A DNA stretch of 64,000 nucleotides from Podarcis erhardii. Taxonomy: Eukaryota. Where the stretch lies: NCBI GenBank assembly GCA_964252035.1, contig OZ176202.1; one strand, given 5' to 3'. Under the pieces are notes generated by a model that saw only the letters and a list, made by a program, of their open reading frames with translations, searched no databases and had not been told where the DNA came from. Made by a program: the position numbers and the translations under genes. Shown piece after piece: positions 1 through 64,000 of the stretch (positions within the stretch are counted from its first letter, which is position 1; each line of letters begins with the position of its first letter).

Positions 1-379
1 TGGTGATTACAGAGATGTATGGTTGCTAATGATAGTTTATGCTGCCCTGGCTCTTACAGTGCATGGATTTAAACACTGTTTTCTTTAAACAGCTGATTTA
101 GGATGTTGTGCCAGTGCTACATGCTGGTTAAAATAAATTTAGAATCAGATGGAAGCATTCCATCCACACCCTTGTATCACCCATTCATCCTTGATGTAAG
201 GTTTTTTGTTGTTGTTGGTTTTTAAATGTGACTGGTAAAACTAGCTTCTTCTTCCAAAATCAGTTCTGGACAATCAGGTCTTAACTCTCAAGGCTGACTT
301 TCTACTGACTAGCAGGAGGTCAGATTAGGATCTGTTAACAACCCTGTGCATTTCACAATAACTTGGTTTCATTTTCTCT

Positions 380-787
380 TGGACCATAAAGAAGGCTGAT
401 CACTGAAGAATTGATGCTTTTGAATTATGGTGCTGGAGGAGACTCTTGAGAGTCCCATGGACTGCAAGAAGATCAAACGTATCCATTCTTAAGGAAATCA
501 GCCCTGAGTGCTCACTGGAAGTACAGATCCTGAAGCTGAGGCTCCAATACTTTGGCCACCTCATGAGAAGAGAAGACTCCCTAGAAAGGACCCTGATGTT
601 GGGAATAATTGAGGGCACAAGGAGAAGGGGACGACAGAGGATGAGATGGTTGGGCAGTGTTCTCGAAGCTACTAATATGAGTTTGACCAAACTGCGGGAG
701 GCAGTGGAAGACAGGAGTGCTTGGCATGCTCTGGTCCATGGGGTCACGAAGAGTAGGACACGACTAAACGACTAAACAACAACAACA
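380..787 (+). mobile_element. BovB-like RTE LINE, 5'-truncated 3' fragment
   Basis: Encodes IDAFELWCWRR and QILKLRLQYFGHLMRREDSLERTLMLG...RRRGRQRMRW, typical of the BovB RT C-terminus; ends in a GACTAAAC-(AAC)n tail. Confidence 0.9.
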
Positions 788-1265
788 GGCTAACTTGTGC
801 TCTTGACAAGGAGCTCTATGGGCACACACACCCTGTCCCTTGCGCCTTTGGCAAGGAGTTGTTTTGCCCCTGCCCCATTCCTTGCCCCCCTGGCAAGGAG
901 AGGTATTGGCGCCTCTGAGGCCAGGAGAGACCATAGACCAGAAAGTCTGCTTTTCATTGACTGGGGAGGGGGCCCCACAGGGCTGCCATGACAGCCCACG
1001 CCAGAAACTGGATTTGTCTGTTGAGTTGACTAGAGGAGCAGCGGCAATGGAGGAGCGGCCTGGGGAGTGTGCAAACAGGCAGATTGACTCCTGGCCACTC
1101 CAGGCCAGAGTGGAGAGGTGTAATTCCCCCTACACAGCCTTGGGCCTGTGCCCTTGGCAGGAACCAACCTGACCAACCCCTAAGTATGCCGCTGCTTGTA
1201 TGCACACCACAGTATGACTGTTCAGTGGTGTAAGTCTTTTAAGAGTCCCACTATAGTGAAAAATA

Positions 1266-1617
1266 GGGATGCGGGTGGCATTGTGGGTTAAACCACAGAG
1301 CCTAGGATTTGCCGACCAGAAGGTCGGCGGTTCGAATCCCCGCGACGGGGTGAGCTCCCGTTGCTCGGTCCCTTCTCCTGCCAACCTAGCAGTTCGAAAG
1401 CACATCAAAGTGCAAGTAGATAAATAGGTACCGCTCTGGCGGAAAGGTAAACAACGTTTCCATACGCTGCTCTGTTTCGCCAGAAGCGACTTAGTCACGC
1501 TGGCCGCATGACCTGGAAGCTGTACGCCGGCTCCCTCGGCCAATAAAGCGAGATGAGCGCTGCAACCCCAGAGTCGGCCACGACTGGACCTAATGGTCAG
1601 GGATCCCTTTACCTTTT
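1266..1617 (+). mobile_element. Sauria-type tRNA-derived SINE, full length
   Basis: B-box GGTTCGAATCC, characteristic body and CTTTACCTTT tail; 14-bp TSD TATAGTGAAAAATA at 1252-1265 and 1618-1631. Confidence 0.9.
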
Positions 1618-2959
1618 TATAGTGAAAAATACATCTTATGCAGGGAAGCAAAGGAGAAATGGTATAATCCGGCAAGCTTTCATCTTCTTTCTTTTTATTC
1701 ATCTGTGCTTTGGGGGACACTAGGCAGTACTGGACATATCAGCTTACTGCTGATGGGCATGTTATAAGGACCCCGCGCATTACATAGAAAGGGAAGTGTA
1801 GGCAGGGCTTGGCTCAGTCAACAGATGTGTTCACACAGTCAAGATATACATGAGCTTCAACACAGTTGATTTGCTCCTCCCTTCATCTGAGCAGTGGAGC
1901 AAAGAGAGGAACCACAGTCAACATTCGAACCAGAAAACTATAGTTAAAGGCTTTCAAACTACCCCGAGTATGAAACCCCTGGTTTGGATATAATGGGAAG
2001 CTTTACTTATTTATTTTATTTATATACCGCCTTATACCCGGAGGTCTCAGGTTATAGCTTCCAGTCTTGTGCACTTTCTCATGGGACGAGAGGAGAAAAT
2101 GGGATTTCTGTGGCTGAATGAAGCTTGTACATATCTCAGCATATTAAGGCAAGATGTGATCATATGAAAGTGGCCAATGGCTCTATGTATGTGCCCTTTT
2201 CCATAGTGGGGTCCTTTCCTCCTGGATTCATCTGTCTCATTCTCTATGGCAACATTGTCACTTCCATTTAACGTCTTCCAAGCCCTGTCCTTGCTGCCCT
2301 TTCAAGAACAGCACCTGGACATATTTCCCATCTATCCAAAGGATGAAAAAGCAAGAGAAACTGTAATTTACAGGAAAGGTTAGAGGCAAGAACTATCATG
2401 CTTAGACCTGAGTCAGGAAGCATCAATGGAACTGTGCTGGAACTCTTAAAGACCTTTGTTTTCTCCTTGTTAACTCCATCAAGCACCTATGCTCAATATA
2501 GGTTAAAGGGTAGAGGACAAAATGAACCATTGTTCTTATTTAGGTCACCCCAGACGTTACATGGAAGCTACCTTATCACTACCCTTGCAATTCTGCAAAT
2601 AAATGCTTTAAGCCCACTTGCCATGGTGATAAACTGCTTAGTTAAGAGAACTTAAAACTCAACATTTTTCTGGTCTTTTACCTTTGATATCCCAGGGTTG
2701 AAATGCACCTGCCAACAATTTAGAGCCCAAGTCTAAAAATGTTAGGTTTACTTCCAAATATAAATCCAAAAATGTACATTACTAAAAACATCACTAAATA
2801 GTAGCACTGTCAACCAATGAAAGATGTCTTAGTTGCATATTGGGGTGGGTGGGTGGCGTTAGGGGAGGGGTAGTACCTCTGGTGGGGGACACATTGTGCG
2901 CCTTCTGGGGTAGTTTGTCCAGCTTTGGTCCCCACTCTGCACTCAGTTCTCATCTGTGG

Positions 2960-3540
2960 CTCCTAGAAGCTGTTGACATGAGGCAGCTGCCACACCATGG
3001 GAAAGGCTTCAACTGGCTGACTACACCAGGTGAGGGTAGCCAATGGGTCTCAAACCCTCAGAAAGGTAGGGAATACTTCCTGCATGCAAAGACAAGCTCT
3101 GGTGGACTGAGCAGATGAGACCAATAATGGGTCCAATGGTCAGGAAGGTGTTTTTTTCACATGCTGTAGAGGGAAGTGAGGAGCAGATGGGGCTCGTCAA
3201 CCTAGTAAAGTAGCCCATCTAGGAGAACAATGATCCTAAACTTCCGCTGCCTTGAGGGATCTTTTCAGGAGAAGGAAAGGAGGAGTAAACCCTACACAAA
3301 TCCAGAGGGGAGTCCCTAAAACAGTTGGATGGTGCCTTGTATGTCTCCTTCTGGCAACTCCTGCAGTCAAGCTGGCACCAAACATATTGCTCTGCTTTCC
3401 TTTGGACAATATCAGCAAGGCCAAGAGGGGGCTCTTGTCATCTGGGTAGTCCAGGACTTCCATATACACCACCCAGGCTTATACTTTGGTGTTACTAACG
3501 CAGCAGTTTGACTTCATCCCAGAGATGTACTCCATGATCT
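2960..3540 (+). mobile_element. Degenerate repeat, possibly an RTE-type LINE 5' remnant
   Basis: Resembles a squamate interspersed repeat (GATCCTAAACTTCCGCTGCCTTG...GGAGTAAACCCTA); recognised from memory only, boundaries approximate. Confidence 0.3.
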
Positions 3541-3785
3541 TTCAAGACAGATGGATGCCGGCAACAAGTTGCATAGTCACGTTTAAACAAATTATTTTAA
3601 ATTAAACACATTAATATTATCAAAATGACAGCGCAAGTGCCTTTTGGAATACTGAAATTGTTGTACTATTTAACAAAGGGTATCCTTAACTGCTGGAGGG
3701 GGGGAACCATATTTTAAATATTTTCTTTTTTATTCCCTATTACAAAGCATAATGAACCAAACCAATCAAAAACAATAAACACACC

Positions 3786-4548
3786 TGTCAGAGCTGCCCC
3801 TAGGTCCCAGCTCACAGAGGACCAACGCCAGGCTGTCGTTATGTACAAAAGTCTTTATTGAAGTTCAGTTTCCATTTCAAAGCCGCAGCGCGTAGCTCTA
3901 CGTCTTAAACCCTAGACCGGCGAAGCTCTGTCTGAATCTCCTCCCCTTCCACACCAGTTTAAGACTCTAGCCTTGCTCCACCTCTTCCTTAACTCCTTCC
4001 TCCTCTGGGCCCTCCTGCCCGCTGGGGTTTCACCTTTTCTGGACTCTTCTGACGCTGACTCCCCTGATTCTTGCCCCTCCCTCCGGCGGGCTTTAGGACC
4101 TGGTTCCCTATCCGGGCTACCTGCTGTGCCGCTCGCCTGTACATTTGAACTTGGCGCGCGCGCCCAGCCGGCAACCTTCCTCTTGACCGTTCCCTCGCTC
4201 TCCGATGGAGGCGTGGTCAACCCTAACTCATCTTCTCTCCCTCCTGGAGGAGACGCTGTCCCTGATACCTGGGATTCTCCCCCCCCACTGCGCTCTGGTG
4301 GGGAAGCTGGTCCTGATCTCCAGCCGCTGCTCTGGGAGTCCCCGCTGGCCCCTTGCTTCTGGCGCGTCCCCCCTGGGACCCCCCTTGCCCTGGCCATCGG
4401 CGCCTCCCTCTGGGAATCTTCTGATTCGCTGGAGAGGCTCATGGAATCTCTCGGGCTACTGTCATCTTCTCCTACGCTGCCCTCGGATTGCTGCCCCTCG
4501 CTCTCCATCTCCTCCCTTCCCTGTGCTCCCGCTCTTGAGTCCCTGACA
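3786..4548 (-). mobile_element. Solo LTR (763 bp) of an LTR retrotransposon or ERV
   Basis: TGTCAG...CTGACA inverted termini (TG..CA); 5-bp TSD ACACC at 3781-3785 and 4549-4553; AATAAA on the minus strand at 3854-3859. Confidence 0.85.
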
Positions 4549-6566
4549 ACACCCTTTCAGCTTCCAACAATTAATTAACTAGGATGGTGTACACACTATA
4601 CCTTTGAAGCACATTCGAAGCAACTTATTTCCACTCAAAGAATTCTAGGCACTGTAGTCAACCCCACACAGTTACAACTCAAAGCAACTCTTAACAAAAT
4701 ACAATGCTCATAATTCTTTGAGGGGGGAAATATACTTTAAATGTGCTTTAAATGCATAATTTGTACACAGTCACCAGCCGCAAATTCTTAACCTAGCAAT
4801 TAAAGACTGTAGACCTAATAAATGTTATCCCCATGGATTCAGAAATGGTAGTCTGTAAGGAAAAGGCAATAACAATAGTCATAATGATGCCACGGGTCAT
4901 TTCAGCTGAACTATATTTGCAGCACCTGCTCATTTTCCAAATGGCAAACTAATAACTACAGTCTCTGCAGGGCATTTCATATATTATGGTACCCACATGA
5001 AGGCTGTAGGGACATTGTTCCCCCATGATGGTTCTCCATTCAGCACCTGCAACATCTGGTTGAAATCTGGTTTCCACATGCTATTACTAATTTACAGCAC
5101 TGTGCCAACAACATCTGCTCAAAGGCATGTCATATTGAATTCAATGGGGTTTACATCTGGATTATTAGAGTTAAGATTGCAGCCTTAGTCTGGAATTGCT
5201 AAACTTTATCCACTCGTTTTTTGGTTTTTTAAAATGTGAATCCCCTGAAGGAACAGGAACTACCTAACTACTTAAGGGCAATAAGGAGCAACTCATCCGT
5301 ATTTGTACATTTCTACTCCACTCTTCAACCCCAAAGTGGTTGCCATAGTAACTGGCAATAGCTAAAAGGGAATGATTAAACAAGACAATGCATAAAACTC
5401 ATGGATAATATTTAAAACAGCACAGCATATATTAAACAGAATAAAACAAGACCAGAATTAAAATCAAGAAGCCCTCAAATTCACCTGGCATCACATGAAT
5501 ATTAAAGATGGTACTAGAAGAATCTTCCTGGGAGAGAGCATGCCAAGGATCAGTAATCCTGCAGTAATGTTGAACAGGAAGCAATTGGAGGCAGAAGGTG
5601 GAAGTTTCTAATTAAAATTGCAGAGGATTTTGTTTAAATATCACTTTTATTGAACTGAAGCATTATAGAAGCATCTTGGCCATGGCGATGGCTCTTTCAG
5701 GTTTTATTAATATCTGTTTGGAACAATAATTTAAATTGTGGAAAATCACTGGTTATAAAATAAATTCTACCTGCGGGAAGTCCCTCTAAGGTGGCACCAG
5801 CATCACTTCCTTCTGCAAAACTATTATGTAGGCTGTCTACGTGAATCATGTGGAAATCTGTTTTTACAACTGGTTTGACACCCAAAAAATCCCAGTTTAT
5901 TTTTAAAGTGCCAGAAATCTTTTTGTTAAGGTATAAGACACACATGTGAGCCACTATGAAGAGGTGGGATTTTTTTATACGGCATCAATTCCACTGAATT
6001 AATAAATATCAGTTATGCCACTGCCTTTAATGAGAAAAGTAGATTGTGGGGAAAATATGGCAGTGAAAAGAAGACAATGAGTTTTTAGGAACCTGTGTTA
6101 AGGAAAACTGAAAAGTGGGGGAGAATTTCTCACCGTGCTCTGTGTCTGAACTGAACCTTATTTAATTCAATATTTGACCTTTTAAATATAGCTGATCCTT
6201 CTCCCACCCAAAGTTTACAGTCCTTAGTTCAAGCCCTGTAAAGTTTGCAGAAACCCCTTTCTACTGATTTTCATCTGAATTATAAAGAAAAAGCAGACCC
6301 GCCTCTCCCTGCTACTCTCATGTAAATAGATAGTATGAGCAATATGTTTGTAATCAGATTAGCCACTACAATTACCTTGGGCTAATGCTACCTTCCCCTT
6401 TTGAAACTTTAAATATCCCATGGAAGGCACATAGGCCCAATGATGCAGGGAGCTAATTCATCTTAATCCAGTAGATGCTCCAGTAAGGTAGGGAATTCTC
6501 CTTTTGTGACACCCTTTTCACATAAAATATGTAGCGACACCTGAAATAAATGATGAGTGTGTAGCA

Positions 6567-6580
6567 TTGTATTATTATTA

Positions 6581-6622
<42 letters not shown>

Positions 6623-7050
6623 TCAATTTAGATACCACCCTTTATCAAAAGACCCCAGGGCGGTGTACAACAACATTAAAAACACATTACAATAATAGAA
6701 TGACATTAAAAACAATAATAAAAACATAATAAAACAGCACACTAACAGGCAGACAAATAATAAAATAGTTATTACAATCTTTAGCCCTCTACTTCCACAG
6801 GCCATAGATTATTTAATAGCCATAGGCCAGGGTAAAGAGGAATATTTTTTCCTGGTGCCTAAAGACGTGTAATGATGGCGCCAGGCGAGCCTTTCTGGGA
6901 GAGTATTCCACAGTTGGGAAGCCACCACAGAAAAGGCCTGTTCTCATGTTGCCACCCTTCGAACCTCTCTTGGATGAGGGACATAGAGAAGGGCCTCAGC
7001 TGGCAATACAGGAAATAAGGCTCAGCTATCTTGGGTACTGAAATCCTCCT
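6567..7050 (-). mobile_element. L2-type LINE 3' fragment with (AAT)n tail
   Basis: (TTA)n tract at about 6567-6622 followed by a typical inverted L2 3' end (ATACCACCC...GCGGTGTACA) and degenerate coding remnant. Confidence 0.6.
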
Positions 7051-7059
7051 CAACACCAT

Positions 7060-7285
7060 CAGAAATAGTTTTCAAAGCTTCACACTAAATGAGTGTCAGA
7101 CCAGGGTCTGGAAGACCAGGGTACAAATCTTCACTCAGTCATGAAACTCAGAGGGTGACTTTGGGCCAATCGCTCTCTCTCAACCTAACCCACCTCACAG
7201 GGCTGTCATGAGGAAAAAATGAGGGGAGAACTGTGTAAGTCACCTTGAGATTCTTGGAGGAAAGGTGGGATAGAAATGTACTAGA
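7060..7285 (+). mobile_element. CORE/MIR-like SINE
   Basis: GGTGACTTTGGGCCAATCGCTCTCTCTCAACCTAACCCACCTCACAGGG core-like segment; boundaries approximate. Confidence 0.55.
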
Positions 7286-8416
7286 GAAAGAAAGTAAATG
7301 AATGTTAACCAGGTACAGTTTTACAGGGCATTCGGCTCCCATCCAATCACATTCACAGTGTGATGATCAAATGTAGTTGAAGAACTTTAGGAATTCATTT
7401 GGCTTTTGGGGGCATGATAGGAAGATAGCACTGTTAATGAGAGAATAATTGTATTCTGAACCCATGAAAACACAAAGCCGTATTTGTGGCAAGTTCCACA
7501 AACAAGAGCATTGTTTGCTACAGAGGGATTTCTGACCTATGCTTTATTTGAACTGGAGGTGGCTTGTTGCACCTTTTGTTTATGTAAAAACAAACTCTGG
7601 CAGCTTCTGGTGGAAGGTGAACTTGCAAGGCTAGTGCAAGAGTCTCCACAAATTATATGTCTCGTGAGGGTTTTTAATGGGAGCATCAACACAGAGTACC
7701 ACAAGGTTCATACCTTGCTTCAGCTTGCTGACACTGATATGCTGTGTCTGAAATCCAGGTTTGTAATGCATGTTGTTCTCAAGGAAGAGCTTGTTTGTAT
7801 GGATCTCCTGGTTGTTTTGAATATGATCTTGCCAACTACTTACTGCACCCAACATTATTCATGTATAATAGTATGGTAATTTTGAAAGTTTAACTAATCA
7901 TTTAAGTTCTGTCATGCAGGAATGGATAGACAGTGTAAAACCATTTTTTTAAACCCAAAACAACAAAACCTTCCAGGTATAACAAGCTTTTTAGAAGTTA
8001 GTACAACAGTGCAATCCAATCCATGCCTACTCAGAAGTAAGTCCTTTGGGATTTGATGAGATTTACACCCAGGTAAGTGGCAATTTTGAATTAGGCTGAA
8101 TTCTAATGTCATTTCCAAATATGTATCTTTTTAATGTTTTATAGGTTACAAACTACTTACAGTCGAATATTTAAGTGTGTTGTTGTGTAAAATGTTTTGT
8201 ATCTATTTTTGCTTGAGAACTTTCTTCCCATTAGCTTCTGTAGGAGTAGGAAAGGTTTTTAAGATTTGTTTTATTGGAAAATCTCACTCTTTCATTTCTA
8301 CGTTGTATATAATGTTAGAATTTCTAAATTCCTTATTAAGAACCTTAATATACAACCTGAACAGAATTAGTACACCTTCATCTTGAAGCAGTAGGAAGAG
8401 CCTCTCTTATGGATTA

Positions 8417-8658
8417 CAGTGGTACCTTGGGTTAAGAACTTAATTCGCTCCGGAGGTCCGTTCTTAACCTGAAACTGTTCTTAACCTGAAGCACCACTTT
8501 AGCTAATGGGGCCTCCCGCTGCCGCCGTGCCGCCAGAACACGATTTCTGTTCTCATCCTGAAGCAAAGTTCTTAACCCGAGGTACTATTTCTGGGTTAGC
8601 AGAGTCTGTAACCTGAAGCGTATGTAACCTGAAGCGTATGTAACCTGAGGTACCACTG
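8417..8658 (+). mobile_element. Tc1/mariner-type MITE
   Basis: TIRs CAGTGGTACCT.. / ..AGGTACCACTG, TA TSD on both sides, internal repeats of TTCTTAACCTGAA and GTAACCTGAAGC. Confidence 0.9.
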
Positions 8659-9339
8659 TATTAGTCTTTAGAGTTAAACCTGTTAAACAACAGGAAATAA
8701 GGCATGAGTCAATGGGCATATCCTGGTCTTAAAAAGATAGCCAGGCCAGTTTTGCTTCAGACAAACTTTTCCCAAGCTGGGGCCCTTCAGGTGTTGTGCT
8801 GACTAGGTATGATGGGAGTTGTAGTCCAGAATATTTAGAGAGTGCATGGTTGGGAAAGATGAATTAATGTAGCATAGGCCTCTTGATATATATCTGTTAC
8901 TCATGATGGCAATATGCAGTCTCCAAGCTCAGAAGCAGAATGTCATGGTGAGGAGCACAGTGCTAGACTAGATATACCAGAGGTGGACTCCAGCTTCCAT
9001 CATCCTTGACCATTGATCATGTTGGTCAGAGCTAATGGGAGTTGTAGTCCAGCAACAACTGGATTGGCACAGGATCCTTGAGATCCTTCGGGGCTCTTTT
9101 CAATTTTGTCACAGGTCTACTCACTTACGTGGCAAAAGTACCTCACTGTCAGCTCGTTCATTCTATTGCATGCGGCAATTAAGAAGATTGTGCCTTGTAA
9201 AGTCAAGGGAGGGAAGTAAATGCAACATCTCCCTGGGTTATTCCTTAAGTTTTTCCTGCAGTGAACGAGGAATGAGCATGCAAGCACACAGTAGGACGCC
9301 CATTTCCAATCACATGAGCACAATGACTATGCTCTACCT

Positions 9340-9475
9340 CAGGCTTCCTCAACCACGGCCCTCCAGACATTTTTGGCCTACAACTCCCATGATCCCTAGC
9401 TAGCAGGAGCAGTGGTCGGGGAGGATGGGAATTGTAGTCTCAAAACATCTGGAGGGCCGAGGTTGAGGAAGCCTG
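9340..9475. mobile_element. hAT-type palindromic MITE
   Basis: TIR CAGGCTTCCTCAACC / GGTTGAGGAAGCCTG; 8-bp TSD CTCTACCT / CTCTGCCT. Confidence 0.85.
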
Positions 9476-9489
9476 CTCTGCCTCCACTG

Positions 9490-9630
9490 TTGAAGGCAGC
9501 TGCTGTGGAGGGAATGCTGCTGCAGTCAGGTCCTGCATTCAAGCTTCCCAGGCATCTGTAAGAACAGGATCCTGGACTAGATGGGCCATTGGCCTCATCT
9601 AGCAGGCTCTTCTTATGTCTTTATGTTCTA
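9490..9630 (+). mobile_element. CR1-type LINE 3' tail remnant
   Basis: GGACTAGATGGGCCATTGGCCTCATCTAGCAGGCTCTTCTTATGTCTTATG-type end; a similar remnant lies at about 23790-23985. Confidence 0.55.
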
Positions 9631-10369
9631 TTCCATTTGCGTTCCCTTTAAATATATAGAAATGCACTACAAATTGCTAGGATCCTCTATTGACCTTTAT
9701 TTTTATTGTTCTTATTCATTAACTGTATTGTTATGGAAAAAGATACAAAAACCAATAAATGGTATACATTTTAAAATTGCAGGAGTGGTTGTAACTGCAA
9801 AAGCCCTACACAATTTTAAAAAGCAAGGGATTCTTTGTGTTTCTATATAATGATTGTTTTATATGATATCTGATCCAAATTAAATCTAAAGATTCTGATT
9901 TTAAGAATGGGGATGGGCAAATGCTGGAGAGATTATGAAGTGTCACAAACCTTATCAGTAGGAACAAGCAATAATTGTTTTTCAAAACAGCTAGATAATC
10001 CACTGCAAATAATTATAGTTCAAAGGATACTATTTGATAGATTATATCAGTTCTGCCCTATTTCAACTCCCAGGTCAAATTTTATGGACTGTCTCTGCAG
10101 CAGTCATTATAGAGGGAGGGAAATCCAGCACTGTTGATTACAGTATCTGTAAGAATTTCTTGTTTTCCATTAGAATTTCCATTAGAATAACCACTGATAA
10201 AAATGCCTCTCTTATATCTAAAACTGAAAATGACACCATTGTTACTCTGTAGCCTTAGCTCCTTTCATCTCTAGATCCTAAAGGTGTTTTATTTTTTTTT
10301 TTGTCATTGGAGCCCGAAGCCATTTCTTTGCAATGCTAAGTAAAATGTGTAATCAAATTAACAAACTTT

Positions 10370-10677
10370 CCTTGCCCAAACCCTCCATTGTTTCCAGAAC
10401 TACTTCTTTGACAATCACTCGTAGCCGAGTAAGATTGTCTTCCATAAACCCGGTTTTAACAATGAGTCCATAAGTGACTGTGGATGCCAATTCTGGACCC
10501 ACACCTCCTTCCACAGTGGGGACATTGGTTCCTGGGTGGGAGTTGATCACAGTGTGGATTTGCCAAGCGTGCCTTCCTCTTAGCACGTTTCTCCCTTGCG
10601 TTCTGAGTTCGAGTGTCTTCAAAGCCCATGACACGTTTGGTATAGGCTGTTCTCCAAGTGGAGTGCTCACAGACCAA
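10370..10677 (-). mobile_element. RTE-clade LINE 3' fragment with C2H2 zinc finger
   Basis: Translation ...REKRAKRKAR...NQCPHCGRRCGSRIGIHSHLWTH, typical of the RTE ORF C-terminus. Confidence 0.75.
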
Positions 10678-11183
10678 TGTTTCCCGGTTGTCGGTGTTTA
10701 TACTACATTTTTAAAGATACTACATGTTTATACTACATTTTTAAAGATACATTTTTAAAATACCAAAAGCACTTCATATATAGTATATGTCCTTAATTAT
10801 TACCTCTCTGTAGCAGAGAATACTGGAATTAAATGTGATTTGATTTCCCAAAGTTTTGTTGTTGGGGGAGAGGAAGAAGCTGTGTGGGATGCAGCATTGG
10901 GTGAAAATGTATCTCCTCACTCCCCTATGCTTACAGTCCTGGTACATTTTTTAAAAAAGCAAAACAAATGAAGTCTTCCTTAACCCCTCCCTTTCACTTT
11001 CCTTGTGCAATGGGACCAATTCTTTGGAAATGCACTTAATGACAACCAGAAGTTTGATTTTGTTCCAAGTGATTATGCAATCTGGGGACTTCCCATAGCA
11101 TTCTGCTACTGACTTGTCTGCCACCATATTTTGACCCATTTCCTCTTTGTTGGTTAAGGATGGTAGTGTGTGTCCCCCTAAAG

Positions 11184-11319
11184 CAGGCATGGCCAAACTA
11201 GGCTCTCCAGATGTTTTGGGACTACAACTCCCATCATCCCTAGCTAACAGGACCAGTGGTCAGGGATGATGGGAATTGTAGTCCCCAAACATCTGGAGGG
11301 CAAAGTTTGGCCATGCCTG
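11184..11319. mobile_element. hAT-type palindromic MITE
   Basis: TIR CAGGCATGGCCAAACT / AGTTTGGCCATGCCTG; perfect 8-bp TSD CCCTAAAG at 11176-11183 and 11320-11327. Confidence 0.9.
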
Positions 11320-12814
11320 CCCTAAAGCAATGCTCAAAGTAAGGTGGAATGATATTCCACTTTCTCAGATGAACTAAAAACCATCCCACTTCTTTTACAT
11401 AGATAACTATGCCTCTCCTAATCTGAAACCAACCTATCCCACATGTTTTCTCTTTACACTTTGAGCCCTGCAGCCACTTCCTGTTATGGATCAGAGCCAA
11501 CACAAATATAAGACAGAAAATCAGGTCCTAGTAATCTTTTCTAATAGCAGTGTGATCAGAAAATGTTGACTGATGCAACTTCAGGGTGAGAGTTAAGCAA
11601 ATAAATACTTTTTAAAAAGTCATATCTCAATATAGTGCTAATTTATATGAATAAAGCATTAAGAAGGGTGCAAATGACTATATAGGCATAAGCAGATAAA
11701 ACCTGCATATTGGATTTTAAACCAGGACATACCTGGTTTATAATCACGAAACTCGAAAGGGTTTGTCTTAATAGGTGCGGCTGATGCGCAAACAGGTAGG
11801 TCAATATGTTTCCTGTAAACAGCTACAGGTTCCACTGCACCTTCTTTTCTGTAATGCCAAACACGTTTTCCTACAATCAGATTCTATCTGTAATATGGAT
11901 GCCTGCCTGGAGGTTGTAAAAGGATCTCAGAGGTAACCCAACAAACACATTTCTAAAGACGATTTGAGGTGCTTTCTGATCTGAAGATGTTGAAATGCAA
12001 AATGACTTTGGTCTCATGTTCACAGAACTGCAGTTATTCTGGCCTGATATCAATAGAAGTGTATTTTAAAAGAAATTCTCTGGCACTGAATAGCATCTTG
12101 GGGGTGATGCTGTGGGTGGATTTGGAAAACTCTTTCTTCTTTTAAATGTGAACAAAATTTCTCTAGCTTGTGGAAGCACTTTTGTACCCACCCCCACCCC
12201 CCGTTCCCCAAATTAACAACGTGCAGTTTATCCATCAGTTTTGTTTATTTAAGTATTTTTAATGCCACCTTTCAGTTCTGTGGCAAAATCCCTTTCAAAG
12301 TCTATTCCTCGTCTACATTTTGTTGATCGTTTTGGAAACGAAACGTTATCCTCTGTTGAATCCTAAACTGAGTATCAGACTTTCTCTCCCTCCTAGTTTT
12401 ATTCTTATGGGAACTTCAGGAATAACCACCATTGTTTGCAATCAATATGCATTTAACACAGAGTAAAGTAAGGAATGAAAGGCAGGGAGTGATGGGATGA
12501 TTGTTGCATTGGCAAAGGTCACTGTGGAGCAGGTGTGGGGACCCTTTGCCACTAGGCATACGGTACTTTCTGGGGTTGATGGGAATTGTTGTGCAGCAGT
12601 ATCTGAAGAGCCAAAAGTTCCCAGTACCTGCTCTATAGCAATAGTTCTCAACCTTTTCAGACGAAGGACCCACTTGTAGTCCAGACATGCATCTAAGAAT
12701 CCATTTTTCAGTTTTACACTATATATTTGTAATTGAGAGACCCACACCTTAGGTCCGGCCACCTAAATCCACTAGTGGATGCAGATGCACCAGATGAAGA
12801 CCAATGCTCTTGAG

Positions 12815-12991
12815 CATAGCTGTCAACTTTCAGATCTGAAAATAATATCAGCAGCCTCGAAAATAAGGGATCAGCAGCCTCACCTATCCTGGGGACAGTC
12901 TACGGGATATCTAACAATCCGGGATAGCAGCGGGAAACGGCGCATGAATAAGGGAATTTCCCACCAAAAAACCAGAAGGTTGACAGCTATG
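12815..12991. mobile_element. hAT-type MITE
   Basis: TIR CATAGCTGTCAAC / GTTGACAGCTATG; degenerate 8-bp TSD CTCTTGAG / CACTGGAG. Confidence 0.7.
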
Positions 12992-14987
12992 CACTGGAGT
13001 CTAGTTGTTTCAGTCTCGAAAAAATAAGTAGTTAACCTGCATCCTGAAAACTGTTTTAGCTGTCCTATTGTATAGTGCTAGAGTTACTGCTAGGATCACT
13101 TCCTTCCAATTAAAAGAAATATAAATTCCATAGAGGAAGCTAAATCAACTGTGTAAAAGTTCACCAGGAGTTAGTGCTGGTCTCCATTTCAATGCCAGTG
13201 AGCAATTTTGGAACAAGGGAAGTCATAGTAAGAATGTATTGTTGACCTGGAACAAGGGTGGAATTTGGTCTTTCAAATTTCAGCAGCGACCTGTGTGAGG
13301 CCAAAATTCAGCACATGCCCCTCCTGCCTTTCCTTCTTTTCTGCTCAATCCACTATGTCATAGTTGCAGTGCCCTGCAGCACCCCCTAGATTTGGCACCC
13401 AGTGCAACCCAAAGTTTCCTGTGAAGAGGGTGTGAGCCCCAGGCATCTCCCATTTTAGAATTTCAGCAATACTTTCAGACATGGGCATAGCCAGGATTTT
13501 TGTTAGGGGGAGCATAATCGATGTGATTGGTCAGTTAGCAGCTTCCCCTCTGCGCCCACCCCCCCTATGCTCATGCTTCCAGAAATATACTGCAGTTGAA
13601 ACAAAGTTGCTACAAAGCAGTCCAGGTTGTGGATAGACCTGAAATGTTTTTCCCCTCAGGCTGCAATCCTTATAGCTCTGGTTTTGTGCATGTTAAGTTT
13701 CATGGATCTCAACAGGACTTGCTCCGAAGTGCGTTTGAGCTGCAACTCTTCTTGTACAAACCACATAGCAAGAGACTGAAACAACTAGACTCCAGTGCAT
13801 AGTAAGCAGCTGTTTAAGGTCACCGCTGTCAACTTTACGTGTAAATTTACATTGCTTCAATTCAACAAAAACTTTGCAAAGTCTCGTGGGACCTTTTTAC
13901 CTCTTGACACAAGCACACAAAACCACCTTCTCAGAAGAGGACCACAATGAATCTGTTATGGTGCCACAAAACATATTTCAGGGATAACCCCAACAAATGC
14001 CTTCCTGCAGACCCAGACGACGACCCGCTGCTGCTTTCACCGTTCCCGACCCCTGGCTCTGCTGCCGGGGAGCGGCGACTGACGGCAGCCGTCACCCCTA
14101 ACATCTTTATGTGCGACTCAGGGATTTGCCCCCGCGGAAGGCAGTTCATGAAATGGAAACTTCTCAACCTGCAGGGAGTTTATGCCGCAGCAATACACCA
14201 CACCTGTTAAACTTGTGAGGGACTGCAACATTATTTATTTCTGAGCAGGTGGGGCGTGTGCGCGCTCATGCTCTACTACTGCAAAGCTGAGGTGGTTTCT
14301 CTTCTCAAAGGGACTCAATACAGTCAGGAGCACCCGCCTCTCAAGGCAGCCGCTTATCGGAAGAATTCCGGCTCTCGCCTTTCAAAGGCAAACAGCGCAA
14401 GGGAGGCTCGCAGCGAGGACACCAATCAGGCCCGGCGCTTGCCTCGCTCCGCCCTTCTGCTTGGCACCACCTCCCCGCCCGCGGCCGCCGCTTGCTTGCT
14501 CGAAGGCCGGATTTCTACCAAACCGGTTCTCGCCGGCTCCCTCCGCCTTTAGCCTCTTCCTTTTCCCCGCCCTTTTCTCCTCCCTTCTCCTCTTCTAAAT
14601 CCCCGCCCACCGCCACACGCCTGACCGTGGCCGCGCGCGCGCCCTTCCGACGCCTCCGATTGGCCGGGCGCCGCCGCTCGCGGGAGGCGTTTGTGACGCG
14701 GCAAAGCTTCCGAGCTCCCCCCCCCCCGCCTGCTTTTCGTAAAGGCAACGGGTTAGGGGGTTGGAGAGGAACGGGGCGGGGCGTCGCATGACACGCGCGC
14801 GCCGGAGAGCGGGGCGGCGCTTAAAGACAGCTCCGCCCACTCCAGCCTCTCCGCTTTTCTGCTTGCCTTGCGCAGAAGAGCGCGCGAGCAGAGGCCCCGC
14901 CGCAGCTCCTCCCCCGAGCCCCTCCCACGCCCTGCCGCTTTTCCTTTCTGCCGTCAGAGCCGCGTTAGCAACACCGCCGCCACCAGA

Positions 14988-15040
14988 AGCAGCAGCAGCA
15001 GCAGCAGCAGCAAGAGGAGCTCCTCCTCCTCCTCCTCCTC
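14988..15040 (+). repeat. (AGC)8 followed by a (TCC)n tract in the PTP4A1 leader
   Basis: Seen directly in sequence. Confidence 0.95.
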
Positions 15041-15245
15041 GTGTCCGCGCGCGCGCCCCCCTCTTCGGTCTCTCCCCTCCCCCTTCTCTCTCTCTCTCTT
15101 TCTCTCCCCCTCCGGCTCCTCCTCTGCCCTGCATGGTCCATCGCCGCCGCCCTGCTCCGGCACCACCACCTCCGCGGCCGCCTCCGCTTCCCTCAGGCTC
15201 AGCTCCTCCTGCCCTCGGCGGTGGCGCCCTCAGCACCCAGGCTGT

Positions 15246-15284
15246 ATGATCAGGCTACAGTCTTCAATGAGTAACCATATTCCT
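15246..15284 (+). CDS. PTP4A1 spliced uORF, part 1 (MIRLQSSMSNHIP)
   Basis: ATG at 15246, 13 codons up to a phase-0 GT donor. Confidence 0.75.
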
Positions 15285-18200
15285 GTGAGTAACGGGCGAC
15301 CCTCTCGCCGCCTCTCAGCACCGTTTTCCCCCTCTCTGCCCTCCCCCTTCTCTCTTTCTCTCCCTCCATGTTCGTTTCTTTGTTCCTTGGGCCGCGACGG
15401 CGTTTCCCTCAGGCGGGCGGGCATGTCGTGGAAGCCCCCCCCCCCCTTTCCCAGCTGAGGCGCCGTCCTCTCAGGCGAGGCGGCGGCGGCGGCACACAAA
15501 GCCTCCCTTCTCTTCTCGAAAAGGGAGGAGGACGCCGCTCCCTCAAGCTGTTCTTCTTCCTCTGGGCTCCTTTCCCCGCGTCGCTGTGGAAGCGGCGGCA
15601 GATGGCCGCGTCCTGACTGGACTGGGCCATGGAGGGGAGGCATAGAGTGAGAGAAGGGGGCTTCGACGCCCTTTCCGAAGGAGGCGTCGCCACTGTCTGG
15701 AAGTGGCGGGATGGGGTGGGGGAGAAGTAGGAGCCGCGCGGAGGGAGGGAGCGAAGCAGCAGCAGCAGCAACAAGCATCTCCTCGATGTTTGCGGTCGGC
15801 ACGGAGGGGGGAGGGCGTCGGTGAGCCTGCAAGCCCCACCGCCATGCTGCATGGGGGGTGGGGGTTTCCATGGCCCGGCCGCGCGCGCCACGTGCCCCCC
15901 GCTTCCTTTCCATCCGTGCCCGGCCCATCGGGGGTTGTCTCTGCGGCGTGTCTCTCGACCTTTAAACCCAGTCGCGACGACGTGTCGTTTGCCCGATGGC
16001 CCCCCCCTTTTTCTTTTACGCCGGGCGGCGCCGCGCTGCTTTCTGGGGGGCCACCGGTCCGCGTGTACCCCTGAAAGCCCCCGCCAGTGGGGAGGCGAAG
16101 GATGCAAGGATTGCCGGTGGCGGGTGGGGGAGAAACACGAACACACACACGTACGTTAGTGAAATCGTGCGTGTTTAAAATAGGGGAACAAGTGTATTCA
16201 ATCACAAACGCCAGCCTCAACAATTCGGATTACGCCTCCGCTTGTCTTAAAGCGGGTTCAGAAGGGACGCCGCGTGCAGAAAGATTTGGGACAGTTCTTA
16301 AGGAGTAGTCATTAGCCGCCTCTTCCCATACTCTGGGTGACTGCAGCTCCGTTAGAAAAGGCCAGTCCGCCCTTGGTGCCTACCTCTGCCCAAGAGATGC
16401 ATCCGATCCTAGACAGCGCGAATGAAGCACGCCAGATTCCCCCCACCGCACACACCCGAATTGTATCAATGGGCTTCGCTGTGAGTCGTGACTCTGGGAA
16501 AGGAAGCGGGGGCGTTTCTCTCCACCCCTTGCTGCGTGGCTCGTTGAGGCGAGGAAAGGAAACAAGTCGAGACATGTCCCGGCCGCTACCTGGCCGTGGC
16601 GGGGCTATTGCGCTTCCGAGTGTGACTCACCACTGGGGCGTGCGGGGAGGGGGTGAAGGGAGAGTGGCGAGGACATCCGGCGGGGCTGGGTCAGCGTGGC
16701 TTTCCCGTCTCTCTGCTGTCTGCATGCAGATGACGAGCACGCTGCTTCCCGCTCCCGCTGCAGTCACACGCCGGAAGAAGGTGGGGGAACCGCAAAAAGG
16801 ACGCGATCGGGGCAAAAAGATTTTTTTGCCAGGTTTCCTGCGCAGGCGGTTGCTAGGGTGGGAAGAGAGCGACAGTCTGGAACACGACCTCGTGTCTGCT
16901 TTGCTAGGGAGACCCTGTCACTTGGGCTGAGGAAGCATGCACTTGTGTGTCATGTGAGAAGCATATTAAGTGTCAAGAAAAGTGATGTGGTTTATAGGTT
17001 TTGAGTTAACAAGGCAGTCAATCTTTCGGCTGAGTCACAGGATTATATTTACTGTAATTTGGAACATCCTAGTAAGTTTGTTTATATGAGGCCATGATGG
17101 AGGACTTCAACACCCCCCCCCAATCAAGTTATTTTCTAAACACTTGGGGAATGGTTGGTTTGCATATTTTTCAAAGTAATTTCTAAAGTCAATAACCAAT
17201 AAATTTTGGAATTACTGTAGTTAAGGTGTCTACATTCCTCGATTGTTTTTGAGACTCCATACAAATGTTTTGGCTACTTAAGAAAAATTGTAAAAGCTAT
17301 AATTGGCTAAAGGCAGTGATAATGATCTTTTTTTCATGGAACAGGGTGTACCATAATCAATCCAGATTCATTTTGTAAGCAGAAATTAGAACCTGATCAA
17401 AATCAGTGGGGATTTGTAAAGACACATTGAACAGTTCTTCAATCTAAAATATCCTTTGAGTCTGGAGGAGTTTCTACTGCTGGCTGTCTTTTGCTATAGC
17501 CTGAATTTTTAACTGGAGGAGGCAGTTATTCATGTATCATGAAATGGCTACCATGCCTGCTCACTGATTCAGGCACCTGCCCCATCCCAATTCCAGAGCT
17601 TCCACCTCCTCAGACGTTCCTTCTGTTATTCCTCCTTCTTGTCATTTGTCACTTTTCCCATTTCATCTACTTCTTGCACCTTCCCACACACTTCTAATCA
17701 AGCTACTTTTCTGCAGTTCTCAGGGCTAGCATTCTAATCTTGGTTTCTTCCTATGGTTCCAGGCAGTTTCCAATGGCTTTCCAGCCATGTCATGCTCTAC
17801 AGCTCACTTGCTTGTCCTGATGCTTTGAGTGTGGTTGCTAGTGTAGGATGTGGGGAGGAAACAGGAAGAACCTAAAGTGGCTGAGTTCAATAAATGCATA
17901 TGCAATTTTGTTTGAAAGACTTTAGGACTCTTCGCAACATGGCAGAAGCTTTTTTACCTTCAAAAATTTGTACGAAGCCCAAAGTTGTTGTCATTTCTCT
18001 AAATAAAATAGCAACTTTAGTTACAGTAGGACTTGGAGCAGACTTGTTTGTAACAGATTCCCTGTTGCAATAATACTTGGAACATGTAGTTCAGGTAGGC
18101 AAATACCATGCAGGGTAGGCACATATGAAATTACTAATTGAGCCACAATGTTTCAGTGACAACTGTTTGTAGTGGTCAGTTTGCTTGTCAGAGACAACAA

Positions 18201-21200
18201 CTATTAATTTACAACTGTGGGCTGAAACTATGTAATAAACAGTTCTGATAGTGCAATAACTTTTTGATACACAGTGGAGCTTACCTGCGCGACCCTCAGT
18301 TCTGACAGTTCCCCAGTCATCCAGATCAGATTAATTTGTCTTGAAAAGAGAGCATCTTGTGCAAAGAGGAATGAACTGGTACTAAGTTTAAAACGTGTTG
18401 ACTATAATAAGTGAATTCTCAGATTACAGGATAAATAGATAAATTTTGCTGTGGTCAAATTTCTATTTTAGCTTCATAGCTTTCAATTTCGTCTCTCCTT
18501 TTCTTTGTCTTCTATTGCTACAGTGGTCTTTTAAAAGTTGTTCTGTTAGGTTTATGTGCTGTCCTTTTATCTTAACTATACATTTAAGAAGTTCTTATAT
18601 TTAAAAGTACTGGGTTGTCTCCAGGGCTGTCTTTCCATGAACAGAAGGTTCTGGTGATTTAAACGATTTAACCCTTGCTCTTGTGCAGCACTCCTCACCA
18701 CCTAAAGCCACACACACACACCACCTCTGGAGTAGATTGGGACAGGAACTCCAGAGGAAAGGGGAGGATCATCAGCAAGAAGCACCACTTTCACCATTGC
18801 ATTTAAGGGGCAGGAATTTATGCTGAATCAAAGCTACCAGTGAACAGAAGGACTGTATTGGCTGCAATTAGGTTCCTTCTGTGGAGGTTCTCATACTGTT
18901 CCAGAGGATCCACCTACTCTCGAGCATATTTGGGGAGTAGGCAAAAAATGCATTGCTCCCACACTTCAGTGTGCAGAACTCTGCCCTGGGCGTCTCTGGA
19001 TCTCACCATTATCGTTAATTGTTATGTTCAATATTATATGAACTGGCTGTTTTATATTGCTTACAGTGTGCAATCATAACATTGCCCAGAGAGCCATTGT
19101 AATGAGGTGGCAACACATGCAATAAATAAAATCTTAAACAAGAGGCATACACATAGAAGACAGGCATGGATGCCATTTTAAAAACATCAATTTGGGACCA
19201 TTCCTTCCTATATCTGAGAATGGGGGAATGCTTCCTGCAGTTTTTCTGAACACTACTTTAAACAAATCCGTCTGATTAGGAATCTCATTTCTTGTTCATT
19301 AAATCTTTAATCAAACTGGTGATCCTAAACATTGCAGGCCAGTGAGCATTTCAGGATGGGAGAGAATGTCAGTTCTAAGATCATTTCTCAACAGACAAAT
19401 GCAACAACTTTTGGTGTTTCACAATTGCTGTGATTCCAAGGAGTGTATATGTCTTATCTGAGTCAGTTTGTTCCTTGGAAAAAATATGTAAGTAGCAAGA
19501 TGTTCAAATTAAAACACAGAAGCAGACTGTACTAGTTCTAGATCCACACCCCATATCAGAACATAAAGTTTTCAAGCACACAGTACGTCAAAGTGTATAA
19601 ATTTTGCTCTGTGAGTTGAGAATTGCCTGTAGATGGCATTACTAGAGAAGACAAAATTTGATATCTTGGATTAACTGATCAATACGAGTATCTTATTCGG
19701 AAAGATTCCTTCTTTCTGTGTGTCTCTGTATAGTCCAAAGCCAAGAAAGTGATTTGGACGGTGTTAGATGATGGGCAGATTATTTACTCTTCCGCTGTAG
19801 AAATATCTCAGGCTTGACAGTATTTTTTAAAATGTAGTGTCTTTTGTTTCTACGTACAATGCACAGTGTTTGAGAAGTTTCATGATACATGGAAACTTAC
19901 CATTCTTGAGTTTCATCAAAATAAAGTTGGCATACTGATGAGGATTCAATGCTGCTCTTGGGTTTGTTACTATAACCATGACAACTCAGCTGCCTTGGTC
20001 TGAAAAAGAGTTATCTTTAAGTGCATCTGTGGGTGCAGTTGCTTGGGGGCAGCTAAATATTTATTTGGTGTTGGCTCATATTAAATTCTTTATCTGCACT
20101 CCCTTCACCCTGCCTCCTTTCAGATAAGCCCTACCTTGTGGCTCAGAATTTACATGGTAGTATTATAGGATAGTTATTGTTCAGGCAAAAATAAGTAAAT
20201 GGAGGCATTGGTGTCTTATTACAACTGTTTTATTAAATGGGTGTGTGGGGGAAATAATCACACTTCATGAATAAAATATAGTTTGAAAATGAAGCAGTCT
20301 AAAGCATCCTTCCCCAATACAGTGCCCTCCAGATGTTGCTGGAGTATAACTTGCATTGGCTTCTACCAGCATGATCAGGGATGTTACCAACAAGCAATGG
20401 GTATGTAGCCAAACATTGGCTGAATAAGCCCCTCCCCTAAACTTGCCAGAACTCTGTTCTTACACTTCAGTTGCGGCATTCGGCAGGACTCCTTGTATTT
20501 AAACTGAGTTTGCACCCATTCACAGATAGTGCATACTGTATATGCAACAACGTGTATACTTGAACCACCCTCACAAGCAATCTTACCTTCCACAGCTAAT
20601 ATGCCATACGGGTATACCCCCATTCCCCCCACAAAGCAAGGCGGAGAATTTTAATGTTCTCTGCCTTGCTTACAGGAGTCTGGGAGGTTTTTTGCGAGTT
20701 CTTGTGTTTAATTTTTGTGATTTCAACCGAATGGCCTTCAACCATGTAAAGTTGAAATTGTGTATGTTGTGAGTGACCTGTATAGCTTATAATTCTTTAG
20801 ATGCATGTGTTAATGGAACTTGCTTAATTTAATCAAGCTTTAAAACTTCTGTAAAAATTTACATGAAGCAATCAGATTACCGTTTTTTCCCATGTATAAT
20901 GTTAATTTCAGGGGGGGGCGCTAATAATTAATTTTAATTTTTTATTTTAAATCTTTGTTATATTCATATTGTCCCTTGTATTCTGATTTTTCTTACGATA
21001 TTGTGTGTGTTGATGCTGGTCTGTGACCGTATTAATAAATTCATTCATTCACTCATTCATTCATTCATGTATAACACACACACACCCCATGTATAAGATG
21101 TCCCCTAATTTTGGGGACTCAAAATTAAGAAAATGGGGCGGGGGAGATTTCCCCCATGTATAGACTACCCCCTTTTTAACATTATTTTAAAGCAAAAAAC

Positions 21201-22688
21201 CCTAGTCTTATACACGGGAAAGTACAGTATGTCTTGGAGCATGCCTCATTTCTCTCCACAGTAGTATGCTGCTAACTTGCAATCCCTGGTTAACCATCCC
21301 AATGTGTGTTTCTGCTGTGGGAAAACTTGTTTACTTGGAGTTCTTTGATTTCAACCTCTGTGCTATAATTGTAGTTGTTGCAGGAAAGCTTTACCATACT
21401 TTTCCTTGTATAAGACTAGGTTTCCCCCTCTAAAATAATGTTTAAAAAGGGGGTTGTCTTATACACTGGGGCCACCTTCCCCTATTTTCGTAAATTTGAG
21501 TCCCCAAAAATAGGGGCTGTGTTATACACTGAAAAATTCAGTAATTCTCCCAGTAATGAATATTGCTTTAGTAAAACTGCTTTCCTCATCTTGAACGAGG
21601 AGGCGACTTGGAACTTGCCATTTACTGGCTTAACTGCCAGTGGCCATGAAACCCCTTGAATGGTAACAGTTGTATCATGAACAGTGTTATAATCACACTG
21701 AAATTCCTGTAGGTGGCTTGCTTCTAAGCATGAAAACCAGTGATTTTGATAAGCCCTTTAAGGCCCATAGGCAGGACCCCAAAGAGAGGGTTCTCATTAG
21801 TAGATGCACCATCTAGTGTTTTTCTTGCCATTAAATATGTATTATTGAAGTGTCCTCCTTCAGCCTCCAAACTCTTGATACAAGCTGCTGATTCCCAACC
21901 TAAGTAAATTGAGTTCATTGGCATTTTTCCTTTATTAAGCACTTCATCATTTTAATAACTGTCTTCTGAATTAAGTTTGAGTGAGGTTTAATGCTGGTTT
22001 TATTTAGAAAAGTAGGTTGCATATCACATTCCAGTTTGGATTTTGTTTTGTTTTTAATCCTTATTAATGCCACTCTTACAAATAATATTTCATGGAATGG
22101 TCATCCATCCTGTTTCACTCACCTCCTCCCTTCTCTGAAAACTCAGCAAATGCTATACAGCAGCTGCCTTTTCCTATGCAAAGGAACTATAACCTGTTAA
22201 GGATTGTTCCTGTCTTAAATAGCCAGTGTAATGCTCACCTGGGGCTACAGTGACCAGAGTTCAGGGGTTGTGGGTTACCATAGGGCTAAATGGATGACTA
22301 TACACCTTATTTACAGGATTGTTAATAAATCATAAAACACCACAAATGTTGCCTCCAAGTCATTTAGAATTTGTGTAATGTATACATGTTGTAATAAACA
22401 GGGTTTCATTTGGGAGGCCATGTGACAGGCATCTTTAGATCTCTACACTCTTTAAGCTTGGAAGGAAAACTTCCTGCACCTTCTGCAGAATGGAAAGTGA
22501 TCCAGAACAAAGGTCTGTTCTTGATACTAATCACTTGAGTTTGCCACCTCTTGGGAGACAGAGAGAGAGCTGTCAGTCTTCCTGAATGCTGTTTTTAAAT
22601 TAACCTGAGGAATTGCAAGGATTATCAAAATATCTTCAATACAGTAAAGTAGGTTTTCTTATTTTAGAAGAAACAAGTTTGTCTAAAT

Positions 22689-22824
22689 CAGACATAGGCA
22701 AACCCCAGCCCTCCAGATGTTTGGGACTACAATTCCCATCATCTCTGACCATTGGTCCTGTTAGCTAGGGGTGGTGGTAATTGTAGTCTCAAACATCTGG
22801 AGGGCTGTAGTTTGCCTATGCCTG
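22689..22824. mobile_element. hAT-type palindromic MITE in PTP4A1 intron 1
   Basis: TIR CAGACATAGGCAAAC / GTTTGCCTATGCCTG; perfect TSD GTCTAAAT at 22681-22688 and 22825-22832. Confidence 0.9.
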
Positions 22825-22955
22825 GTCTAAATTAAGGACATTCTCAATATTGGTGGTTCATTCCTTTATGTTACCTTTACCCAAGAATAAGCTATTTGTA
22901 AAGATACCTGCTCAGTCACTGACAAATGTGCTCTTCTTTTTCTCTCTCTTTGCAG

Positions 22956-23051
22956 CAGTTCTGTGGTGTTCTTGGTCACACATTTATGGAGTTTCTGAAG
23001 GGCAGTGGGGACTACTGCCAGGCACAGCACGGCCTCTATGCAGACAAGTGA
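22956..23051 (+). CDS. PTP4A1 spliced uORF, part 2 (QFCGVLGHTFMEFLKGSGDYCQAQHGLYADK*)
   Basis: Acceptor TTTGCAG|CAG at 22955/22956, open for 31 codons to TGA at 23049-23051, in frame with part 1. Confidence 0.75.
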   Translation, partial: QFCGVLGHTFMEFLKGSGDYCQAQHGLYADK

Positions 23052-23405
23052 ACTATAGAAATTGATTACTACTCCACCAAGAAGCCCCCTTAAGAGTGGT
23101 TACCAGAATAAGACGTGTTGAGTTGAAATTGGCAGAGCATTTTACAAAGGAGTTCAGACCTGGATGGGGTAGCCTTGCTGCACTGCCTTTCTCTTTGCCT
23201 CAGTATTACAGGATTGAAGAATTGCTGCTTCTTGTTTAGGAGGTTCATTTCATTTCCCATTGCTCCCAACTTCATGCTTGTCAGCACGGGAAACTTCAAG
23301 TGGCTTTTAGTGGAGTAGACTTCGGTTTCTCCCAATCAATTCTGCTAGGTTTTTTGTTTTTTAAAAAATATTATTGGTCTTGTTGGACATTTTAACTAAA
23401 TTAAC

Positions 23406-23510
23406 ATGGCCCGAATGAACCGCCCAGCTCCTGTGGAAATCACTTACAAGAATATGAGATTCCTTATCACTCACAATCCAACCAATGCAACCTTAAACAA
23501 GTTCATAGAG
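23406..23510 (+). CDS. PTP4A1: PRL-1 protein tyrosine phosphatase, coding exon 1 ([14 protein letters not shown]...NKFIE)
   Basis: Recognisable PRL-1 N-terminus; strong Kozak AACATGG; donor GAG|GTAAGG. Confidence 0.98.
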
Positions 23511-24190
23511 GTAAGGGTTCTTGAGTGGGAGGCTTATATTTATTTTTGTAATGTTGAAAAGTTTGATATAGCAGTATTACTGAAATTTGCCTTAGACAGT
23601 ATTACTGAAATTTGCCTTGACTACCAACATGATGGTCTGTTAAGAGTTAATTTAACCTTATTTATTTTACACCACCATTCAGTCATTCGCAATACAGATT
23701 TCTTTATTGCATAGTAGTTGCATGTTCAAGAATTCCTCAAAACTGCATTTAGGTTAAGTGTTAAACTAATGTTACAGGGCAGAAGAGGGCAACCAGAATG
23801 ATCAAGTGGATAGAGCTCTACTTTCAGAGGTAATATGTGAATACCACTTGCTGGAAACTTCAAGAGAAGAGAGTGCTCTTGAGCTCAGGTCCTGCTTATG
23901 GGCATCTGGTCGGCCACTGTGAGAACATGATGTTAGACTAGATGGACCTGTGGCCTCATCCAGCAGGTGGTTCTTCTGTTCTTAAAGATAGTCCTGCCCA
24001 CTTGAATTCCTCTGCTATACTTCAGGTCTTTTTAGATATTTGTTAAGTAGTGCTGCTTGAAGAGGTGAAATGCAATAATTATAGGTCTTCTGAACAGCCT
24101 CTGTATTTGAAATTGTTCACAAAATTGCAATAGTCTGAGCATGAACATCAACACGGTATCATTAAGATATGTATCACTCTCTCCCCTTAG

Positions 24191-24283
24191 GAACTTAAGA
24201 AGTATGGAGTTACTACAGTAGTAAGAGTATGTGAAGCCACTTATGATACTGCTCCAGTAGAGAAAGAAGGCATTCAGGTTTTG
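24191..24283 (+). CDS. PTP4A1: PRL-1 coding exon 2 ([31 protein letters not shown])
   Basis: CCTTAG acceptor, GTGAGT donor, 93 nt; contains the redox Cys49. Confidence 0.98.
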
Positions 24284-24532
24284 GTGAGTAGCTTATTAAA
24301 AAGATAACATTAGCCATAGGATTTTTTAATTTCTATGGTGCAAGTGAGTGAACATGGAGGGGGAAATAATGCAGGTTGTGGTAATCTGGCCTTCAGATTT
24401 CTATGGATGTTTTAAAGCGAGAGAAGAAACGCAAATCAGGCAGTGATTTGTTAACTGTAAGACAAATTAAGAAGTACTATTCTAGGATATGTGGATGTTT
24501 AGGTAAGAAATTATTCACTTCATGCATTCCAG

Positions 24533-24663
24533 GATTGGCCCTTTGATGACGGAGCACCACCATCTATCCAGATTGTTGATGATTGGCTAAACCTCCTAAA
24601 AGTTAAATTCCGTGAAGAGCCTGGTTGTTGCATTGCTGTACACTGTGTTGCTGGTCTTGGAAG
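24533..24663 (+). CDS. PTP4A1: PRL-1 coding exon 3 ([10 protein letters not shown]...HCVAGLG)
   Basis: WPFDD loop and catalytic HCVAGLGR P-loop; CAG acceptor, GTAAAC donor, 131 nt. Confidence 0.98.
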
Positions 24664-25131
24664 GTAAACAGAACTCCAAAATGCTATCTGCTCTGACTTC
24701 TCTACCAAACACCGATTCCATTAGCTAGTCTTACCGAGGTGGGGAATGGCTTGTAGTAAGTTACAGCTGTATGTGTATTATTGTCTTTTCAAATCAATGA
24801 AGCTTTGACTAATGAGAGATTGCAGCCCATATATCTAGTGAATTAGCTCTTGAACAGAGTGTTAACAGGGAACCTGTAAATTTGCACTAATCTGAGCAAG
24901 GAGATCAGTATTTGTAACAGTGAATGGCAGCTTTTGTGTTCCTCAAGCGCCAGTTTATGATTTTGGGTAATATACAGTTTGCATATGTAATTAATAAAAT
25001 TCACTATATCCATCAGATTTTTGCAGGGCAAAAGTATAAGTGTACTATGAAATAGTTGTTTGGGTCTACAAAATGGGAGAAAATGACTATGAGGAAACAT
25101 TCTGCAACTTGTGTTCTTTCCCTTCCACCAG

Positions 25132-25206
25132 AGCACCTGTATTAGTTGCCCTTGCACTCATTGAATGTGGAATGAAGTATGAGGATGCAGTGCAGTTCAT
25201 AAGACA
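25132..25206 (+). CDS. PTP4A1: PRL-1 coding exon 4 ([24 protein letters not shown])
   Basis: CCACCAG acceptor, GTAAGT donor, 75 nt. Confidence 0.98.
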
Positions 25207-26047
25207 GTAAGTATTAAGCATCTGCCTTGTACATACCTGCCAATGACAGTTAGGAAAATCTTGAATTCCATACTTCAAAAAGTTGCTTTTTGTTGCTAGG
25301 ACCACATGCAGCACAAGGCCTAAGCATCTGGCTATTTTTAATATTTCTTTAGCCCCTCTTCCACTGTATGAATGCTGTGTCCCTGCAAATCGGCCATTGC
25401 CAGGAGAGATTTTAAAGTCCTAGTCTAATAGTGGATTGTACAAGAGAAGGCAAAAAGAAGAAATGCGAAGGCTGAAGCTACAGTAGAAGTGGAATTGTAG
25501 GTGTGACTTGTACATCTGTATGTATCTCTATAACAAATTAGTGAACAGCTGAAAAAAACAGTAAAACAAAGCCATTAAAGGCAAGAGAAGTTAACATAAA
25601 TAACAAAACAGAACTCTACACACACACCCCATTTAAAAATAGTTCAAAGAGTCTCAGATTACCTAAATTATTTTTAAAGCCTGAGTGAAGTATTTACCTG
25701 GTGCCACAGAAGATTGCAAAGATGGCAACTTGGCATGCCTCCTTGGAAAGGCTATTCCATAACTGGGTACTACTGGAAAGACTCTCTCCCTGGCAGTTGC
25801 TTGGCTCACTTCATTCAGCAAGCGCAGGTCCTTGGAAGAGCATTTTTAAAGTTCAGATGAATGACAGAAGGCAGGCTTTCAGTACAAAGTGAAAACTTGT
25901 TTTTCAATGAGGGTGGGGATTCTGTCCTTGCTAGGGCTCTTATAAAGAAACAAAACCTATCTTGAGCATATGATACTTGGTCACAAGTGAAGTAGTGTTA
26001 CTTTCAGCACTCATAATTAACATGTTCAATATTTGAATGTTTTGTAG

Positions 26048-26165
26048 GAAGCGCCGTGGAGCCTTTAACAGCAAGCAGCTTCTCTATTTGGAGAAATATC
26101 GTCCGAAAATGCGACTGCGTTTTAAAGATTCAAATGGTCACCGTAACAACTGTTGTATTCAGTAA
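26048..26165 (+). CDS. PTP4A1: PRL-1 last coding exon ([38 protein letters not shown])
   Basis: TTTGTAG acceptor; polybasic region and CAAX box CCIQ; TAA stop. Exon total 105+93+131+75+118 = 522 nt = 173 aa plus stop. Confidence 0.98.
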
Positions 26166-27508
26166 AAACCAAGCTGCCTATGTTTCTGGCTTTGGAAGTA
26201 GAAGAAGAAATCTATAATTGGGCAGGTTACATGAAAAACTACATGTATGTCTTAAACCAAGTTACATGAAGCTTCTATAGGTGTAGGCCACAATGTTGGC
26301 AGGAGAGCAACTTCGTTTAGATTATGGTGATTGTGATCTTTTTTAGAACATGAAATATACTTGGCCTTTCAAAATGTCTTATTAGTAATTTGTATCATTA
26401 AACTATCCTTAATCATGCATTTCAGGGTTTTTTTTCCATCGCAGTCCCAGTAGTCAAATCTACCACGACATGTGTAGAGATTAGGTGCCAAAAGCCCAGC
26501 ACACTATTTCTGTATACCACAGTGTAGTTCTTAGTAACTACAGCTATCTGGACCATTGCCCTATTAGCAGCTGTCTTCTGTTTTGTGGATAGGGCTTCAT
26601 AGAATAATCTGCCTATTCACTATATTTTGTCTCTCACAATCACACTAGAATGAGTATCAGGATTTGCACACGATTAACTGTCAATTACTTCTGGCACCCT
26701 AGACTTTTGTTAATTAACCCTCTTCATTCACCTACATTCACCTCCATTGTCTGGTTAACTCATAGAAAATAATCCTTCACGCTGTACAGAAGCACACAAG
26801 TCTTTAATGTCTCCAGACAAAAAAGCCTTACAGTTAAATAAATATTGGCACTAAATGTGCAACTTAGCAGAGGGCCTGTGAAAGGATGAGAGGGGACTAA
26901 TAAATATTTCTAGTAAAATGTTGCCTTTTGTCTTGTGCAGGAAGTATAGAATATGCCCTTTACTTTAGTAAATAATTTTTTAATGTAGAAATGCTTTATT
27001 GTAGCTGAACACTCTTAATCATACATTTCTGAAGATCTTGTAATTTCTTTTATTGTACTTCTTGAAAGTTGTTTACCAACTATTGCTTTGTTAGAAGTGA
27101 TTTTGTTTTGTTTTTTCTTGAGTTTCTGCCATGAATTTGGCAGACCTCTGTAATATTTTGTATGCCTTTTGACCTGCGTAACTTAATATTTGGATACTTG
27201 ATAATTTGTTATGTAATTGATAAAATGGTGGTGTGTATTAATGTTAAACCATATATTTATACTGTTTTGGGAATGTGTGGTTATAGTACTGTGGGAGAAA
27301 TAATTTGCCAGTGTTCACCAGCTTGTAAAATCTAGTGTGAGAGCTCATCTAAATAAACTCAAAACTGCATTGCAGTGCACCCGGAATTTTATCTTTGGGG
27401 CAAGGGAGGGTAGGGAAACGCTCTGATTTACAGCTTCGATGAATATATTTGAAGTGGAAATCACAGTTCAAGAAGCATATTAATTTCCCTGTGGCAAATA
27501 CATGTTGG

Positions 27509-27576
<68 letters not shown>

Positions 27577-28330
27577 TGTGTGTAACTGAATTTGTTCTTA
27601 GTAACATGGTTCAGAAAACACGGAAGCATTAAGCGTTTTTCAGTAAACTTATATTTGTAACATAAAATGGGATTATTATTACTTAATAATTTATCGTGTT
27701 CTGCAAAGAAACACTGTATTTTTAAAAACCAGTAATTTAACCGTATATGGTACACACCATTCTTCAGAGCTTGCTGCTTGGATCACGAACGTGCAAGTAA
27801 CATTTTACCATCTATTTCAGTATATCCACAATATTTCTCCCAAGACACACAAGGCAGCAACACTAACACTTATCGGGACAAATGCATTGGAAGCATCTTA
27901 ATATACTGGATACTTTGAGCAAGTTCTTTAGCGACATGTTGAATCTAAGTACCAAACATCCTTAGGAAACCCACCATTTCTGTGTGTAATTCAAAGTTTT
28001 GACTTTGGCATAGAGAAAGCCCTACATTAACTGAGTCCCAAATACTTAAAAGATTGCCTCTTCTTATACAGACAAGTTTGAAAGTTAAGAACTGCAGAGG
28101 AGGTCTTGTTAGCAATTGCACCACCCTTGAAGGTCTCCCATTCTTAGGAAGTCTCTACCTTTAGATATGTGACTTGTGCAAACTGGGGGGGGGGGGAGTG
28201 TTCCTTAGAAACACAATCCTTTGGGAATGTTTCAATGATTGTTTACCCAGCTGCTGGTGACAGTGGTGACGATGGAATGATTGAAGCGATTTATGTTTTA
28301 TTGTACAATAAATGGACCTGGCAAAGGGCA
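26166..28330 (+). other. PTP4A1: PTP4A1 3'UTR with several candidate poly(A) signals
   Basis: TE-free, U-rich sequence; AATAAA at 26837, 26899, 27352 and 28307 (the last preceded by TGTA); true 3' end uncertain. Confidence 0.6.
27511..27583. repeat. Compound (TC)n(TG)n microsatellite
   Basis: Seen directly in sequence. Confidence 0.97.
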
Positions 28331-28548
28331 GGCAATGCACTTTATGGATGAACAAAAGCAAAAAAAACCAAAAACCCAGCCCTATAGAAGAAGCTATGAG
28401 GGCACTGCTTACCTGCAGAGGCACAGCAAAGGAGGCAGCTGAGCCATGTGGTGTGCTGGGTTGATTATATGCCTGCAGTGGCCAAAGGCCAGTGATTGTA
28501 GTTTTGCGGTACCTACCTATGCCCAGCCATGTGCTCAGATAGGGGAGA

Positions 28549-28700
28549 AGAATCATAGAATCATAGAACTGTAAAGTTGGAAAGGACCACAAGGGTCATC
28601 TAGTCCAACCCCCTGAAATGCAGGAATCTCTCTCCCAATTTTTGGGCTCAAACCCATGACCCTGAGATTAAGAGTCTCTTGCTCTACTGACTGAGCTATC
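28549..28700 (-). mobile_element. tRNA-Lys-derived SINE with CR1-type tail
   Basis: Reverse complement reads GATAGCTCAGTCAGTAGAGCAAGAGACTCTTAATCTCAGGGTCATGGG (tRNA-Lys-like head), then GGTTGGACTAGATGACC and an (TTCTATGA)n tail. Confidence 0.85.
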
Positions 28701-28744
28701 TCTAAGAGGAAGATGACTGACCAAACCCAAAGAGTGCTCACTTA

Positions 28745-29400
28745 CGGTTTCTCATCATCCTGGAAAAAAGTGACAAGTGGGGTGCCACAGGGTTCTGTCC
28801 AGGGCCCCTTGTTCTACGTCTTTACAGATGACTTAGATGAAAGAAGTGCAGGGATGCTCATCAAATTTTCAGATGACACCAAACTAAGCGGAATAGCTAA
28901 TGCCACAGAAGATAGACTCAGGATTCAATATGACCATAACAGATTGGAGAACTGAGCCAGAACTAACAAAACGACAAATGTAAGGTTCTGCACTTAGGCA
29001 GAAATATTCAGCTGCCCAAATATAAGATGGGGGACACCTGGCTTGCCAGTAGTGCGTGTGAAAAGGATCTAGGAATCTTAGTAGACTACCAGGTTAACAG
29101 TCAACAGCAGAAAAAGCTGTGGTAATCCAGGCTGCATCAGCAGAAAGATTGTGACTCAATGAAGAATTGAGAGACATGCTCTGTTCTGCTTTGGTCAGAC
29201 CCCACCTGGAGTATTGTGCTCAGTTCTGGATGCCACAATTTGAGGAGGATATTGACAAGCTGGAATGTCTACAGAGGAGGGTCTGGAAACTAAGCTTTAT
29301 GAGGAACAGTAGAAGGAGCTGGGTACATTTAGCCTGGACAATAGGAGACTGAGGAGATACGATAGCCATCTTCAAATATCTAAATGGCTGTCACATGCAT
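28745..29400 (+). mobile_element. CR1 LINE reverse transcriptase fragment, degenerate
   Basis: [42 protein letters not shown] motifs with stops and frameshifts. Confidence 0.9.
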
Positions 29401-29494
29401 TCTATGGAATTCAAATTGTAATGCAATAAAATATATAAGGAAAAAATAAGTTATAAAATACAATTAAAAACTGTACGGCATCTAGCACAGTACG

Positions 29495-29930
29495 TTACAA
29501 TTGCCCCTGAAAGAGCAGATGCGCAGCCTGGGAGTCATTTGGGACTCTCAGCTGTCCATGGAGGCACAGGTCAATTCTGTGTCCAGGGCAGCTGTCTACC
29601 AGCTCCATCTGGTATGCAGGCTGAGACCCTACCTGTCCGCAGACTGTCTCACCGGAGTGGTGCATGCCCTGGTTATCTCCCACATGGACTACTGCAGTGC
29701 ACTCTATGTGGTGCTACCTTTGAAGGTGACTCAAAAACTACAACTATTCCAGAATGCGGCAGCTAGACAGGTGACTGGGCACTGGGACTATATAACACTG
29801 GTCCTAAAGGATCTTCACTGGCTCCTAGTACGTTTCTGAGCACAATTCAAAGTGTTGGTGCTGACCTTTAAAGCCCTAAACGGTGTCGGTCTGGTATACC
29901 TGAAGGAGCGTCTCTACCCCCATTGTTCAG
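29495..29930 (+). mobile_element. L2-clade LINE ORF2 C-terminal fragment
   Basis: RSLGVIWDSQLSM...LQLFQNAAAR...LKDLHWL...FKVLVLTFKAL motifs. Confidence 0.85.
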
Positions 29931-30169
29931 CCCAGACACAGATCCTCAGAAGCGCTCCTCAGGTTGCAGAAATCTTGCGATCCGACTGGACTTCCGCAAC
30001 GGATCCTGTCTGCAACCGGAGGTACCACTGTATTTTCTTTTTGGTTGTATGCTTTTTGATATATTTTATTTATTGTGTATGACTACTTTTGTTATGTTTG
30101 TAATTAAGTAATTTTTTCAGCATGGTTTGAACTATGGAAGGGTGGCCTATAATTAAACTTATATAGTGG

Positions 30170-31344
30170 CAGTGGCGTAGCGTGGCTTGTCAGCACCCGG
30201 GGCAAGGCAAGTAATTTGCGCCCCCTAACCCGTGGATTTGCGCCCCCTAACCCTAACCCCCAGATGTTGCGCCCGCTCGCCCCGTTTCTGGCGTGGCCAA
30301 AGAGTAGACGGCAATCCACCTGTCTGCCTCTCGCCGCCTACCACTTCAGGAGGGCGTCAGGATGCGAAGCCATCGGAGGCGCCTCTGGTCACTCCCCCTG
30401 CAGGGAGAGTCAAGCAGGACCCCGCGCACCCCGCCCCCTAAAGCCTTTCCACGCTCGGTAAGGTTGGCCAGAGCAGCGCCCCCGCTCCATCCCCCCTCCC
30501 CAACGCAGGACACGTTTCCCTTCTCCAAACAGGCAGCTCCCTGCCACCTTCTTGATCGCACATCTCTCCCCCCCGCCGCAGGCACGCAGAGTGCGCCGCC
30601 CCTGATCCCCAATTTTGGCCTAAGCTGAAAAGGGCCCTCGTCCTGGGGCCCAGCTGAGCCCCGGGGTGCCCCCACTGCCGTCGGCAGGTTGAAGCCTTTG
30701 GAGAAATTTCTGAAGAAGCAGGGGTCTCACTTGGCTGCCCGGGCTGGCCCCGGGAGTTGTGGGCAGCTGCCTCGCAGGCAAAGCGTCTCCAAGATCCTGC
30801 TGCCCGGATTCCTCAAGGAGCCCCCTGAGGAGCCCCCCGAAGGAGGCACGGACACTGCTGGCGATGGGCAATGGCTGGAGCTGCGCCCCCCCCCGATTCC
30901 TCTCTGCGCTCCCCAACGTCCTTCTCCTCCGAGGAGCTGTCCCCAGGCCGTGGCAGAGGAGGCGAAACCCAGCTCAGCCGGCGTAAATCCCCTTTGGAGA
31001 GAGAGAGGGGTGGAGATTCTTCCCTCCCCACCTCTGCGCCCAGCAAAGCGAGGCGCGTGCCCTTGGCCCCCGCAGGGCTTTCCCCAAGCCGACGAAGCGT
31101 CCCGGCTTGCTTGCAATCTGAATCTCTCCTGTTTCCTCCGCCAGCCCGCAGCCTCTGCCTCGTCTCCTTCGCCTTTGCCACTCCGTGCGCCCTGCGCGCG
31201 CGCCCCCTATTCGCCAGGCTGCTGCTGCTGCCGCCGCTGCAAGCGGGAGTGAGCCAGGTAGGGGCAGAGAGCTGCGAGTGCGCCCCCCAAAATGTTGCGC
31301 CCGGTGCGGCTGGCACCCCCTGCACCCCCCACGCTACGCCACTG
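30170..31344. mobile_element. GC-rich non-autonomous DNA transposon (hAT-like TIRs)
   Basis: Perfect 16-bp TIR CAGTGGCGTAGCGTGG / CCACGCTACGCCACTG; subterminal GCGCCCCC repeats; no TSD recognisable. Confidence 0.7.
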
Positions 31345-31645
31345 TTGCCACCCACAAAACAAAGCCTCTGTAACTCTTTGCTGAACAGATGTAAAAGTTT
31401 CTTTTTGGATGTTACAGACGTTCCCCATGTGACACCATTACATCAGAAGCTATTCTTTCATGGGGGAATAATTCTTAGAAGACTCAGGCACTAGTTCACA
31501 ATCAGCCAATGAATTTGCCCACAAATTGGTGAAACTGCTCCTGGATTAGATTTTTGGGGGCCACAGCCCACTTTGTCAGATGCTCTGGTTCACAAAGGCC
31601 TTATGCCACATGTGTTAAGTCTTTAAGGTATCACCAAGCTTTGTG

Positions 31646-32183
31646 CCTGCTTCTTGGGAGAAAGAGCAATGATAAACCTAGACAGCATCCTAAAAAGCAG
31701 AGACATCACCTTGTCAACAAAGGTCCGTATAGTTAAAGCTATGGTTTTCCCAGTAGTGATGTATGGAAGTGAGAGCTGGACCGTAAAGAAGGCTGATCGC
31801 CGAAGAATTGATGCTTTTGAATTATGGTGCTGGAGGAGACTCTGGAGAGTCCCATGAACTGCAAGAAGATCAAACCTATCCACTCTTAAGGAAATCAGCC
31901 CTGAGTGCTCACTAGAAGGACAGATCGTAAAGCTGAGGCTCCAATACTTTGGCCACCTCATGAGAAGAGAAGACTCCCTGGAAAAGACCCTGATGTTAGG
32001 AACGATGGAGGGCACAAGGAGAAGGGGACGACAGAGGGCGAGATGGTTGGGCAGTGTTCTCGAAGCTACGAACATGAGTTTGACCAAACTGCGGGAGGCA
32101 GTGGAAGACAGGAGTGCCTGGCGTGCTCTGGTCCATGGGGTCACGAAGAGTTGGATACGACTAAACGACTAAACAACAACAAA
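31646..32183 (+). mobile_element. BovB-like RTE LINE 3' fragment
   Basis: NLDSILKSRDITLSTKVRIVKAMVFPVVMYGSESWTVKKADRRRIDAFELWCWRR; (AAC)n tail; TSD AAGCTTTGTG at 31636-31645 and 32184-32193. Confidence 0.92.
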
Positions 32184-32779
32184 AAGCTTTGTGTGGCAAA
32201 ATACACACCTCTCTGAAATTTGTTTTTGGATCACAGCACTTAACTACATGATGGAATGTAGCTGTATTGTAAAATTAAAAGTCCATGCAAATAGAAAACT
32301 AGATACTAGGGAGATCATAGGTATTAGGTTAGCTGTCTGCTTGATATGTTATCTTTGTACTTGAATTGGTTTTCTTTTCCATGCACTCCCTCACTAGTTA
32401 TGCAGTGCAGGGGAAATTTTATCATCTCACCCAGATGTGTGTTTTGTTGTTGTTAAGTAGGCCTCAGAGGAATTTACTTCTGAGTAAACATGTTTTGAAT
32501 TGCACTATTAGTAACAGCAGTCCCCACAGGCCTCTGGGATTTAGGGAGAGCTAAGCGTGTGATTTTCTGTGTACTATTTGAGCCTTAGCACCTCTAAGCT
32601 ATTTTTAATTTATCTCCAATTTAAAAAAAACAAAAATCCTGCACTTCAGCAAGCACCTTCAAATTAAGTGATAGGCCCTCTTAAAGCTAGCAGCACACAG
32701 CTGTGCCCCTATTTCAATGGTTATAACATTCTCTCTCAAACATATTTATTTAAAATACATAAAAGGAGGGGGGTAGGGG

Positions 32780-34080
32780 TGGAGGCGGAACACAAATGAA
32801 TTTCCTTAGGAGACCTTTTACGTATACAAGCTCCATGTCCTAGCGAAAGGCTCTTCAGGCTGCCACCCCGCAGGCATTTGCCGGGAAGCAACTCCCATTG
32901 AGCTAAGTAGGGTTTACTTCCGAGTAAAGCGTGCGTTAGGTGGTGCACCGTAAACGTTAAGAAAAGTGAAACCCGGGGGAGAGGGTCGCACGAGAGGAAG
33001 ATATTATTCAGCAACAACAGTCAGCAGCACAAGTCTGTACGCAAGAGGAAAAGAAGAAACAAAAACAAATTAACCGTCCCACGCTCAGAAATATGTTTAT
33101 TTATTACGCGAGATGGAAGGCAAGCGTCCAAAGCGCACGCGCAAAGCCACGCGCAGGGTAAAACAGCGCCGTCACGTGACCTCGGCCTCCGGCTCTCACT
33201 ACCGGACGCTTTCAAGTGAGGCACGCGGCCAAGCCGGCCCACGAGCGGGAGAGACCACCTGCTGGACGGGAGTGGCGGGGGGGGGGGTAGTACTGTATTT
33301 CTTTCCCCCTTTAGCCAGGCGAAGCAGTCCCGCCCGCCCGCCCGTTCTTGTCTCCGCCCACTTCCAACTCCCACCCCCTCCGCGTGCCCTTTCCACTTCC
33401 GCACAGCAGCAAGCCAGACCGCCTTCCTTCCTTCCTTCCTTCCCTCCTCCTCCTCCTCCCCCCCCTCATCCCTCCTCCCCGGCCTGGGGCTGCGGAGCAA
33501 GAAGAGAAACGTAAGAGAAGGGAGGGGGAGGGGAGAAAAAGGAGCGGGGGGGGGGGGAAGAGAGGAAAAGAAAAAAAAAACAGTAGCCGGCCAAGAGAGG
33601 GAGCGCGTGCCCCTAGCCGAGGCAGGTAAATATAATCTCTGGGCGGCGGCGGTGGTGGCGTTAGGAGAGGGAGTCAGGAGCGCGGCCTAGTTGGGAAGCT
33701 TCGCGCGGCGGGGGCTGAGGGTGGGGGGGGGTTACTATTCGTAGTGAACGGATCCGGCCTCGCGCGTGCAGCACTAACCCCCCCCCCCCCGCCACGAACG
33801 AGCCTCCGCCCGAACCCCCCGTCATCCGGGTCTTCTGGCATTCTGTTTTAACCACCGCCTTCCCCCCCTCCACGCCGGGGGGGGGCTGCCTCTTCTCCTG
33901 ACCCCGCCCCCTCCTCGTGCGCCCCCTGTCAGGCTTCCCCCAGGAGCAAGGGCCCCTCGTGCTCCCCTTGGAGGGGCTTCCCCATCCCTTTCCCTTCTGT
34001 TCCGAATCCCACTTCGCTGCTCCCTTTGGGGGCTGCTAATTCATCCCGATTTTCCCCTGCGGGCGCCCCCCCCCCCAGTT
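32780..34080 (+). promoter_or_regulatory. PHF3: CpG island and promoter of PHF3
   Basis: CpG-rich; NRF1-like GCGCACGCGC (33133-33142); palindromic E-box GTCACGTGAC (33171-33180). Confidence 0.8.
33300..33625 (+). other. PHF3: PHF3 non-coding exon 1 (start approximate)
   Basis: Consensus donor GGCAG|GTAAAT at 33625/33626 inside the CpG island upstream of the PHF3 coding exons. Confidence 0.6.
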
Positions 34081-34164
34081 TAACAGTGTTAGCTAGCCAT
34101 TTTTTAAGCCATGGTGGTTTACTCAGCAGTAAGGCCAAGCGAGTCCAATGAGACTTCCTCCTTG
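34079..34164 (+). other. PHF3: Candidate PHF3 alternative or cassette 5'UTR exon
   Basis: CTAAT branch-like motif (34036-34040), C-rich tract, CAG acceptor at 34078; perfect donor TTG|GTAAGT at 34164/34165. Confidence 0.55.
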
Positions 34165-35261
34165 GTAAGTGTTTTAGGATTTCGGCCTTTTTTTTTTTTT
34201 AGTGTAGAATTGTTTATTAAAGTATCTGTTAAACTGCCTTTCATTAGTTAGCTATAGTGTGCTTGGGGGTTGAGGGAGAAGGGGTGGTGGTTCCCAGAGG
34301 TCATGCAAGCATAAGACCCAGTCATAATAGCTTAAAAATGCAGCAGGGCAGATCAGACAACTAAAATGCTGTCACACAGAAAAGTGCTGTAAGTCAGAAG
34401 AAGGAAGCCCCCTTGAGCTCCATAGAACTTAACTCTCATGTGTATAGTAGGGATGGAGAAGCTCTGCTTCCTTGGATGTTGTTTGACTCTAGCCCCCATC
34501 GGCCCTAGCAAACATGGTCAGATGTCCAGGCCAGGGATGAAGGGAGTTGTAGTGTACTGTAGTAACATTCGGAGGGACACAGATTCTCCAAATCTGGTGT
34601 ATCTCCATCTCTGTGTTCACCCAGCAGATTTCATTCCTCTGGTGATGGTTATTTATCAACATGCTTGTGCAGTGTGTGTGTGTTGGTCCAGAGTAACTAC
34701 TGTTCTTCAGGATCACTTGGACTTGCATTATCACACTTTACACCTAAGCATGCATTGAAAAGGTAGAGAAAATAAGGGTGGCTGAGTATTTTGGTGAATA
34801 ACTAATTGGCAACAAATGTTCTTGTGTATACACCCTTACCTTTGCCTTGCTCCAAAATCTCTGCCCATTCCCAAGTGTTCAGAGTGTTCAGCCAGTAGTG
34901 TCACCTGACTTTTTATTACATTACTCAAGCCTATCTTCACCCTCCCGCTCACAGTGATCAGCTGCTCATATGCTCGTTCCTGATGGTTTGTGAATTTGCT
35001 ACAGTAGTGTGGTCTATACGTTGATGTCTTTTTCTTAATCATCTGCAGATTAGCTTCTCTAACAAACCTTGGATGTTTTCACTGATATTTCTTACTGATT
35101 GCATCCTAAGCATTTCTGGCCTTTCAACTTGAAATGTGCATATTTAGAACCTTCTCAAGAATTAGATTTTTATACTTTTAAAGTGTAAGTTTGAGAATTG
35201 CTCAGCCACTTAAAAATCTTTCACCAAATGTAAGATACGCTTTTATAGTATAACATTTTTA

Positions 35262-35705
35262 TTTATTATTTATTTTATTTATTTAATTTTATTTATACCC
35301 CGCCCTCCCCGGCCAAGACCGGGCTCGGGGCGGCTAACATCAAAAACAATTGATTAAAATACTACTTAAAATGCAGCCTCATTTCAGTGGAAGCCCAGAT
35401 TAAAAACTGTTTGGGGGGAGAAAACGTCAAATCTTCACCAAGGCCAACTATCCAGACTGGTCCTACGTGGGCCAGAAAAGCCAGGGAAGTCCTAAAAAAG
35501 GGATTCCATCACAGAAGGAAAAGGAAAGAAGGGGAGGGAATCAGGCTGATTCCAAGCCAAACACCAGGTGGAACAACTCTTACAGGCCCTGCGGAAAGAA
35601 AGCAGATCCCGCATGGCCCTGGTCTCATGAGACAGAGCGTTCCACCAGGCCAGAGCCAGAGTTGAAAAGGCCCTGGCCCTGGTTGAGGCTAATCTGACTT
35701 CCTTC
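35262..35705 (-). mobile_element. L2-type LINE 3' fragment
   Basis: (TTTA)n tail then TATACCCCGCCC...GGGGCGGCTAACA inverted 3' end and an AFSTLALAWWNAL-like remnant. Confidence 0.65.
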
Positions 35706-36283
35706 AGTTTTTCAGACTTGCTTTACAATAACTTTTAGCACTAGTTCATGATGTAGTTCTTCATTGATGTATTATGTGTTTTAATGTTGCTGGTTTATGG
35801 TTACTTTAAGAGCAAGGTTTTTAGGGATGCCTAAAACATACTCTGATCCATCTAATGATATGGAGAATTGGTTTGGTTGCAGCATTCAGACATGCTGTGA
35901 AAAGGCTGCAGATCCCCCGCCCCTCAACTTTCCATCTTGTTCCTCATCAACTTCCTCTGTGATCAAATGCTACAGATATTGTTATTATGCAGTTATAGCT
36001 ATCACATGTTCAGGTCTTAATCAGCCCAGACCAGTTGTGTTTATTGAGGAGCCCTACTGATTTTTTTTTTTTGGGGGGGGGGGAATTTACAGAAGCCGTA
36101 GTTCCACCTTGTAAATGGTAATTTTATGTCTTGTGTGATCTGTGGCCAGAAGGGGAAACTTCTCAAGAATTAAAGCACAAGGATGAATTATAGTTGGGCA
36201 TGAGAAATGTTACTGCTGCACATTTTGCTGAGTGCATCCATAGCACTTGTGTGTTTTGTGATCTCTCAGTAGCCAGTAGGTAG

Positions 36284-36310
36284 GGTGTGTGTGTGTATGT
36301 GTGTGTGTGT

Positions 36311-36362
<52 letters not shown>
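36284..36362. repeat. Compound (GT)n(AT)n microsatellite
   Basis: Seen directly in sequence. Confidence 0.97.
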
Positions 36363-36366
<4 letters not shown>

Positions 36367-39300
36367 CAGCCTCAGTGCATTGGTTGCTTATTCTGTAGTG
36401 TGTATAATGAGCTAAGATGGAGAAAGTACTTTGATTCAGGAAAAAAAAATACAGTATTGGAAAGTGTTGCCACAAAATAGCCATGCCACTGAAATTATGT
36501 ACAAAATAAGCAACAGAAAGGGATGCAGGTCATGGCAGTTAAATTGATCTGAAATATTAATTGTATTAATTTACAGATAATTTTCAGGTTGACGTTAACT
36601 GGAATTTCCTTTTAATCTACTTTGGCTTGTAAATAAAGTAAGAAATTCTTACTGTTGTTGGTACCAGTACTGTGTTATCTGTTTCATTTCCGTTGCATCT
36701 CTCTACCCCAGCCATAAAAAATTGTTCTTGTTTCCCCCTGTACTGTTCCAGTGCTGTGACCTTGCATGTTTTCATGTGGAGCACCCTTCTCACTGTAGAA
36801 CTTCAAAGATTTCTCCCCTCCTGCCCCAACATACACATTTTAGAGTAGAGTGCTCTTTTGGACTGTATCATCTATATGCCAAATCGATGCCCTAAAGGTT
36901 TGAAGAGAGGTCTTTAGTAGCTGCTTTGCAGTCTTGGAATTCATTTTCCTTAGAGTTACATAGTGGTTCAAGTCTCAGTGTTTATTGGATACACTATCAG
37001 ACTGGAAAAGGGTTAAGCAGATGTACTTTTTAAAGTACTTCTAAAAACATGGTTATTTTATTCTGATGGGTTCATGGTGTCATACTTTTAAATCACCAAT
37101 ATGTGTGTTGAGATCTAGATAATGAATGAGATAGAAATTGATAGAAATAAATGAAAATGTGCACTACCCCAGTCCTTAAAAACTACAAACAAGTTTGCAT
37201 GCTTTTAGGCATTTTGAGATGAAAACAGTTCGTTCTGTGTTTGGAAGAAGTATCTTGGTTGTATGGCACATTTGTCTGGGCTAGCTTGGAAGACGACAAA
37301 ATGAAACTGCACACCTGACTGAATTGTTCTAGCCATAGATCCTTGTATTCCGGCTTTTGATTTCCTGCTTGATTATGTTGATGACTAATGAAGTGTTTCA
37401 TATGATCACCATGGCTTCTTTTAGCCTTTCAGGAAGGCAAGCCAAACTTGGTGGCCCTATATTACAGCCTACTGGAAGGCTTATAAACATGTTGTTTTTT
37501 GCACCCCCAAGCAACACAGGTGGATATACCATAGTTGGGACATAGCTCCTTAAAAGTTGTTCAGATTTGGTAGTTTACCCTCAATTTTTGGAAGTGTAGA
37601 CAATTCAGTTGTGCATGAACAATGGTCCAAGCATGAATTCTTTACATAGAAATTCAATTTATTTCTATGGTACTTACTTCAAGCAAGTGTGCTATGGATC
37701 AAGGGAAACTGCCCCATATGAAAGAGCCTGACTTACTTTGGTTGAGGTTACTGAAATTTCAACTATGGTTGCAGTGTGTTGATGTGTGTGCTTTTTTAAA
37801 GGGGAAGTGGCAGAGCAATCTAGTATTGTTTTAAAGTACAGCTGAACAAGTGAAGAAACTTTAGCTTGGAAGTGTTGTTTCCTTAATTTTGGAAATTAAA
37901 CTTGTTGACTTGAAATCCATTGTGATACAACATTGATAATATTCTGTATTATCTGCATAGGCAAATCTTACTCATAGTGCAGTCCTCCACAAATCATGAG
38001 TACTGACTGAAGTTATGAAAACGTGACCTACTACTTGTGGTTTTGCTTAATCACCTGTTGAGTGAAATTGTCTGGGGTTTGTAAGGCACAAGACACCTTT
38101 AGTGAGATTGAAATTAATATGACATTCAAATTCCACTTTGGAATCTGTAAAGGTGGATTTTGAAATCAGATATTGGCTTAAATATTTTGAATCACACTCG
38201 TGGGTGGGTTCTTATTTAATGTTCACAATTCATCCTTGACATTTTGAAATGCATTTTTAATCGTAGACACTCTAATCAAAGAGAAGGCAACATCTTTTTT
38301 TTAAGCAATTGAGAATTAACTGAGGCATAAGTATATTCATCACTGCAGTTCCATTTCTGCTGTGTTCTGGCTCTGTCCTGGCATCTAGAGATTGTGGGTA
38401 GCGGATTGTGGTTGCAATTGGACCCATGCCAGTCACAAAATGTGCCTGGCACCTTGCTAATTTCGAACACTGGAGATAGGCCTTTGGTCTAATTCAGCAG
38501 TACTATCCTTGTGTTCTTAAGGCACTTAAAAACAGCAGAAATTATCTAGAATTGTTGTGATTTCCTGAGAATTGTTGAGAGATAGCTTCTTCATATGAGC
38601 TTGGGCTGCTTGGGTCTCCTCCAATAGTGGGTCTATAACTTGCAAATGGTACCTTGAAGATTATGGACCTCATAAGGCTTTTGCATATCTTTTAGAATCT
38701 CTTGGACTGCAGATGATCTGGGACACCTAACTAATGTTAAATTGAGTGGAGAATAATATTTTTGTTTTTCGTTCTCTGTAATATTCCTTATATTGATAGC
38801 AGTTGCAGTGCACAATATGTAGTGCACAGTATAAAAAATTGTAGGGACTGGTCACTCTTTGAGTTTGGAAGATTGCTTTGATATTTTACCAACTAGAAGT
38901 TACCATTCCCCCTAGGAGTTAGCCATGAGTGTTGAGTGATGGATACTGGTGGCAGAGAGAGCATAAGGGAATGGGGGTGTCTTTTGCCAAAGACTCCCAT
39001 TTGCAGACATCGGCTAACTACACAGAATGCTTCTATTTGAAAAATGACCCAGCTTCTACAGAGACAAGAGCTGATATAAGATAGATACAAAGCTTCTGCT
39101 TAGACAAATGCTCATTAGAGCATTCAGAGACTTCAAGATTTTTACAATGATGCATTGTTTCAGATAAGAGTCCTTTACAGGTGATGCCTTGTGGACGTAG
39201 CCCTTTAAATAGGCAAGATGAAGTAACCAATGCTGGTTCCAAAGTTGTAAATGTCTTGTGAACAGAAACAGCTTCCTAGTGTCCTTATAATAGGAAACAA

Positions 39301-40836
39301 CAGTGTACCTTGTGGTATATCATAATTACTGCCAAAGGTTTTTGTGGCAGACCTCAAGCACAACAAACTCTCATTTAACTTGAATTGAATCCTTACAGTT
39401 GGTGGCTTCAGTCAAGCAGTTCTATGACAATGCAGTTAGTGTTATGACTTCTGCATAATCAAATTGAAAAGCAACAATTACCTGAAGTAATCACATTTAC
39501 CTAATTAGAAAATGGCTTTCTTTCAGTAGGCAACGCTTTAGAAGCTTTGCCAAAAGTGTGGTGGCCATGATGCTTTTGAGTCTTTAGTCTAGTTTGCAGA
39601 GATTCTAAAAACTTGCCCAACAATTGAAGGTTTGACTGTTGAAATTGAAGCTTATAAGGGGCAGTTCATTCATCCCCTGTACATTTCCATAGGATTTACT
39701 GTTTTCTGTATGCAGACATAAAACTCTGCTAAGATTCAGCTCTCCTTAGACTTGTTGCAGTTGCCTATCATAACTGTAAATGGTAGAGTTTTATATGCTC
39801 TTCATATTAAAAGGGTCTTTTGAATTGAGGCTGGTTTCAATGCAACAACTTATGTCTGGAGAGTCTGTGCTGATACTGTTTTATCTTGGATAAGAGCTTC
39901 ATAAAAGCTTCTCTAACTTTTATAATAAGGCTTAATATTATTTTTCATGTATTAAATTGAATTAATCTAGGAATACATATCTTAACTTGTTTTGGATTGA
40001 AAGATGGCTGTCACATTATGATGGCAGATTTTGACATATCTGAGATACTGATTCTCCCTTCAGATTACAGTTTTTTTTCAAGTTAATATACAACTTAGTC
40101 AACTTCAGTGGGGATTTAAAAAGATTAGCTGCCTATTTGGCAAGATGATCAAATAAGAATCATCCAGATTTGAATGCTTTACTTTTTAATGTAAACCTAG
40201 GGCTGATGTACACTTCTGGTGGCAAATATGGGTCTGCAAAACTTGACTGATCCTTGCAGCTAGATAGGGGTGGGGTTTCAGTTTCTAGGGGAATAGAAGC
40301 AGGTGGGTGTGAGGTACTTAATTCTTCCCTTGCTGCTTTTGCTCACATAACAATTCTTTTCTCCACAGTTTTTTCTCATTTTATATGGGAGACCCCATAC
40401 CTGGGAAACTTTACTGAGAGAAAAAGAGGTGCAGGAGGGGGTTTCAGGGAAAAGCAGTGGGCAAGGGTATGTTCTGAGACCCTTTACAATTATTTTACTT
40501 CAGGCTTCTCAAAAATAGTTTGCAAAGTTAGCAAGTGGGGAGAAACTACAGTGCTTTTGTTCTGTAAATATGGCCCCCTCCGTGGATGGGGTTACCATGT
40601 GTGCATTCGACCCATATATAAAGTTTACCAAACCTAAAAGTAAACTGCTAAGTTTTTTGTTGTTGAAAAATATTTTAAATAAAGCAAATACAGTTTTTTT
40701 ATAAAAAGAGAAAGAAACCATTTTTGAAGAGGTATTCAAAATAGTAAAAAGCCAGATCAAATTTATTATTAATTTTTAGGTAATTTTATAATTCATAGCT
40801 TATTTTTCTTATGGTATTTTTCTTGTCTTTCTATAG

Positions 40837-41105
40837 GGATTAAAGANNNNNNNNNNNNNNNNNNNNNNNNNNNNNNNNNNNNNNNNNNNNNNNNNNNNNN
40901 NNNNNNNNNNNNNNNNNNNNNNNNNNNNNNNNNNNNNNNNNNNNNNNNNNNNNNNNNNNNNNNNNNNNNNNNNNNNNNGTCTTAGAGGATTCGCTGAAGA
41001 ACATGCTCAGTGATAAGGACCCTATGCTAGGATCTGCAAGTGCTCAGTTCTGTTTGCCTGTTTTGGATAGCACTGATCCCAATTTCCAGATGCCTTGTTC
41101 AACAG
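40837..41105 (+). CDS. PHF3: PHF3 exon 2, first coding exon; start codon hidden in the N gap; visible part VLEDSLKNMLSDKDPMLGSASAQFCLPVLDSTDPNFQMPCST
   Basis: Pyrimidine tract and CTATAG acceptor at 40836; translation of 40979-41104 matches the PHF3 N-terminus as I recall it; donor ACAG|GTAAAT. Confidence 0.9.
40847..40978. other. Run of 132 N (assembly gap or masked bases)
   Basis: Seen directly in sequence. Confidence 0.99.
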
Positions 41106-44100
41106 GTAAATCTTAATATTTTTTAAGTATACACTTTTGAATAGAGCAGAAGCTGGTGGTGTTCCATTTTGCTCTGATAACATGAATCCTTTCCCCCCGC
41201 TCTGCTTCATGGCTTGGAGTCTAAGGTTAAACCACTAGTTTTCCTTCACTTCACTTGAGGTAACCATTATATTTATTGAGGAGCTTTAAAATAAGTTGTG
41301 GAGAGGAATAATTAGGATTATTTTCAGATAGTGTTTATCTTACTAAAATAGGGATTTGGTTTGCATAGCATTGCAGTTTTAGGTTGCACTTGTTTCAGAA
41401 AGCGTACCTCTTGATTTGACTGAGGTACTTTCATTTCATTTAACACCTAATTTGTATACCGCCTTTCTATATTCCTATACACAAGGCAGTTTGCAAACTG
41501 AAGAAGCAACAAAATAAAAACATCACACACCTAACAATCTGATCCAATACAAAAAAGTCATGATCAAAGCATAACTTTAAAATAAACAACTTGTATTGAG
41601 TAAAGCAATATTCAATAATCCATTAGAATATAATAGTAAATAATAAAATTAAATATCAGCAAATAATAGTTAAATAGTTTGCACTTAACAATTGCAATAA
41701 ATAATTACTAAACTATAATCAATAAAACTGATGGCAAATTACCATGCATAAAATACCACAAAACATACAGCACCATGTAAAAGGATCAGATTGAGAAACA
41801 AGGACACACAACTTATGAAGCTATTAAAAAAAAGAAGCCCTGAACTCTTCTTCTCTCTTCCCAGCTGTTTCTGTTCTTCTCAAAGTCATTGTCTGGGAAA
41901 TACACCTAGGGCTGGAGGGTGGGGCAAAGCAGGTGGGAAAAGCCATTGCCTGATGGCCAGCACAAGCTCTCTCCCCCCTCACTGTTCTTCATTTGGAAAC
42001 ATCTCTCTTATGAAGGCTCCTCGCAGTGGCAGCAAATTGTCGTTAAAGGGTTTACAGAGCAGATTGGATATGCATTCATCAGATAGATGGTGTTTCAGTG
42101 CAGAAAGTTTCCTTTGGATGACTTTTAGGGTATTTACTGTAAAATGGTTCTCTTGTTTGGGGTGGCTACTGTGTTAAATACTTTTAATGTTAAAATTTGA
42201 TCATTCTATGGTGGTTCCCTGTGTAATGTCATCATAAATGATAGTACCTTATGCAGCAAGTTGACTGCCAGCCAGGAACAATGGGGTTGAATGGAGCACA
42301 GAGCCACTGGGCCCTTCTGCTTCCAGTGGTCAGGACTGGAGGTAGGAGGTACAGTGGAAATGTTATTTTCCACTGCACCGTTATCAGGCTGTCTTATACT
42401 GGCAGTGAGTGATCTACCACCTTTTTTTAGGGGTTCAGGTCAAAGTTGTTGAGCTTTTTTTAGAGAGGGGAAGTGCAGCTGGGAAAATAGAAGGAGGATC
42501 AAAAGACTGCTGTGGATCTCCCTCTTCCACTGACTGGCAGTAGCTCTTCAAGATTTCAGGCAGGAGTCTTTCTTAGTCCTACCTGGAGATGCCTGGAATT
42601 GAATTTGGGACTTTATATATGAGAAGCAGATGTTCTGCCAATGAGCTGCAGCCCTTCGTGCAAAGGAACACCTCTTTTTCAAACCCATGCAAGCATTCGG
42701 TCTCCCTTCTAAACAAGTGTTTAGCCACCACATGATCCTAACATTCTGCTTTTTCCATGTTATTGTTGCGGGCAGCTCCTGTTCACCCAACTCCTCCTTG
42801 AATATTAGTGTGGAAAAGAATAGGAGGAATTTCATGGCATTTATTTATTTATTATTTAACCATTTCTATACTGGTTAATTTAATATACAAATGCAATTAA
42901 TTAAAAAACAACACAGTGCAGGGTTCATAAAAAGCAGTGTAAACCCACACAGCAGTGTAAAATCAGTAAGCAACACTTTAAAATTAGCAAGGAGTATACA
43001 AGATAGCTTTAAGAACTAAAAGCAAGGAATTTAAAAAGCCTGGGAGAGGAAAAAAATGTTTTGCATATAATTGAGCATTAAAAGTGCTGATGAAAATTGA
43101 ACTTCCATCCGAAGGCAATGTGTTTAAAACTCTTAAAAGAAACATTGGTCAGACATAATGATTTCCAGAGGGCTAACCACCTTAGGCAACAATTCTGTAG
43201 TTGCTTACTTGGGAATGAATGGGGCACATTCAACTCAGTAGGACTTATTTCTGAGTAGGATTGTATAGGAACTCTCTGTTAGTCTGTTGCAGCAACAGTT
43301 TTGAACCATTTTAAGACTAACTTGGCTTCTGATGAAATTGACTGTAGTCCACAAAACTTTATACCATAATACAGGTGTTAATCTTTAAGGTGCCACACTA
43401 CTGTTTATTTGTTTTCATGGGTCACAGTGTAGCAAATGCTGTTGTTTTGAAGAAACAGTTGAAGAAACTAGTCTTTAACTATGCTTTTATCGTCTTTTAA
43501 TCAATGAACCTTACACTAAATGGCCTTAGTAGAAAATTACTGAGTACTTTTCCAGTCCAGGATTCCTGCTATGGCCACGGTGGGCTCCTAATAATGGTAT
43601 TTTTATACTTGGAATTTGGTTGGGGACAGAACAGTTACACAGAGATGCAGAAAAAGCAACCCCCCGTTATTACTTTTTGGTAGACACTGACAATTTCTTG
43701 CAAATATTGTTGGAAAATAGTAGTAGCTGTGTTGACTTTTCTCTTTTGATCACTAACTTTGGCAGATTTTGTAGAAATGGAATTGATCAAACATTTTACT
43801 AGCAATTTCGCTTATACTTCCATCTCTTCCCCATTAAGTTGTGCATGCTGAGCAAGCGTTGGATGTCTAGTCAGAAAAGTCACAGTCCTAGCCAGAAATA
43901 GGTTGGTGGTAACCAACATGGCAGTGGCAACCTTGGCGTTCCAAATTTCAGTGGCACCCTGTGTGATGCCAAAATCTGCCCCCCCCAAGCCCCACTCCCT
44001 GTCTCTCACCTTCTATTGGATGTCATAGTTGTGGTGCCTCATAGTTGCCCCAGTGTGACTGCACCATTTGTGCTCCCTTAGATCTCCCTTTGAACATACT

Positions 44101-45136
44101 GTACCTTGTTGAATGCATGATATCTAGCTCCCTGGAATGCTGGGGTAAGGGAGATACAGTTTATAGAAGTTTCTGAAGCCCCTGGGGCACTTCACAGTTT
44201 AGATTTGCTGTATCAAACTTAACTCTAGTAGTTTGTATCCAGTGGTGTCCTTCAAGCTGAAAGGTTGTTTTTTTAAATCCAGCATAGATTTTCAATCAGT
44301 AGGGAGGTGGGAGGAAATCTTTCCACTTCCTGCTCCCCCTGCAGCCACCCCACTCCATCTCCCATGCTATTGTAAAAGGTCTTTCAGTCCTTTGGAACAG
44401 AGTTTTGGGGGTGTGCATAGTGGAGGGGGAATCAGCAAAAATAATTTCCTTTCCCATTCCACTGATAAAAGCACCTGCTGGATCAAACAGTCTTTGATTA
44501 GTGTGAGGGACACTATTGGATTTAACAAATTTTTTTAAGAACCTGACATGCATTATGTTATAACTTAGCAGGTGGCATTGATAGTTTCCATTGTCAGCTT
44601 ACACTTTTCTGAATTTTCAGTGGGCAAAATCTAATAGATAGTTGAGTATCCTAGGGTATAGCGCAGGGTATTTTTTTATCTGAAAGACACTGAGGCATTT
44701 GTACATGTAGATTTCATAAATCTATTTTCTGCTGAGCAATAAGCATCTGTTTCCAGTTTAGGCCTGCCTGATCTTATCTTGCTGGTGTTCTTGGTTGAAT
44801 AGCAGATGGCGGCTCTTTTTCCTTTGGCCAGTGGATGAGGTCTGAGTTTCTGTTTTCCCTTCCTTCTGCATTCTTGGGGCAATTGGTAGCTGGAGCTGAC
44901 AATTCTTTTGGCAGGTGTGGGGAAAGCATTTACCCTTGAGCTCCCCCTTCTATTCTCAATGGATGGGATGAGGCTGGTCTCCTCCTTAACATGATGTTCT
45001 TCCTGGGATGCTAGAGGAACACCTTCCCACTGGCCCTTGGTATCCTGGCTGATCGTACAGAGCAGAGTGTGCTGCCTTTCAGTTCTACAGCCCCATTTTT
45101 TAATTAGCTGGCATAATATAAAGGCATCCTGTATAT

Positions 45137-45406
45137 TAGGGTTGCCACACGTTTGAATTTTCCCGGTCATATCGAGAATACTGCAGTTGCAAGCAGCGTC
45201 TGGGCAGAAATCGGCTAAATGTGTTGGAAGATCTGGACGTATGGCAGCCCATGTTGGCTGGGTCATTGTTGCTGATTTTCCTTAGAAATAGCTCAAAAAT
45301 GTCATTTCTTTGCAGTTTTGCAAAAAAAAGCTCAATTTTGGCTCAAAATACGAAGTTCAACAACTTTTTTGTCTGGATTTTTACTTTTTGAAATATGGTA
45401 ACCCTG
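45137..45406. mobile_element. hAT-type MITE
   Basis: TIR TAGGGTTGCCA / TGGTAACCCTG; 8-bp TSD CTGTATAT / CTCTATAT. Confidence 0.8.
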
Positions 45407-46718
45407 CTCTATATATAAACATTGATGCCTTTTTCCTCCTTACCCTAATATTTGCCTCTAGTAGTTTGCACTGGTGGTTGACAGTTCTTACAGACCTACC
45501 ATTGCATTTCTAAAAATATAGCTTTTAATATTCTAAGACCTTTGTTCTCTGAGCTATCCTCCTAATGATATAATAGCAAATGGAACTTTTTTTTTTGTAT
45601 TTGCTTTGATATATGCTCCTAAAGGGTGTTTACAATCTGACATCTTATTCCATGTCTTTCTCCCTTCCCCTCATCCCCTAGCTAGTGTAATACTAGTTAG
45701 CATATGCTTCTATGCTCTTTGGCTAGGATCCAGAGTTTCATACAACTAATTCTGTGCGCCCACTGGGGCTTTGACTTGTTTGCTGCATGACAAACTCAGG
45801 AGACTTTCCCAAGCGTGAAAGTTTATTGAAGTCAGAAATAATTTTTAAATAAACTTTATTGAATTTATTAAAATCCACTGGGTCACTGGGTGAAAGTTCT
45901 TGGGTTTCTTTAGATGCTGACCATTGTTTCGTAGTGTGGTGAAGCTGTCCAGCAGGTTTTCTGTTTCCCTTGGCTCTCTTGCTTAAAATGCAAGGAAGAC
46001 CCAAATGGATCCTGCTCTTCCATCAGTCTACCTAATCAAGCGAATGACAAATGGTGAGCATTGTTAGAGGCATTTACCTTTATACTTCTCTTGGGAATGG
46101 TTTGGCTACTTGACATTTCTCTGCGTAGAGCAACTTCTGGATGCAGGTGCATGGAGGAGAAGCTTTCTGACATGGCATATCCAAACTTACAGGCAGGGCA
46201 ATATCCAGGTGGCATGGGACCCAGGGCCCCCTGTTACATTTTTATATAGGTGCAAGTCTGTTTCTGAAACAGTACAAGGAGGCAGAACCAGTGCTAGAAA
46301 TTCTGGTATATCAGGTGGTCTCCAAATGGCACCTTGAATCTTATGTTGTGGTCGCTACAACAGAATATCTGTTCGCTAGGGGTTGGATGAAATGGCCCTT
46401 GGGACCCCTTCTAATGCTACAGTTCTATGATTCTATGATCTCTGTAGCTTGCTCTTATAACAGTTCACTTGCCCCAGTATGCAAGAAGGAGAAACATGTA
46501 CAGTGGAAATTAAAATGGTATGAATTATGGAGCAGGATAGAGCTTTTTAAACTGTGGTTGCCAACATGGCGCCCAGAAAGCTCAATGTATTTGCAATTGG
46601 ACGTGCGCCAGTGCAAAAGGCATCTGGCTAATTTTGAACACCTTGGAGCAGCATACAGTCCCATGTCTCAAGGATTCTTCTAGATGTTTGCTCTTAACTC
46701 CTTTAAATAGATGCTGGG

Positions 46719-46719
<1 letters not shown>

Positions 46720-46762
<43 letters not shown>

Positions 46763-47280
46763 TAATTTATTTATACCATGCCCATCTGGCTGGGCTTCCC
46801 CAGCCACTCTGGGTGGCTTCCAACAAAATATTAAAGTACCGTAATACATCAAACATTAAAAGCTTCCCTAAACAGGGCTGCCTTCAGATGTGTTCTAAAA
46901 GTCTGGTAGTTGTTCTCTTTGACATCTGGTGGGAGGGCGTTCCACAGGACGGGCGCCACTACTGAGAAGGCCCTCTGCCTGGTTCCCTGTAACTTGGCTT
47001 CTCGCAGTGAGGGAACTGCCAGAAGGCTCTCGGCACTGGACCTCAGTGTCCTGGTAGAATGATGGGGGTGGAGACGCTCCTTCAGATATACTGGACCGAG
47101 GCTGTTTAGGGCTTTAAAGGTCAGCACCAACACTTTGAATTGTGCTTGGAAATGTACTGTGAGTCAATGTAGGTCTTTCAAGACTGGTGTTATGTGGTCT
47201 CAGCTGCCACTCCCAGTCACCAGTCTAGCTGCCGCATTCTGGATTAGTTGTAGTTTCCGGGTCACCTTCAAATGTAGCCC
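46720..47280 (-). mobile_element. L2-clade LINE 3' fragment with (ATT)n tail
   Basis: FKVLVLTFKALNSLGPVYLKERL...RAFSVVAPVLWNALP motifs; (AAT)n at about 46720-46763; same family as 29495-29930. Confidence 0.88.
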
Positions 47281-47947
47281 CAACTTGAAATTGTATACAT
47301 ACAAAATACACATTATACTACCACCAGGCCAGCAAAAACAAAACAAAGAACTTTAGAACTTTAGGGATTGTGTTATAGCAGTTATTTCTAGGACACATGC
47401 CATATCCACTTGCTTTGTACAATAGCTTTGCTAATAGCAAAATGTAAAATTGTATTTAATGGTATTCTCCAGTCTTTTCAAATATTACTTGCTAATGCAT
47501 AATACTGGCAGAGCCAAATGGATATGTGCCTTTCTTTACCCAAGTGGTTTGAGTTAAAATTTCAGAGGCAAAGCAAAATGTGTCATCTGATGTTTGGAAA
47601 TTGGTAGGTAGGCAGTCCCACCCACCTGTCTAAATGGCCCATGAGGATTAGGCTATTAAAGGATACGGATTACTGACTAGAAATGCCTCCCTACTGGTTC
47701 CACGTTTAGTTCTTCCAAAGCATAATCATTTAGTACTTGTAGAAACTTGACTCTTTGTTATGACTACATTTTCTTTTATGTTGTCAGATTTCTGGTAGTT
47801 GGAAATCATCCCTTGTTGCTTCATTTCCAGTGCATGTTGCATTTCTTTCCTTTGGAGTTTGGTATATTACTTTTTTCTGGTGTTTGTGTGCATGTATATT
47901 TATTTAAAGCATTTTTATTCAGCTCAAAAAGCTCCTATAGTCGCTTA

Positions 47948-48283
47948 AAGGTAAAGGTAAAGGACCCCTGACAGTTAAGTCCAGTCACGAAAGACTATGG
48001 GGTTGCGGCGCTCACAGCGTTTGTCCACAGACAGTTTTTCTGGGTCATGTGGCCAGCATGACTAAGCTGCTTCTGGCGAAACCAGAGCAGTGCATGGAAA
48101 TGCCATTTACCTTCCCGCCGCAGTGGTACCTATTTATCTACTTGCACTTTGACATGCTTTCGAACTGCTAGGTTGGCCGGAGCTGGGACCGAACAACGGG
48201 AGCTCACTCCGTCACGGGGATTCAAACCGCCGACCTTCCAACCGGCAAGCCCAAGGCTCAGTGGTTTGCGCCACCCACGTCCC
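47948..48283 (-). mobile_element. Sauria-type SINE with internal deletion
   Basis: Reverse complement of the 1266-1617 family; (AAAGGT)n tail; 16-bp TSD CTCCTATAGT[C/G]GCTTA at 47932-47947 and 48284-48299. Confidence 0.9.
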
Positions 48284-49445
48284 CTCCTATAGTGGCTTAC
48301 ATGACATCAAATAAAAATACAATAGTCATTACCAGTAGGTTTACACTTAAAAGACATGATATAAAATGGATTGGGGTATGGGGGAGAAAACAAGTAAGCT
48401 TAGGACCAATTTTTAAAGTTATATAGTAGTTCCTGTGAGACCCCCTGGAATGGAAATAACTGAGGGAGAGGAGCAGCTCAGTGGAGCTGGTCTCTCAGTA
48501 GACCTGATGAAATATCATGTTCACTGTCTACTTCCTTAATTAAGAAGATACTGTATTTTAAATATTTCCACATTATGCGTGTGATGATTCCTAATCCAAC
48601 TAATTTACTTTATTGTCCTAATCATTTTGTTGTTCATTTATTCTAGAAGATAATGACAGCAAGTGCTTCTTAACCATTATGTTTTTCTGTTTTGTTGCAT
48701 CTGAAAAGGCCTTGAAATTATGAAAATCCTCTTTTCTTTAAAAGTTGCTGTCGTGTGCGGGATTTTGCAGTTAGGAGGCATTTGTTCTGGTGTCTTGGAA
48801 CAGTTGCTTTTGATTTTTTTTTTCATCCTGTATCTTTTTGATTTTTTTTTACAAAAATGTGCAGAACATTAGATAGCAGCTGATGTTCCTGTGAATGAAA
48901 ATGGAGATTATAGTGAGGAATGTAGGATGCCTAGGGACAAGTCTATTCACCCGCTTACTTCACAGTATATGAAACAGTAGGGCAGGGTGGGGAGAACTCC
49001 ATTCACCCTTCCTTGTTGGATAGTGGAGGCTTGCAGAAGTATTTTTCTCTGCTGCCTTGTTACAAAGTCTACCTCTTCTTTCTGAGTCTCCAGATTGGTA
49101 AAGATGAAAGTGAAGGGAGATAGAAGGGGTTGTATGTTGAAGATCCTTCCCTGCCCGCCGCCGCTGCTTTAATATGCTGTTCTCCTTTCTTTCCTTTTAA
49201 TCCTTGTGGGTAGTTCTTTTAAAAATGCAGGTCAAAGTGAATAGAAGTATGAGCAGGGGTATCTCTTAAGGGGCCAGTTTTAACATAGGGCTTCTCAGTT
49301 GCTGATTCCTAGGGTGCATATGACATTGATGGAGTATGACTGCAGGTGTCAAGATAACTTGTGTCAAGATGCTGAAACTATTCTTAAAGTGACAGTTTTG
49401 TAGAGAAGTATAGATTTTTGGCATATTTCACTATAACTTAATATA

Positions 49446-49660
49446 CAGTGGTACCTCGGGTTACATACGCTTCAGGTTACATACACTTCAGGTTACAGAC
49501 TCCGCTAACCCAGAAATAGTGCTTCAGGTTAAGAACAGAAATCGTGTTCCGGCGGCAGCGGGAGGCCCCATTAGCTAAAGTGGTGTTTCAGGTTAAGAAC
49601 AGTTTCAGGTTAAGAACGGACCTCCGGAATGAATTAAGTTCTTAACCCGAGGTATCACTG
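49446..49660 (-). mobile_element. Tc1/mariner-type MITE, inverted relative to 8417-8658
   Basis: Same TIRs and TA TSD; internal sequence is the reverse complement of the 8417 copy. Confidence 0.9.
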
Positions 49661-51358
49661 TATTTATTTTGGCCTGAAGTTGAATGAGTTTTAATGTAGT
49701 TTTAATGTATTTGTATACACTGTCTTGTCTACAAGGCTTGAATCCAGTGTAGTGCTAAGGAACTTCCCTGTAAGCACAATGATTTCTACTAGCACAAAAG
49801 GACTTCCCCGCTGCCACCCCCCGCTTGCCCCCAGATATGTTCTGGGTTTTTCCCTACCACTTCAAAGCAGATTTGGGGTGGGGAGGGGGGAAATGGGATG
49901 ACGGGGTTGGATATCACCCATTAAATGCAGTATATAAATAATTCAGATAAACAAATTAAGGAGATATTGAGTGATTAGCTTTGCCTGCAAAAGCTGTTAT
50001 GACTCTCTTAAATAAAATTGTGAATCCTAGTGTAGGTAGGAAGATGCCAAAATGAAACAGATTTTTGTATGGGTGCTAATGGAAATGTTCACACTACCTC
50101 CTACAGCTTTGTCGCATGTAGGGGAAGAAAAGTTGGAGAAGGATTAGAATTAAAAGTTTCTTAGGGCATTGTGAATAATTGGCAGTTGTAATCATATTTG
50201 AAAGTGTGATATTCTGATGTCTCCTTTAGTTTGTTGTTTTGGGGTATGTTTTTTTCTTCTACTTTTTTTTATAGAACTTGTATTTTGTAGATTATGTTGT
50301 TAGGCCATCTAGAAATAACAGGCCAGGAGGTAAAAGAAACATAAGGACAAAAGCACCAGCTACTTTCGAACGAGTTTATGTCATCAGGGCTGGATGAATT
50401 GCATCCCAGGATAGTAAAGGAACTTTTTGATGTACTCTCGGAGTATCTGTCTAACACAGACCTTTATATCCCACCACCTGCCTCATGGGCAATCCAGCCC
50501 ACTTGCTAAAGTTTACTCCTGAGGGAGGGGTCTGCTTTGCCAGTGCATTCACCACAGGGAACAGAGTGGGTCTAGTCACTCCATGGATGAGCTTGAGGGT
50601 TCAATCCTAGAAATGAATTGATTGATGAGTATCTTGCAGCTCACATAACTGGAGGGCTGTTGAGGTTGGCTTAACAGAAGTTGTGCAGGTCTGACTTACA
50701 CTCTTCATGTGTGAACTGGCCTTAGTAAGGGGGTAGGAATATGGCATTTAACGTTGATCCTGTGCATTTTACATGGAAATAAATCCCACTGAGTTCAGTG
50801 GGGCATATTCCAGTTAAGTGTGCAGAGGGCTGCAGCCCTAGGCTATGGTTCTCAGTCTCTGACTGGGAGCTTAGCAGGTGAGTCATCTATTAATAGTTCT
50901 CATGATGCAGACTAACATGTTCTGGATTTTAAAAATCTAAAAACAAATCTCTAAAATTAAAAAGGTAAAGGAGATTGTCACTTTTGGATCAGCTCTTTCC
51001 ATTGTTAAATTCTCTTTCTCTTAGGTGGGAAGGGACAGTGAGGGGACAGCTGATCATTTAAGGACTGAGAACTTCCTGTGGCAAATCAATAAAATGTGAG
51101 TCCTTTAAAATTGGCTATGACTCTTTCTCAAGGACCATGTATGAGAAATATACTGCTCTGGATGACTACTTATTTTACCTGCCCAGTGGGATAGTTTGTA
51201 TATCATGCTTCCTAATTATCCCTTCAGTCTTATTTCTCTCTGTGCCCCCTCCCCATGCATCATTTCCCTTTAGTTAGTCTAAGTCTCCCAGCTACTTTCA
51301 TGAGACTGCAGCCCTAATAGATACTTTTAAGGTTTAGGATTTTTATTTCTATTTTTAG

Positions 51359-51514
51359 TTGTTGGACTTGATGATATTATGGATGAAGGAGTTAAGGAAA
51401 CTGCCTGCCGTACCATTGATGAAGATGATCTTTCACCTAACAGGAATTTGAGGGACCAAATGGATGGAACGTCAGTCAAATCGCCAAGAAAATCTCCACG
51501 TCTAATGACACAAG
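51359..51514 (+). CDS. PHF3: PHF3 exon 3 (VGLDDIMDEGVKET...SPRKSPRLMTQ)
   Basis: TTTTTAG acceptor, AAG|GTAGGT donor, phase 1 to 1, 156 nt; conserved VGLDDIMDEG and SPRKSPRL. Confidence 0.95.
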
Positions 51515-51969
51515 GTAGGTCTTCTGAGGAAGTTCACATTTATAGACAGCAAATCTCTGCATTTGATTTAGTGTGGGCTGATCAGTGTATTAGAATCTTG
51601 GTTCACTGTTGAGTGAACACATTCAGATACCTAAATGTAGTTATATATATTCTTTCTTCTTGTGTTTTATCACTTATAAATGCTTCAGATTTATATTTTA
51701 AGTGGAAGTACATTATTTGCCATCAACAATCTTCCCAGAGATAATGAGAAATTGTTAATGTGTTAAGATAAACTTAGGATCACAATGTTAAGTTATATGA
51801 ATAAGCTTATCTTTAGTTTACGATGCAATCCTATGCATGTCTACTTTGTAGTAAGTCCCATTGAGTTCAGTTGTGCTCATTCCAGGTAAGCAGGTACAGA
51901 ATTGTTCCTTTTGTCTGTTATTTGGCAGCTAGATAAAAATACTAAACACTTCATTTGTCTTTTTAATAG

Positions 51970-53779
51970 AACCAGTACGAAGTCTGCGGCAGAGCACACT
52001 AGCCAAACGTTCAAATGCGTCACCATCTGTTAACCCCAAAAAATCAGCTGTGAAGTCTGGATCTGCTCAAAAGGGAGGACTGAAACAGCAGGATAAAGGG
52101 CAGACTAAATGGGAAAATAGTGGTGCCAAAGAGCATCCAAGAGATACTGAGCACAGTCGTAATGAATCCTGCCAAGAACAAGAGGCACTGGAAGTATCAT
52201 CATCACCACCACCACCACCTTCTAGCAACGCAGAATGGGTTGCGTGTTGTGCAACTTCAGATGAAGTGAAAGCAGATAGTGAACATAAAATTCCTAATCA
52301 GGCAAAAATAGAGGAAGCAGCTAATGAAGTAGGGAATTCTTCTCACTTACCAGGGACCAGTTCCCCAACTAAAGAAACTGAAAGCGTGACAAAAGTTGTG
52401 CTACCCTATGGTAGTGATGGAGTAGGCTTGGAAGCACCTGCCTTTACAGAAACTAATAAAATACAAAGTAACAGTCTAGTTAAAAATGAAGGGAATGAGA
52501 CCATGGTTAATAAGTTCACTTCTGAAATGCCTTCAGATGAAAAGGCAAACATTAAAACTGAGGAGCTGAATGAAACTAAAATGGATGAGGAAAGCAAGGA
52601 AACAGGGAAGGCTGATACTCCTTTTGTTACAACAGCTTATGAGAATGCAAGTGAAATTCAGGAAACCCCTTCAGTTCAGCCCAGTTTTGTAGATGGAAAG
52701 CCTGCCTGTGCCTCAAGCTTGCCAGCTCATCAGATCAGCTTGCCCGATGACAGAAAAGAGCCCTCAGATGACTCTAGAAAAGCTGGGTTGAAAGATCTTC
52801 CTTTAGGTAGCATGGAACCTGACCAGATTGATTCAAAAGTTGTCAATACCACTTCTGCCAAATCAGAAACAAATACTTTAGAAGATGGTATTGCTCAGTA
52901 CATTCCAGTCCAAGCTATACATCAGGAGCCTGACAGTGTAAAAATGGGAGTGCATGAGTCACCAGGCTTGCAGGAAGATGGGCATACTGGCATTTCATCA
53001 AAATGTGTAAAACATTTGAAGCCCAAGCACCCCAAGTCCAAACAAAATAAAACTACAGCTGCCCAGCAGAAAACAGCTTCCGTAAACCAAGAGCTACACA
53101 GCAAAACGCATACTGTGTCAGCTGTTTGCAGCCAGTCTTCAGTAAGTCTGAAGCATCAAGTGGAGGAGCATGGGGATCTCCAGCATTTTCATAAGCCAGT
53201 GAAAGTTAAGAAAAAACATGCAGATAAAGATGTGAAGGCCCAGGGCTGCGAATCTGGAATGGCCTTAAAGAAGCCTCTGCAATTGTTAGGGAAAAACATT
53301 CCACGGGGCCAAATCCCACCACAGGTACGGAAGATGTCCGCAGAGAGAGCAAGTGACAAGCCTTCCAGCCATCATTCGATTTCAAAAGAAATATCACACA
53401 CAGTGTCGGGACCAGCACATCCTAAACAGGGGCAATTAGCACACCAAAACCAGAAGCAGTTACTGAAACACCCCCTTCTTAAAGCCAATAATTGTGTTAA
53501 AGAAGAAGGAGGAAAAAGAGATTCCGCAGGTGTGCCTCTGGATAATTTGAAAGAGGATGAAAAAGAGAAACTGAAACTCAGAAAGTTAGAGAGGAATCTT
53601 CAGCCTCGACAGAGGAGAAGCAGCAGAAGCCTTTCAGTAGATGAGCCTCCGTTGTTCATTCCAGATAATATCTCTACTATAAAACGAGAGAGCTCGGATC
53701 ACCTATCTCCCACTGAGAGCAAAAGTCTCTGGGTACCTAGTAAGCAGTGTGGGTTTTGCAGAAAACCGCATGGCAACAG
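51970..53779 (+). CDS. PHF3: PHF3 exon 4 (1810 nt; low-complexity region up to the start of the PHD finger)
   Basis: TTTAATAG acceptor; begins PVRSLRQSTLAKRSN; contains FHKPVKVKKK and NLQPRQRRSSRSLSVDEPPLFIPDNI; ends PSKQCGFCRKPHGNR at AG|GTGTGT. Confidence 0.95.
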
Positions 53780-53800
53780 GTGTGTGTGTGTGTGTGTGTG
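53780..53800 (+). repeat. (GT)10 microsatellite forming the PHF3 exon 4 splice donor
   Basis: Seen directly in sequence. Confidence 0.9.
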
Positions 53801-54588
53801 GGTATATGTTTTTGTTGTTCAGATGTTTCAGTAATCAGATAGCTGCTTCTCATGTCCTGGAGTCTAGCACCCAGACTATCTTTTTTAAAGTAACCACAAA
53901 AGCACCCTGTCAACTTTCCAACATTATAGGCTCTTGAGCTACACTTTCTTAAGAAATTAGGGTAAACAAAATAGTGATGAGCTGTGATTACCCAGCGTAA
54001 TAGTTTGAGTCTATTCATGTTTACACTGAAATAAATCTGTGTTCTGTGCCGTCTGTGGCATAGTAAGTGTGCTTCATGTTGCAACATTGCAAAATAGATA
54101 TGCAGAAGAGGTTTCTCTGGAGCATTTCCTGCTGCCCATCTCACAAAAGACCAGGCAATCTGCTGGTCAACTTTGAACAACTTCTGTGGGAGCTGCAGTA
54201 AAAAAAATGATAGCTCCAACTGGCTGAATAGCTGACATGCTGCATAAACATGATGCATAATTTTTTGGTATGGGGGATAGTAACAGTGATGTTTGCTAGA
54301 TGGAGGTATGTAATTTTCTATGGGATATGTTGTTAGCTTCCTGATTAATACATTTGGTTTATATTTAGTAAACAAATCTAACCAAAAGTATACAATAATA
54401 ATTTTACATAGTATTTAAATATCTCAAAAAAGTTTTACCCCCTGTAGTGAAAAGTAGTTGGAACTAAAATATTTAATCAGGAAATAAAATTGCTTCACTT
54501 ACGTTTGATTAGGAAATCAAGCTCACTTAATGTGTTTTTAAAACGTTATATTCAAAGCTTTACTTGAAAATGACACACTTTACAAGTA

Positions 54589-56101
54589 CAGTGGTACCTC
54601 GGTTTACGAACTTAATCTGTTCCAGAAGTCTGTTCTTCAACCAAAACTGTTCTTAAACTGTGATGTGCTTTCCCTAATGAGGTTTCCCGCCGCCAGTGCC
54701 CTTTTACCATTCGGATTCTGTTCTTTTTTTTTTATAATAATTTTTATTCAATTTTTAAAACACATAATTAAAAAACAAAAACATCACAAAATACAAACAA
54801 ACATAAACAACTCAAACATAAATAAATTCATAATCTTATTTTCTTGTAACTTCTTTCAATCGACTTCCCCTTACCTCCCTTTCGCTGCATCCTTATTTTA
54901 AAATTTTTTAGCAACCCTTTAGTCAGTTTATCCATTTAGTTCCCTTCATTAAATTCCCATAAATTTGTTAATTACAGCTGTAGTTCTCTGCTTCTTACCC
55001 CTTGACATCTTAGCACTCCTCAATTTTACAACAGTTTTTAAGATATATTTTAAATTTCTTCCAGTCTTCTTCCACTGCCTCTTTCCCCTGGTCACGAATT
55101 CTGCCGGTCATCTCTGCCAGTCCCATGTAGTCAATCACCTTTGTCTGCCATTCTTCAAGAGTAGGTAGTTCTTGCATCTTCCAATACTTTGCCAGAAGAA
55201 TTCTTGCTGCAGTAGTAGCATACATAAAGAAAGTCCTATCCTTCTTTGGCACCAATTGGCCAACCATGCCCAGGAGAAAAGCCTCTGGTTTCTTAGTAAA
55301 TGTCCATTTAAGGACTTTCTTAATTTCATTATAGATCATATCCCAGAATGCTTTCACCCTCGGGCAGGTCCACCATAGGTGATAAAAGGTACCTTCATTC
55401 TCATTACATTTCCAACATTTATTATTGGGCAAATGGTAAATTTTTGCAAGCTTGACTGGGGTCATGTACCACCTGTAAATCATTTTCATTATATTTTCTT
55501 TTAAGGCATTACATGCCGTAAACTTAACACCAGTGGTCCACAACTGTTCCCAGTCAGCAAACATAATGTCATGACCGATATCCTGTGCCCATTTAATCAT
55601 AGCTGATTTCACCGTTTCCTCCTGTGTATTCCATTTAATCAGCAAATTATACATTCTTGACAGATTCTTAGTATTGGGTTCTAACAGTTCCGTTTCTAAC
55701 TTTGACCTCTCCTTCTGAAATCCTATTTTCCTGTCCTCTTTAAAAGTCTCATTTATCTGATAGTAATGCAGCCAATGTCGAACTTTGGACTTTAGTTTTT
55801 CGTAACTCTGAAGCTTTACCCTTTCACCTTCATATTCTAAGATTTCACAATATTTTGGCCATTTAGAATCCATATTAAGTTTTTTCACCCCCTTGGCTTC
55901 CATTGGTGACAACCACCTGGGAGTTTTAGTTTCCAGTAGATCTTTGTATCTGCTCCAAACATTATATAATGCTTTTCTACATTCGGATTCTGTTCTTAGA
56001 CCGAGGTAAAGTTCTCAAACCAAGACACTATTTATGGTTTTGCTGAGTTTGTAAACCAAATCGTTCTTAAACCGGACTGTTCTTAAACCAAGGTACCACT
56101 G
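54589..56101 (+). mobile_element. Tc1/mariner-type MITE interrupted by an L1 insertion
   Basis: TIRs CAGTGGTACCTCGG at 54589 and AGGTACCACTG at 56101, TA TSDs; the two halves join across the L1 TSD. Confidence 0.9.
54726..55979 (-). mobile_element. 5'-truncated L1/Tx1-clade LINE
   Basis: ORF2 C-terminus with CCHC knuckle CWKCNENEGTFYHLWWTC; poly(A) tail (T-run near 54724-54733); 18-bp TSD CATTCGGATTCTGTTCTT at 54708-54725 and 55980-55997. Confidence 0.92.
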
Positions 56102-59100
56102 TATTGAAGTTGTAAAAATTTAAACAGGATGACTTAATGGCTTATGCTTCCCTGACATTATTTAAAAGTTAAAGAATTGGGGAGTTGTATTTCTCATCAC
56201 TAATTGTGTCACATGATAAAAACAGCATGAGCCTATTAAAAAAAATAAGTTGGAAAACAAAAACCTTTAAAGATTATTTTCATAGGTCCAAAGAACTCTG
56301 TATTCCCCTTCTTACTGGTAATCATCTAAAATAATAATTAACACTTTGAAACTGCCCATTTTGCCTGGTAGTTTAGCCTTTTATTGTGTTACACATTTTG
56401 TGAAAAGAATGGATTTTAAGAAATGGATTTATCACATCAGTGCTGGCATCTGGAAACATTGATTGGCTTTGTTTGGACATCATGCAAATCATAGTATAAT
56501 GTGATAAAAATCTGGTGTAGCTCTGAGGAGATTGGAAACTTATTCACTTCTGGTTCCTGTTAATCACAGTTTAGTGTGTTGTCCTAACCCTAAACTGTGA
56601 TGAAGTTAACTAGTTCATTTAAAGAAATATCTTCATATCCCATTTTTGAAGTTGACTAACAAGCATAATAGACCTTAATCAGTTTGTTGGTTTGGACAAC
56701 ATGGCAAGTGATAGAAAAGCAACAAGGGAAGCAAGAGTTTCTGAACTCTTTTATGGCCATATGGCTTTTATGGAGTGGTGAGAGAGTGTGAACCTAAACC
56801 TCACTGTAGCTTGTTCTTGTTATGCTAAACTGTGGTTTAACATGATGTCTGAACTGAGCAATTCTGTGCATAGAAATTTGATTTTTTATTTTTTTAAAAA
56901 AAGGATTCCGTAATTTAATAGATACCTAACTGTTGGTAACAGTGGTATCTCATTCTTCTGATGAAAACGTTTACCACCTTTCTTTGTGGGTATTGTTTAA
57001 AATTGTGGAGTTGTATTCAACTAAAATAATTGCATGTGTGGAACAACTTTTCTTTCCTCGTGTGCCCACAAATCTGCCCTCTGGAATGTGGAGGAAGGAG
57101 AGGAAGGGAAAGTTCTGTTGCACTTGTGGAAGACATTATGCAATTATTTATTTGGATATAACATGTGGTTTTCAAGATATCGGTTGCCTACTGCATAATA
57201 AAATGATGGTCTTGTTCAGGTTGTTGGTACTGGTGGCAACATAATGGATTGGACCCAGACTTGTCCCTGAGTAAATTGAAGGGCTATTTCCATTCATGCT
57301 AGGATCTGGGATGCAGTAGGGTCTTTCTCTTAGAGAAAGGGGCAAGTCCTCCCTTTACTACCTCCCATACTGTTTTGGAAGATCATCTAACTATGCACTC
57401 AATAGAATTCAAGTGGGAAAAAAGTCATTGGGTCTTCATTGCCTAAATTTTAGTAGCTTTTTATTATGCGTTATAGTTGTTGCTGACAGAATAAATGATG
57501 CCTGACTTTAGAACAATGTAAAATTAGTCCCTGCCATTATAAGCATAATTTGATGACCTCTTCCTCCAAATAATACAGGTTCTGATAAGTAGAAATTATG
57601 GAGTATAGGAAAATTAAGCTGGCATTTTCAGCATGGTGAATAAAGCTGTATCCCAGCAGCCCTAATGGGCATGCATAAATTTTGCATTCAGGAGTTTGCC
57701 TTATTCTTATTGATATTGGGTAGTGTTGCATGTGTGCAGCAGGGAATCATTAAAATAACATTTACACAGAAATATGTGTTCATTTTGGTCGTTAAAACTA
57801 ATGCTGAGTTTGGTTAAACAATGTAATACGTTGTATTTAAAATGAATTTAAATGTGTAGTCTGGGGATCTTCTGCTTGCTGAAAATATAAGCGTAAAGGG
57901 AAACGTATATAAAAACATACTTTTTGAAGTATGCTTACCACTGTACTTTCTATAGTTTGGTTCTTTTTTTACATTTGGAATAGAGTCGCTTTCACTTATG
58001 GCGTACTGTTTGCCACCTGATAATTAAGTTAGTTCATTAATAACTTGCTTCACATGGTAGAATAATATTTTTTTACGTTTTTGGAAAAGTGCATCTAGTG
58101 GTCCGCACTTGCAATAATACTACTACTTTCTTTTTAATCCAGGTTTCCTTTCAGGCTCAATTCTAACTTGAAACATTACTTTTTGTACCGGGGCTCTCGG
58201 CAGTAGTTTAAAACTGTAGCGCCCTTCCCATTCTGTAAAGTGGATCCACATGATGAAACCACAGGGAGGCCACACTGCTGGTCCACTCACCCAGCTCCAC
58301 TTCTTATCTCTGCATTTGAACAAATGCTTGAAGTGGGTAGGCAGTTGCACTTGTAGAGTCTCCTTCCATTCAATTGCCAGCTTGTACTTTGGGCCTTTTG
58401 ATCATGTAGAAAAACCTCGAGAAATATAGCTGGCTTTCCCCTTCAGACCTTTGCTCGATGCTCAGAGGTGGAAGTGGAGCGAGGCAAGCGGGCAAAATGT
58501 CCATGGCCAACCACTCTAATTGTGTGTAGCCTGTTCACTTGGATCATGTGTGAAAGGGGCTTGTTTCTCTTAGAATTACGAATATCCTACTGAGAATTAT
58601 GAGTATCTTACTGAGAAATGTTTGAAGTATCTTTTCAGAAGAATGTTGTGAACAGAGGTCATACTACGTCATTAAAAACTGCATAGGAATATATTGCTGC
58701 AGTACAGATGTGCACATTAAACGGTGGATTGGATCCATACTAACAAAATAATCATATGAATGTGTCCTCCAATGCATGTATGTATCATGTTTGCAGCCCA
58801 AGGGTGGAATCCAGAGCTGACCTCTCTACTGACAGAAGGCATTCATCAGAGGAATTGGGGTGGGAGGAAATTTTCAGTGATTCCTTGTCCATCTTGCTCC
58901 TCCTTAAATCTGCTTCATAGGATTTTGGGGCTACCATATTTTTGAAGGGCAGGGGGTTGGGGTTGCAGGTGGAGGGGGTATTACCAAAAATCACTGCCCT
59001 CCCACAGGCTCCCCATCTCTGTCCAACACTTAAACATTTTACTTTTTTGGAGAGTAATTCTCTTTTTCCTCCCCTTGCCCCTGCTTAAGTTCTTCTTTAG

Positions 59101-60769
59101 AATTTGAAGATCAAATTGTCCTTGACATGAGAAATTTTTTACAGTTATGCCCTTAGTGTGGAATTTGTTGTAGAATCAGGGCCTTCCATGTTTGCCAATC
59201 TACAATACCTACTTCAGTTCATCTGTGTTTACAGTGGATTAACAATTTATCTTTATGTAGTTAGCTATATATACTTCTTAAATACTGGTACATTTGTTGT
59301 ACTTTATTCCTGTAAAGTTTTAAGAATTAGCTTCCCTTCTTTGTGTCTGTAAAAACAAAGGGTGGTCCCCTCCCCTAAATGCTAGATAAGGGTATAATTT
59401 AAAATATGCTAAATGGCTATATATGCTAAATTGAAATCATGTATTTTGTATAGCCATACCAAGAAATCTGAAAATGTTTTTCAACAAAGTAGTTACTAAA
59501 AATACAGTTGACAGTATTTGTTTCACCCTACATGAACTTGCTTCACCTCGAAGAATGGAAAGGGGAGTAAAGAATGACTTTTTGCATTTACTAACATAAA
59601 TTTCTAGTCCATGAATATGCTGCTCGATTTGTTTACAAGAGCAATCTGTGCTATGTATTTTAAATAAAGTTAATTTTGAGTTGGTGTATCATTTTTAAAA
59701 AACTTGTCTTCGAACCCAACAAAATTATTTTGACTGTCCACATTCCACTTGGGTGACTGCTTATTTGAAAAAGATAGTCTGAACGTTGCGTTAGTATATT
59801 TCAAGAGACGCTGTATTTACAGTAACAAAACCATGGTTCAGATACATTTATTGCTTTACTCTGTTTGCAGAAGGCAGTACATTGTTGCAATCAGAACAGC
59901 TGTTTTAAAAATTGGTGCTTAAGTGAACTGTGTACAACCAGTGCTTCATTTTGTTTTCTTAAATGTTTGCAGCATGTTGGTTTTAATGTAAAGCTTATTG
60001 AAACACTTTGAATACCACCCCATTATTAATATTTTTAAATGATTTTTTCTTTCTTTCTGTTGCAGCTACACATCTGCTAATTCAGCCTTACAACATGAGT
60101 AGCGCTTGGACATCAAACTGTGAAGCTGTCTGCAGCCAGAATTTTTAGTATTAGCTACAGTTACACACCCCTTCAAAAGCCACAGAAAAAGAAATTGTTT
60201 GGCCCTTAAAGCCGTCTTCAGCTCTTCATAAATGATACGCTCCTTTTAGACATTTGGGGGCATCTCCCTTGCTCCTTGACAAGTGAGATTCCTTATTACA
60301 GAGGTATTGAGGGGGGTGGAGTCTTGTGGCCCTGCAGATGTTGTTGGACTCTCATCCACCCTAATCTGCATGGCTAGTTGAAGTCCAGCAATCTCTGCAG
60401 GACTGCAGGTTCCCCACTCCTCTCTTATTAACTTTGCTACATGCTTGTTAGCTATCCTACATCTACACAGTTTTCCTAGTGACAGTACTAAAATTCAGTC
60501 TCTAATGGACAAAACTTTTAAATGAATTCAGAACAGCAAATTGGGGTCTGATGTTTACTTGGAAAATGCCTGCTTTCTTTTTTGTAAACTTTCATTTTTG
60601 GCTGGCATGTCTATCCCTGCCACGTTCATATTCTCTTTATCAAAGTGATGAAAAGAAAAGACAAGGAAATGCCCATTGTGTTTGGAGAGTAAATTAAATA
60701 CTCTTATTTTGTATTTGTAGAATTAAATTAGAGCTTTGTAAGCTGATACAGAATATAGCTAACCAGCTA

Positions 60770-60852
60770 GCTTAAGCCGCCCAGAGTGGCTGGGGAAACC
60801 CAGCCAGATGGGCGGGGGTATAAATAATAAATTATCATTATCATTATTATCA
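60770..60852 (+). mobile_element. Short L2-type 3' tail
   Basis: GCCGCCCAGAGTGGCTGGGGAAACCCAGCCAGATGGGCGGGGGTATAAATAATAAA plus (ATT)-type tail; same end as the 46720 element. Confidence 0.7.
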
Positions 60853-63800
60853 TCTGTTAACTATTCCCATGTTTGTGCTATAGGCTTGAATTTTCCTATA
60901 GCAGACCAAGCCATAAATTGGTGTATTTGTCGAATCAAATTTCTGTTTATAGGTAGGATCACAATATAAATTTAACTTATAAATAAAGTTCTAAAAGAGC
61001 TCATTAAGAGCTAGTAACAGTTGTATAAATTTGGAATGACACAAATTGTCATTATTCCAGACTGGAGTTTTTTTAGATACAAAAATGTACTGGTTCAGAA
61101 TTCAACACACACACACAAAAAATGCTTACAGGTTGTATGACATTAACTGAAAAATGAGAGTTAAATTGGAACAGAAATTACATAGCATAGAAATTACATA
61201 GAAATCAGGATGTGTCTACATAGTTTAAGCCTTTGTTCATAAAGATTTATTTCAGTTGGTGTTTAACTGAGTTTAGTCACTTGACAAAAGTGATGTACAG
61301 ATCTGATAATTTGGGAGCCATCTTGATAGCCTGCTCCTTGTTTGTTGCTCCCCATCCCAGTCAATGAAAAACTGAGCAATAAGGAGTCCACCTTGGTGTT
61401 ATCTTGTTTCTTTGCTTTTCTACCGTAATGCTCTTGCTGAAACAACAAATTCAGAAGCAGGCTTGCCCTTTTAAAACAATCAGAAAATATAGATTCATTT
61501 TAATTTACCTAAACATAATTGCAGCTGCTTCGTGAAAGATTGTGGCAGCCGCTGTCTTTTGTTCAGGACACTGGGAGCACTGCTGTGATTGATCAACAGT
61601 TATGTTTACGTGCTCAATAGTTGTTTTAGAACACCTTTCTTCTCTCTTGAGTGTGCTCAGCATCTGAGTGAGTGACTGCTATTGAAAGTACAATGCCCCA
61701 TATTGCTGTTCTGAACACTTTCCCATATTGACCTTTTCTTTCTTAATTGGAATAGTCGCTGCTAGTATTTCAAAAGTATGAAATTAATTCTGATTCCAAA
61801 CATAATGTCCGTAACCCAAAATGGGCAGGTGTTCCCCATAACCTTTTCAGGCATGGGGTGAATGGAACACTTTTCTATTTCTGTATGGTCTCCCTACATT
61901 GCAAATGTATTCCTCTTTATGCACACCAGAGATGCAAGATCATAAAGCCTGAAAGAGCTTTCTCTAGTCTGGGGATAGGCAGTGTGATGCCTGGCAGAGA
62001 GGGAGGGCAGGAGGACTATAACTCATCATCCCTGACAGTTGGCCTTGCTGATTAGGGTTGTGGAAGTTGTAATCACAAACATCCCAAGGGCACCATATTG
62101 GCTACTCTGGCCAGGTCTATTTGTCTGCCAGTTCCTTATCTTTTAAATATCCACGTTTCTATGAGGAGGAGCACTTTTTCTTATTTTTATTTCATTCCCT
62201 TATTGCTACATTTAGACATTCAATTTCTTATTTCTATCAGATTTTTAAATCAAAGAAATACAATTATTTTCACACTAAATCTGAACACATAGTCCTCCAC
62301 ATAGCTAGTTCAGCTTTCAGCAGATTGAATCTATGTAATATAACTTGTATATGGATTTATCAGACATACTTCATATTGTCATAATGGTATTTGCAATACG
62401 TTTTGGGATCCTTAAGCTGGAACATGACATTCTAGAATGTTTTGGTTGTGATGGAAAATGTCATGATTTCCCTGCCATAGAAAACAAAGCAAAATCAGTT
62501 CCTGGTCTTCAAATATGCTAGTTTTTATGGCCATCTTGGAAATTGTGATAGGCTCAAATTACGGACACAGTTACCTGACAGAAAATTTGGTTGAAACCAC
62601 TAGTGCTTATTATCAGGTAATATGTTTAGTATGTATGAGCTGACAGCTGAGATTTGTTTCTTCCGCCTGAATGAAGCATAAAGAAATTATTAATGGAACA
62701 CTACACCCCCACCCCCCTCTGATTGTTAGAAGCCAAATAGTCACACATGTAAGTATTGGCTGCAAACCCATACAGTAAAACACTAGTCCAAGTAACTATG
62801 AATGTGAATCTGTACTTGGAGTTATTTCACCCCTCTGAGCTTGAGCTATCTTTAGTGGTGCAATAGGAAGTGAAGTACACTGTTCTTACTCGTTTCTTAC
62901 TTGACATAGTTTAGAACAGGCCAGTCATACTTTAGGATTTCATGCTCTATATAGTATTCTGGCCATGTATTGTGTACCTCAGCAGACCCCCCCCCCCAAA
63001 AGACAGGATTTATCGAGTATCAGGCAGGTCTATTGTTACTGTTATTGTTATTAGAGGAATGTGAGTTAGCAGTGTAGAACAAGACAAATACTAAGGTTAT
63101 TGGGCCACTTCATTAGAATGGCTGCTTTCAGTTACTTGGAGCAACACACTTGGCCGGACTCATAGCATGTAATGGCAGGCTTGTCAGGAATTGTCTTGAC
63201 AAAAAGGTCGTCCATGTTTGCATCTTCCTGATAAGATCTTAACACTAGAACTTACAAATCTTTGTGAATAATTTAAATTATATAACAAGTAAATTTGTGG
63301 GGGGAAAGTTACCCAAGCTAAGATGGAGCACTTTTAACATTGATTTTTGCTCTCTAGTGAGTACTTCAGGCTTCTTGTTATAAACATGAGGAAGGAATTT
63401 AACGTCATGTTAATTAAGGTGTTTGGGTGCAGGGGGAACGAAGGCTGCTTGTGCAGTGAGTTTTGGCTCACTCCTTATAGCTGTGCCCCCCCCACCTGTT
63501 CTGGTGGTTTCTCCAACCCTCCAGGGCAGATTTAGGTGGTGCAGAGAAGCAATGTGAAAAGTCCTGTTGCATGAGCCGTTGAAGACTGACCATAATTTTC
63601 TGGATTCCTGTTTTTGCCAAATGCTTGAAAGATAGAAATGCATATCCACCAGAAGGCTGCCCTTAAGTTTCCCTCAACTGTTTCAACTCCACCTTGTTTT
63701 CTATATAATTTTAAGGGGAAATTCAAAATACAAGAGCTTGGATGTCCATAAAATGGTACACCCTTCTCCCTTCCTAGAAAATAGAGAAAGTAAAGACTAT

Positions 63801-64000
63801 TGATGAGTGCAAGGGGAAGTTAAGATTATTTATTGGTTTGGGTTATCTTAAGTTTCAATATTATGAAAAATGTAAGGTGCCCGTTAGGGCAAATATATAT
63901 TAGGAGATTAATTGCAAAGTAGAATAGATCTATGAAAAGACCAACTTTTATTCTGTTTAGGAATGAAATTGTTTCTTGCACCTGAATTGTGAACTTCTGC

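What the first reader, a model, noticed from the sequence alone, without database searches (positions are those of the whole stretch)
15246..23051. 44-aa peptide uORF spliced across the 7.7-kb first intron of PTP4A1
Seen: ATG 15246 gives MIRLQSSMSNHIP up to a phase-0 GTGAGT donor, and the exon-2 acceptor continues in frame with QFCGVLGHTFMEFLKGSGDYCQAQHGLYADK-TGA (23051). It has three in-frame AUGs (15246, 15267, 22986), all lacking a -3 purine, and ends 354 nt before the strong PRL-1 AUG. An unspliced ORF track cannot show it. Known: PRL-1 and PRL-2 translation in mammals is controlled by a conserved Mg2+-sensitive uORF, and PRLs bind CNNM Mg2+ transporters. As I recall the human leader, it encodes a near-identical peptide (MIRPQSSMSKHIPQFCGVLGHTFMEFLKGSGDYCQAQHDLYADK). 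Inference: this is a peptide-sequence-constrained ribosome-stalling sensor, or a microprotein in its own right, retained in reptiles.
Basis: partly seen in the sequence, partly recalled or inferred. Interest (0 to 1): 0.82.

Follow-up and report, generated by a model that had tools for sequence, protein, structure and literature searches.

The report
Known PTP4A1 leader peptide uORF
The spliced 44-codon upstream reading frame is real, but it is the lizard copy of the already published and already annotated magnesium-sensing leader peptide of the PTP4A1 (PRL-1) gene, so it is an ordinary orthologue, not a discovery.

Summary

The peptide is not new. This exact 44-residue sequence is already in NCBI for squamates (Pogona, Eublepharis, "LOC128125822 homolog"). 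It sits upstream of PTP4A1 in ten squamate genomes, and in birds, turtles, mammals, teleosts and lamprey. Its conservation from human to fish was published in 2014, and its function as a sequence-dependent, Mg2+-sensitive repressor in 2019-2020.

- **Selection on the peptide:** substitutions are skewed to synonymous (15:10 overall, 6:1 in the core).
- **Extra constraint on the RNA:** synonymous sites are 2-6 times more constrained than in the adjacent PTP4A1 coding exons, so constraint is not purely on the peptide. No RNA structure explains this.
- **Age:** the core peptide reaches PTP4A2 and molluscs.
- **Second conserved element:** a two-codon AUG-GGG-stop uORF lies about 100-180 nt downstream in all 22 vertebrate PTP4A1 leaders and in one invertebrate contig.

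RNA reads show exon 1 is transcribed. The junction could not be shown directly, because the allowed stretch cannot span the intron.

The parts
15133..15249 (+). Upstream uORF: 38 codons from ctgcATGg. Its TGA stop (15247-15249) overlaps the AUG of the conserved uORF (gtATGA).
   Evidence: Read from the sequence. RNA reads cover this part of exon 1. The motif CTG[C/T]ATGGTCCA is conserved in sauropsids. The ORF ends at the overlapping TGA in the window and in 11 of the 13 sauropsid loci checked.
15246..15284 (+). Exon-1 part of the conserved-peptide uORF (codons 1-13, MIRLQSSMSNHIP). The second in-frame AUG (M8) is at 15267.
   Evidence: These 39 nt are identical in ten squamate genomes. M8 is invariant and is the start in lamprey and in the invertebrate forms.
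15285..22955 (+). Intron 1 (7,671 nt), phase 0, GTGAGT...ttgcag.
   Evidence: The same intron position is found from lamprey to mammals. Sense RNA depth falls to about 0 from 15400. An intronless retrocopy in a ground squirrel preserves the joined form.
22953..22958 (+). Tandem acceptor cagCAG (NAGNAG). The second AG would remove Q14.
   Evidence: 43-aa isoforms lacking Q14 are annotated in gecko, turtles and alligator. In lamprey and in the invertebrate contig the acceptor sits directly before F15.
22956..23051 (+). Exon-2 part of the uORF (codons 14-44 plus TGA). The invariant core FCGVLGHTFMEFLKGSGDYCQAQH is codons 15-38.
23052..23405 (+). 354-nt spacer to the main AUG. The first ~180 nt are conserved in amniotes. 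ATG triplets are fewer than shuffles predict.
23164..23172 (+). Two-codon uORF, ATG GGG TAG.
   Evidence: ATGGGGTAR is present in 22 of 22 vertebrate PTP4A1 leaders, 103-117 nt after the uORF stop (161 nt in lamprey). It is usually the only ATG in the spacer. ATGGGGTGA occurs in the invertebrate contig L027. In the window the motif occurs once, against 0.06 expected.
23274..23318 (+). Lineage-specific uORF of 14 codons.
   Evidence: Present only in the window and its two closest relatives, L003 and L004.
23406..26165 (+). PTP4A1 (PRL-1) coding region, 173 aa. Exons: 23406-23510, 24191-24283, 24533-24663, 25132-25206, 26048-26165.

Best explanation
This is the squamate orthologue of the PTP4A1 conserved-peptide uORF.

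**Most likely mechanism**
1. Scanning ribosomes meet three in-frame AUGs in deliberately weak context. Some of them translate the 43/44-residue peptide.
2. The nascent core (FCGVLGHTFMEFLKGSGDYCQAQH) acts in cis inside the ribosome. It slows or arrests the ribosome and so blocks access to the PRL-1 AUG 354 nt downstream.
3. When intracellular Mg2+ falls, the block is relieved and PRL-1 is made. PRL-1 then binds CNNM proteins to restore Mg2+.

**Shown here**
- The ORF, its splice signals and its position.
- Transcription of exon 1.
- Orthology.
- Selection on the amino-acid sequence.

**Taken from papers on mammals**
- Mg2+ sensitivity.
- Dependence on the peptide sequence.

**Inferred**
- That the same mechanism operates in this reptile.
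- That arrest happens at or just after the ...CQAQH motif, not at the stop codon.
For: **Identity**
- The exact peptide (P0034) is already in NCBI and UniRef for Pogona, Eublepharis and other Bifurcata.
- It is annotated 335-360 nt upstream of PTP4A1 in ten squamate genomes.
- The same arrangement, with the phase-0 intron after HIP, is found in birds and turtles, mammals, teleosts and lamprey.

**Selection on the peptide**
- Minimum synonymous to non-synonymous events are 15:10 over the 44 codons (binomial P = 1e-5) and 6:1 in the core (P = 3e-4).
- Core dN is 0 in every jawed-vertebrate comparison except one teleost, L018 (one change, C16R; dN 0.017). PTP4A1 CDS dN is 0.02-0.04 in the mammal and teleost comparisons.
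- Against an invertebrate contig, 20 of 24 core residues are kept through 7 synonymous codon changes.

**Conserved start and stop signals**
- The weak start context ggctgtATGAT and the stop context AGTGAAC are conserved.

**Function, from papers**
- Conserved Mg2+-sensitive uORF in the PRL-1/2 leaders (PMC10083557).
- Rearranging the coding sequence abolishes Mg2+ sensitivity (review PMC11855589).
- A frameshift in the human PTP4A1 uORF de-represses a reporter (PMC7530721).

**Transcription here**
- Sense reads cover exon 1, including both the upstream AUG and the uORF AUG.
Against: - No joint read was obtained for 15284/22956 in this animal.
- Nothing here tests translation, stalling or Mg2+ response in a reptile.
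- Synonymous sites in the uORF are 2-6 times more constrained than in the neighbouring CDS. Core pS is 0.14 against 0.87 versus a teleost, and 0.07 against 0.25 versus a bird. Part of the conservation therefore serves something other than the peptide.
- The last six codons evolve almost neutrally (3 synonymous: 5 non-synonymous). This is unlike classic arrest peptides, whose C-termini matter most.
- In mouse and human, some transcripts start inside the leader and would lack the uORF. The share of uORF-bearing mRNA here is unknown.
Confidence: 0.82

Rival explanations
1. The ORF's main role is to make a free 44-residue microprotein that acts in trans. Repression of PRL-1 is then only a by-product.
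For: - NCBI and GENCODE annotate these uORFs as protein-coding genes.
- The PTP4A2 uORF product has HLA-I peptide evidence in human (PMC13275300).
- The amino-acid sequence is under purifying selection.
Against: - AlphaFold gives only a low-confidence single helix (pLDDT 62, pTM 0.33).
- The peptide has no Pfam family and no atlas relatives.
- The ORF has stayed linked to a PRL gene from molluscs to mammals, across the PTP4A1/PTP4A2 duplication. This is what a cis element would do.
- The human frameshift reporter shows a cis effect.
Confidence: 0.1
2. The conserved thing is an RNA or DNA element: a structure, a protein-binding site, an internal promoter or a splicing enhancer within a hyperconserved transcript leader. 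The open frame is secondary.
For: - Synonymous constraint is far above that of the adjacent CDS.
- Among squamates, 91-97% of uORF columns are invariant. Conservation continues about 180 nt past the stop (0.72-0.91), as high as in the first coding exon (0.78-0.88).
- Ptp4a1 is listed among hyperconserved leaders, and transcripts initiate inside it.
Against: - Substitutions that do occur are strongly biased to synonymous.
- Start, frame, intron phase and stop are kept for more than 500 million years, and into molluscs, where the nucleotides have diverged.
- The predicted fold is no better than shuffled sequence (z = +1.3). The covariation term is 0.1 kcal/mol.
- No Rfam family matches.
Confidence: 0.07
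3. It is a chance open frame created by joining two exons of an untranslated leader.
For: None beyond the short length.
Against: - Homologues reach E = 1e-21 by word-index search and 2e-30 by profile search.
- The peptide is identical in ten squamate genomes.
Confidence: 0.01

Closest known systems
Human and mouse PTP4A1 (PRL-1) conserved-peptide uORF. Papers: Crowe 2006; Skarshewski 2014, PMC3914846; Hardy 2019, PNAS (not held in the library); Takahashi 2020, PMC7530721. NCBI gene LOC128125822.
   Same: - Same gene and same place in the leader.
- Same intron.
- 40-41 of 44 residues identical to boreoeutherian entries.
- Same weak start contexts, the same stop context and the same downstream AUG-GGG-stop.
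   Different: Only lineage substitutions at residues 4, 10 and 39. The upstream overlapping uORF differs in frame and length between clades.
PTP4A2 (PRL-2) uORF (GENCODE c1riboseqorf55).
   Same: Paralogous peptide with the shared motif TFM..L...DFCQAQH...ADK-TGA. It is spliced and lies upstream of a 167-aa PTP4A2 in alpaca. It is reported to be Mg2+-sensitive like PRL-1.
   Different: - The core is much more diverged.
- The alpaca leader has no AUG-GGG-stop element.
- It is not in this window.
Nascent-peptide arrest uORFs: fungal arginine attenuator peptide, AMD1 MAGDIS, the DDIT3/CHOP uORF and plant CPuORFs (from my own knowledge).
   Same: A small-molecule or ion-dependent cis repression that depends on the peptide, not the nucleotide sequence.
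   Different: In those cases the critical residues abut the stall or stop codon. Here the invariant block ends six codons before the stop, and synonymous sites are also constrained.
TRPM7 Mg2+-sensitive uORFs (Nikonorova 2014, cited in PMC11855589).
   Same: Translational control by uORFs that responds to Mg2+, within the same homeostatic network.
   Different: Unrelated sequence. The proposed mechanism is competition between ORFs, not a conserved peptide.
GCN4/ATF4-type delayed reinitiation leaders, and start-stop or minimal uORFs (from my own knowledge).
   Same: Several uORFs at conserved spacing. PTP4A1 translation resists eIF2 phosphorylation (PMC4383229).
   Different: Reinitiation at the AUG-GGG-stop element has not been shown. 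This is a lead only.

Membership tests
PTP4A1 conserved-peptide uORF (LOC128125822 homologues) | Lies in the 5' leader of a PTP4A1 orthologue, upstream of the main AUG and not overlapping it. | tested here: met
   The stop at 23051 is 354 nt before the AUG of a 173-aa PTP4A1. The layout is the same in 21 other loci.
PTP4A1 conserved-peptide uORF (LOC128125822 homologues) | Peptide homologous to the family, with the invariant core F-x-GVLG-x-TFMEF...GDYCQAQH. | tested here: met
   The exact sequence is on record as P0034. Homologues reach E = 1e-21. There are 22 invariant columns across 14 vertebrates.
PTP4A1 conserved-peptide uORF (LOC128125822 homologues) | ORF split by a phase-0 intron after codon 13. 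| tested here: met
   GT and AG signals are at 15285 and 22955. The position is identical from lamprey to mammals.
PTP4A1 conserved-peptide uORF (LOC128125822 homologues) | The junction is used in the mRNA of this species. | tested here: inconclusive
   Exon 1 is transcribed in sense and depth ends within 15200-15399. The acceptor was outside the allowed 6-kb stretch, so no joint could be listed.
PTP4A1 conserved-peptide uORF (LOC128125822 homologues) | Mg2+-dependent repression of the main ORF. | not testable with these tools
   Known only from work on mammalian cells.
Nascent-peptide ribosome-arrest uORFs | Purifying selection on the amino-acid sequence rather than on the nucleotide sequence. 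| tested here: met
   Synonymous to non-synonymous events are 15:10 (P = 1e-5), and 6:1 in the core. 20 of 24 core residues are kept against the invertebrate contig, through 7 synonymous changes. Caveat: dS is itself depressed.
Nascent-peptide ribosome-arrest uORFs | The conserved residues abut the arrest site or the stop codon. | tested here: inconclusive
   Codons 39-44 are variable (3:5, not significant). However, the invertebrate forms end 1-2 codons after ...CQAQH. This points to arrest at that motif.
Nascent-peptide ribosome-arrest uORFs | Stalled ribosomes on the uORF. | not testable with these tools
   No Ribo-seq data are available here.
Autonomous microprotein | A confident independent fold, or a known domain. 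| tested here: not met
   pLDDT 62, pTM 0.33, a single helix over residues 18-42. No Pfam family and no atlas match.
Structured RNA element | Stability above shuffled sequence, covariation, or an Rfam match. | tested here: not met
   z = +1.3. The covariation term is 0.1 kcal/mol. Rfam finds nothing in the leader.

The most novel reading that the evidence does not exclude
The PRL leader may be a bilaterian-old two-part module in which both parts are needed.
- **Part 1:** the conserved-peptide uORF.
- **Part 2:** an obligatory two-codon AUG-GGG-stop uORF about 100-180 nt downstream. It is present in 22 of 22 vertebrate PTP4A1 leaders and in one invertebrate contig, and it may act as a reinitiation checkpoint.

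In vertebrates the peptide-coding RNA would also carry a second, non-coding layer of information. This would explain synonymous sites that are 2-6 times more constrained than those of the PTP4A1 CDS. An upstream uORF that ends on the AUGA overlap may feed ribosomes into the weak-context start.

I could not read Hardy 2019 or the ESUCA supplement, so some of this may already be described.
Probability: 0.2. Interest if true: 0.5.

Novelty: already known. Interest (0 to 1): 0.15.

Why it matters
- The uORF has been published since 2006-2014.
- It was functionally dissected in 2019-2020.
- It is annotated as a gene in human and in many reptiles.

It does show that the scan can recover spliced uORFs that an unspliced ORF track misses.

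The by-products are of modest interest to people working on translational control. They give concrete, cheap reporter experiments that separate peptide-level from RNA-level information in a Mg2+ sensor:
- Unusually strong synonymous constraint with no detectable RNA structure.
- An invariant AUG-GGG-stop partner element.
- The ancestral start at M8 and the ancestral acceptor before F15.
- The reach of the core peptide into molluscs.

Tried and rejected
1. **Stop-codon readthrough or a TGG variant.** Several Logan proteins continue "...ADKW TVEIHYYSTKKPP". The DNA has TGA, so the W comes from a gene caller using a code in which TGA is a sense codon. Rejected.
2. **RNA structure as the cause of synonymous constraint.** The local hairpin GGCAGUGG/CUACUGCC is predicted. 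However, the MFE is no better than shuffles, there is no covariation, and the hairpin is broken in lamprey.
3. **Rfam.** Nothing in the leader.
4. **Protein atlas and AlphaFold.** No informative relatives and no confident fold.
5. **Alternative first exon** like the gecko isoform X3 (MNLLLPCL). Not found in the window's intron.
6. **Frog locus.** No DNA was served.
7. **Second loci in the same mammal.** I suspected PTP4A2, but the one I checked (ground squirrel) is a processed PTP4A1 retrocopy. The true PTP4A2 uORF was found only by the profile search.
8. **Joint reads.** The intron (7.7 kb) exceeds the 6-kb limit and only one read-laying run is allowed.
9. **Hardy 2019 (PMC6386685).** Not held in the library. 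The ESUCA supplement is not held either.
10. **Earlier findings of the scan.** They held only this same stretch.
Full report
**1. Observation**

- ATG 15246 opens 13 codons (MIRLQSSMSNHIP) that end at 15284, directly before GTGAGT.
- A polypyrimidine tract and AG end at 22955.
- Exon 2 continues in frame from 22956 for 31 codons to TGA 23049-23051.
- The three in-frame AUGs (15246, 15267, 22986) all have T at -3.
- The main AUG at 23406 has A at -3 and G at +4. It lies 354 nt after the uORF stop.

I located the downstream coding exons with a guide protein and fixed them by GT-AG and frame. They give a 173-residue PTP4A1.

The second AG would drop Q14.

**2. It is already on record**

A search with the 44-residue peptide returned 33 homologues. 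Most are named by NCBI "uncharacterized LOC128125822 homolog". They come from birds, rodents, alligator, gecko, turtle, frogs, teleosts and lamprey.

An exact look-up showed that this very sequence (P0034) is held by NCBI and UniRef for Pogona vitticeps, Eublepharis macularius and other Bifurcata, on 16 genome contigs.

In ten squamate genomes it is annotated as a separate 44-residue gene. That gene is split by an intron of 5.4-10.1 kb and lies 335-360 nt upstream of PTP4A1.

The same layout, with the phase-0 intron after HIP and the start context ggctgtATGAT, holds in turtle and bird, mammal and teleost loci. The teleost loci have the LGSN neighbour expected for PTP4A1. In lamprey the intron position and the peptide core are kept, but the annotated start corresponds to M8 and its context differs.

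Isoforms of 43 residues lacking Q14 are annotated in gecko, turtles and alligator. The tandem acceptor is therefore used.

An intronless ground-squirrel copy carries the joined uORF, the leader and a stop-interrupted CDS. It is a processed retrocopy, and so a DNA fossil of the spliced mRNA.

**3. Literature**

- Skarshewski et al. [quoted passage not shown]
- Hardy et al. 2019 is not held in the library. Later papers from the same group and others cite it for a conserved Mg2+-sensitive uORF in the PRL-1/2 leaders. Rearranging its coding sequence abolishes Mg2+ sensing, and the response depends on AMPK/mTORC2.
- Takahashi et al. 2020 used the human PTP4A1 uORF as a positive control, and a frameshift de-repressed the reporter. 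They note that, unlike their other picks, it was not chosen for a conserved C-terminus.
- Their taxonomic bins include "Sauropsida other than Aves" and "Lophotrochozoa". The table for this uORF is not held.
- PTP4A1 translation resists eIF2 phosphorylation.
- Ptp4a1 is counted among the hyperconserved transcript leaders, and about a third of mouse transcripts start inside the leader. A human Ensembl transcript used as a 5' UTR source begins inside the uORF.

**4. RNA in this animal**

Only one read-laying run of at most 6,000 letters was allowed, and the intron is 7,671 nt. I therefore laid two raw RNA-seq runs and two contig sets on 13000-18999, to see exon 1 and its donor.

| Window bin | Mean depth in the two raw runs (first mate on the minus strand, i.e. 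RNA from the + strand in the usual stranded library) |
|---|---|
| 15000-15199 | 4.6 and 6.9 |
| 15200-15399 | 2.4 and 5.1 |
| from 15400 | about 0 |

- 20 of 22 and 37 of 46 reads fit the stretch only partly.
- A third to a half of the laid reads run on for 20 or more letters unlike the stretch. This is what reads spliced to a distant exon would do.
- 14969-15128 was skipped as repeat, so the transcription start is not mapped. A little depth at 14800-14999 suggests it lies upstream of the ATG at 15133.
- No joint could be listed, and the loose end at 15284 was not among the rows shown.

Transcription of the uORF start is therefore shown. The junction in this species is supported only by homology and by the depth profile.

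**5. Is the constraint on the peptide?**

The ten squamate loci and the window differ at only four sites in 135 nt, and all four are synonymous.

The table gives the proportion of synonymous differences (Nei-Gojobori pS) between the window and other species.

| Window compared with | uORF core (codons 14-38) | Whole uORF | 78 PTP4A1 codons next door |
|---|---|---|---|
| Bird | 0.07 | 0.04 | 0.25 |
| Whale-type mammal | 0.14 | 0.16 | 0.50 |
| Teleost | 0.14 | 0.31 | 0.87 (saturated) |

- Core dN is 0 in all jawed-vertebrate pairs but one. Against teleost L018 there is a single change (C16R, dN 0.017).
- Minimum event counts:
  - Whole uORF: 15 synonymous to 10 non-synonymous (binomial P = 1e-5 against 19.5% synonymous sites).
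  - Core: 6:1 (P = 3e-4).
  - Last six codons: 3:5 (not significant).

Two things are therefore true together. The amino-acid sequence of residues 15-38 is under strong purifying selection. And synonymous sites are 2-6 times more constrained than in the neighbouring CDS, about 4-6 times in the bird and teleost comparisons.

I found no RNA-level cause for it:
- The fold of 22956-23215 is no better than shuffled sequence (z = +1.3).
- The alignment fold has a covariation term of 0.1 kcal/mol.
- Rfam finds nothing.

Codon-specific elongation kinetics, a protein-binding site, an exonic splicing enhancer next to the tandem acceptor, or an internal promoter all remain open.

**6. Depth of the family**

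A profile search of 1.84 billion representative proteins gave 74 hits, falling into three groups:
- **PTP4A1 type.**
- **A diverged PTP4A2 type.** In alpaca it is spliced across 14 kb and lies upstream of a 167-residue PTP4A2. It also occurs in eel and bonefish.
- **An invertebrate type.** It ends one or two residues after ...SGDYCQAQH. Named entries come from the molluscs Mizuhopecten, Elysia and Argonauta.

An unidentified ENA contig (L027) carries this third type 6.5 kb upstream of a PRL-like coding sequence. Against the window, the 24 core codons are 13 identical, 7 synonymous and 4 non-synonymous. This is clean evidence for selection on the peptide at a depth where the nucleotides have diverged.

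The lamprey form and the full-length members of the third group (unnamed Logan/JGI entries) start at the equivalent of M8. In lamprey and in L027 the acceptor sits directly before F15. The gnathostome M1-S7 extension and Q14 are therefore later additions. The ending of the invertebrate forms suggests that the functional C-terminus is the CQAQH motif.

**7. Other conserved parts of the leader**

- **AUG-GGG-stop element.** A two-codon uORF, ATG GGG TAR, lies at 23164-23172.
  - It is present in all 22 vertebrate PTP4A1 leaders examined, 103-117 nt after the uORF stop (161 nt in lamprey).
  - It is usually the only ATG in the 335-565 nt spacer.
  - The lamprey spacer has 1 ATG against 11.4 expected.
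  - L027 has ATG GGG TGA 178 nt after its uORF stop. The alpaca PTP4A2 leader has none.
- **Overlapping upstream uORF.** An upstream ATG at 15133, in a motif conserved across sauropsids, opens an ORF that ends at the TGA overlapping the uORF's AUG (AUGA). This is so in the window and in 11 of the 13 sauropsid loci checked, in 1 of 4 mammals and in 2 of 3 teleosts.
- **Amniote spacer.** In squamates, 72-91% of columns are invariant for about 180 nt past the stop, and the same stretch aligns closely across amniotes.

I could not establish whether these features are already described.

**8. Verdict**

The novelty class is "already known".

The most likely mechanism is cis repression by the nascent peptide, relieved at low Mg2+, as shown in mammals. 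For this reptile that is an inference from orthology.

The rivals are not excluded, but the evidence in hand favours none of them as the main role:
- The free-microprotein reading is weakened by the lack of a confident fold and by the ORF's permanent linkage to PRL genes.
- The RNA-element reading is weakened by the synonymous bias and by preservation of the frame.

Noticed in passing
window 23164-23172; also L001-L021 and L027:10395: A two-codon uORF, ATG GGG TAR, is present in all 22 vertebrate PTP4A1 leaders examined, 103-117 nt after the conserved uORF's stop (161 nt in lamprey). It is usually the only ATG in the spacer. An invertebrate PRL leader has ATG GGG TGA. The alpaca PTP4A2 leader has none.
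   Followed up: partly
window 15133-15249: An upstream uORF (38 codons) has its TGA overlapping the AUG of the conserved uORF (AUGA). Its start motif CTG[C/T]ATGGTCCA is conserved in sauropsids. The overlap is kept in the window and in 11 of the 13 sauropsid loci checked, despite length changes in the GC-rich repeat between them.
   Followed up: partly
window 22956-23051 compared with 23406-24663: Synonymous sites of the uORF are 2-6 times more constrained than those of the adjacent PTP4A1 coding exons in the same species pairs. No RNA structure, covariation or Rfam match accounts for it.
   Followed up: yes
L027 (ENA contig) and L028 (alpaca); proteins P0098, P0101, P0107, P0118: The core peptide ...G-x-LGHTFMEF...SGDYCQAQH also occurs upstream of PRL-like genes in molluscs (scallop, sea slug, argonaut). 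A diverged form lies upstream of vertebrate PTP4A2. Lamprey and full-length invertebrate-type forms start at the M8 equivalent, and the invertebrate-type forms stop 1-2 codons after QAQH.
   Followed up: partly
window 22953-22958: A tandem cagCAG acceptor. Isoforms with and without Q14 are annotated in gecko, turtles and alligator. In lamprey and in the invertebrate contig the acceptor is directly before F15.
   Followed up: partly
window 15191: All RNA reads in two runs (10 of 10 and 17 of 17) show A where the assembly has C. This is probably a polymorphism in exon 1, inside the upstream uORF.
   Followed up: no
window 22702-22811: A palindromic hairpin in intron 1 matches the mir-5408/mir-1304 models on both strands (51 bits, below the gathering score of 90). 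It looks like a small inverted-repeat transposon, not a curated miRNA.
   Followed up: no
window 13476-13510: A segment of about 31 nt is shared with many unrelated contigs and reads, with loose ends on both sides in all four runs. It is probably a fragment of a dispersed repeat.
   Followed up: no
window 23274-23318: A 14-codon uORF in the spacer occurs only in the window and its two closest relatives (L003, L004). It is lineage-specific and probably of little consequence.
   Followed up: partly
proteins P0020, P0021, P0023, P0025 (Logan/ENA): These database proteins continue past the uORF stop with a W. This is an artefact of gene calling with a code that reads TGA as a sense codon. The DNA has TGA.
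   Followed up: yes
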